Positions 1 to 64,000 are shown, counted from the first letter of the stretch. The stretch: DNA of 64,000 bases from Eledone cirrhosa (GCA_964016885.1 OZ024742.1:133300001-133364000); one strand, 5' to 3'. Program-made: numbers and translations. Notes: generated by a model from the sequence alone, not told the origin.

Positions 1-701
<701 letters not shown>

Positions 702-901
702 NNNNNNNNNNNNNNNNNNNNNNNNNNNNNNNNNNNNNNNNNNNNNNNNNNNNNNNNNNNNNNNNNNNNNNNNNNNNNNNNNNNNNNNNNNNNNNNNNNN
801 NNNNNNNNNNNNNNNNNNNNNNNNNNNNNNNNNNNNNNNNNNNNNNNNNNNNNNNNNNNNNNNNNNNNNNNNNNNNNNNNNNNNNNNNNNNNNNNNNNNN
901 N
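702..901. other. Assembly gap (200 N)
   Basis: Run of N. Confidence 1.
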
Positions 902-1409
902 CACAATTAAATACACATAAATAAAAACATATACACGCGCATACATATGTCCCAGCAAATCCCACGGAAATATACGCTTGCTCACACACATAAGCTAATA
1001 CACACTAACAAATGCACACTCTTGAAATAAATGAAAAGACAACTATAATCAAATCCAAAAATTAATGAAATCCGATATATCAATTCATTTAGAAGAAAGC
1101 CAAATTGTTGAAAATATTAATTAATATATCACAAACAACAGCCTCAAACTTTTCTCTAAATAATAACAATAAATGAAATTAAGAGATAGACGTCGTTTCT
1201 TCTGACGAGAAAATAAGATAAATTTCCTAGACAAATAATTAAGGATAGTAGCAAAGATTTACTTCACACACGTCTATTATCAACTCATTAGTATTAGAAG
1301 AAAGGAACGTTAACAACATGCATATATGTTCGTAGGTATTAAATATTTTCACGCACGCACACATAAATATATACATATACCCGTATATCCCCCCCTCTCT
1401 ATATATACA

Positions 1410-1452
<43 letters not shown>

Positions 1453-1696
1453 ATTTTGAGTATATGTTGGTTGTATAGTAACTCCAACAATAACAACACT
1501 TAGAATGAGGAATGTTCTAACAACTGACCAATGAGAGGAGAGGAGGCCCTTTGACACTGAAATTTGTTTGTTTGAATTCATATGATTCCAGTTCCTCAGT
1601 GAAATAACAACCCGACCAGGAACTGGGCATATCAGAGTATTGACAATATTATACACCTCAACAACATATGTACTTGTCTATACCACACTAATTCGG

Positions 1697-1751
1697 ACTG
1701 CCTGAAGAGGTCACAGCCAAAGATGGCTGTCACTGAAATATATATAGCAGT
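1697..1751 (+). ncRNA. Minimal type-I hammerhead ribozyme in a ~350 bp insert (1451-1800) between (TA)n tracts
   Basis: ACTGC-CTGAAGA-[GGTcACAGCCA aaga TGGCTGTcACT]-GAAA-TATATA-TA-GCAGT; helix I ACTGC/GCAGT; palindromic loop 3; AATAAA at 1752-1757. Confidence 0.88.
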
Positions 1752-1796
1752 AATAAACGAAGCTAAATTTTAAACATTTTACTTTTTATTTAACTT

Positions 1797-1874
<78 letters not shown>

Positions 1875-1884
1875 ATATATTTAT

Positions 1885-1998
<114 letters not shown>

Positions 1999-2061
1999 TA
2001 ATATAATATATGTGTAAATACGCACAGTAAATAACTCTGTATTTTATATATATATATATAT

Positions 2062-2135
<74 letters not shown>

Positions 2136-2935
2136 GAAAGAAGAAAATTGCTTATTGTAATCCAGTTCGTGGTTAAGTTAGCCAGTGTCTTGAGTTCGAA
2201 GAATAAGTTACTCAACAATAAAGTCGAAAGTTCAATTTATTGCAACCATAGACTTAAAGAAAAATGTTCGCACTACAAGTGCAAATCAAACACTTCACCT
2301 CCTGCTACCAACTGACAAACTGCATATATTTACACTTTCTACCTTCTTATTGAATCAAACCCCATTAATTACCCACAGTAACCAATGCTTATGTCCCTCT
2401 CCGCCTTATACTCCCTTTTACTTTTTTCGTTTTCTTCTTTTCTCCTCTCCCTTTTGTTGTTCTCTTTTCTTTTCTTCTTTTTTCTCCTCCCCTTTTATAT
2501 ATATATATGTATCTCTCTATCTCTCTCCCTCTCTCTCTCTCTGTCTATCTCTCTCTCTCTCTCTTTCTCCCTCCCACTATAAACAATTTAATTCCCTTTA
2601 ACTCCCTACACTGTAAATTGACAATATCATGTCTACAAATCAAAACTGGTCGAGGAATCCTTCCATCTTTAACCTACCCTCCCCGTTTGTCCCTCTAAAT
2701 CCTAATTATTCTCCCCCTTCCCCTCTCTCTATACTAGTAAATACTATTCCAAAAAAGGTTTTTTATTATATTAAGAACCTTTTACAAGTAACTTATTCAT
2801 TATTTTGAAAATTTGGAGTTATTATCGAGTGGCTGCTATTGGCAGTAGAGCGATTTAAGATTGCCCTTACCAATGAAGCGGTCGTAAATACCTGGATAAA
2901 ATCCTTTTTCAATGCTTACCTGTGGTTTCTCTTTT

Positions 2936-3035
<100 letters not shown>

Positions 3036-3237
3036 GTAATAATAATAAATTTGAAGACTAAAATCCAAAGCGGGCTCGATAAGGATAATTATATGTCTAC
3101 GAGATATAAATATATATCTCTATTGAACCAACTTATGCAGCTGCATATGCAAATGAGATTAATCACCTCATTTACACAGACGAGAAAAAGTATATAATCT
3201 CAGGTGTCTTCTAGTCCAGCAGTCACAAGCGGTGGGA

Positions 3238-3290
3238 GGGACCGTCCTGACGAAGACCAGTTATGCCTGAAATGCATAGACGGTTGTCCC
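3238..3290 (+). ncRNA. Minimal type-I hammerhead ribozyme (helix II weak)
   Basis: ACCGTC-CTGACGA-agaccagttatgcct-GAAA-TGCA-TA-GACGGT; 6-bp helix I extendable with GGG/CCC; palindromic TGCA loop 3. Confidence 0.75.
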
Positions 3291-3398
3291 CTTGCTTCTG
3301 CTGGACATCACCAGAGAGCGTTAACCCCCTGGTGTTTGCATAGCTACGGCTTCCTAAAACTGTATTTCTTTGGAAATACGAAATATTTATACATAATG

Positions 3399-3433
<35 letters not shown>

Positions 3434-3439
3434 TCAAGC

Positions 3440-3970
3440 AAATATAGTGAGAGAGGTATTGAGAGTAAACCAGATATTGTGAGAGAGGGGTAGATAATTA
3501 ACGAGATATAGTCAGAGAGGGTAGAGAGTCAAGCTAATAAAGTAAGTGATGGATTGAGAGTAAACCAGATATAGTGAGACAGGGGTAGAGAGTAATCCAG
3601 ATATGGTGAGAGAGGGGTTGAGAATAAACCAGACATGTTGAGAGAGGGGTAGAGAGTCAAGCGAATATAATGAGGGATTGGGAGTAAACCAGATATAAAG
3701 AGAGGTGGTAGAGATCAAACCAGATATAGTGAGAGAGGTGTAGAGAGTAAAACTGATACTCTCTCACTATATCTAGTTTACTCACTACCTCTCTGACACT
3801 ATATCTGGTTGTCTCTCTATCCCTATCTCAATATATCTGGTTTACTCTCCACCCCTCTTTCAATATACCTGGTTTGCTCTCTACCCCTCCCTCATTACAT
3901 CCCTCGTTATATCGAGTTTACTATTAACACCTATCTCGCTATATCTGGTTTACTATCTAGCCATCTCTCT
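3440..3970. repeat. Foldback ~32-bp minisatellite (about 10 forward units, then 6-7 inverted units)
   Basis: Unit ~GAGAGAGGGGTAGAGAGTAAACCAGATATAGT at 3440-3755, then its reverse complement at 3760-3970. Confidence 0.9.
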
Positions 3971-3984
3971 CTACATATATATAT

Positions 3985-4213
3985 AAATTCTAAAGTCTGT
4001 CTTAAGGCAGAAAGCTCATTTGGCCGGTGCTTATCCCAGTTCAATAGAGTGAAGCGACTGAGATTACAAGACACCCCGCTAGACGGGACGCCAATCCATC
4101 GCAGAGTTAAAGCCCCAGCTATTGTTAGTACTCATTGTCACCTGTGTATACTGGAGCAACGTGAAATGTAGTGTTTTGCTCAATAACACAACACACAACC
4201 CAGGAATCGAACC
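3985..4213 (-). mobile_element. tRNA-derived SINE, family 2 (head truncated)
   Basis: Reverse-complement match to the 41345-41610 copy (B-box GGTTCGATTCC; CTGCGATGGA..GGCGTCCCGTC block). Confidence 0.8.
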
Positions 4214-4248
4214 CATATATATATCCACACACACACACGCGCATACAT

Positions 4249-4353
<105 letters not shown>

Positions 4354-7127
4354 CATACATACAATATAGAGGGGAGAATACAAGATAGAATTTAATGTTT
4401 TCTTCAAAGGTATTTAAAATGATCTCAAGAGTTAATGATAGCCCTGATTATTTTCTATACCTTTACCGTTTAATCCTAAATGGCTAAGTCCTTCCGAAGT
4501 TTAGGTATTTCAAACACTCTCAAATAGAAACCAGTTTTGATCCTCTGTATAGCCATGTCATATCACAGCCAAGTTTAATGCCACCAGCATCTGCAGAACT
4601 AGCATCACTATAATCACATCTAGCCTAAACACCAGAATCACGTTGCCAACACCACTATATCACCACGAATACGACGACGACGATCATCAAACACCCTCCC
4701 ACCCACCACCACCACCACCACCACCACTATATCCATCAACACGAATATCTGCTAACCCAACACTATCGCCACAACAAATACCTCCACCCTCAACAACAAC
4801 AAAAACAACATCATTTGACCTGAATTTAAGTATATCAGTGAGACTAATTATTCGCTTGGCCTCCTAAAATCAATATCCGACCCGACCGCCACCACAAAAT
4901 AATATCCGCTTGTATTGAGAGTTGAAGAAAGCAGTGGGTGATATAGGCCATTTCACCGAACAATGTTGACAGTGCACTAACCTTTCCTCTTCAATGAAAT
5001 TAAACACATACAAGATTTACTAAGCCCACACGAAACTTGAATGCGTAACACACTAGATTATGGGTCCCAAATCAGAGAACACTTTGGCATGACAAACATA
5101 CATCGTATAATGCAGCCCAAAATGTCTCTTAAACTAAGGTCACTAATCAACAGATACCAAAGCCTGTCACATATACATGTTGTCTCATTGCTTTTTCTAC
5201 TAATGCTAGTGTTACTCCTACCCAACAGATCTTTCGGTTTCATGACATGTATACTCATGTCCCAGCGACTGATACGGTTTTCCTTCTTTCCACACCCATT
5301 CATGTCCTCTCAATACGTATTGTATTTGAATTTCACCAATAATAATAAATCCGGCAGATGTCAACATAAGGTGCTTCGAAGAGTTACAGAGACATTGCAA
5401 TGCTTATTTGCTCATCCAAATCCTAGACAAATAAATCAAAATCAAAATGTGGTTGAAAGTTGTGAAAATGACTATAAGGAAAATCAAAATAACTTTCAAT
5501 AATACAGATGTGGTTTGCTAGAAAATAGTAGTTTTATCGACAGAACACTAGTTTATATTTGCTTTCTAGAATGGTGTACCTAGATAATCAAAACTACCAC
5601 AGTAACAAATGAAGTCAGGCGCTGCATTACGCATATGTCTTGTGAAGATCTGGGCCGTAGTTTAGAATTAGAAATTGGGTTAGTGATAGAGTATAAATGT
5701 AAAATCCGGTTCACGACATTTGGTGAAATGATCTGCTCGTGACATTTCAATCACTGACGGATAGAAAAAGAAAACTTTGTGCGAGAGCAATTTATACTTG
5801 AATGTTTTCTTATACATTATATACTTAACTTCGTTCTACCATTTATGAATTGTAACTCTGTTCTTGACAGTATTTCTTCTCATTACAAAAGAGCTCTTAC
5901 TGCACAACAAATAAACTATGGAAACGAAGTTTTAAATGAAGGAACGAAGGGTGGAAAGAACGAAATATTCACCCAGGCAGCCAAACTTGCAAGCATTCAA
6001 CTTACGTTATAACCAATCAAAATCAGAGCCAACGAACTTGTCAATAAACCGGTGTGATACGTTAAAAGTATACGTCGTCAGATTCTATAGAATTAGATCA
6101 TGATTATTTCAAATCTGCCCCTTCCACCTGATACATTTTAATATTCCTATCGTATATAGGTGATGGTTTGCCACTCTACATTTAGCACAATCCAACAACA
6201 AAATTTACTCAATACTCCAGACAAATACAACATATTAGTTATTGAATATTGCACTATGTTTATGAAAATGTCATGTAGTTTTGAATGTGTTGCAAGGATA
6301 GCAATTGTTTAACTGTTTTCATTTATTGATATCAGGGGAAAAGCAAAATTGACATGAAATCCTTCACATTATATGGGCTTCTAGAAACAAATATACAGAC
6401 ACATACAATTTCAATCATATTCGCCCAACACACATGATTATAGGGTCGAAAGAGTTCCATATCTTTGTTTGCGAATGTGTGTGTTTGGGTATATTTGCTT
6501 TAACACTTTTAGTTATTTGAAAATTTTATATTCGATCAAATATCTATTCATATATCATGAATTATATAACAATTGTTAGTCATTTGTAACTTTATATTCC
6601 GATATAAGATTGACCAAAAGGTATATTCCTCCGTTAGCTATATATATGACGGCTATTGCCTGCAGCAACTGTGAACAAATGATAAATTACATTATTAAAT
6701 TAAAGTTCATTGGTTATATGAAGGTCGTGATATTGAAATTGAACAGAGGCACACAGACACACACACACTCACACACTCACAAACATATATATATACATAT
6801 ATTTAAAGAAACAGCGTAAACACGTAGCCGATCCAACGGGGTTTTACGAAGCACTGAGCGGCTAAACTTAATACAAAGAGTGTTATGCTTATGCGAGGAG
6901 ATGTTATAATATAACATATATAATAGGGTGAAGACTGTTGGAGATGGTAAAAAAAGTTGCCATCGGCCACTACTTGGAAACGAATGTCGTATCTCCCAGG
7001 GCCGATGGCATCTTCTTTCGACGTCTAGAAGCTATTTTATAGTATCTCCGTACATAATCATGCCACACTTTACACACACACACACACTGTGTACAAGAAC
7101 TCAGCGGCCAGGCAGTATCTCATTAGA

Positions 7128-7205
<78 letters not shown>

Positions 7206-7207
<2 letters not shown>

Positions 7208-9447
7208 CGGGCTCGCCTCTACCTTAAAAAAGATCAAGAATAGCACTGGAATTATTGTACCAGCGGATAAAACTGGAAACCTATATAATTTAGAGTACAA
7301 AACCTACAACAAATGCATTACAAACGATATCTCTAAAATATACAAAACATCAACACGAGAAAACCTAGCACACATAAATAAACAGGCGAAATCAATAATG
7401 ACTGAACTGAGTATTGACGACAGGACTTTTCTCTACAACCCTAGGACACCGAGAATATCCATTAAAGACCTTATACCGGACTTCCAGTCAAAACTACCGG
7501 TCAGGCTCATAGCCCCCTCCAAATCGGACCTTGGTAGACTTAGCAAATCAATCATTGACGGAATCTTACCTGAACTTAAGATTAGAACTAAACTCAGCCT
7601 ATGGTCTTGTACAAAGGAGGTAATAGACTGGTTTTGTGCCATTGAAACTAAGTCGAATGTTCGATTAGTCCAATTGGACATTACGAACTACTACGCATCT
7701 ATATCCCCAATCATCCTTTACAAGGCACTGATCTCAGCCATGAACAGATCAAGCCTCACTAGAAGAGAAGTAGACATAATAATAACAGCTAGGAAAACTT
7801 TACTAGAATTCGACGGTAGACTTTGGGAACGACAGAATAGACCAGATAACTTTGACATCACCATGGGATCGACTGACTCGGCACAGGTTACAGATGTAGT
7901 AGGCATATACCTCCTAAACATATTAACGGACGAGATCCCCTCCTTGGGCGGTGGCTTATACCGGGATGATGCCCTACTAATGACCCGTGGACTCAATAAC
8001 AGCCAACTGAATAGAATACACAAACGACTTAGGTACATCTTTAAGACCCAAGGTTTAGCAGTAGAAATTGAACCTAACAATAGGACAGTTAACTTCTTAG
8101 ACGTCACCCTAGAATTAGACTCAGGCCTCTACCGTCCATACCACAAACCTAATGAAAATCTTAGATACGTCAATAGACACTCCAACCACCCTAAGAGCAT
8201 AATTAACTGTATAGATAAAAGCGTCTCCAACAGAGTGTCCACACTGTCGGCTAATGAAAACATCTTCAAGCAGCACGCAGAATACTATGACTCCGTACTT
8301 ATAAACGCTGGTTATACTGAGAAGATTTCTTACGTCGACCCAAATAGAACCGTAACACAGCTAAACATAGCAGGACCCTTAGAAACGAACTTAGAAGAAA
8401 CCTCCACACATAGGATACACCATAACCTTAGACGCCCCCTAGCCGGCAGCGCAGACAGCACCACACATAACTGTCTAGGAGATAAAGCCATACTCTCCAG
8501 CCCCAATAACAATTCCGACTATCGCACACGTTTGCGTACCAATAGAGACAAGGGACATAACGCCAATAGATTACCTGGAACCTATTTGAAACATACGCCT
8601 GACCAAAACACACACAATCTCACTAAACAACGCATAAAGTGAAGTAGACCTGTCACGTGGTATAAACCCCCCCCCCTATTCTATACACGTCGCCACTAAC
8701 ATACCGGGAACCATTTTCAGGGCTCTCGAACAATCTTTTCCACACACACACAAATACCACAATCTCTTCAATAAACACACCGTAAAATTCTCTTTCTCCA
8801 CAGCACCAAACCTAGGCCACACAATAGCACACAATAATAGGGCAAAAATACAAAAACACATGTTTTCCCCTCAACAAACCACCACCACAACCCAGAACCA
8901 AACCGCACACACAACACAAAACAACAACACACACACCACACCAACACCGCACGACACCAACCGCCACCGTTGCACCGCACCGGTTACACCCAAATGCAAC
9001 TGCAAAAAACGAGACGAATGCCCACTAAACGGGCAGTGCCTCGTTAAGAATATTGTTTACCGGTGCGATGTCACAGCCGGCAATAAGGAGTACTCATATA
9101 TAGGTGCGACATCCACTACGTTTAAGGAACGCTGGTATAACCACAGAAGCTCCTTCAAACATAGATCGAAACGACCCCAAACAAAACTGGCCGATCTGAT
9201 CTGGGACCTCAAGGACCGGAATATTGAACCCCGGATTTCGTGGTCAGTAAAAAGACGCATGGCATACATCTCCAGTGACAGAAACCACTGCAGATTATGC
9301 CTAGCTGAGGCGGCGGAAATAATTAAACTTGATTCCGCCATAAACTATAGGTCGGACATAATTGTCAATTGCAGACACACTAGGATGCACACCTTTTCTG
9401 CACAAACTTTCGCGGGAGGACCACGCACTAACCATGACCCACCATAA
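7206..9447 (+). pseudogene. PLE reverse transcriptase + C-terminal GIY-YIG endonuclease, broken by one stop and one frameshift
   Basis: Frame open from 7206: VPADKTGNLY, QLDITNYYASI, ITMGSTDSAQVTD, GLYRDD, VNFLDVTL, YHKPN..SNHP. TGA at 8640, then +1 shift in the C10 run (8667-8676, W-Y-(N)-P-P motif). Then CNCKKRDECPLNGQC, IVYRC..YIG..FKERWYNH, CRLC, CRH. Confidence 0.95.
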
Positions 9448-9750
9448 TAATAACCACAGCTGCCCCGTATCACCATCGCCCATCTCAACGAACTTTAATT
9501 ATAATCTAACTTCACTTTATCTTATTTCATTGCATTGAATTTAACCATATGTAAGCCCGTATTTTGTATATCATGCCGCATACATAACCCACACCAAAAA
9601 TCACACTAACCATGACACCATATTAATAACCACCTATACCCCGTCTCAACACCGCCCACCTCAATGAACTTATTGTATTGTACTCCATGTAACCATTTCT
9701 AAGCCCGCATTTGTATATCATGCCGCACACATCACCATCACCACCACCAA
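9427..9750 (+). repeat. Diverged ~175-bp tandem duplication at the start of the PLE 3' UTR
   Basis: CACTAACCATGAC...AAGCCCG..TTTGTATATCATGCCGCA occurs twice (from about 9427 and 9604). Confidence 0.8.
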
Positions 9751-10703
9751 AATTCACATCAACATACACACCTCATCGTTGCAACATTGTATTAAATCGG
9801 TATCCTATGATACGTTCTACCTTGCAATCCACAATGACCTTGTAAATACAATGTCGATCATATCACACCATCGCCACACCACACATCGTCATATGCCTAC
9901 CATACACGCCTACAACCTCATCCCCCCATGTTCCCTCTATCTACCCTAACCTACAACCCCATCGCTAAATTCGACCCTGTAATTGTACTGTCGCACGCAC
10001 ACACAACCACCGCCACCACTAGATACATCCACATACTTCAACAATCATTATCATTAACATCATCAACACATATCATCCCTCGCTCCCAGATCGACTGTAT
10101 TATATATCCCCCACCCCCCGTCTACCTACCATATAACACACCGTAACCTCTGATCATGTAATCATCTTGTCGAACATATCACCCCAGCACCACCACCATC
10201 ACCATGTCCACAATACACATCGCCGTACGTCCATAAACATTCTCAGCCGCGTTCCCTATGTCACCTTTTAACCGGTATTCGATCCGGTATATATATTGTT
10301 GTCCCTCACAACTCCACCACCACCACCACCACAAAACACAACTCCATACTTCATCAACACGGACAACACATACCTCCACTCCCCAACCAACAATAGTGTG
10401 TGTGTCTGTGTGTAAGTATTTTTACACGTAGGGGCGTTTAAGTGTGCGTGCGTGTACGCATACTTATATGTATGTATGTGTGTGTGTGTGTATGTGAACA
10501 CATGTGTATGCATATATCTATATGTGTGTATGTATATATCTGTATATATATATGTACGTGTATGCGTATGTGTATGTGTATGTACGTGTGTGTATGTGTA
10601 CGTTTACATATATGTATATGGGTGAATCTGACTGTATGTGTAGGTGAGCTCATATATGTGCATGTATGTGTATGTGTGCGTGTATGTGTGTGTTGTCTGT
10701 ACA

Positions 10704-10797
<94 letters not shown>

Positions 10798-11834
10798 AGT
10801 ATACGTGTGTGTGAGTGTGTATGTGTATATTTTGCATACATGAGTGTGAGTCCATGTGCCCATACCCATATGTATGTATGTGTATGTATATATGTAAAAC
10901 ACCTTCTACATTGCCTCTCACCTTCCCCCCATCTCTGTCGTTTGCCACCCCCACCGATAATCCCCCACTCTCCATATTCGTGTCCGCATGCCCGCATGCA
11001 CATACATGTGTGTACATATACATATGGCTGTGTATGAGCGTGTGTCGATATGTGTGGGCAAGGATGTGCGTATATGTCTTATGTTGTGTGCGTTTATACA
11101 ACAATATATGTGCACATATATACATATATGTGTGTGCGTATACGTATATACAAAGTATCTGTCAGACAAAGAGCGTCTAGCTATGTATCTATGTAAGGAC
11201 CTTGATGCCACCATTACATCCACCACACCACCACAAACGCCACTACCATAGACAACGGCACCACTACCACACCCCACCCACACGCCAACCCGTCTACTGA
11301 CAATCAGCTAACCTCACACCACAGCGCATCCCACTAAATAACCCTAACCACCAATTATCATCACATCCACCCCCACATACACTACACGCCAGGCCAACCC
11401 ACCACCACCACACCACAGCCCACCTCATCCACCGACCGTCACCAACATCTCACCATCATACCCACCCCCAAATACACTACAGGCCAGTACATCGCCTTGA
11501 TCCTTCCCACCAATCAAAACAACTCATTTTGTCAAACTCTTGAAACTCTGACTTTACCACATAGCATGTATTTCATTTTCTTATAGCATTTTAAGAGGGT
11601 CCGTCGAGCTGCCGATTATTGAGTCGGGTAGGATCGATATAGATCGAACCTTGAGCTGACCAGTGGGGAAACACGCGTCACCTATCAACAAATGCAATGA
11701 AGGAATAATCAATCGTCCTTTTTATTATTTCTATATTTTACACTCTGTATAGCTCTACACATCATCACAGAAGTGAACCTAAACATCGAGTGCTCACCCG
11801 GGTGAACCTGCAGTAACTCCTAGTTACACCCACT

Positions 11835-11876
<42 letters not shown>

Positions 11877-11924
11877 GTGTGCATGTGTGTGTGTATAAGT
11901 GTGTATTTCAGTGTTTGTGAGTAC

Positions 11925-12207
11925 TTACTGAACGGGTTGAGCCGGCTTCTTCCCTTGTCCTGACGGCATCCCGAACCATGGCAGCCCACGCACGACGTTC
12001 ACGGCCTAGGTCACTGGAGAGAGCGAGCCAAATACGGTTCCTTCGGCGCAGACCGAATACCTGCGGACCTGAGAGTTCGGAGAGGTCCTCCTTGATCGTC
12101 GTTGCACAGGTCTTCAGCTGCCCGCCAACGCGCTTGTGCCAGTTAGGGAGTGGAGGTGGGAGGAGAACATCGCGGATCAGCTCACCCTCAGGGCGTGGGG
12201 CCGTGTG
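11925..12207 (-). mobile_element. RTE-clade LINE 3' fragment
   Basis: Minus frame reads HTAPRPEGELIRDVLLPPPLPNWHKRVGGQLKTCATTIKEDLSELSGPQVFGLRRRNRIWLALSSDLGRERRAWAAMVRDAVRTREEAGSTR; GC-rich relative to flanks; GTAAGTA tail remnant. Confidence 0.85.
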
Positions 12208-12314
12208 AATAGTGAAGTTTTAAATCAACATATTTATACACTAGTCCTACAAACTATAGAGTGCTACTTATCCGATATTTACATTACTTTATTGTGCTAC
12301 AATAAAACTCACCT

Positions 12315-12319
<5 letters not shown>
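12204..12319 (-). mobile_element. 5' half of the ~270-bp HHR mini-element (family of 24188-24456)
   Basis: TGTGAATAGTGAAGTTTTAAATCAACAT...AGTCCTACAAACT.TAGAGTGCT...CAATAAAACTCACCTCCTA matches 24320-24456 and 27690-27960. Confidence 0.85.
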
Positions 12320-12365
<46 letters not shown>

Positions 12366-12368
<3 letters not shown>

Positions 12369-12741
12369 AAAATGGGGAGAAAAATACTACTGGTAGCACA
12401 TGGATAACATGTAATAAAATAAGTCCCTCATCAGTGATTTGCCGACGATCATAGATATTTCATTGCATTAAAAATCATATACCTCACGTCGGTGCAATAA
12501 TAACTAAATTAAGTTATTAGAACAATTAAAACGCGTAAAGCGAGTGAGACAGGAAAACAACAAAGAGTAGAGCCAACCGTAGAGGAAGGAAACAAGCTTC
12601 ATAGTTATTCTGTTAGCGTAAGCTAGGTGAATATATGAGCGCTTAGAAAAAAGACCTTTCGCAAACGAATGCAATGTAAGAAAGAGAGAAATTGCTTTCG
12701 TTACGAACGGGGTGAAGTGAGGAGAGGAGAAACAGTGAGTG
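12366..12741 (-). repeat. Inverted, diverged partial copy of the 514-bp unit
   Basis: Reverse complement of the unit 3' part; identical over unit positions 12868-12992, with substitutions outside that block. Confidence 0.93.
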
Positions 12742-12762
12742 TATACATATATATATATATAT

Positions 12763-14564
12763 AGCTTATGCTAACAGAATAACTATGAAGCTTGTTCCCT
12801 TCCTTCTACGGTTAGCTATCCTCTTTGTTGTTATCTTGTTTCACTCGCTTTACGCGTTTTAATTGTCCTAATAACTTAATTTAGTTATTATTGCACCGAC
12901 GTGAGGTATATGATTTTTAATGCAATGAAATATCTATGATCGTCGGCAAATCACTGATGAGGGACTTATTTTATTACATGTTATCCATGTGCAACCAGCA
13001 GTATTCTTCTCCCCATTTTTTCACATATATTTACCTACTGCGATTCTGTTTTTTTCTCTCTCTCTCTCTCTTACTGCTCCCTCGCTCTCTCTGTTTCTCC
13101 TACTTTCTTTCGCCCCCTCTGTCATGTCAGTTAACTCTTCCTCACACTTCCACTCACTCACTCACTGTTTCTCCTCTTCTCACTTCACCCCGTTCGCGAC
13201 GAAATCATTTTCTCTCTTTCTCACATTTGAATTCGCTCCTGAAAGGTCTTTTTTCTAAGCGCTCATATATTCACCTAGCTTATGCTAACAGAATAACTAT
13301 GAAGCTTGTTCCCTTCCTTCTACGGTTAGCTATCCTCTTTGTTGTTATCTTGTTTCACTCGCTTTACGCGTTTTAATTGTCCTAATAACTTAATTTAGTT
13401 ATTATTGCACCGACGTGAGGTATATGATTTTTAATGCAATGAAATATCTATGATCGTCGGCAAATCACTGATGAGGGACTTATTTTATTACATGTTATCC
13501 ATGTGCAACCAGCAGTATTCTTCTCCCCATTTTTTCACATATATTTACCTACTGCGATTCTGTTTTTTTCTCTCTCTCTCTCTCTCTTACTGCTCCCTCG
13601 CTCTCTCTGTTTCTCCTACTTTCTTTCGCCCCCTCTGTCATGTCAGTTAACTCTTCCTCACACTTCCACTCACTCACTCACTGTTTCTCCTCTTCTCACT
13701 TCACCCCGTTCGCGACGAAATCATTTTCTCTCTTTCTCACATTTGAATTCGCTCCTGAAAGGTCTTTTTTCTAAGCGCTCATATATTCACCTAGCTTATG
13801 CTAACAGAATAACTATGAAGCTTGTTCCCTTCCTTCTACGGTTAGCTATCCTCTTTGTTGTTATCTTGTTTCACTCGCTTTACGCGTTTTAATTGTCCTA
13901 ATAACTTAATTTAGTTATTATTGCACCGACGTGAGGTATATGATTTTTAATGCAATGAAATATCTATGATCGTCGGCAAATCACTGATGAGGGACTTATT
14001 TTATTACATGTTATCCATGTGCAACCAGCAGTATTCTTCTCCCCATTTTTTCACATATATTTACCTACTGCGATTCTGTTTTTCTCTCTCTCTCTCTCTC
14101 TCTTACTGCTCCCTCGCTCTCTCTGTTTCTCCTACTTTCTTTCGCCCCCTCTGTCATGTCAGTTAACTCTTCCTCACACTTCCACTCACTCACTCACTGT
14201 TTCTCCTCTTCTCACTTCACCCCGTTCGCGACGAAATCATTTTCTCTCTTTCTCACGTTTGAATTCGCTCCTGAAAGGTCTTTTTTCTAAGCGCTCATAT
14301 ATTCACCTAGCTTATGCTAACAGAATAACTATGAAGCTTGTTCCCTTCCTTCTACGGTTAGCTATCCTCTTTGTTGTTATCTTGTTTCACTCGCTTTACG
14401 CGTTTTAATTGTCCTAATAACTTAATTTAGTTATTATTGCACCGACGTGAGGTATATGATTTTTAATGCAATGAAATATCTATGATCGTCGGCAAATCAC
14501 TGATGAGGGACTTATTTTATTACATGTTATCCATGTGCAACCAGCAGTATTCTTCTCCCCATCT

Positions 14565-14568
<4 letters not shown>
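12763..14568 (+). repeat. Tandem array of a 514-516 bp non-coding unit (one partial plus three full copies); candidate retrozyme
   Basis: Period 514/516/516 (e.g. 12936, 13450, 13966, 14482); units near-identical apart from (CT)n length and a few substitutions; units joined by a CATATAT remnant; (TA)n on both sides. Confidence 0.97.
12865..12965 (+). ncRNA. Permuted (type-II-like) hammerhead-like motif; also at 13379-13479, 13895-13995, 14411-14511 (+) and 12423-12523 (-)
   Basis: GTCCT-[AATAACT taattt AGTTATT]-[ATTGCA..ccgacg..TGCAAT]-GAAA-TATC-TA-[TGAT cgtcggcaa ATCA]-CTGATGA-GGGAC. Manual fold only. Confidence 0.55.
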
Positions 14569-14621
<53 letters not shown>

Positions 14622-14662
14622 CATATATATATATACATATATATACATACATATATATACAT

Positions 14663-14758
<96 letters not shown>

Positions 14759-14869
14759 AAAGTTATATTTAAAATTGTTGGGTTACAACCGCCAGTTTAA
14801 CCTCTTCAAATGCAAGTCGGTGTTATAACGGTATGTCGAATATATTTATCTATAAAACTGTTTATATTG

Positions 14870-14935
14870 TATTTTGTCTGAGGAAGGCATAGCATATTGT
14901 TAATATGATATCCCCGAAATATATATAATGAAATA
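14870..14935 (+). ncRNA. Minimal type-I hammerhead ribozyme in a ~200 bp insert (14757-14962)
   Basis: TATTTTGT-CTGAGGA-[aGGcATAgCATATT gtt AATATGaTATcCCc]-GAAA-TATATA-TA-ATGAAATA; AATAAA overlaps the end of helix I; (TA)n about 25 nt downstream. Confidence 0.82.
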
Positions 14936-14958
14936 AATATAGTTTCCATTTATTTAAT

Positions 14959-15000
<42 letters not shown>

Positions 15001-15013
15001 GATATAGATATAG

Positions 15014-15117
<104 letters not shown>

Positions 15118-15374
15118 CAACCCGTTAATGTGCATGTTTTTGCATATAGTGGTTATAGTTATTAAATTTCGTTTTCAGATATATTTAATTTACATATTCC
15201 CGTTGGTGTGTGTCGGTGATTATTAACATTAAGTGTATACATGTATACCTGTAGATGAACAGTATACGCAAACAACACGTATTGACACACGTTCAGACTC
15301 ATTGACATATATGCGTTTTTGTGTGTTAATGTGCGTGCGTATGTGGGCATGACTTTATCATTTCACATGCATGA

Positions 15375-15446
<72 letters not shown>

Positions 15447-15610
15447 TGTATATATATATATATATATATGTGTGTGTATATATATGTATATATATATATA
15501 TACATAAATATGTGTATATATATATATATGGATATAAATATATATATATATCCATACATGTATATACACATATATATATGTATATATACATATATATATA
15601 CATATATATG

Positions 15611-15659
<49 letters not shown>

Positions 15660-15746
15660 GAAAGGTATAGAAAGTATTGTAGCAAGAAGCCAACAGTATT
15701 CCATAATATATATATATTTATATATATATATATATTTATATATACC

Positions 15747-15778
<32 letters not shown>

Positions 15779-16087
15779 ATATACACACATTCTATTCCCA
15801 AAATTGTCTTATATATATCCTATTTCTTTTATTGGTGTTGGCTTTACATAAAAGCTTCTTACTTTGATACTTTTCTTAATTACCAATTAAACTATGAGGT
15901 GTATTTTTTTTTTCAATTATGGATCTTGATAATTATAACCAACTGATCAGTGTAGAAGAATTGAATTAGTGGAAAGCATGCAAACGAACATTAAATCTTT
16001 GGGAAATTAAATTACACACTCTGCCATAAATTTCATGCGAAAGTAATTAAGAATTTCATAATGACATTTTAATGGATTGTTTGAGAG

Positions 16088-16735
16088 TGGGAGAGAGAGG
16101 GGGAACAGAGAGAGCGTGCGAAAGAGAAAGTGAGGGAGATAGAGGCGGACAGAGAGGACGTGCGAGAAAGAAAGTGACGGAGAGAGAGGCGGGGACAGAG
16201 AGAGAGCGTGCGAGAGAGAATGCGAGGGAGAGAGAGGGGGGAGACAGAGAGAGGGAGAGCGTTCGAGAGAGAAAGCGAGGGTGAGAGATGGGGAGACAGA
16301 GAGAGAGAGAGAGCGCGTTCAAAAGAGAAAGCGAGGGAGAGAGAACGTGCGAAAGAAATAGCGAGCGAGAAAGAGGGGGAGACAGAGATATAGCGTTCGA
16401 GAGAGAGGGGGAGACAGCGAAAGAGCGTGCGAGATAGAAAGAGAGGGGGGGGGGGCAGAAAGAGAGCGTGTGAGAGAGAAAGCGAAGGAGAGAGAAAGCG
16501 AGGGAGAGAGACGGGGAGACAGTCAGAGAGCGTGCGAGAGGGGGAGACAGTGAGAGAGCGTGCGAGAGAGAGAGAGTGAGGGAGAGAGAGGGGAAGGCAG
16601 AGAGAGAGCGTGCGAGAGAGAAAGCGAGGGTGAGAGAGGGGGAGACAGAGAGAGAGCGTGCGAGAGAGAATGCGAGGGAGAGAGAGGGGGAGAGAGAGAG
16701 CTTGCGAGAGAGAGAAAGAGGTGGAGAAAGGAAGA
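16088..16735. repeat. GA-rich degenerate minisatellite
   Basis: Recurrent GAGAGAGCGTGCGAGAGAGAAAGCGAGGG / GAGAGAGGGGGAGACA units. Confidence 0.9.
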
Positions 16736-17489
16736 GTTATATTGATAGTTAGAGAGGCTGAGACACACAAAGCTACAGTAAGTGATTTGTGAGACGTTAT
16801 GATAGGAATGTTCAACATTATAGGGCGGGGAATAACGATTGTTGATATGAATGATGTCAGCAGAATAGGGTATACAGGATTCAAAAAGTAATGGAGAGAG
16901 TTACAGGAAAATGAGGGAGAGTCTTGTTCTGAATAATGTCATATATGTTTTCGGTATATGTCATGTCTGGGCCTGTCTATGCATTGTCTGTGTGTATATA
17001 GGTGTAGTATATATTAACTTCACGTACAATAAATACAAATTTGGAGGAATGCTTAAGTTGAGTAAATCAAACCAAGTATTTGACTGCTACCCCAGCGGTC
17101 AGCAGGGCAAGGCGTGTTTTCTGGGGTTCTGCTAAAGTCAGCAGCAACACACAACCACTTGTTGCTACACACAGGGAAAAAAAACATAAATAATCCTCCG
17201 AAATAGAGATATGTTACATTTATATCTAAATATCGTTATTATTATTTACTGATGTCCCTCTGTGTTTAACGTGAAATACATGTTCATTAATATATGTATT
17301 TTATGTATTTGTATATATATATATATATATATAGATAGATAGATATCATTCTGTGAACTCTTCAGTGGCTGGGATTCTTTTCTTTGTTTTTTGTGCCTCT
17401 CCTTTGTTCTGTCCTACGCCATCTACAACAACAAGATGGCGTAGGACAGAACAAAGGAGAGGCACAAAAAACAAAGAAAATAATCCCCA

Positions 17490-17532
17490 GTCACTGAAGA
17501 AGTCACATAATGTGTGACGAAAGAACTTTGAC
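17490..17532 (+). ncRNA. Minimal type-I hammerhead ribozyme preceded by an inverted duplication (hairpin 17359-17500)
   Basis: GTCA-CTGAAGA-a-[GTCACAT aat GTGTGAC]-GAAA-GAAC-TT-TGAC. Confidence 0.82.
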
Positions 17533-17740
17533 AATATATAAACAACCATCTGGTTGTGGAACCAACCAACCAACCGGACATTTATTAATTCCTAAATTTA
17601 TAAATTTATTATAATAAATTGAAGTGAAACACTTGTGCGTGTGTTTCTTATTGGCAACATAACCCTCCCATAGTATAACAATATCGGTTTCAACACAGGT
17701 TTTCAGATAAAGAATCTTGCTAAACAAATTCAGAAACGAA

Positions 17741-17860
<120 letters not shown>

Positions 17861-18479
17861 TTCGTTTGCACTTTCTTGTGATTGGAAAACATGTCTGGTC
17901 CTACAACACCAAATGAGGTAAACATTTTCAACTTTTCCATATCTACTCTGTCTGAATGTTCTCTTAACGTAATATCTGAATCAAGCTCTATTTAAGATTT
18001 GTTTACCATACATTGATGATCTTACCATACATTGATGATCTTACGCTTTTATTACCCAATACTCAAATGCTTTTGCGTTCCAAACATTCGCGGCATTAAT
18101 TCACTGTCTAATACAAGATTGCTGGAATCAGAATGTGCGGCTTTACTGACACTGACAGAATAAAAGGCACAGTGGATCACATGACAATTTTGTTTCGAAG
18201 TACCGGAACAAAATTATTTTTAAAAAAATAAATATACAAACGAAGAACTCCATGGTAATCGGCCGTTGAGATGGACTTGGGCAGGACAAAGAAAATAGAG
18301 ACACTGAAGAGATGCAACTGTTCGTCTTTCCGTTGTTTTTCCATTGCTTCTGTCCTGTGCCCCATATTCAATTTGTATTCTAAAGACAGTCATGCGGGCT
18401 TCGTTCAGGGGAAATATATAAGGTGAAGAATAATGTAAGAAAAAATGGATCAGTGAAAAAGAGTCAGGAATGCTTACGA

Positions 18480-19079
18480 AATAATTGTTTCTACTTTTGG
18501 CACAATTCCAGTGCATTACTGGTACTTTATTTTATCGACCCATAAGGTTGAAAGGCAAAGTTAACCTCCGCGAGATTTGAACTCATACAATAAAGGGACG
18601 TAACTCTATACTGCGAAGCAGGGTGTCCGACGCTCTATCGATTCTGCCAGTTGACTAAATAATTGTTTCTACATTTGGCACAAGGCCAGCAATTAATCAG
18701 TACGTTACTGGTACTTTATTTCATCAACTCCGTAAGGATGAAAGGCAAATTTAACCTCAACGGGATTTGAACTCAGACCGTAAAGGGACGTAACTATGCT
18801 TGAAAGCATGGCGTCCAACCCTCTACCGATACTGCCAATATACCGCCAAGTTGACTAAATAATTGTTTCTTATATAGGTACAAGGCCAGCAATTTTAGCG
18901 GAGGGGAAAGTCGATTAAATCGACCCCAGTGCGTGACTGGTACTTTATTTTATCGACCCCGTAAGGATGAAAGGCAAAGTTAACCCCGGCGGGATTTGAA
19001 CTCAGGTCATAAAGGACCGTAACTCTATACTGCAAAGCATGGCGTCCGGCCCTCTACCGACACTACCAATCCACCGCCC
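18480..19079 (-). mobile_element. Three adjacent copies of tRNA-derived SINE family 1
   Basis: Minus-strand A-box (TGGCAGTATCGG-like), B-box GAGTTCAAATCCC and central GCCTTTCATCCTTACGGGGTCGATAAAATAAAGTACCAG (resembles the Meta/MESC SINE domain from memory). Copies at about 18480-18648, 18657-18848 and 18857-19079. Confidence 0.9.
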
Positions 19080-19793
19080 AGTTGACTAAATAATGTTGGG
19101 TTGTTTTGTAACGAGGACCCAGTTCAGATTTCCGTTACAGCATGTAGTGATGAGATGAAAGATATTTATTTGATTTTTTTCTTCATGTGGGTAACTATAT
19201 TATCAATTACCACTTGACGCCTTCAATGAATGATCGACGATGAAAGTATTTGGATTGCAAGATGCCGTCTGATTTTGCACTTATTGTTAGGATATGAACT
19301 ATATACTATTGCTTTTGTGGCAAATGTGAACATTAATACTGCAAAGGGTACTGTGTAGAAATAGTGATACAGTTTTCGGGATTACGTTTAAGTGAAAATA
19401 TTGTAATTATTTTCCTGATGTAGTATTTAAAGTTGATATATATATGTTACTGCTCTGAAGGAAACTGGGAATTTAATGTGTTTGTTGGAACAACAAATTA
19501 TACTTTCTCGTGTCCAGATTGCTTTTTCTATTTTAATAACGCTGATGTTTCACGAGGTGGGTGGGGTGTTGTCTGCATAGCAATAAGAGTTGTGCAGAGA
19601 GAAAATACATGTCATTTTCCTTATATTTAGTTGTAAAAAGAGGTGATTGTCAGGTACAGTAACGCTAATTGTTTAATGGTAGTCACAAATGTTCTAAATA
19701 TGGCTCGGCTTCGGTTTGTCTTCTGAATTGTTTTGTATCATAGGTATGAATCTGATTGGGGTTTGTATGAGACTTCAATTGTCATATGCGCGT

Positions 19794-19826
<33 letters not shown>

Positions 19827-19956
19827 ATAGTAGTATTTGCAGTGTTTTTTTTAGTTGTTGTTTATATGTAGTTGTAATAGTAGCAGCAGGTCTACTCCTA
19901 GTAATATTAGTGGTTGCATTATTATTACCGAATCTATGAAATATTGTCATGGTATG

Positions 19957-20099
<143 letters not shown>

Positions 20100-20162
20100 A
20101 TTCCGGGTTGATTTGGAGGTAACCACAGTAAGTAAAGTATCATTACATAGCAGAGTATACAC

Positions 20163-20790
20163 GTTTTAATATAGAAGAGCTTCTAAAGGACTAGAACTGT
20201 TTCATTCGTGAGAAATCATAAAGAAGCTGGGTGTCCAAGTAAATGGTAGTATTTATGTCATTCCTTATCTGGTGGTAGGAGTGCACGGGATTGGGGATGG
20301 GTGTAGGTTATTGGTTGAAGGATTTAAAAAAGGGGATTCATTAAAAGCTCATTCTTTAAAGCTATAATATTAACAAGGACAGAAATAATACTGTAAACAA
20401 GTACAAAATTGGAATACCGATCCTTGTTATCACTTAAAGTAACAATGCCTGTAAGACAGGTATCTACAGGCTGGGTGGGTTCAATGGTTTAACAACGGGG
20501 AAATTCTTTAGAAGCTAATTTTGTAAGGCTAAAATGAATGTGACAAAGGCAGAAAAGGTTCCATCAACAGATTCAAGTCCTGGGGTGAACCCCCTATAGT
20601 GAAGTTTCTCTTAATATATATTCCAGGTGTCGACAAACACATTCACACTCGCACCCTCTTACACACATACACACACTTACACGCACGCACAAACAGGCAG
20701 GCACACACACAACAAACATACATAATGGTACATGCACACATACATATGTACAAATACATACATACATACACATATACATATATATGTGTA
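20163..20790 (-). mobile_element. Copy of the 24590-25198 HHR element with an inactivated ribozyme core
   Basis: Reverse-complement homology over ~600 bp; core reads TTTATGA instead of CTGATGA and helix III has a mismatch. Confidence 0.85.
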
Positions 20791-20801
20791 CATACATACG
20801 A

Positions 20802-20844
<43 letters not shown>

Positions 20845-21174
20845 TATATATATATACATACATAGTGCATACATATACATATATACATAAACATAGATAC
20901 AGTATATACATACATACACATACAAATACACATATATGTATATATATATAAAGACGGTTGAACTGCCTTACGTTGAGTACTCTCTATATTAATGCATTAC
21001 GATTTACCATACGGAATAGACCAGCTCTATACAGTGGTGAACCTCAAACCTGAATAAATATATATATAAACATAGGTGAATACACAAGTACACACAAACA
21101 CACATACAGACACGTTTATCCAAATATATATACATAATATATACATACATACATATATATATATACATAATTAT

Positions 21175-21330
21175 ATGTGTAAGTGGATGCGTGTGTGAAT
21201 GTGTTTGTCGACACCTGGAAAATATATATATATATAAATGAGTGTGTGTGTATGTATGTATATATATATGTATATGAGTGTGTGCGTATATGTATGTATA
21301 TATATATGTATATGAGTGTGTGCGTATATG

Positions 21331-21392
<62 letters not shown>

Positions 21393-21408
21393 TATAATTA
21401 TATATAAT

Positions 21409-21451
<43 letters not shown>

Positions 21452-21453
21452 TA

Positions 21454-21497
<44 letters not shown>

Positions 21498-21614
21498 CAT
21501 ATAGGCACACACACATATACATATATATATACATACATACACACACACTCATTTATATATATATATATTTTCCAGGTGTCGACAAACGCATTCACACACG
21601 CATCCACTTACACA
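21175..21614. repeat. Inverted repeat around a (TA)n core
   Basis: GTGTAAGTGGATGCGTGTGTGAATG.GTTTGTCGACACCTGGAAAAT... at 21176-21330 mirrored at about 21490-21614; arm derives from the 20163/24590 family. Confidence 0.8.
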
Positions 21615-21665
21615 CGTACACACACTTACACGCACGCACAAACAGGCAGGCACACACACACACAT

Positions 21666-23730
21666 ATACCCGTATAGAAAGCCGAATGAGACGCTTAATT
21701 ACATAAGTAAGCATTCTAACCATCCTGCCAGCATAACCAAGAACCTGGTAAGAAACGTTTCTTTGAGGTTTTCCCGTCTATCTACTAACGTGCATATTTT
21801 CAACGACCATTCCACATATTACAATGAAGCTCTTGCTCGGGGTGGATTTGTCGATAAGGTAGCATATACAGAGTACGAGATTAGACCTAGGAAAAATAGA
21901 TCCCGACGCATTATATGGTATAACCCAGCATATAATATGGAGGTGGCCACACCATTAGCTAAGATCTTTCTCTCCCTTATTATGAAGCATCCCCCCACCC
22001 AGCACATAAATATAGTAACATTTTTAATAGAAATACAATTACGATGTCTTACTCTACGGCTCCTAACTTTGCACATAACATCAAAGCTTCAAATTTAGCT
22101 AAATTACCTAGCCGTAGCTAGTACTAACTGTAATTGTAGGAATCGGGTTGACTGTCCCCTATCCTGGAAATGCCTCTCTAGTAACATTGTCTACAAATGT
22201 AAGGTTTAAAACCCACGTCCCGTAGGGCATTCATAGAGTTAACCGGCAATAGATTCAAGCAGCGTCTTTACATGCATACCCATTCTTTTCTTAACTCTTT
22301 AAAAAGGAATACGACGTCACTTTCAGCTTATATCTGGAGTCTAAAAGACGACCACACCCAATAAAAGTTACACTGGGGGATCCAAGCTAGGGCTAGATCG
22401 TATAACGGAAAAAAAAGACCATGTGACATCTGTGCCGCTGAGGCCCTGGAAATACTCTACGCCAAAGACCACATCTTAAACAAAAATTCGGCTTGTAAAC
22501 ATAAATTGCACAAAACTTTCCTTTATTACAGCCCCCAAATTATACCCTAACGGATAGTACGAACTATACGCGGGTATTTAACCTCTTGATGTGGTAGCTA
22601 AGTATATGTTATATTTATAACATTACTTATTTGTATAGGTAAGTATACATTACCTGTATGTTTTGTGAAGGTACGTATACTTCCTCGTACGTATATTTGC
22701 TTGTATATATTATGGCGTATATATTATATATACTGGTACATGTGTATTCGGGTTCATACGTATGTAGGATGTGTGTATATGTGTACTTTGTGTGTTGGTT
22801 GACGTACGTCCGCGAACATATGTGTATTTACATGTAGGTATGTGTGTGCGCCCGTTATATACGCATTTATATGTGTATATTTACATACGTTTATTTAATT
22901 ATATGGTTACACGCACATACACATATAGATATATATATTTCTTTTTATATACATTTTTCTCTATATATGTTTATGTGTATTTGGTGTATACGCTCGTATG
23001 TGTGCGGGTACAGACGTTGCGTTGGTCCTGTATGTGCGTGCGTGATATTTGTGTACGTGCTTGTAATTGTATACCCATTGCGAGTGTTTCCACGTATTCT
23101 TGTGTATGTATGTATATGGATGCGTGTATGTATTATTTAATTTCAATTACCTCTGTATTTTATTTACTTAATTCTTAACCCTGAAGCCGAGAATCATTCG
23201 GTTTCCTAAATCGAATTTTAATCTACGACTTCAGGTATACCATCTACGTAGTTTTGTCTTTGCGTGTAATTGTTCTCACCGCTCCTTATAATGATGTATT
23301 ATCTTCGTATTTTCCGTTCATTGCCGGAGAACGTCTCCACGAACCACCTTATAGAATATTCGTCTACGATTTCATTTATACCATAAACGTGGTTTTGTCT
23401 TTGCGTGTAATTGTTTTCACCGCTCCAACTTATGATGTATTATCTTTGTCTTTATCCGTTCTTTGCCAGGGAACGTTTCCGCGAAGCAAAGTATCGTCTT
23501 CCTGTCTTCCTTCGGTTACAACGTTTTTTGAAATATATACTTCTTCGTTCACAGATTGACTTTTTTAGTTTCAGAAGATCCCGTTCAGGGTGAAAGAGCG
23601 ATTCCTTGCTTAAACTTTAATCTCTTATGTTAATAAAACTTTGCTCTACGGTTCTTATATATTTGATATATATATATTTATCCTTAGCGAGCCCTCTTTG
23701 GATTTTAGTCTTCACATTTATTATAATTAC
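21666..23730 (+). mobile_element. Decayed 5'-truncated copy of PLE family A (same family as 33510-39238)
   Basis: PYRKPN..NYISKHSNHPASITKNLVRNV, RRIIWYNPAY, CNCRNRVDCPL; 3' UTR colinear with 38040-39238. Confidence 0.93.
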
Positions 23731-23867
23731 TATATACATATATATATAGATATATATATATACATATATATAAAGAAAAACAGATATATATATATACATA
23801 CATATACAGAAACATACATATATGCACATACATATAATTACATACACATACATACAAACGCACAGAC

Positions 23868-23992
<125 letters not shown>

Positions 23993-24133
23993 ATAAAGAA
24001 AAACATATATATATATATATACATATATATACAGAAACATACACATATGCTCATACATATAATTACATACATACACATACATACAAACACACACATATAT
24101 ATATACATATATACATACACATAGATATACATA

Positions 24134-24187
<54 letters not shown>

Positions 24188-24190
<3 letters not shown>

Positions 24191-24456
24191 ATCAAAAGAT
24201 GGTTAAATGAGTTCCATGTATTTTATTATGCGCATTTCAAAAACAAATACCATCATGCAATAACATTTGTGTTTTCATCAGATAAAATAGGAGGACATGA
24301 TATGAAGGTTAAAAACACTTGTGGATAGTGCAGTTTTAAATCAACATATGAAAAGAACTCTTATATATTATGTATACTCCAGTCCTACAAACTGTAGAGT
24401 GCTTCTTATCCGATATCTGCATTGCTTTATTGTACTACAATAAAACTCACCTCCTA
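24188..24456 (-). mobile_element. ~270-bp non-coding HHR mini-element or solo pseudo-LTR
   Basis: Shares both ends with the 27553-27960 copy and one end with 12204-12319; bounded by microsatellites. Confidence 0.82.
24219..24289 (-). ncRNA. Minimal type-I hammerhead ribozyme
   Basis: Minus strand: TATTTTAT-CTGATGA-[aaacACAAATGTTAT..ATGGTATTTGTtttt]-GAAA-TGCGCA-TA-ATAAAATA; 8-bp helix I; palindromic loop 3. Confidence 0.9.
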
Positions 24457-24589
24457 CAAATATGTATATATATATGTATATACATATATATACACAAAAA
24501 CATACACATACATAACCATATACGCATATCCATATAAACGCACGTACACACAAACATACGCATACATACGGCCACATATATATGTATAT

Positions 24590-25198
24590 GTGTATATATG
24601 TATGTATTTGTATGTATGTATGTGTGTATGTACCATTATGTATGTTTGTTGTGTGTGCCTGCCTGTTTGTGCGTGAGTGTAAGTGTGTGTACGTGTGTAA
24701 GTGGGCGCGTGTGTGAATGTGTTTGTCGACACCTGGAATATATATTAAGAGAAACTTCACTATAGGGGGTTCACCCCAAGTCTTGAATCTGTTGATGCAA
24801 CCTTTTCTGCTTTCTCACCCTCGTTTTAGCCTTAAAGTATTAGCTTCTAAAGAATTTCCCTTTTCTTTAAACCCTTGAACCCCACCCATTCTGTAGATAC
24901 CTGTCTTACAGGCATTGTTACTTTAGGTGATAACAAGGATTCGCATTCCAATTTCGAACTTGTTTAGAGTATTCTTTCTGCCTTTGTTTATATTATAGCT
25001 TCAAAGAATGAGCTTTTAATGAATCCCCTTTCTTTAAATCCTTCAACCAATGACCTCCACCCATCCCAATCCCCACCCTCTCCTACCATCATATAAGGAA
25101 AGACATAAATACTACCATTTACTTGGACACCCAGCTTCCTGATGATTTCTCACGAATGAAACAGTTCTAGTCCTGTAGAAGCTCTTCTATATTAAAAC
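24590..25198 (+). mobile_element. Non-coding PLE-like terminal segment ending in HHR + ATTAAA
   Basis: Second copy at 20163-20790 (-); HHR at 25133-25183. Confidence 0.8.
25133..25183 (+). ncRNA. Type-I hammerhead ribozyme with a true helix III
   Basis: AGCTTC-CTGATGA-[tTTC tcac GAAt]-GAAA-CAG ttctagtc CTG-TA-GAAGCT; GUA cleavage triplet; ATTAAA at 25191. Confidence 0.9.
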
Positions 25199-25298
25199 TA
25201 TGTATATATATGTAGTGACAAATGGAACGGGAACAAAACAGAGAGGCAGTACAAACAAAGGTTTATTAGTTCCTACTCTTGAGGGTGGGGGAGGGGGT

Positions 25299-25353
<55 letters not shown>

Positions 25354-25530
25354 ATATATATATATATTTAGTAATAATAACAATTTGAAGACTAAAATCC
25401 AAAGAGGGCTAGATAAGGATAAATATATATCAAATATATATATATATATATATACATATATATATGTAGGCGTGTGTGTGTGTATGTGTGGGTGTGTGAG
25501 AAAAGCCACAGACCATCCATCCCAACTCTA

Positions 25531-25566
25531 CTTTTGAACAGCAGAAGAACTGCGAAACCGGTAAAG
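25531..25566 (+). ncRNA. Decayed minimal hammerhead
   Basis: CTT-TTGAACA-[GCAG aagaa CTGC]-GAAA-CCGG-TA-AAG; two core mismatches; AATAAA at 25573, then (TA)n. Confidence 0.55.
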
Positions 25567-25589
25567 GAACCCAATAAATATATATATAT

Positions 25590-25911
25590 ATAATTATAAT
25601 TGAAGATATAAGAGAGATAAACACAGATATATACATATATGTGTTGAAATGGTAAGAGACCAGATTCGCTAAGGTTAAAAAGATACTAAATACTAACTAT
25701 GGACAATACTGTTTGCCAGACTCAGTTTAAGAATAAATCAAGAAAATAAATACAAACTGGAATACAAATTTATTTTCTTGATTTATTCTTAAATTGAGTC
25801 TGGAAAACCCTCTTGTCCATTTTTTCACCTGAGCGAATCTGGTCCTTTACGATTTGAACACATATATGTATATATCTGTGTTTATTTCTCTTTTATATTT
25901 AATTATAATAT
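25590..25911. repeat. ~320-bp imperfect hairpin (foldback or MITE-like)
   Basis: Arms of ~150 bp (..AGAGATAAACACAGATATATACATATATGTGTT...TTTAAGAATAAATCAAGAAAATAAAT and its reverse complement) around a ~16-nt loop near 25752-25767. Confidence 0.88.
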
Positions 25912-25986
25912 ACGGCTCGGAAAAATCTCTTTCCTTGAGCTATTTTATTATAAGAGACTATTTTGCGTTTCTAACTCAATATATAC

Positions 25987-26044
<58 letters not shown>

Positions 26045-26339
26045 TTTAACCAAGATATTATTTGTGAAGGTGCGTAAAACCCTATTTAAAATATGTTACC
26101 ATATTTCGTTCTCAGTTTATAGAATCATATCCATTATAGTGAAACTCTTATGTTGATTATCTCGAACCTAGGCTAACGTTACACTACACTTATACGTATG
26201 TAAACACTTATGATTATACAGTGAAGTTGTCACAATATAAGGTATATAACATAGCTCAGGATACAATAATAAACTATACAACGACTGTTTCCCTATTTGA
26301 TATATGAACCATAACATTTAAGTTGCTAATTATTAAATA

Positions 26340-26557
26340 TTATTTTCTTATATAGGCACAAGGCCAGCAACTCTGGGGGTGCGGAAAGTTGATTAAATAT
26401 ATCCCAGTGCGTGACAGGTACTTTATTCTATCGACCCCGTAAGGATAAAAGGCAAAGTTAACCTCAACGGGATTTGAAATCAGATCATAAAGGGCCGTAA
26501 CTCTATACTGCAATGCATGGCGTCGGACCCTCTCCCGATACTGCCAATCCAACGCTC
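26340..26557 (-). mobile_element. SINE family 1, full length, with 17-bp target-site duplication
   Basis: TTGCTAATTATTAAATA at 26323-26339 and 26558-26574. Confidence 0.92.
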
Positions 26558-27509
26558 TTGCTAATTATTAAATAATACGAATGAGATTCTAAATTTGCTT
26601 TTGTAGTGCATGACCAACTAAAAAAAAAAAAACTTCTCAGATGCATTCTCAATCTTAGGGTCATATTTAGTTTGTGTTGTTTTATATAGTATATTAGGAT
26701 AAATAATCCTTTGTTATTTTATGACGGCATAATGTAAGTTCGGGGAGATTTGAAGGATATTTTTCTTTTAGTCACTCCATTGCAGTCTTCAGTAAAAGGT
26801 TAGAACACATAATTTCTCATATGATATGTGAGTATAGAAGTCAGGTTTTGACAACATATAATTTGAATTGAAACGTTGCATAGTGAGACTTATTTTATTA
26901 TCCCAATGGGTCTGAAATCTGATTACATGTCCGATATAAAGTGTTGAGATAAACAATGCATGTCAATTAGATGAAACAGATATTTACCTTACAGATTTGA
27001 ATGAAAAGATTTATTATTATATTGCAGAACGGCAATGTACACGAAGAGTAACGGTCTCTGAATATGTTACTGGTACTTATCCTGTGACATTCAAACACTA
27101 ATATGGATTATAAATTCCGAATTTAGTCAAAATGGCACTTATCAAATAAATATACATGCATATATATACAGATTTTCTATCTAAACTGATTGTATTTTCT
27201 TTGCTTTGGTGAATTATGTGGCTAGGACCTCTTGCCACAGTTTTCAGTTTGTGATGCTGACGCGTGTTATGTTAATTACTCAGAGGTGAAGCCTATCGAT
27301 TCATCGATACATGCTTATTGAGTGCTTTTGTGCAAACCTAATTGTATCTCGTTAGCTTGGCCACCGCCATGACTTCGATTTTACTAACCTTCCATGTGTA
27401 TATATATATATATATCTACATATATATATAATATGAGAACAAATTAAAGTTTAAAGAAAGAATCGCTGCTTTCAACCTTAACGGGATTCTTAAACTGTTA
27501 TATATATAT

Positions 27510-27556
<47 letters not shown>

Positions 27557-27587
27557 GAGATCAAAAGATGGTTAAAAGAGTTCCAAG

Positions 27588-27658
27588 TATTTTATTATGC
27601 GCATTTCAAAAACAAATATCATCATCCGATGATATCTGTGTTCTCATCAGATAAAATA
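27588..27658 (-). ncRNA. Minimal type-I hammerhead ribozyme
   Basis: TATTTTAT-CTGATGA-[gaacACAGATATCATC ggat GATGATATTTGTtttt]-GAAA-TGCGCA-TA-ATAAAATA. Confidence 0.92.
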
Positions 27659-27776
27659 GGGATACATGATATGAAGCTTAAAAAACACTTGTGAATAGTG
27701 AAGTTTTAAATCAACATATGTTTATTTAAAACTTCACTATTGACAAGTGTTTTTTAAGCTTCATATCATGTATCCC

Positions 27777-27837
27777 TATTTTATCTGATGAGAACACAGA
27801 TATCATCCCATGTTTGTGAAATGCGCATAAAAAAATA
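27777..27837 (+). ncRNA. Minimal type-I hammerhead ribozyme (helix II partly deleted)
   Basis: TATTTTAT-CTGATGA-gaacacagatatcatcccatgtttgt-GAAA-TGCGCA-TA-AAAAAATA. Confidence 0.75.
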
Positions 27838-28004
27838 CTTGGAACTCTTTTAACCATCTTTTGATCTCATATTATTTATACTCAAGTCCTACAAACTGTA
27901 GAGTGCTACTTATCCGATATTTGCATTGCTTTATTGAGCTGCAATAAAACTCACCTCCTACACACATATATATATACATGTGTGTGTTTGTGTGTGTGTA
28001 TATG

Positions 28005-29350
28005 TAGTCAACCTATACTCTAACATCCCTCACAAACTAGGAATAGAAGCTATCCAATTCTGGCTGGATAATTACCACAATGAACTCCCACAGCGCATCA
28101 AAAAAGAATTCGTGATAGAGGGACTCAAATTTATCTTGGAGAACAATTACTTCTTTTTCAATAACAAACCCTACAGGCAGAAATCTGGGACCGCTATGGG
28201 AACGAAAACAGCCCCCACTTATGCCAACCTCGTCATGGGATACCTGGAAATCACCTTCTACACAAAAGTACTAAACAAATTTGGAAACACTCTCCAATTA
28301 CACATAGAAAGGAACTGGAAACAATTCTAGATGACTCCTTCATCCTTTGGCACGAAAACATCGAGAAACTTAAAATTTCACAGCCTTATAAATGGGCTCA
28401 ACACGAATATTAACTTCACGATGGAATACAGCCATCAACAACTCCCCTTCCTCGACATTCTCATTAAGATCCATAACAAAAAAATAGAAACAGACATATA
28501 CTACAAGCCCACAGACTCCAAGCAATATCTTCCTTTCAACTCTTGCCACCCTAGACACGTTAAAATTAATATTCCCTACAACTTAGCCAAGAGAATCTGT
28601 ACTATAGTCTCCAATAAAAATACCTGCTACTTACGGCTACAAGAACTAAATGACACACTCATAGGCAGGGAATACCCTGCATCACTAATTGACAATGGAA
28701 TCCAAAGTGCCCTAAAACTCAGTACCCAGGACCTTAGAAACCCTAAAGTAAATCAACCGAAACTAAAAGCTCTTCCATACATCTCCACACACAACCCCCT
28801 CAACAATGAGGCCTTTGACACCATCCTCCAGAACATCCCTGTGTTGAAAAAGGACCATAGAATGAAACAAATCCTACGAACACACGATATCATAAAGAGC
28901 AAAAGACAATCTAAGTCAATGAAAAACATCCTAACACATGCCAAAGTACTGCCAAACTCAACAACGAAACCCACAGTAAAAAAATGCGATAGACCCAACT
29001 GTGGCATATGTATCAACCTAATAAAGGGTTCGGAATTCTATTTCAAAGAAGGACAACGTTTTATAGTAAAACACAATCAGAAAATCTAATATATATATTA
29101 ACTTGCTCAGGTTGTCGAGAACAATACATAAGCCAGACCAAAATCAGCTTCCGGCAACGCATGACTGTCCATAGATCCCAAATTAAATTACGGAAATACA
29201 GGAAAATACCAATGAGTGAACACATTGATACCTGTGCCGCCCAAAATCATCCCAACTTCAGAATCTTTCCCCTCTACAAATTTAAAGATAATGCCACCCA
29301 CACCCAGCGCATCAGCAAGGACTCTCATTTTATTAACAAATACGGACCCC
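28005..29350 (+). pseudogene. Neptune-type PLE RT + Cys linker + GIY-YIG, 5'-truncated and frameshifted
   Basis: VNLYSNIPH, ILENNYFFFN..YRQKSGTAMGTKTAPTYANLVMG; F-(L)-D-D broken by a 1-nt deletion near 28328; LPFLDI..TDIYYKPTD..SCHP; CDRPNCGIC; NLIYILTCSGCREQYISQT..RQRMTVH. Confidence 0.92.
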
Positions 29351-30033
29351 CGTCTAAACACTTCTCCCTAAGACGAACCCCCAACATACACACGTCAACA
29401 CACATACCAACATCAGCATACATCTCTATCCACATATAAACACAATGACATACGTAAACACACATGTTGTATGGTGCAACACAAATATACACACATTTGC
29501 ATACCTTTTTATGTCTATAGATATAAACGTGCCGACACACACACATACATATACGCACACATGCATTGCACACTGATGGGCACACACATGTTTGTACACA
29601 AGTATTCCAATACGGCAAGGCCTAATGGATTCCCCTTGCAGTAAGTACAATCTGGACACTCACACACACTGGTATTATGCCAATACTATATCATTTTACA
29701 CCTTTTATTATTAAGGTTTTTGATGTTCTATTGAGAGAATCGTTTTTACTGAAAATATCGAATAATGTACACCATTTTTACCAGTATCATAAACATACTG
29801 GTCCACACACACACACACACACACACATTCTCACACACACACACACATATGTATACACACACACACACATACACACGCGTACATTAACATACAAAGAGAC
29901 ATACACACACACACACACACTTCTCCGTATAAAACAAGAGCTGAAAAATCTCTTTTAACATGTTAAAGTATCCCCCCCCCCCACACGTACAGACACATTC
30001 CTACTGACCAGCCCTCTACCATGAATTACTCTG

Positions 30034-30071
<38 letters not shown>

Positions 30072-30578
30072 TTGTCTTAATAGGCATTTGAACTGTCAAC
30101 AGGCTACGGTTCGCACACACATCCCTGCTGACCATTATCACAACAACGAACCCCTTTACTACTACTACACACACACACATATTTGTCTTGAAAGACTTAT
30201 TTTTCAGTGACTTCTCAATCAGCCGAGACAAACCTACATTTGGCGCCAAATCAATTTTTAACATTCACATGACCTCTACCGACCAATCAAAATTGTTTTG
30301 ACCACAAGAATTTTTTCATACATCTGGAGCCACTTTTTTTACATAAAACAGGTAGAATTTCCAAAACTAATCAGATTAGAGAAAACATGACGGGCGCTCT
30401 ATCTCAAAATTATTTTTAAAAAGCATTAGAAATGCGCAACCGGTAAAATTTAAAACCAAAACTGAATACTAACCAATACTATTACTAATTTTTACTTATT
30501 GGTAATTAAACTATTTTTCACTGGGAACAATTTGTCAACATTTTAGTTTCCTTTTACCAATATATATATATGTGTGTG

Positions 30579-30609
<31 letters not shown>

Positions 30610-30612
30610 GTG

Positions 30613-30705
<93 letters not shown>

Positions 30706-30707
30706 TA

Positions 30708-30757
<50 letters not shown>

Positions 30758-31059
30758 GAAAAGTAACACACGAGCTGATATATATATCAAAAACAAGTAG
30801 TAGAAAGGAAAAAAGATGTTTTCAGTAGAAAATCTTGAAGAGATTTTTCAGTGAAATATCAAAACATTTGTTTATTTACAATACCGGTTTCAACATTATA
30901 TGCATTGTCAATTGCGGATATGCAGAATATTGTTAAGTTGCATATTTGTACAAATAGTGATAATAAAAATAAAAATAAAAACGGGAGGAAAAATTAATTT
31001 TCACATACATGTTCATTCAGAGAAGAGAGTCCATTTTTCTGTACAACCTTCTCTGCTAA

Positions 31060-31290
31060 TAGTTGGTTGTGACATAGCACAGACCCAAACCAGCCTCCGA
31101 CAACGTACGATCATCTATAGATCCCAAATCAAAATGGGGGAATACAGAACGATAGTGAACTCATCGCGAGCTGCGCATCTAATGGTCAACCAAATTTTAT
31201 AATTTTTCCCATTTAAAATTTAAAGACAACGCTTTCTCCATCCAGCGCATTAGCAAGGAATCATAATTTATCGCCAAATACCAACCCACT
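31060..31290 (+). pseudogene. Eroded GIY-YIG fragment related to the Neptune-type element
   Basis: IAQTQTSLRQRTIIYRSQIK; nucleotide similarity to 29125-29345. Confidence 0.7.
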
Positions 31291-31687
31291 TCTAAATGCT
31301 TACACTTTGGACTAAACTAAAGCTGGCACATGTTAAAATTAACACCGCAGACAAATTAACCCTTTAGCAATGTATCCTTCTCCAATATTCCTGCAATCTC
31401 TGACAACTATATAATGCAGACCAAGCAACCACACATAAACAACCAAATCAGCTAGTCCTAGAGGACCTCCACGAAGACAATCGGATAAATGGAAGCATTC
31501 AGGTGTCAAACTAAATGCTTTAAATTCCTCTGAATCTGGAAGTTTCTGCTGAAGATAGAATGGGTATTCCAGTGGCTTTGAACCCCTCTTTGTGGCAAAA
31601 TTTCCTCCATTGCTCTAAATCTGAACTTTCTACTAGGAAACAATTTTAGTCATGTAGTCGTTATTATATATATATATATATAATAAC

Positions 31688-31723
<36 letters not shown>

Positions 31724-31730
31724 ACATATG

Positions 31731-31771
<41 letters not shown>

Positions 31772-31977
31772 GATAATAAGTTATCGTTATAGGTAATCCA
31801 GTTAGAGGTTGTGAGTACTCTGCGTCGTGGATAGTTTTAACGCACGGCTTTGTTTGACTCAACAAGAGATTTCCATAGTTAGACAGCGAGTTCCCGGTAA
31901 TTCTTACGCAGGTTATACTTGGAGTAATAATAGTGAAACAATATATGTATATACCAATATATATGTATATATATATA

Positions 31978-32306
31978 TGAGATGGATTCCATAACAATAC
32001 ATCACCTCCTATTTCTTCCTTGCTGCGCCAACAGTGGCCAGCAAATCTGTGTCTCTGTCCACGTATTGACCTGCTGGATGGTGGCATATTGCCATAGAGA
32101 TCCTTATTATTTGGGTGTGCCCTCCAATATACGTTTAAAGCAGCACATAGCATACGTCCCAAGAAGACATACGTCAAGCAACTTGAGGATGATACTGGAT
32201 GCACTGTGGAAGAACTGGCAAACGCTATGAGAGACAGAGATGGATGGGGGGGGGGACGCGTGTCGTAGAAAGCCGAGCAGGCTTGACCTGATGATGATGA
32301 TGATGA

Positions 32307-32310
<4 letters not shown>
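31978..32310. mobile_element. RTE-clade LINE 3' end with 5' inversion
   Basis: Minus 32155-31978 encodes RMLCAALNVYWRAHPNNKDLYG..RFAGHCWRSKEE..LLWNPSH; plus 32156-32290 encodes RPKKTYVKQLEDDTG..LANAMRDRDGW..; (TGA)n tail. Confidence 0.88.
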
Positions 32311-32345
<35 letters not shown>

Positions 32346-33509
32346 TATATATAACTTCTACATGACTAGAATTGTTACCGTTGTATGAATCATCGAATGA
32401 AACAGTACTAGTTCTGTAGGAATCATTCTATATGTATGCATGTGTCTCTCCAGTGGGAAGACCCAGAAACCTTCACAACAAAGTACTTCTCCATGCATTA
32501 TGAGACAGAAAATATATATATTCAAGACGTTAGATTCGGAGCTTCAGCCCTGTGGTTTCAGCTTGCTATTTCTCAAGATTCGTCATATTTACTCGTGAAT
32601 ACGTATTCATCAGTACATACGAGCAATCCTCACCACCCACCACTGACATACGCCAAACACACTCACAAATACACACACTATCAGGCATACAATGACAATT
32701 TGAATGAAACCAAAATTAATGTAAACACAATACACAATATATTTCTCTCTCTACATTTGTTTTCATACGGAAAACCTCCTATTCTATTCCACAACAAAAT
32801 AAAAGTAATAAAAAGTATGCTACCACAAATATGAAAAGGAAAAAATCAATGAAAAAAAAATCAATCAATTTCAAAGATTCTGAAAGGACATTAAATTTCT
32901 AAACAACCCAATAAATCAAATCAACGTAGAGGAATTTAGATGATGATGTTAAAGCAAGTTTACTCTCATGATAATTACCGTATTTGATACATTCAAAAAT
33001 GGTGAAGAAATCAACTCCTGCATAGCATCCAAACTATAAAATATAAAAGAATCATTACTCTAAAGAGAGCTTTAAAAGCAGATAAAATGCTTTTTAAACC
33101 CCAAAAAATATATAAATGTAATTAATAAATATATAAATGTGTTAATAGAAGGGGACGCATGTAACAGGTAGTAATAATATTAATGGTGACAGAGAGAAAG
33201 AATAAAATGGGGGTTGAACTATCAATACGGTTAGGGGAGGGAGTAAGAAAGGAAATGGAATGAAATCAATCGTAGTAGAGAGAGGATTTATACGCATATG
33301 GAGGTGACGAATATAAAGCTCTCATATATGAATCAGAAGAGTTCATTCAGTTGAAATTCATTAAAACGCTAACACACTTAATCATACAAGCATTTATACA
33401 TACACACCCAGAAACACACAGTGGAACACAAACATATCTGTCTATTGATCTATACATTTAAACATGCTCTCTCTCTCTCATTCTGTATATATATATATAT
33501 ATATATATT

Positions 33510-35981
33510 TATTTATTAAAATAACAGATTAAAGTTTAAGCAAAGAATCGCTGCTTTCACCCGTAACAGGATCTTCTGAAACTAACAAAGTCAATCTGTA
33601 AATGCAGAAGTGAATATTTCAAAAAACGTTGCAACCGGAGGAAGACAGGAAGACGATACTTTGGTTCGTGGAAACGTTCCCTGGCAAAGAACGGGAAAAA
33701 ACGAATATAATACGTCATTATTTGGAGGGGTGAAAAACAATTACACGCAAAGACAGAACAACGTTTATGGTATAAAAGAAGTCGTAGACTAATATTCTCT
33801 TAGGTGGTTCATAGAGACGTTCTCTGGCAATGAACAGAAAAAACGAAGGTAATACGTCATATGTGGATCGTGGAGAACAATTGCACGCAAAGACAAAACC
33901 ACGTAAATGATATAACTGAAGTCGTAGACTAAAAATTCTAACTAGGAAACCGAATGATTCTCCTCTTCAGAGTTTAGAATAAAGTAAATAAAATACAGAG
34001 GTAATTGAAGTTAAATAAATACATACACGCATCCAAATACATACATACACAAGCATAGGCGAAAACACTCACCATAGGTATACAAATACACGCACATATA
34101 AATTGTGGGTGTGTGAGCGTGCGTGTATACAAATAATTAAATAAACGTATATAAATAAATAAATACGTATATAACAAGCGCACACACATACCTACATCTA
34201 AATACACACATGTTCGGAGACTACGTCAACCAAAACACGAAGTACACATATACACAAACCCTACATACGTACGAACCCGCATACTCACAGAGACGCAAAA
34301 CTCACGTGTACACATAACCAAAGGCATATATAAAAATATACGTCATAACATATACAATCAAATATAAGTACGAGAAAGTATACGTACCTTCACAAAACAT
34401 ACAGGTAATATATACTTACCTATGCAAATAAGTAATGGTTTAAACATAACATATACTTAGCTACCACATCAGGACGTAAAATATCCGCGTATAGATCGTA
34501 CTATCCGTTGGGGTATAATGTGGGGCTGTAATACAGGAAAGTTTTGTGCATTTTACAAGCCGAAATTGCCTCAGATGTTTTGTTTAAGATGTGGTCTTTG
34601 GCGTAGAGTATTTCCAGGGCCTCAGCGGCGTAGATTTACATGGTCTTTTATTTCCGTCATACGATCTAGCCCTAGCTAGGATCTCCCAGTGTAAATTATA
34701 TTGGGTGTGGTTGTCTTTCAGACTCCAGATATAAGCTGAAAGTCACGTCATATTCCTTCTTAGAGGGTAACGAAAAGAATGGGTATGCATGTAAAGACGC
34801 TAACTGAATCTATTGGCGGTTAACCCTATGTAGGCCCTACGGGACGTGGATGTTTCAACCTTAAATTTGTAGACAATGTTACTAGAGAGGCATTTCCCGG
34901 ATAGGGGGCAATCAACCTGATTCCTACAATTACAGTTAGTACTAACAACAGAGTTGCACGTGTTCCTACGGCTAGGTAGTCTAGCTAAATTTGATGCTGT
35001 GATGTTATGTGCAAGATTAGGAGTCTTTCAGTAAGAAATTTTAATAGTATTTCTATTAAAAGTTTTACTAGACTTATGTGAAGGTGGAAAATGCTTCGTA
35101 ATAAGGTATAGACAGATCTTAGCTAATGCTGTGGCCACCTCCATATTATATGGTGGGTTATACCATATAATACGTCGGGATATATTTCTTTTAGGTCTAT
35201 TCTCGTACTCTGTATATGCTACCTTATCGACAAATCCACTCCGAGCAAGAGCTTCATTGTAATATGTGGAATGGTCGTTGAAAATATGCTCGTTTGTAGA
35301 TAGACGGGAAAGCCTCAACTAAACGTTTCTTACCAGGTTCTTGGTTATGCTGGCAGGATGGTTGGAATGCTTACTAATGTAATTAAGCGTATCATTCGGC
35401 TTTCTATACGGGTAATACAAGCCATTCGATAAATTGAAGGTAACGTCGAGGTAATTCACGACCGAGAGGTTAGCTTCAACCTGTATAGAGAGGTTGAACA
35501 CTTTAAAGAAGGCTGTGAGTTCTTTTCTGAACCTGTGGCAAGCACAAGGGCCGCACTTAGTCATGCTCAAAAGACCGTCATCACGGTACAAACCACCACC
35601 CGCGTTGGGGAATTCGTCCTTGATAGAGAAAAGAAGGAAAAGGCCGATAAGATCAGTAACCTCCGCAGAATCGCTGGCACCCATACTCACATCGAATGGG
35701 GTACTATTGGATTTATTAATCCAAATAGAGTCGTCGAAATTAATCACCGAATTACGGGCATTGAGGATGACATCAATTTCGAAATCCTTAACCACTGTGA
35801 GTGTTTTAGCGAAATTGATAGCTCTTAGGAGAAGTGGTAAAGTGATGGAAGAGTAGTAATTATTGATGTCGAATTGGATAAAACGGCAATGTTGCTTGTT
35901 GCATATGCCGTTGAACCAATCAATCACCGCGAAAGAATTGTTCCACAGTGCAAGAGGGGCCAAACTTATAATTTCAGGTAT
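33510..35981 (-). mobile_element. PLE family A, inverted arm (RT core to 3' end), pseudogenised
   Basis: QFDINNYYSSI, VSMGASDSAEVTD, GLYRDDG, PYRKPN..SNHP, WYNPPY, CNC..CPL; mirrors 36583-39150. Confidence 0.95.
33533..33583 (-). ncRNA. Hammerhead-like motif with CAGAAGA (U4A) core; also at 23567-23616 and 39079-39129 (+)
   Basis: AGTTT-CAGAAGA-[tCCTG tta CGGGt]-GAAA-GCA gcgattctt TGC-TT-AAACT; all three helices pair. Confidence 0.65.
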
Positions 35982-38900
35982 GGTACCAAGCAGGAAAACA
36001 TACCTAAAACTCCTGATACAGAAAACAGATGCGTTCATTAAAAGGTTGCGTTGGCGTGCCTTTTATTTTGATAATTCGCGAAAAGCAGACAACAAACAGG
36101 ATAAATTTGGGTTTAAAACCTATAATAACCATCCGTGTAACCCAGCATTGATATCCTTCGAAAATGATGCCTTGAAACTCATACAGAGTATCAAATTTCG
36201 AATAGGAGCAATTCCTTCAAGCAGGACCTGAAGAAAAGTATTCGTTCTATTAAGGATTCTAATGCCGTGCACGTCCATTCCGACAAAACTGACAATATAT
36301 ATCAAGTGGAGCGCAGTACTTACCATCAACTACTACATAATGCTGTAACTAAGGATTACCGTAAAACTAATAGGTGCGTCATCAATGAAATCAACGATGC
36401 TGGGTTTAAAATCACCTCTGAGCTCAACATCCTGGACCGGACCGAACCTCTGGACCCTATTTCTCACCACTTTACCCTGAAGGATCACAAATCCAATTTT
36501 CCGAACACACCACCCTATTCGGCTTATTAACCCTACGAAGTCAGATTTAGGTAGACTGAATAAAAGAATTCTTGATAGAATTATACCTGAAATTAGAAGT
36601 TTGGCCCCTCTTGCACTGTGGAACAATTCTTTCGCGGTGATTGATTGGTTCAACGGCATATGCAACAAGGAACATTGCCGTTTTATTCAATTCAACATCA
36701 ATAATTACTACTCCTCCATCATTTTACCACTTCTCCTTAGAGCTATCAATTTCGGTAAAACACTCACAGTGGTTAAGGATTTCGAAGTGGATGTCATCCT
36801 CAATGCCCGTAAGACGGTGACTGTTTCGACGACTCTATTTGGATTAAAAAATCCAATAGTACCCCGTCGATGTGAGTATGGTCGCCAGAGATTCTGCGGA
36901 GGTTACTGATCTTAACGACCTTTTCCTTCTTTTCTCTATCAAGGACGAATTCCCCAACGCGGGTGGTGGTTTGTACCGTGATGATGGTCTTTTGAGCATG
37001 ACTAAGTGCGGTCCTCGTGCTTGCGACAGTTTCAGAAAAGAACTCACAGCCTTCTTTAAAGGCTTAGACTTCTCTATACAGATTGAGGCCAACCGCTCGG
37101 TCGTTAATTACATCGACGTTACCCTCTATTTATCGAATGGCTTGTATTACCCGTATAGAAAGCCGAATGATACGCTTAATTACATAAGTAAGCATTCCAA
37201 CCATCCTGCCAGCATAACCAAGAACCTGGTAAGAAACGTTTCGTTGAGGCTTCCCCGTCTATCTACTAACGAGCATATTTTCAACGACCATTCCACATAT
37301 TACAATGAAGCTCTTGCTCGGAGTGGATTTGTCGATAAGGTAGCATAGACAGAGTACGAGAATAGCCTAGAAGAAATAGATCCCGACGTATTATATGGTA
37401 TAACCCACCATATAATATGGAGGTGGCCACACCATTAGCTAAGATCTTTCTATAACTTATTACGAATCATTTTCCTCTTACACATAAATATATTAAAATT
37501 TTTAATAGAAATCCTATTAAAATGTATTACTCTACGACTCCTAACCATGCATATAACATCACAGCTTCAAATTTAGCTAAACTAGCTAGCCGTAGGAACA
37601 CGTGCATCCCTGTAGTTAGTACTAACTGTAATTAAGGAATCGGGTTGATTTCCCCCTATCCGGGAAATGCCTCTCTAGTAACACTATCTACAAATGTAAG
37701 GTTAAAACATCCACGTCCCGTAGGGCCTATATAGGGTTAACCGCCAATAGATTCAATCAGCATCTTTATATGCAAACCCATTCTTTTCGTTACCCTCTAA
37801 GAAGGAATATGACGTGACTTTCAGCTTATATCTGGAGTCTAAAAGACAACCACACCCAATATAAGTTACACTGGGAGATCCTAGCTAGGGCTAGATCGTA
37901 TGACGGAAATAAAATACCATGTTACCTCTACGCCGCTGAGTCCCTGGAAATACTCTACGCCAAAGACCACATCTTAAACAAAACATCTGAGGCAATTTCG
38001 GCTTGTAAACTGCACAAAACTTTCCTGTATTACAGCCCCACATTATACCCTAACGGATAGTACGATCTATACGCGGATATATTACGTCCTGATGTGGTAG
38101 CTAAGTATATGTTATGTTTAAACCATTACTTATTTGCATAGGTAAGTATATATTACATGTATGTTTTGTGAAGGTACGTATACTTTCTCGTACGTATATT
38201 TGATTGTATATGTTATGGCGTATATTTTTATATATTCTGGTACATATGCTTTTGGTTATGTGTATACGTGAGTTTTGCGTTTCTGTGAGTATGCGGGTTC
38301 GTACGTATGTAGGGTGTGTGTATATGTGTACTTCGTGTTTTGGTTGACGTACGTATGTAGGGTTTGTGTATATGTGTACTTCGTGTTTTGGTTGACGTAG
38401 TATGTAGGGTTTGTGTATATGTGTACTTCGTGTTTTGGTTGACGTATCTCCGAACAGTTGTGTATTTACATGTAGGTATGTGTGTGCGCTTGTTATATAC
38501 GTATTCATTTATTTATATATGTGTATTTAATTATTTGTATACACGCACACACACACACAAATTATAAGTGCGTGTATTTGTATACCTATGGTGAGTGTTT
38601 TCGCGTATGCTTGTGTATGTACGTATTTGGATGCGTGTATGTATTTATTTGATTTCAATTACCTCTGTATTTTATTTACTTTATTCTAAACTCTGAAGAG
38701 GAGAATCATTCGGTTTCCTAGCTAGAATTTTTAGTCTACGACTTCAGTTATACCATTTAAGTTGTTTTGTCTTTGCGTGCAATTGTTCTCCACGCTGCAC
38801 ATATGACGTATTATCTTCGTTTTTTCCGTTCATTGCCAAAGAACGTCTCTATGAACCACCTAAGAGAACATTAGTCTACGACTTCTTTTATAACATAAAC

Positions 38901-39238
38901 GTGGTTCTGTCTTTGCGTGTAATCGTTTTTCACCGCTCCAATTAACGACGTATTATATTCGTGTTTTCCCGTCTTTGCCAGGGAACGTTTCCACGAACCA
39001 AAGTATCGTCTTCCTGTCTTCCTCCGGTTGCAACGTTTTTTGAAATATTCACTTCTGCATTTACAGATTGACTTTGTTAGTTTCAGAAGATCCCGTTAAG
39101 GGTGAAAGCAGCTATTCTTTGCTTAAAATTTAATATTTTATTTTAATAAATATTTGCTGTACGGTTCTTATATATTTAATATATATTTATCCTTATCGAG
39201 CCCTCTTTGGATTTTAGTCTTTGAATTTATTATTATTA
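35980..39238 (+). mobile_element. PLE family A (Hydra-type), near full-length, multiple stops and frameshifts
   Basis: N-terminal PSRKTYLKLLIQKTDAFIKRLRWRA, VHSDKTDNIY, FTLKDHKSNF, GLYRDDG, WYNPPY; endonuclease remnant to ~38050; ~1.2 kb 3' UTR; ends in (TA)n. Confidence 0.95.
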
Positions 39239-39345
<107 letters not shown>

Positions 39346-40094
39346 GTATATATATATATATATATATATCATGCGTCTGCGGTAAGATGCAACGGGAGTA
39401 CTCAATGCATGTTATGATGCAGAGTGTGTATATTAATCAGGTAAATATCCGATCATAAGCTCGAGGTTTAAGCATTAAAACTCTCCAAGCGTCTTCATGT
39501 TGCAATCTACAATTTTGGAGAGCTTAGAAACTGAAATCACCCGAGGTCACAGTAGTTTCATAGGTGATTAATATCGATGTATGTTCGTGTGTGTGTGTGG
39601 GGGGGGGGGCGTGTGTGTATATGGGGGGGGGTGTATGTATGTATGTCTGTATGTGTGTGTGTATGCGTGTGAGCGTGTGTATGTTTTCATATGAGTGATT
39701 GCATGAAATGCGTGTGGCCAAATATAATTAACAAGAGCCCATGCCCCCTCCCCCCGTCTTTTCGTCTGTGGCCCTAGTTTCCTTGCTTTCTCCCTCCTTT
39801 TCCCTCTCATTTAAAGTCATGTCCTCTACTTTCCTCTACTTTCCCATAGTGCCAGATCTGACCATCTTTTCCTTTTCCCCATTTTCTCATTACTTAATTT
39901 TTACTTTTATCTTTCTTTATCATTATTATGTATTGGTCAATGGTTTATAAGTCAAATTGTTGATATATGTAAGATTATTTAATCAACTGTGAAGCCATAC
40001 ATTTATTTTTGTGAAAATAGGGTAAATTACCCTCGAACAAGAAGAAAGTGGTTAGAATATTTTCTCTGTTATGATTTTTGATCGATTATTATTT

Positions 40095-40287
40095 GCGGTG
40101 GATTGGCAGTATTGATAGAGGGTCGGATGCCATGCTTTGAAGCATCGAGTTACCTCCCTGTATGATCTGAGTTCAAATCCCGCCGAGGTTAACTTTGCCT
40201 TTCATCCTTCCGGGGTCGATAGAATAATGTACCAGAAATGCATTGGGTAATTAGTGGCCTTGTGCCAAAAGTAGAAACAATTATTAT
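40095..40287 (+). mobile_element. SINE family 1
   Basis: GCGGTGGATTGGCAGTATTG...GAGTTCAAATCCCGCCGAGGTTAACTTTGCCTTTCATCC...GTAGAAACAATTATT. Confidence 0.9.
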
Positions 40288-41220
40288 AGACATTTGCGTG
40301 GTGAAACCTCCACACATACAGACAAACAGACTCATACACAGAAACATACGCACGCCTACCCCCCCCCCTCCCATCCCGACACACACACATATATATATAT
40401 ATACAGGTTAACTTTATTTTACCTACGGATAATAAAAATTGATCCGTCTGGATTGCCAAGAGTGGATCGATGAGCTCATGAATAATATCGAACTATTTTG
40501 CATGGTTCTATTCCTGTGACTTATGCCGGTTGGTGTTGTCCGTAAAATTTGCTAAGCGATTCTTTTGTCAGACAGTCTAAGCACATGCCCGTAATATCAG
40601 AGCTGCGATTTGTCAATTTGAAGAAGTAGTGGCTCCAACATGAGGGAATCTCTGATCTCCTTGCTCTGCACTCTATCTTTCAGTTGGATTCTAATGTACC
40701 TTCCATATTTACATAGATTCAATAGATTCAGTGACTATACATTGTATGTTTTTTGTTAACGTAGAACTTATCACGGAAAGTTTGCTGAGTTCAACAAAAA
40801 AGTTTGCTCCTGTGTGACTAATACATAGTGATAGACTTCTATTTGATATTAATTCCTGTGTTAGTACACTGTCTTGTCTACACATATATAACGATAAAAC
40901 TACAGAATGCGATATAATAATTCTACCACTTGTTTCGTATCAGATCATCTCGATCATCAAGGCTATATATTTAAATTATACATCGACTGTCATTTTAACA
41001 ATGCTCGTGATAAGTTAATGAGATATATTGTCCACAATTACACTAGACAAAACCACATAATGTAATTATATTTGAAACGCTTCAGTTTCATTGATGTTTA
41101 TATTGTAGAAGTAAGTGCAACCTCAAATTTACGTCATATGCAATTCCACTAGAATCAATCCTACCAAACACTACAGCCATGACGAATATGCGCATACATA
41201 GATACACACACAAGCACACA

Positions 41221-41315
<95 letters not shown>

Positions 41316-41344
41316 TGCAAGCCTACTGCTCTAACCACTAGGCC

Positions 41345-41610
41345 CATGGCCTAGTAGTTAGAGCAGTAGGCTTGCAATCGAAAGGATGTGAGTTCAATTC
41401 TCGGACCGGGTGATGTGTTGTTTCCTTGAGAAAGACACTTTATTTCACGTTGCTCCAGTTTACTCAGTTGAAAAATGAGTACCAGCAATAGCTGGAGGTT
41501 TAACACTGCGATGGACTGGCGTCCTGTCGCTTCATGCTATGAAACCGGGATAAGCACCGGCCAAATGAGCCTTCTGGTTTAAGACATGCTTTAGACTTAC
41601 GGCCTGCCCG
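41345..41610 (+). mobile_element. tRNA-derived SINE family 2, with inverted duplication of its head (41314-41378)
   Basis: A-box TGGCCTAGTAG, B-box GAGTTCAATTC, CORE-like TGTTTCCTTGAGAAAGACACTT, then CTGCGATGGACTGGCGTCCTGTC; relatives at 3985-4213 and about 54640-54790. Confidence 0.85.
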
Positions 41611-41721
41611 CCCATCCAGTGGGATGACGTCATCGTATGGCTAAAACAGCACACGCTGTGACCAGCGGCGCCGAATGGAGCTCGACTGACTAGTCGGTCA
41701 AGGTGATATAAATATATATAT

Positions 41722-41832
41722 ATAATTGTTTCTACATTTGGCACAAGGCCAGCAATTATCCCAATGTATTACTGGTACTTTATTTTATCGACCTTGTAAG
41801 GATGAAAGGCAAAGATAACCTCGGCGGGATTT
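41722..41832 (-). mobile_element. SINE family 1, head-truncated
   Basis: ATAATTGTTTCTACATTTGGCACAAGGCCAGC...CCTCGGCGGGATTT. Confidence 0.88.
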
Positions 41833-42193
41833 ATGAATATGGGTGTGTGTATAAACTGATAATATTGTCCCGTACTCCCCTATAGCCGAGTCAACCAGAC
41901 GTGTGGTAACTGCTTTTTCTAGCAAATATGACACTCGCTTATTATCGACCTTTACTACCCTTCTGTGACCACAGTCTCAAGTGTTAATTTCCCCCTTCAC
42001 CTCCCGAGAATTTCTCACTTGTTATGAACGCGTCAAGCAACAGTCCTTTTTGATGGGTCTCATGATAAACTTTATCAACCTCACAGTGATGGTGCACATC
42101 TATAGCGCACAAATTGCTGAAAATGGATTCGGCGAAACTGCAAACGGGACTTTGAAGAAAGAAATATGTATTTTGTTGTCTATTATTTCCTCG

Positions 42194-42231
<38 letters not shown>

Positions 42232-43234
42232 TATTAGATATTTGTGCGTGTGTGTGTATTTGTCCGCGAAAGTGATGGACAGATTAATAAATTATAATTA
42301 TATTGATTGTGATTTTATAGGTAAATAGATAGGCAGATAGTGTAGAAGAAGATAAAAAGTGTATTACGATATATCTATATATAAATGTATATAAGCATGT
42401 ATATGTGTGTATCTGTTCCTGCGAGCGCAATGTGGTCGCTACTCCGCCGAACTTTTAAGATTGGCAGGATGCAATCTTTAGGCCTTTGTCAAATCGACTT
42501 TCACTGAAAATTATGTTTAAATTATATGCTATTCCAGTTTGAATAAACGCTGCTCAATCGTGGCTAGGTCGCAGTACTAAAATTTGGCACACCAGAAACT
42601 TGTTGACCGTCATTAATTGTGGATGATTAAAATGATTTCTTGCTCTGAAGAGAAAGAAGCAATTTGTATTATGCTGGCATAGTTATGTTAATTCACTTTG
42701 ATCTCAATGAGAGGTTGTCGGTAATTTTTTTCTCGATTATAGAGAGTGGAATGAAATGATGTTTCTGAAATTAATGGCGATTTATATTTCGGCTTCTTAA
42801 CGATATAAGTATTCTTTAGGATTCTTTTGTATCTCTTCTCAATCAATGAGTACAGACTTAATGTGACGTGGCTAGACTGTATTGTGACTAGGAATGATAA
42901 TGCATGAATGAAGTGTAAGATTGAGAATTGTTGGACGTCCTGTCTAATGAGAGATTGATGATGAAATGAATAAGTTTAAAGGAAAAATAAGAACAATCTC
43001 TCAACTAGGCAAAAATTGAAATTGTCTCAGATTGAAGGTGTACCATGAGCCCGATACAGCAGGGAGTTACGGATCCAAGTCTTCATGGACAGAATAATCC
43101 CCCGGTCAGGTAGTTGCGAGTAGTGGTATATATACCAATCACGTTCGCATGCTTTACAGGTCGTGCCTAGCAAAATTGTTATCTGTGGGGAGTAACATAT
43201 GTGATCTTTAGTAGATTTTTTTTTTCAGGCAGAA

Positions 43235-43268
<34 letters not shown>

Positions 43269-43699
43269 ATGTGTATATGTGTGTGCGTGTATGTGTGTGC
43301 GTGTGTGCTAATGTGTGTATGTGTGCGTGAGTGTGTATGTGTGTGTTTGTGTGTGTGTGTTTGTGTGTGTATGTATGTATATATGTATGTATGCATGTGT
43401 ACCTAGAGAGAGTGACAGACACGGAGACGGTGATATTCACTGGCAAATCTATTGCGATCTAGCTGTTGAAACGGCAGCAGTTCAGCTGTCGGCGTGCCGA
43501 ATTTATCATAGAAGTATATATATATATATACTCATATATATATATATATATATATTACAGAGTTAAACAAGTTTCAATGAGTATATCAAAGAATGAGTTT
43601 TACAGTAGATTGGAAGCACTCTACGGGAATAGTTTTCCAGAGTTATTAATATTAAAATACAAATATTAATAAAATAATAAAACGAATAAATAAAATATC

Positions 43700-46040
43700 A
43701 GCCAATAAAGCTATATTCCATGAAAACGCTGAATACTACAACAACGCGTTAAAAAGAGCAGGATATATGAATAATATAGAATATGTAGATAATAATAATC
43801 CAAGTATTAATCTTAATAAAAATAATAACATATATAAGATAAACTTTAATAATTATAATTCAAACACCCATACGCCAAATAAATCGAGGATAAGAACTAG
43901 AACTAAATCAGTCATATGGTTCTCTCCCCCTGCTTCGGTCGCTGTTAAAACACCAATTGCAAAATTATTCTTTAACGCTTTGGACACCTCTTTCCCTACT
44001 CAACATAAATACCATTCCATTTTTAATAGACATACCATTAAATTCTCGTATTCTACAACTATGAATATGGCCCAAAACATTGCCAAATTAAACAATAAAT
44101 CCTGAAACAAAGCCAGCATAATGATCTTAATAATAGAGTTAACATAAATGATACTAAACGAAAATGTAATTGTAGATATAAAACTGATTGCCCTTTGCAA
44201 AATAATTTCTAGATAGTAATTTGGTTTATAAATGCACCGTAAAAACTGATCACAACACATACAACTACATAGGATCGACTTCTACATTTAAAGCCAGATT
44301 TGCGAACCATAAATGCTCTTTCTCGAACTCCAAGAGGAAATCATCCACGTCTTTATCACAGCGCATATGGTCATTAAAAGAGAGGAATTTAAAATACTCC
44401 GTTCTTTGGACTAAACTTCGGAACTGTGGAGTTTACCGCAACTCTAGTATATCAAATAACTGCGCGCTCTGTACAATAGAGACTCTAATTAACAAAAAAA
44501 GTGAATTATTCTCTAGTTGCCTCCTACGTCCACATGCTTAGCCTCCCACAAAACGAGAAAAAAAGAGAGAGTAACACTTATTAACAAAAAACTTAGTTGT
44601 CAGACGTATATAATCAACAAGGAAAACATTAATGGCCTTTAATATTGCATTATCTTATAACTATCTATAGAAGAAATAACGCTCGAATGAAAGACACTTG
44701 TTCAATAACATGCCGGCACATTGATATACATAACATAATATTATTAACTTTGATCCATACCATTATTTCTTTATTTCCCTATATTTATCTTCCTATCTAA
44801 GTTTTAAATTTTAGTTTAATACCTATACATTTTTACTGAACTTATTTCTAACTGTGAATCTTTCATGTGTTTTTGATCTCTTATTTATAATATGTATGTA
44901 ATTATATTTTCTACGTTTTTTATATATACCTACTGCATTTTTATATCCATGATTCAAATATAGAGCAAATATATAAACTATAAATTATTATAGACCTTAT
45001 TTTGAACTCTGAATTATCCATGCATTTATTATTGCTTTTCTTATATATATATATATATATATATATGTATTTAACTATAACACGTTCGAACTTTATTATA
45101 TAAAATTATAACCGTTACCGATAAAGTATACTGTATCAATAATACCTAATTTATATCCATATATACCTCCCTGTATATTTCTATACATAATTCTTAGTTA
45201 ACTTCTAAATGTCTTGATTATTATTTATTTCGAACTATGAATAATTAATGCATTTACACCCTGTTATATATAGGTATATATTTAACTTTAGCATGCCTCA
45301 ATCTATTATTTTATTTTTATTTTCGTTATCATTTTCCTAAAATATACTGGCTCATTAATATATATCTATATACATAATCATTATTTAAATATTTCTAACA
45401 ATATGTAGTTCATAAGATTTACATACCATATATGTTGACAATGACTATCTCCGGTAATGTTTACATTTAGGAAATATTAAACAGTGCAAACTTTCCTTTC
45501 CGCTGGCCAGCTAAATCCTTTAAAATTCCGAAGTTTAGAAATGTTAACACACTTATAGAATTTACAAAACTAATAAATATAAATAACCAGCAATTTAAAA
45601 AAAAAAAAAAAAAATCTTGATTCTTCATCCTAAAATAGCATAAATTTTCAAAATTAACCGTTTAACTTTCGGAAAATCTCCTTCTACATATATTTCCCTC
45701 TCTATATATCCTATTCCAGTGGCCCTCATTGAATGTTTTCCCTGATAAACATAAATTGTAGTATCATACAATTTAAAATCTCTATAACTGTTACATTAAG
45801 CGACGTTTTCCTTACTCACACATTCTCTATTGAATGCATTACGTTTTAGCATTTTCTCATTATTAGGGTATAAATGTTAAACTTTCTCTTAGGTTAGTCA
45901 CTACCTTGATACAATCTTAACCATTTAACATCTCAGGGTATGTCATGTATCATTATATTTTGTCTGGTGAGACATCCGAAATATGTATAATAAAATGTAA
46001 TTGATCAAAAGAACATCTATGTTATTAATATTTGTATTTT
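43700..46040 (+). mobile_element. Decayed AT-rich Hydra-type PLE 3' half with a long UTR and terminal HHR
   Basis: FHENAEYYNNALKRAGY, VIWFSPP, IFNRHTIKFSYS, CNCRYKTDCPL, VYKC..YIGST..FKARFANH; HHR-like motif at 45956-45997, then (TA)n. Confidence 0.85.
45956..45997 (+). ncRNA. Minimal hammerhead with A6G core change (probably inactive)
   Basis: TATTTTGT-CTGGTGA-gacatcc-GAAA-TATGTA-TA-ATAAAATG; overlapping AATAAA. Confidence 0.65.
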
Positions 46041-46059
46041 TATATATATATATATATAA

Positions 46060-46732
<673 letters not shown>

Positions 46733-46784
46733 AAAGAATGAAATTTCATTTCTCACTCTTAGTACGGCTGATACTTAAATATAA

Positions 46785-47297
46785 GTATGTATACGTACAT
46801 ATATTATATGCATACAGACGTACAGTAGTATGTATATACATACATACATGCATATATATATATATATGTACGTATGGGTTTACCGAACATTTATTATAAT
46901 GCTCGGTTTTTTCCATTTATCGTTTTCTGTACGCCCGGCCGACTAACTCACTCGATATGCAAATTAGGCTGATCAGCCTCTAATATGCATTAGGAAAGTA
47001 TATACTTTCAAACGTTCAATCGACTGACAGGAAGGTACACGGTGATGATGACAGCTAATAAGCTAGAAACTAGTTCATCGTTCCGTTGTCAATGTTGAAC
47101 AAAAGGGCAACGATGGTTGCCGAATACTGTACGGCTAATAATTCTGGGTGTTTGTTTACAAACAAACCGAGAATTACAATAAATGTTCTGTAATCCCATA
47201 CGTACATATATATATATATATATACATATATATATGTATGTATGTATATACATACTACTGTACGTCTGTATACATATATGGATGTACGTATACATAC
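46785..47297. mobile_element. MITE-like element with ~125-bp imperfect terminal inverted repeats; partial second copy at 51160-51540
   Basis: GTATGTATACGTACAT...ATACAGACGTACAGTAGTATG...AACATTTATT.TAAT.CTCGGTTT mirrored at 47163-47297; internal GCCCGGCCGACT..CACTCGATATGCAAATTAG recurs at 51161. Confidence 0.75.
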
Positions 47298-47370
47298 TCA
47301 TGTATATATATATAGTTTCAGCTCGTAATGGACACGGTTATACGGAACAGGCTGTTCCGTATAACCATTT

Positions 47371-47420
47371 CCATGACGAGCTGAGGATCCGCTAAGGTGA
47401 AACAATTGTTCTCGGTATGG
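47371..47420 (+). ncRNA. Minimal type-I hammerhead ribozyme in a ~200 bp insert (47316-47512); 3' end fragment also at 61401-61468 (-)
   Basis: CCATgaCGAG-CTGAGGA-[tCC gctaa GGt]-GAAA-CAATTG-TT-CTCGgtATGG; palindromic loop 3. Confidence 0.85.
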
Positions 47421-47563
47421 TGAACTAACTGTTGTGTAACCATTTCTACCTAACTTGCCCCATGGACTGACTGCTCTACCACTGCGTATATTACCTTCCA
47501 GTGTTCTACCACTATATATATATAGATATATATATAAATGTATACGGTATATAAATATATACG

Positions 47564-47620
<57 letters not shown>

Positions 47621-47971
47621 TAAAAAAATTCTTCGCGACAATCCTGGCCTGACTGTAATACCGACCTTTCCTCCTCTTTCTTTCTGTCTTTCTTCTCGTA
47701 GCTGACATTAACCCTGGCTTCTCTTCTTCCTTCCCACTTCTTCTCTCTTCTTCCTTTCTTTCTTTTTTCTTTTGGAATGAGATTAACGCTAACTTATGTT
47801 CCCACCCCTTTCTGTTTTCCTTTATCTGACCGCTAGTAGAACACTGTAAGCTTTAGCCACGTCACTCGAGGGCGACCGGCAAAAGTAGAAGGTGCTGAAT
47901 AGCGGTCGCCCTCGGGTCCTCGTTTTCAGCCCCATGGATTTTATCTATTACATTCACGTATTATATTTCGA

Positions 47972-48029
47972 ATACCTGATGATATCACCGGATTCATACG
48001 GAACCCGGTCATTGAAATGATCATAGTAT
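47972..48029 (+). ncRNA. Minimal type-I hammerhead ribozyme in a ~600 bp insert (47617-48223)
   Basis: ATAC-CTGATGA-[tATcACCGGaTTC atacg GAAcCCGGTcATt]-GAAA-TGATCA-TA-GTAT-AATAAA; last ~105 bp of the insert recur at 20950-21055. Confidence 0.9.
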
Positions 48030-48219
48030 AATAAACCTTTCAAGGATTTACACAAATCCAGCCCCTGTCATTTCATTATAATATTTAACTCCGTAATAGC
48101 ACCACCACCTACAAAAACAAAGACGGTTGAACTGCTTTACGTTGAGTACTCTCTCTATTATTACATTGCGATTGACCATACGGATTTAACCAGCTCTATC
48201 CAGTGGTGAACCTCAAACC

Positions 48220-48284
<65 letters not shown>

Positions 48285-48287
48285 ATT

Positions 48288-48410
<123 letters not shown>

Positions 48411-48413
48411 ATT

Positions 48414-48719
<306 letters not shown>

Positions 48720-48720
48720 T

Positions 48721-48789
<69 letters not shown>

Positions 48790-48861
48790 AGAGAGAGAGA
48801 GAGATAGATAGATAGATGGATATAAAAATATGTATTTTAGATATGTATATATATATTTTTT

Positions 48862-48893
<32 letters not shown>

Positions 48894-49665
48894 TATATTT
48901 ATATATATATATGTGTGTGTGTTTGTGCATATAAGTATGTACGTATGCGTGTGTACTAAAAGAGGCAGAGAGAGAGAGAGGGGGATATAGAGAGAGCGAG
49001 AGAGAGAGGGAGAGAGAGTGACAGAGGCAGAGATATTGATAATTCTGTACTTTTTATCTAAATATTTGCATATGTGCGTTTCAAAATTGCTGTTTTTATC
49101 GTTTTTCTTGTTCAATATCTTTTGTATCTTTTTTTTTTTTTTACATTTCAGAAATTATGTACAAAGAAAGTTCTCAGAAAGAAAATGCAAGTGAAATGAA
49201 AAAATCAATATAACTTCAACTAAACTGTTTATATTTTCTTAGTTACGTCCTAACAAACACAAATTCAACATAAGAAGAATATATTTATTTGATTCATTCA
49301 TGGATTGAAGAATGTTTTGAATTGAATGTTTCATGTAAGGAAAAAAAAAAAAACAGGATAGAAAAACCGTCGGACAAATAATAAAAACATAAAAAATACA
49401 AATAGAAGCAACTTCAGACATACAATTTACAGTAATGAAAATAAAATTTCAAAAATACATGCATCTGCATACAATCACTGATGTCTCACTAATAACTAGC
49501 CAAATCAAATACAAGAAGCCTACAAGTAAAGTGCGCTGAGCAAGACGCAAATAATTGAAATTCAATTTATTGAAATCGTTTGACCCATTCGGTTCGCTAT
49601 TCGGAATATCTAATAGATATAGAAATAGCATATTACATTACTTCCCATGAGTGTATGTATCTGAT

Positions 49666-49717
<52 letters not shown>

Positions 49718-50219
49718 CAGATACATACACTCATGGTGTGCGTCTGTATGTGTGAATCTATAAATGAGTTGAATGTATATATGTGTGTTTTTGAAGTCCT
49801 GAACATTTATCGAAAACATAGTGATTGGGATATGCTTGTTTATATAATTTATTTATATGTGTGTATATCCATTTATTTAAATGTCTTTGAAGAATGTTAA
49901 GAATTTCACAACACAATTCAATACATGAAATATTTTCAATATTTTATATGGTGGTAAAAAGGAAAAAAAACTTTCAAGAATATTTCTATTCATGTCCTAA
50001 CATAAAAATATATATGGACTCATACACACACACAAATACACAGACTCATACATATACACGCGCGCAAACACACACACACACGCACACACATGTATATATG
50101 TACATAAGCATAGAGAGATATAGCTAACTATACATATATACACACCCACACAAACACCCAACCACACACATGCACACACACATATTACACACACACTCAC
50201 GCACACACACACATACAGC

Positions 50220-50337
<118 letters not shown>

Positions 50338-51537
50338 ACTGTATATTAGAACCTGTGTATAGGAATGATGATCGGAAGTTCTGATAAAGTTAAAAGCTTC
50401 ACCGAATTTTATTTTACAACAGAAATATGGTGTAAATTGGGAAAATATGCTCATTTACCGGGGCTCGAACTTCCATTTTTATGAATGTCGGGCAGAAACT
50501 GTCCTATTATACAGGGGAGTCCTTTATATTAATGCTATATATACATACCTGGAAGTAAATAAAAGAATTAGAGATTTGAAATTCACGAGAAAGTTAGAAG
50601 CTTCATCGATTTTTATTTTCCCGTAGAAATATTGTCTAATATCAAATATAACCCTACTATAAGTGAAAATATATTGGCATGGCATCAGCATGATTCGAAG
50701 CCACACCTCAACACATATTGTAATCATATTTATTTTGTTAAGTGTTTTTGACTAAAGAACTGATGGAATATCTGTAAGGGAAACTATAAAAACATTGCCC
50801 CCTACGATATTTCCCAAGTGAGTCTCCACTGATCTTAATGTTTTACTTCAGAAAAAAACAATTGAATTCAATCGGCGTACCACTTTTCTTTAAGAACTCA
50901 TTGATTTTCTTCCCTAGATTATCCTTTATGTGAAGACACCGTGACACAATATACCATAACCGCCTACGTCGTTAAATTTTGTGAAGATGATAAATATCCA
51001 TATATATGTATTTATATATGGATATTTATCCCCTTTACTTGTGCCGAGACTAGGTAGGTGACGTTTGTCACTACCTTAAATCTCATAGCGAATGGTCTTC
51101 AGAATGTTTTTTAAATAAACATACAGTATATTATTAAATATACAATACGTACATTCATATGCCCGGCCGACTGAACTCACTCGATATGCAAATTAGACTG
51201 CTCAGCCGTTAATATGCTTAAGGAAAGTATATACTTTCAGACGTTCAACCATCTGGCAGGAAGGTATACGATGTTGACGATAGCTAATAAGCTTGAAACT
51301 AGTACATCGTTCCTGTGTCAGTGTTGAACAAAAAGGTGACGTGTTTGCCTAAACACTGTACGGCGTAATTCGGGCTGTTTGGTTATTTACAAACAAACAA
51401 ACCGAGCATTATAATAAATGTTCGGTAAACAGATACGTGCATATATATATATATATATGTGTGCATGTATGTATATATATACATACTATTCTACGTCTGT
51501 ATACATATGTGTATGTACGTATACATACATACATACT

Positions 51538-51630
<93 letters not shown>

Positions 51631-51664
51631 CATACATATACACATATATGTATATATATATATA

Positions 51665-52329
51665 GAAAGGATAAAAGGACGATTGATTATTCCTTCATTG
51701 CATTTATTCATAGGTGACGCGCGTTTCGCCACTGATCAGCTCAAGGTTCGATCTATATCGATCCTACCCGACTCAATAATCCGTAGCTCGACGGACCTTC
51801 TTAAAATGCTATGAGAAAATGAAATACATGCTATGTAATAAAGTCAGGTATTCAAGAGTTTGACAAAATGAGTTGTTTTGATTGGTGGGAAGGGTCAAGG
51901 CGATGTACTGGCCAGTAGTGTATATGGGGGTCCCCAACATCTCACCATCACCAACATCTCACCATCCAGCCCACCCCCATATACACTACAGGCCAGTACA
52001 TAGCCTTGACCCTTCCCACCAATCAAAACAACTCATTTTATCAAACTCTTGAATATCTGACTTTATCACATAGCATGTATTTCATTTTGTCATAGCATTT
52101 TAAGAAGGTCCGTCGAGCTGCGGATTATTGAGTCGGGTAGGATCTATATAGATCGAACCTTGAGCTGATGAGTGGCGAAACGCGCGTCACCTATCAATAA
52201 ATGCAATGAAGGAATAATCAATGGTCCTTTTATCCTTTCTATATATTACACTCTGTATAGCTCTACACGTCATCACAGAAGTGAACCTAAACATCGAGTG
52301 AACCTGCAGTAACTCCTAGTTACACCCCT

Positions 52330-52331
<2 letters not shown>
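51665..52331. mobile_element. Inverted pair of PLE terminal segments (homologous to 11440-11836)
   Basis: Arms at about 51665-51930 (-) and 51975-52241 (+); right copy continues to the same end as 11836; HHR-like core at 52165-52188. Confidence 0.9.
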
Positions 52332-52410
<79 letters not shown>

Positions 52411-53214
52411 CACATACATATATATATATAAATGTGCGGATGTGCACTTATCAATTTCCAGATTCAATATTTGTGTCTCACCTTTCCCGTCTTCAAGGTC
52501 ATTTTCTATATAAATTATGTATTTTGTATCAAATTGAAATATTTTTGTTTTAATAAATATACTATAAGTCAGAAAACCTTATTACAATAGTGGCTTTTTA
52601 TTTATTGTGAAATCCCTCCGTATGATATACTGTGAATTAATGACTTCCTTACAGATATACTATATTATTCGTATGTGCATAACAGTATTCGATTAGTATT
52701 AAAGGAAATTTCATATAACCATTGTGACTGTTTCGTTTATTTTTCGTGAAACACATTACGTTTACTGTCCATAGAAGCATACACAGATTTGAAATGACAT
52801 AATCATCACATGACCAATACTATGTTAAATATATTTATAAATATACTAACGTAACATTTATGGAGAATATATCCTCTTTGTATTTGCATTCTTAAGAATG
52901 ATGTGTGACATCCTTGCACGTATTAAACAAAAATAACAAACAGAACATTGCTAGCATTTCAATTAAGAAATGAAAGTATTTCTTACCAGCAGCGAGTGGA
53001 TTATGCACTGTAAATATACACATAATATATACAATTAAATAAAAGAATGTTCCCTGTGTAATGTAATATTCACTGAAATTAATCTAGGTTCAATTTCATC
53101 ACTAATATTGGTCAGTAAGCGCAAATTATTACTATCTTCCTTCAGCAATTTCAGTTGGAATCTTATAAATGATTCTATGAAAATTTAGCTCTGATACACT
53201 AACCGTATTAACTC

Positions 53215-53407
53215 ATAATTGTTTCTACTTTTGGCACAAGGCCAGCAATTATCCCAGTGTATTACTGGTACTTTATTTTATCGACCCCGTAAGGATGAAA
53301 GGCAAAGTTAACCTCGGAGGGATTTGAACTCAGAATGGCAAGGGGCGTAACTCTATACGTCAAAGCATGGGGTCCGACCGTCTACCGATACTGCCAATCC
53401 ACCGCCC
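53215..53407 (-). mobile_element. SINE family 1
   Basis: Full-length match to the family consensus with A and B boxes. Confidence 0.9.
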
Positions 53408-56400
53408 TACTATAATGGATCATAGTGGATTGTTTCATCTAAAATGAAAGCACTGAAAGCATTGTGCTGAGGTTCAAGAAAGGATTATCTAACGTGTGAC
53501 TTTATTAAATAATTATCCAACTTCGCAGACATCAAAAATCATTTCTCAGATATTTGGCTATTTTTAATAGAGATATCGAAATATAAACGTTTCATTTTGA
53601 AGTGTTCTAATTAGCGATGCGCGTCATTGCTAACTAAACTCAGCAGAATACAAACTATGAACCACATTCTCAATTGAAATTTTTTTCCGGATACTGTAGG
53701 ATATATCCAATTTCTTTTTCTTTTTTGCATTCAACAAACTTTCCACAGAAATAGGTTGTAGTTCACAACTAAGTATGGATTACGATGTACTTCTGGTGAA
53801 ATACATAAAATATGCCTGAAAGTTTGAGCCAAAATAATGATACATTTTTTCTGCCAATAAGCAGGAAATATGACACAGATAAACATGAAACAAACGGCAA
53901 TTCAAACGAAATAGAAAACCGATATTGAAATGCTGAAAACATAACATAGCGTTGTGAGAAATATGAATCTTTGTTACGTATCCTCAAAACCATGTGTCAT
54001 ACTATTCATTAATATTGACTCTCATTCCGACTCTCTGCATCCCTGTCCCTCTTTCTCTCTCAGTCCTCTCCTCCTTCCTCCCTCTCTCTCTATATATATT
54101 TGTATGTAAATGTATATATAGTATATGTTGTTAAATTTTGGAGTTTCATGCTGCCAATAAAAAGCCAAGCTGCAGTTCAGTTTTACTTCAGTTTTAGTTT
54201 GAGTAGGTAATTAATACAGTCGTTTAAGTTAATAGCAGTATTATTGTTTCATTGTCATAAATAATTGTCAAAGCTCTCCCAACACGGATTGTGTGACCTT
54301 CATGACCACTAATCTTTCTCTGGCGTATCTTTTATATTACATGTTATATTTATCCCATTATCTTACTGACAGAAAGAAAACAGGATGTAGATAGAAAGAA
54401 TTCAAAATAAATTTAAAACACGGATGGGTATAAATATTTGAAAAGATCAGAGAATGTATGCCGAAAGAAATTTTGACAAAGAAAAAGTAAAATATGAAGA
54501 ACAAGTACAAAATAAAAAGATAAGGCAGAGGAGCAAACATTGTTATTTAGAAGCTGAGAATTGATAATTAAATAACCATCTAATTAGAAGGAATATCTAG
54601 ATTACTGAAAGCATTGTATATGATATAAATAATTATTGTGTGTTGTAGCTCCAGTATACGGAGGAAAAGCTGGGGGTTTAACCCTGCGATGGACTAGCGT
54701 CTTGTCCAGCAGAGAAAGGATTTTTGTTCTATCAGACGCTTCACGCTACAGCAACCTGGCATAAACACCAACCTCATGATTCAGACTTTAGAATATGGGA
54801 ACTCACTCTTCGTTGTGAAAAGCACAACTAATATACACTCATTGTTTTCAATAAATGAAACATAAATTCTTACTTCGTCTTATTATTGATTATGGAAATT
54901 TGGGTAGTATTTAATAAGTAATTATATACGTATACGTAAATATATCTATCTTACAATCAGCATTCATGTATTCGTGTATTTGTAGGTTCAGATGTGCCTG
55001 TACTTGTCTATTTTTACGTATGGTTGTGTTGTAAAATTTATCTATTCATGTAATTACCTCTTCTAAACCTTGCGGCTTTGCGCCAATAATTTCATAGATT
55101 AGCAGGTGTTCACACCCAGTGACTGATAATATATACTCATATAGTGTTACATAATTTCTCCTTACTAATCGCTGAATGCACGGATAAGTCTGAGAACATT
55201 TTGATGTTCACTTTAATTATGATAATGCCTCACATCTCTGTTGAGAAGAACATATATGAATGAAATTTGAAATGTACTTGTAACTATTAATCCCAATACG
55301 ATCTATTTCTGCAATGCAAATAATTTAATCCGAATAGTAATTTATATAGATAATAGCTTATGTAATATATCTTTAATATATAAATGGTTCATTTCCCATT
55401 AAGTGTATGACCTCCACGGAATCATAGACACTGAGCTCAATAAATTGAAAAATCTTCGTATTAGCAATTCTTGAATCGTTTACGTCAATTCATAGTGAAA
55501 TATTATATTGTAGGAAATAAGACATTCGAAAGGATTGAGAATCATCAATATAAATAGAGATGAAATTCCGAGTTAAAACAAGAATGGAAATTAAATTAAT
55601 GAAATAATACTCTCTGCGTTTCTTTAACTTATTGCTATATTGTTGTTTCCCTAATACTTAAATTGATCAGTTTCGAAATACATTTGAAGAATATACCGAT
55701 TAAGCAAATCATTTAGAAACAAAATTGCCGCAGTGGAAACAAGAAACGTAAATGTTAAATCAGATATTAAGAAATATGTTACACTGTATATAAATATATA
55801 CGGTGTCATAGCGGAAAATATTAGCATGAAGGGATTTAAAAGATTCAGTCTCAGAGCCTTGGTAAATATTGGCTTTCACTTTTGCAACCAGCTTAGAAAT
55901 TTACAGCCTGCAAATCAATTTTAAAATGTACGATTTTATAGTTTATCTAAAAAGTTTTTAATCCATAAGGATGCATTTCAATAGAACGATGTGGGAGTGT
56001 GATACGTTTCTCACAAGAACACTCTTTTTTATATTTGCAACAACTGCTGTGTAGCCACGTTAGTGCGAAATTGGCAGGAAGGTACTCTTACTCTGCTTCA
56101 CATACACAAAGGTATCACCGCTCTAAGTGATCCTGCTTCTTCGAGCTCTCATGACAATGGTATAACTGGATAGGCTTACACCCGTTTGCTGGCGTTTGAT
56201 AACTAGCCTAGTGGAATAAATATGTGACTGTAAGATCCAATATTCCAGTAAAACAATTTTGCTCGTAAGTAATAGTACGGTGTTGGCTGGTGTTGAATCG
56301 TTGCCGCTGGATCAATTGATTCTGCAGTTGGACCACCGACTGTGGCTAGATATTCTCCCAGACAAACGGTAAATTCCATAAACTTAATGTCAAGAAGATA

Positions 56401-57104
56401 CGTATGTGTGTTGGGTGGCTGCAATACATGTAATTGCTTAAAATACGGCATTTGATGCCTCAAGGCTATATCGGATTTGCCATACTTTGCGTTAAAATTA
56501 GTTATGCCGTCAACCATATAACTCAGACGATGCGATAAATACGTTGCGCGGCAAAAACATTTAAGGCAGATAATACATAACAATTGACATTTGGAACACT
56601 AAGTAAAGTCATGTATGCGATGGAGAGTAAGATCTCTCAGTGACTCTTAGAAGATTTAAGAAAGGTATAGACTGAGATGGGCCGTGCTCTATACTTTAAT
56701 GTCGAAAATATATTTGAAATGGCTTATGACGTTTTGTCACCACATCTATACAAGATGCCAACCAGCGTCGAGTAAAACCATAGCATGATGTTTACAAGAA
56801 TACTCTTGGTCACAGGATCAGGTCCCGACAATGGCCTACGATGATGAAAATAGTGAGGAATTCTAGAAAACAAAATATTTTTAAGACATGCAATACAAAT
56901 TTCTCCACCACTCAAAGTGATTTTAATAGTTTTAAGAAAACGATATTTCGATATAAATGTGCCAAGTATAAAGCAGCCCGTATATGGCTATGTACTACAC
57001 TCAATGGATCGATTATAATTTAGTAGGAAGAGGATTCACGAGTAGAAAGATTAAGCAAAGAGCGACAGCTATCTTATTATCTTATAAGGTGGTGGATTGG
57101 CTAG

Positions 57105-57305
57105 GATGGTGGACTGGCAGTATCGATAGAGGGTCGGACGCCATGCTTTACAGCAAAGTAAAGCATGATTTACTGCTCTTTATGGTCTGAGTTCAAATCC
57201 CGCCGAGGTTAACTTTGCCTTTCATCCTTACGGGGTCGATAAAATAAAGTGCCAGTAATACACTAGGATCATTGCTGGCCTTGTGCGAAAAGTAGAAACA
57301 ATTAT
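57105..57305 (+). mobile_element. SINE family 1
   Basis: TGGACTGGCAGTATCG...GAGTTCAAATCCCGCCGAGGTTAACTTTGCCTTTCATCC...AGAAACAATTAT. Confidence 0.9.
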
Positions 57306-59054
57306 ATTGGTTGTGGTTCATGATAATGCCACAATAAACATGAGGATATATAATATTATATAAAATAATATATAAAAACTTTTGATATGAAATAAATTGA
57401 AAGGACAATATATCTCTGAAGAATTTCAAACTATACCTGGAGAGAAGTTGCTCCGCTAGTCCCGAGGAAAAAGTTCCGCAAACACACACTATGATTCACA
57501 AATCAGTCAATTAATACTTCGAAGAAAAGAACATTAATAAGAGAACAGAGAGAACAAAAACAATATAGTTATAGCAATAAGAAACATGAAGAGTAATTAC
57601 AAAACGAATGAGATTGGCGATGATAGTGTGCTCGGGACAGAATTATTTTTTGGATCATTCACAGAAATATTCTCACTCCCAAACGGATTTCAGTAAATTC
57701 ACGTTCCAAAGTCGAAGCGTTTTATGAATAACATTCCATGATACTACTTCAATACAATTTCAGGAAATTCGGGAATCGAATATATCTACCTACTAGATTG
57801 TAAATCAATCGCAAATCCTACAAGCCTAAATGGAGATATCAAATGAATTCCGAGATAGACATTGAAATGATGAGGGCTGTCAATGTAATGATTCGCTTCT
57901 AGTGAATTACTAGCGTCTATTTCTTACATAGATGATGAAAGTCACCATATACAACATTTGTGGTGTTCGTTGCGGTGTTTATTATCAACTTAAATATTGT
58001 GGCATGTCAATAACATTTAATTACTTGCCAGTGAAATGGTGTCGTTTTAGATATATATATACAACATTAAAAAAATGTTCTATTAAATGTTTTCAACGCT
58101 AACAATGAGTGCAGTGGCCCCATTTTTGTAGACAAATATAAGACCCCTATTGCGTTTTTTAAACATCATGTTGCCTTCCTTGCAATGTTATAATTAAAAT
58201 ATATTTTTTGAATGGTGTAAATTCAGAGAATTCTTCGTATTTAAAAAAATAGAAATCATTTGGTTCTCTTCATTATATACGATTGCAGTGTTTTAGAAAT
58301 CTATCGGAGCAAACATAATGCGGTTAACGAAATATTATATATGTTGTGCGCGTAAGTATTCAGAGTTAATTCTCAGTTATGTCTGCAATATAGGTTCCAT
58401 GACTCTCACGTAGATGATATAATTAAAAACAACGAAAACATTTCAGAATAACATATGGAATACATGGGGTTATCATTGACACTAGAAGGCATTTAACATT
58501 TATAAAAATATTTGAGCATTAAAAACCATGATTGAAATGGTAATTCCTCTTTTGACAATGGAATGCATTAATGTAGGTCATATTTCAACAGAAGCCATAT
58601 CTTGTTGTACGTGAGGTGATGTGACATAATATGTGGTAATTATCACACTCTTTCAATTGTTTAAATATTATTAACGATCAATATGTGATGCTTTCCGTAA
58701 AGTAAGACGTAGCCTACAGCTATAGGAAGACCCAGATTCTATTTTCTGTTAAAGGCATTTCCCTGTTAACAAGCTTCAGTATGTTATTGTCATCTCATTC
58801 ATTTCCCGTATAATTTTTTTAGCCCCAAGGTTAAAGAAAAATCGTGTTTGGAATGAAGTGTTCGAACGTAACATGCGTAATGTTGTATTACTTGAACTGT
58901 GAATCTTTCTAATGCAGTTGTCTGTTTCTAAATATTTAGAAAAGAGATCTCTAACTTCACAGCAGACTAAGGAACACAGTACACAAATAAAATGTTAAAT
59001 AACTAAATACAACTAAAAAAAAAATATCGAAGGTTATTTATATTTCCTCCAAAA

Positions 59055-59265
59055 TAATTATTTCTTCATTTGGCACAAAGCCAGTAATTTGAAAGTAAAT
59101 GGAAACTGATATTCGTCGATCACAGTGTATTACGGGTACTTTATTTTATTGACGCCGTAAGGAGCAAAGGCAAACCTAACCTTGGCAATATTTGATCTCA
59201 GAACATACATGGGCGTCACTATATGCCATAAATCATGTTGTCCGACGCTCGACCTATACTGCCTA
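59055..59265 (-). mobile_element. Old, diverged SINE family 1 copy
   Basis: TTTGGCACAAAGCCAG...GGTACTTTATTTTATTGACGCCGTAAGGA..AAGGCAAA. Confidence 0.75.
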
Positions 59266-59653
59266 ACTACTGCGCATATTTCCTGTGTTGGAATAGCAAG
59301 AAGTGATACCATAAATATACAAAGCCTAACTTATTCTCTGTAATATGTAAATATATATTTTTAACAAAAATACTACATCCTCTGTTAGTCAACTAACAGA
59401 GAACGAGGGAAACCACTGACAGAGATATGAACTCTCCTCTATAAATATGTATGTAAAAACTAATCATTTTTCTTCCTCTTATTATTATTCGTATAAACAT
59501 GAAACTTAACTGCATTGTGCACATTCGCAGTTGAAAAAGCATAACATTCTGAAACCGGTACCACTTTATAACTGATAAAGGAAAATTATACCCCGTTTGT
59601 ACTTTCCTCTTATTTATAAATACACCTTATCCAGAAACTACACAGCCCCTGTT

Positions 59654-59718
<65 letters not shown>

Positions 59719-59764
59719 AATATGTGTGTGTGTGTAGGAAAATGTTGAAAGTGAATTCTATACA

Positions 59765-60450
59765 CCTTCCTAGAAACATCAACAATAACCTAGTTAAAAA
59801 CATCTCCCTCCGCTAATGAGCAGACATTCGATGAACATGCGCCTATTACAATCAGGCCCTCAAGTGAAGTGGCTTTCGGGAGGAAACCTCCTTTTACCCA
59901 GCCTCCCCAAGCGGAACCACCAGGTGACACCGCCGCTCAAGGTAGGTCAATCCTCCCCACAATGCCGAGGTTGAAACTCCAATCAGGAAAATCTTCTTTA
60001 GACTCCTCGAAAAACACTTCCCACCACAACACAGCTACAACAACATAATCAACGAAAACACTATCAAACTATCCTACAGCACCACACCCAACTTCGCACA
60101 AAACATCTCCTCCCCAAACAACAGATGCCGAGAACATAACCTGATCTACCAATGCAACGTGAGGACGGAACACTCCAACAAAGCCTATATTGGATAAACG
60201 CTTATGACTTTAAGACGCGGCTCTACCAACAGGACATACGTTCAGAAACCTTTCCCGGCGACATGCCACTACACTTACGGGCCACATCTGGGAACTTCAA
60301 GATAATAACATCACACCCCATCTTACTTGGAGCTTACTTTCCAGGACTAACTCCTATACGGCAGGACACCGGAGGAAAAAATACAAATGCTGTTTACGAA
60401 GGACCAACTCCTAAACAAAAAAGACGAACTTGTAACCGCATGTAAACATC
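59765..60450 (+). pseudogene. Decayed Hydra-type PLE thumb/linker/endonuclease fragment
   Basis: NNLVKNISLR, ANEQTFDEHA, NPPHNAEVETPIRKIFFRLLEKHFPPQHSYNNIINENTIKLSYSTTPNFAQNI, NLIYQC, AYIG..FKTR. Confidence 0.85.
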
Positions 60451-61779
60451 GATCGCGTAGGACTTACCTTGCATTCAAACCTCCTCACCACCCGGGTGGG
60501 TAGACAATGGCTGTAACATCCTTCTTTTCCACAGTTGCCGAACAAGATAGGGGAAACCCCAGCATACATAGGTAGATTTAATTCTTTTCTTTTTCTTTTT
60601 TCCTTTTGTCTCTTCTTCTCACTTCCTTCCATCTCCTTACCTCTTCCTTTCTCCCTGTTCCTCTTTCGCTTACCTTGAGGCAGGCTAACGGTCTTTTGTA
60701 GCCTCAGTACCCAAACACCCGTAAATTCTATATAGCATTGGCCGAAAACGCAATACCAGCTAACGGAATACCATCTAAAAATATATCAGCTGTTTTAGAC
60801 CGTAGTGTTTATTAGTTTTTATTATTTAATGTTTTAATATTATTATTTATTACTCTTTAATGTTTTCATTTTAATTTATTAACTTTTTAATTTGTTTATT
60901 TTATAACTTCTCACTCTCAATTTGCTCTAGAATTCATTTTTCGCCTGCTTTCTAGCTAGCCTAATCCCTCCACAATCCTTAGCATTTTCTGTATAGAATT
61001 CACTTTCAACGCTTGACCGGATTAATACACTCCCTCATTGTTTTACAGGCAAGTTAATTCACCTACCGCCATGAAAGTCTTAATTGTGTTTACAAGGAAT
61101 TTTGACCAATCCTTTCGACAACTACAATCTTAAGAAATGCATCATTATCTCACGCCCATATAAGGAATTACCCCTTGAAATGTTCGGCTATTTACTACCA
61201 CGCTAAAAAAATCCAATTTAGCCCAGAAATTCCGTCGAAACGGCTCGAGCTCTGTCGTTGGGGTCTTGACCATTTTCCTAATACCCAATCTACTACCCAA
61301 AGTATTGAGTACTCTGGTGCGTTATGGTCCAGCTGGTTCCTTACCACACTTCCTTATATATATATATATATATGTTCTACAACTATATATATGTATATAC
61401 AGTGGTAGAACACTGGGAGGTAATATCCGTAGCGGTAGAGCACTCAGTCCATGGGACAAGTTAGGTTATATATATATACATATGTAGTTCATGTCCTAAA
61501 TAACAGACACTTAACTACAGATATATACATGGTAACGTTGGTGCAGCGTAGTGATATACACGGGGAATTGGGCATTTAGATCTGGCAATGTTCATTTTTT
61601 CGATACCTGAAGAAAACCGATTTATTCTAAAAAAATATTGAATTGGTCTATATAGCATGAAATATAGCTGCCCTCTGCAGAAAATGAACAAAAAGTGTAG
61701 AGACGGAAATATAGAACTACAGAGCGGTTGGTATATCTACTGACCACATTGCGCCCCCTGGTGGAGAGCAGCGAACGCC

Positions 61780-63110
61780 GAGCCACATTCCATCTTCTAG
61801 GCACCCAGTCTCGGTTTCTTCTTATCCCAGGTCAGCAGCTCAGTTAAAGAGACGAGATGCAGAAATGCCTGTCTCAGGAAGGGAGACCGCACTTATTCAC
61901 CATTTAAGAATATATGGAGATGCCGTAGTCCCAGCGCGTGATTGCGCATCATCACTCACGGTATGGCCAGCCATCTGCGTAGAGGGTGTTTGCAGAAGAT
62001 GGACAGCCTCAACAATGAAACTTGTCCCTTCCACAAAAGGCGTAAGAGCAGAAGTTTCAAATCAATGAGGTGCGAATGGGTGCAGAATACAGTCAGGCGG
62101 TAGTAGATGACGGACCCGATGCACGTGTTCACCACATCCACCCAACCTTTCAGCGATAGCTTGTCCTACTCTAATTTCTGGGTGCGAGTGGCCAACCTGC
62201 TCGTTACATCGTCACAGTCCTTATCCATCTGGAGGTCCGCCCCAGACCCAGAGTATCTTCAAAGGTCCGTCCAACTAGCTTCCGCCGACACTGTTCAATG
62301 GCATGGATTTGACACTCCAGGTGCCGAAATACCTAAAACAATCCACTTTTCCGTGTTCAGATTTGTTCCCGTCAACTTTCATATTCTTCTAAGAACGTGC
62401 CGACCACATCCATTTCCAAGGTATTCGCCACCATCACGGTTGTGTCGTCCGTATATGCCGACACAGCCCTTTCACGACCCAGTCCGAGTGGGTCACCCTA
62501 AAACAGCTCCAGATTGTGTAGTAATGGCACGAGAGTCAAGACGTACAGAAGGGAGAAGAGAGAGCATCCTTGACGAACCGATCCCTCGATCTGAAATGGT
62601 TTCCAAAGGTAGCCAATTACGTTGGCCACCGAACAGATGCTACTAACATTGCAGTGATCAAGCCTCTGAAAATGGGACCGAGACAAGTGCCTAAGAGGTC
62701 AGCCTCCAGTAATCGACTGATCTAAATTTGTCAGAGCCCCACTAAAGCCAGGTCTACAGCCCACGCTCTCTCTGATGTATTGCATAACATAGAGGTTGTC
62801 GTGTATGGACCCAGTCGGGAGTGCGCAAGTTTACGGCACTCCTACCAGATCTTCGACAAGCGCTAACACCTTGGCCAAAATATTAAACTCTGTGTTTAAG
62901 AGCGTTTTGTGTATGAAATTATTCACAGTATCCCTCTCTTTCACATCTTTCATCACCAGCGTTACCTGGAATGCCCGTTCTGTGACCAGTTGCAGTAGTG
63001 CGCTTCGAGGAGATCGGAGAACAAGCGTAGCATTTCAAAGCAATGGGTTGGTCATCAAAAACGGGTGATTTGCGCCTTGTGCAGCCAACCAGGGCAAACC
63101 AAATCTAGTA
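61780..63110 (-). pseudogene. Decayed Tx1/L1-clade LINE reverse transcriptase fragment
   Basis: Minus frames: TLLNTEFNILAKVLA, SIHDNL, SVRQGCSLFSLLYVLTLVPLL, VSAYTDDTT. Boundaries approximate. Confidence 0.85.
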
Positions 63111-63364
63111 GGCATGATTTGGAGTGGGGTGTAACCTACATTTATTTTTTTTTACAAAAAATAATTTAGAGAACAATTTCAAATTTAAAGTTCATATATT
63201 TGGACGAAGGACCCCTTATTGTTGGAAGTATCTTCTCCATGGTAAAGATAAAAACTCATTGTCCATTTCGTAACAAAGATAAAAAGCAATATAGACTGAT
63301 TGATATACACACACAAAACTAACGTAGCGAAAGCAGGTGTGGCCTATCTTTCAGAGACAAACAA

Positions 63365-63733
63365 TAATAATTGTTTCTAATTTAGGCAAAAAGCCAACAA
63401 TTTTGGGGAAGGGGAAAGCCATTTAAAACGACCGCAGTACATTACTGGTACTTTATTTTATCCACCCCGTAAGAATGAAAGGTAAATCTAACCTTTCCAG
63501 AAAGAAAAGAGACCGATGCTCTACCGGTATTGCCAATCATAATAATTGTTTCTACATTTGGCACAAGGCCAGCAATTACTCAGTGAATTAGTGGTACTTT
63601 ATTTTATCGATCCCGTGAGAATGAAAGGCAAAGTTAACCTCGGCGGGATTTGAACTCAGATCATAAAGGGCCGTAACTCTATGCTGCAAAGCATAGAGTC
63701 GGACTCTCTACCGATACTGACAATCCACTGCCA
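63365..63733 (-). mobile_element. Two adjacent SINE family 1 copies (older 63365-63538, younger 63540-63733)
   Basis: Two successive AATAATTGTTTCTA..GGC...GGTACTTTATTTTATC...GCCAAT units. Confidence 0.88.
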
Positions 63734-64000
63734 ATAATAATAATATTACTACAAATACTAACACCACAATTACGAGATTTTAGCTGCATTTTATCCCCAA
63801 GTAAATATTCTATTAAATGATACCCAGGAAAACTAGTTGGCGTGGCCAATGACTATTTTCTGAGATGATCGGGTGTGATAAGCGAATGATTTGACTGCTA
63901 TTTCTCCTAGGTAAAATGACCATGTTAATGCTCAATTCTCATTAGCTCATTTAACTGGCTGCCTTGATTTTGACTAATGAGGCCGCCGTATGCTATTTCT

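Follow-up and report, generated by a model that had tools for sequence, protein, structure and literature searches.

The window analysed here is a stretch of 64,000 nucleotides from Eledone cirrhosa (GCA_964016885.1 OZ024742.1:133300001-133364000). It holds a non-coding, Penelope-like repeat with a unit of 514-516 nt, inserted in (TA)n and present both as a head-to-tail array and as an inverted copy, in which five copies of a putative ribozyme are located:

12751..14579, plus strand: about 3.5 units arranged head to tail, with 97.5-99% identity; a (TA)n run terminates the array about 65 nt past the core
12355..12741, minus strand: copy of the unit in inverted orientation, truncated at its 5' end and joined head to head; identity 89-93%; (TA)n at 12317-12365
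12865..12965, plus strand: predicted ribozyme copy 1, in the order S-G-C and with stem II as a four-way junction; predicted cut A12910/T12911
13379..13479, plus strand: ribozyme copy 2, identical to copy 1; predicted cut after 13424
13895..13995, plus strand: ribozyme copy 3, identical to copy 1; predicted cut after 13940
14411..14511, plus strand: ribozyme copy 4, identical to copy 1; predicted cut after 14456
12423..12523, minus strand: ribozyme of the inverted 5' copy, differing from copy 1 by a single C-to-T change in P0; cut predicted on the minus strand after 12478

The window scan reveals no ORF of 200 aa in the array, and the Rfam scan of the window at the gathering threshold gives 0 matches. 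In the descriptor scan of the window, carried out for all six block orders, S-G-C alone is returned, at the five copies. The conservation that the original prediction reported for the inverted unit is reproduced: it differs from direct copy 1 at 20 positions in 283 nt, none of them in 12868-12992, and its single change in the outer helix, C12867T, gives a G-U pair.

Genome-wide, the 39-nt core pattern (up to 2 mismatches) yields 3,363 matches and the cross-family S+G pattern 7,537, with 0 matches for the reversed control in both cases. A (TA)5 run lies within 100 nt of the core in 109 of 175 distinct copies, and two family-specific ends, 40-50 nt apart, are observed. The (TA)n target, the inverted 5' copy and the tail with two 3' ends mark the 515-nt unit as Penelope-like; tail and insertion marks correspond to those of Penelope-like elements in the accessible parts of PMC8557442 and PMC11167929, and these features are common to other Penelope-like clades also, so that they are not specific to Naiads. 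At C1:81545289-81598236, about 100 units (~53 kb) of the 515-nt family form one array, which suggests satellite-like amplification after insertion. Metagenome contigs give 0 matches to the family-specific pattern. The 118 pattern matches in viral contigs were rejected as chance, the filter for stem I and 10.1-11.1 pairing being passed by 0 of 118 vs 97 of 137 loci of the own genome.

Other hammerhead-like cores and Penelope-like fragments are scattered through the window. A minimal type I hammerhead-like core (CTGATGA, short stem II, GAAAC-GCGC-GTC, palindromic stem III) at 52155-52190 on the plus strand, inside the inverted repeat 51658-52246, is typical of Penelope-like dimeric hammerheads and does not pass the stem filter of the window scan. 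The fold-back insertion at 17345-17760 carries a type I hammerhead-like core (CTGAAGA, 7-bp stem II, GAAA) at 17494 on the plus strand, with a partial inverted copy at 17365 on the minus strand; it belongs to the same family as the 3' end of the element with a C-terminal GIY-YIG at locus L036. A fold-back repeat family at 27600-27900 and 24281-24500, in which CTGATGA is followed about 30 nt on by the palindromic GAAA-TGCGCA-T, is possibly another Penelope-like hammerhead, and a piece of this family at 12204-12354 adjoins the element studied here. Pieces of Penelope-like ORFs were recognised by eye at 7206-9444 (plus), 28331-29086 (plus) and 35322-36062 (minus), the last one inside a 5.3-kb inverted-repeat structure (33691-38972); a weak GIY-YIG match, below the cut-off, is found at 8638-9444, and the other pieces have no Pfam match.

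The proposed fold of copy 1 is composed of the following parts, all on the plus strand and given with their pairing in the alignments described below:

12865..12868, plus strand: 5' strand GTCC of P0, which pairs with GGAC 12962-65 and closes the ribozyme; 92.5% paired, with two alignment rows sitting one column out of register; outer pair G-C in 10 copies and A-U in 8
12869..12890, plus strand: inserted hairpin TAATAACT/AGTTATTA, 8 bp; 96.9% paired, two-sided change at 5 of 8 pairs
12891..12895, plus strand: 5' strand TTGCA of the distal arm of stem II, pairing with TGCAA 12921-25; 90% paired, two-sided at 2 of 5 pairs
12896..12901, plus strand: CCGACG of the stem I-stem II pseudoknot, pairing with CGTCGG 12941-46; 94.7% paired, two-sided at 5 of 6 pairs (22 copies)
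12905..12916, plus strand: block S, with the stem III strand GGTAT, H17 = A12910 and the stem I strand TGATTT; U16.1 = 12909; assigned from covariation and from A-rich insertions at the bond
12917..12934, plus strand: linker TTAA (4 nt) and block G, with the stem II strand TGCAA, N11.1 = T12926, GAAA 12927-30 and the stem III strand ATATC
12935..12940, plus strand: linker with a conserved AYGA between stem III and the pseudoknot; no consistent pairing; a similar linker is seen by eye in the Octopus Naiad consensi
12941..12965, plus strand: 3' strand of the pseudoknot and block C, with AAATCA 12948-53, CTGATGA 12954-60, N10.1 = G12961 and the P0 strand GGAC

Both core boxes named in the original prediction, GAAA and CTGATGA, are thus in place. 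The order in which the blocks are read is given by comparison with a diverged homolog, L016, met by chance, which cannot form the helix I (TGAT/ATCA) proposed there. In L016, AGACAA before CTGACGA pairs with TTGTCT, located 3' of GGTAT-C about 25 nt upstream of GAAA. The partner of GGTAT is ATACC, located after GAA. The window is arranged in the same manner (GGTAT-A TGATTT vs ATATC and AAATCA), and therefore its blocks read S, G, C, which is a non-circular permutation.

Further families were collected by pattern searches, which returned 2,547 matches with H17 = C or U, 48 and 1,099 matches with a changed stem III strand after GAAA, and 96 and 54 matches for two older families, the upstream strand being left free in the last two sets of searches; the reversed controls of the family searches gave 0 or 1. 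Families with a changed strand after GAAA retain an upstream strand that is complementary or forms G-U pairs. Compensated versions of stem III are GATGT/ACATC in L179, GGCAT/ATGCC in L209, ATGGT/ACCAT in L327-L356, and both GATAT/ATATC and GACAT/ATGTC in L265-L294. The 30 loci of the 48-match search are mostly single mutants of the main families, with the upstream strand unchanged.

In the alignment of the 73-nt core, comprising 22 copies from different families and almost free of gaps, 93.5% of cells pair, vs 72.9% after shuffling and 29-47% when the partners are slid, and two-sided changes occur at 18 of 23 pairs, counted as sequences and not as independent events. For the full motif (20 copies), 94.0% of cells are paired and 18 of 35 pairs show two-sided changes; five rows of this alignment come from the search for 15.2 mutants and account for 5 unpaired cells there. 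Both alignments consist of hand-picked related copies obtained with core-fixing patterns, so that the invariance of the core is partly built in. In the 22 copies, stem III (GGTAT 12905-09 with ATATC 12930-34) is 100% paired, with two-sided changes at 4 of 5 pairs and an invariant A15.1-U16.1, and stem I (TGATTT 12911-16 with AAATCA 12948-53) is 93.2% paired, with two-sided changes at all 6 pairs. Compensatory partners are also found outside this genome: T12892C and A12924G, which face each other in the stem II arm, occur at equal depth in organism B contigs, and the pseudoknot partners G12898A and C12944T are present in contigs of organisms B and C. Because these contigs list compensatory partners and raw DNA reads of two other samples share variants, the motif is not an assembly artefact. 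At the level of sequence, covariation demonstrates the following helices of the proposed fold: P0, the inserted hairpin, the distal arm of stem II, the pseudoknot between stems I and II, and stems I and III themselves.

This outcome divides the helices of the original prediction, for which a genome-wide covariation check had been advised, into two groups. The loop-loop helix between CCGACG and CGTCGG, P0, the inserted hairpin and the stem II arm are upheld, whereas the proposed stems I and III and the pairs drawn at the junction are not. The outer helix GTCCT/GGGAC pairs through GTCC/GGAC; its fifth pair, T12869-G12961, forms in only 6 of 20 copies (failing in 14), and T12869 pairs instead with A12890 in 19 of 20. 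Similarly, both hairpins described between the outer strand and GAAA are present, but the pair A12890-T12926 is formed in only 7 of 20 copies (failing in 13), and G12961 faces T12926.

Following CUGAUGA, only 10.1 faces 11.1, and the nucleotides that come next form P0 (GGAC/GTCC) with the 5' end of the motif; the strands TTGCA, which completes stem II, and CCGACG come 3' of the 8-bp hairpin at that end. In such a fold, the chain would exit into P0 rather than continue stem II, and the 5' strand completing stem II and the pseudoknot would be held by P0 and the hairpin; judging from the pairings, P0, the hairpin, the stem II arm and the core would converge on a four-way junction. The 10.1-11.1 pair is formed in 16 of 22 copies (72.7%, four pair types), the rest of stem II being supplied by the separate strand via the junction, and it is unpaired in 6 of 22 and 5 of 20 copies (A-C, A-A, C-A); so loose a pair could lower the activity. 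In the old family L327-L356 (e.g., L336:1425-1549, plus strand), P0 seems by eye to be joined straight to the stem II arm, with the hairpin seemingly absent. Taking this family into account, the inserted hairpin may be optional to the fold, and the form without it is a possible intermediate between a plain CSG hammerhead and the four-way arrangement.

The hammerhead core nucleotides C3-U4-G5-A6-N7-G8-A9, G12-A13-A14 and A15.1-U16.1 are kept in 22 of 22 rows, with A, C or U as H17; CUGAnGA and GAAA are set by the search patterns, and U16.1 and H17 were left free in four of the searches. TAA and GAAA are likewise invariant in the 22-row core alignment, where they are partly fixed by the patterns. 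The isolated stems I and III of the window family are A+U-rich and weak (-2.3 kcal/mol each), and the nested minimum-energy fold, obtained with a method that cannot form pseudoknots, does not contain them.

The closest known counterpart is the type-SGC hammerhead (HRIMA-1 and variants), as described in the available sections of Eckert et al. 2023 (PMC10085705). It resembles the motif in its S-G-C order, its core nucleotides, the short linker between stem I and stem II (4 nt here) and the helix joining the far ends of both stems (6 bp here). In type SGC, however, block C is uninterrupted, whereas here the stem II strand does not follow CUGAnGA and is located at the 5' end, reached via P0 and the hairpin. 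According to the same sections, no known alignment has insertions longer than 1-2 nt at this site of block C, and the four-way junction of the motif breaks the assumption on block C stated there; in the text of the supplement, figures aside, a word search finds neither 'junction' nor 'insertion'. Type CSG, represented by two natural sequences in the accessible part of that paper, has the same knotted cyclic block order, to which the motif adds the junction while opening the chain within stem II. In formal terms, the fold would be obtained from the knotted CSG/SGC cycle by inserting a domain between 10.1 and 10.2 and opening the chain at that point. In vitro cleavage is reported for hammerheads of both types, SGC and CSG (PMC10085705). 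The motif would work like SGC, yet it is neither strictly SGC nor type II, and it is proposed to be a new hammerhead variant for which cleavage is predicted.

A stem II that is very short next to the core has a precedent. In PMC3088659 (2011), a cleavage rate above 1.2 per min is given for a natural hammerhead that contains a pseudoknot and whose stem II is a single pair; this hammerhead shares with the motif the Watson-Crick pseudoknot between stems I and II and the tolerance of a very short proximal stem II, but it is a circular permutation with an unknotted three-way core, unlike the motif of the window. Hammerhead variants with additional helices are mentioned in PMC13725137, which cites Eckert 2023 among three references; another of its references, PMC10162972, has no such junction in its available sections. 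Within a literature coverage that was incomplete, with subscription papers mostly outside it, no report was found of this fold, nor of SGC or CSG hammerheads in eukaryotic genomes or in Naiads.

As pairing in cis and in trans is indistinguishable by covariation, the strands could also pair between neighbouring units, for instance S and C with the next G, to give an unknotted dimeric hammerhead as in other Penelope-like elements. The element is indeed tandem, and minimal Penelope-like hammerheads act as dimers according to the available part of PMC6765202. Such a dimer is nevertheless very improbable for this motif: linker lengths are small and constant (4 nt from stem I to stem II, with the 73-column core nearly gapless), as in the monomeric type SGC, stem III has its full 5-6 bp and is not palindromic, P0 closes a single unit, and many copies of the motif are single (non-tandem).

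Independent information on the predicted cut is provided by insertions. Genome-wide, 26 insertions of 1-12 nt are found at the predicted bond, 9 of which, in a classification made by eye, are untemplated A- or purine-rich runs of 4-8 nt, and the remainder comprises inversion junctions, expansions of TA, duplications and single bases. At the cleavage site of the original prediction, situated in a similar TA/TGAT context, A-rich runs account for 0 of 13 insertions, which are duplications, a foldback or single bases. In the flanking controls (gaps of 3-12 nt), the corresponding values are 0 of 4 three bases downstream, where 3 of the 4 rows are also counted among the 26, and 0 of 12 four bases upstream. 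Fisher's test gives p = 0.018 against the first control and 0.0005 against all three control bonds (9/26 vs 0/29). A further control after CUGAnGA was dropped as too loose, with 52 matches and 426 for its reversed control. The A-rich insertions at the predicted bond suggest cutting in vivo, and their simplest reading would be that cleaved 3' ends are tailed and then rejoined before or during reverse transcription.

The 5' ends of the copies are less specific with respect to the cut. A total of 415 copies are without the GG of stem III yet retain position 1.1 onward, and 564 are truncated further in; the 5'-truncated copies do not single out the predicted cut, most rows among the matches listed lying at TA microhomology. 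At L241, L243, L248, L249, L260 and L262, fold-back junctions are observed in which the direct arm starts at, or a few bases from, position 1.1; in these loci the predicted cut is sometimes also the point of 5' inversion.

The fold might also be kept for another task, such as a binding or priming platform for the protein of the element, and cleave poorly or only when protein-bound. The anole Penelope-like hammerhead requires protein to cleave and is dispensable for insertion in vitro, as described in the available part of PMC11167929, the 10.1-11.1 pair is loose, and conservation extends to the TAA and AYGA linkers, for which no catalytic role is known. This explanation is very improbable, since all catalytic positions, including A15.1-U16.1 and a permitted H17 (A, C or U), have been retained in diverged families, and A-rich insertions occur at the predicted scissile bond. 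The circular type II (G-S-C) hammerhead of the original prediction, with a one-pair stem III (A12930-T12935), a 4-bp hairpin stem I (TGAT/ATCA) and a cut after UA 12935-36, can hardly be correct: every pair of it can be drawn in the window family and TA-TGAT is present twice in the window sequence, but its stem III is paired in 6 of 22 copies (27.3%) and its stem I in 59.1% of cells (two of the four pairs being unpaired in 12 of 22 copies), compared with 100% and 93% for the S-G-C stems in the same rows, U12935 varies between families (T, A or G, with A or G usual outside the window family, and with T12935A common in raw DNA reads of two other samples), and A-rich runs are absent from the insertions at its site. 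The supposed hairpin loop holds the cleavage block GGTAT-A/TGATTT (12905-16), and the cut is predicted after 12910, 26 bases upstream of the site first proposed. The broader claim holds: the hammerhead architecture is undescribed, contains additional helices and a loop-loop pseudoknot, and escapes standard descriptors, Rfam returning no match. With these alternatives weighed, S-G-C self-cleavage after A12910 is regarded as very likely.

The 515-nt unit, a non-coding tandem repeat with one predicted hammerhead in each unit, corresponds in these respects to the animal non-LTR retrozymes, which have been proposed to be non-autonomous Penelope-like elements (accessible parts of PMC7229834 and 10.64898/2026.07.22.740005). 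Those retrozymes carry type I hammerheads in units of ~150-450 nt, and the motif of the window is not type I. Retrozymes are also expressed as linear and circular RNA; no RNA run is among the sequencing runs listed for the window motif. The animal retrozymes of Li et al. 2026 (10.64898/2026.07.22.740005) were, in the sections available, collected with type I descriptors only, which are unable to match the S-G-C fold.

The relationship to Naiads is based on Craig et al. 2021 (PMC8557442), whose accessible portions describe these elements as targeting (TA)n and lacking canonical hammerheads, some of them holding core motifs that fit no descriptor and are listed as 'HHR_core' and 'HHR_half_core'; cephalopod Naiads are described there as long inactive. 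Naiads share with the window the (TA)n targets, the inverted 5' copy, the partial tandems and the tail, the window element differing in being 515 nt long and non-coding. By eye, the succession of P0, hairpin, stem II, pseudoknot and S-G-C is recognised at the 3' end of at least 9 of the 54 Naiad consensi in File S5 (Amil, Aacu, Anas, Obim, Ovul, the entry before Ppla, one in part 9 and two in part 12). Naiad Bfor, with a short stem I, is a probable tenth carrier, and at least 6 nematode Naiad consensi (1_, 2_ and 3_Nbra and three more) carry clean type-CSG hammerheads. These counts are lower bounds, as they refer to the CTGATGA, CTGACGA and CTGAGGA places shown and to the first 30 of 43 CTGAAGA, with cores across line ends left out. 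The hairpin loop and the linker of the window motif closely match, again by eye, those of Naiad_Obim and Ovul, which suggests a cephalopod genome. No hammerhead core is present in the three bivalve Naiad 3' ends seen in File S5 part 20, and several spider or ostracod Naiad candidates in the available consensi gave no parse by eye. The three bivalve Naiads (the entry before Sglo, Sglo and Olur) have a conserved G+C-rich 3' stretch in common, which could be a different ribozyme or structure.

An autonomous Naiad with the motif (N-terminal GIY-YIG, CxC, DKA, RT) was not found in the genome, the Naiad-like RT found being decayed. A GIPMG-type pattern gives 0 matches in the genome, and a DKA-type pattern gives 1, in a decayed Naiad-like RT. 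No intact core lies downstream of decayed Naiad-like RT at 30 loci inspected by eye over 1.5 kb (80 related RT pieces), nor is Naiad RT present upstream of the family closest to the Octopus Naiad motif at 30 loci (by eye, 1.5 kb). The decayed Naiad-like RT at L296:4486-5900 (plus strand) ends in (TA)n; its damaged 3' region has an S-G-C-like order with GGTAT, GAAATACC-ATGA and CUGAUGA with the first base changed, and no recoverable stem I. The Penelope-like ORF at L036 was rejected as the partner of the motif: its GIY-YIG is C-terminal (below the Pfam cut-off) and it has its own type I hammerhead core, and therefore the motif element there is a separate insertion. The repeat of the window probably descends from a Naiad retrotransposon, namely from its 3' end. 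Taking into account that the window family is 97-99% identical and that cephalopod Naiads have long been inactive, its present mobiliser possibly belongs to another Penelope-like clade.

Overall, it is considered highly probable that the motif represents a conserved RNA structure in which every hammerhead core nucleotide is found, in S-G-C order, and which self-cleaves after A12910 and resides in a non-coding Penelope-like tandem repeat, likely of Naiad 3' origin. Read-through transcripts of the array would be cut into unit-length RNAs, and some of the cleaved 3' ends would be oligo-adenylated and rejoined, either by ligation into circles or by a template jump of the reverse transcriptase. A Penelope-like enzyme acting in trans would prime at a cut (TA)n target, and reverse transcription would start at either of two internal sites, ~65 and ~115 nt downstream of the cut. 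Copying across the junction would then generate head-to-tail multimers with an inverted 5' copy. With moderate confidence, this scheme may be extended to Naiad retrotransposons: they would carry active non-circular hammerheads across animal phyla (CSG in nematodes, and S-G-C with a split block C in cnidarians, an ostracod and cephalopods), and the A-rich scars would record cleavage, tailing and rejoining of the template RNA.

S-G-C with a split block C would constitute a seventh wiring of the hammerhead, beyond the six permutations thought to exhaust it. The SGC and CSG RNAs of Eckert et al. come from metatranscriptomes and metagenomes, none of them from the genome of a known eukaryote as far as the accessible text states (PMC10085705); non-circular permutations, so far obtained from environmental sequence, would hereby be placed in animal genomes, in thousands of copies. 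Naiads would have seemed to be without hammerheads because the descriptors used could not match them, and the argument that hammerheads are dispensable passengers of Penelope-like elements would be weakened. If the proposed scheme is true, elements of this Penelope-like clade would normally pass through a circular or end-jumped RNA intermediate, and the junction scars allow the question of a circular template in Penelope-like retrotransposition to be tested on genome data.
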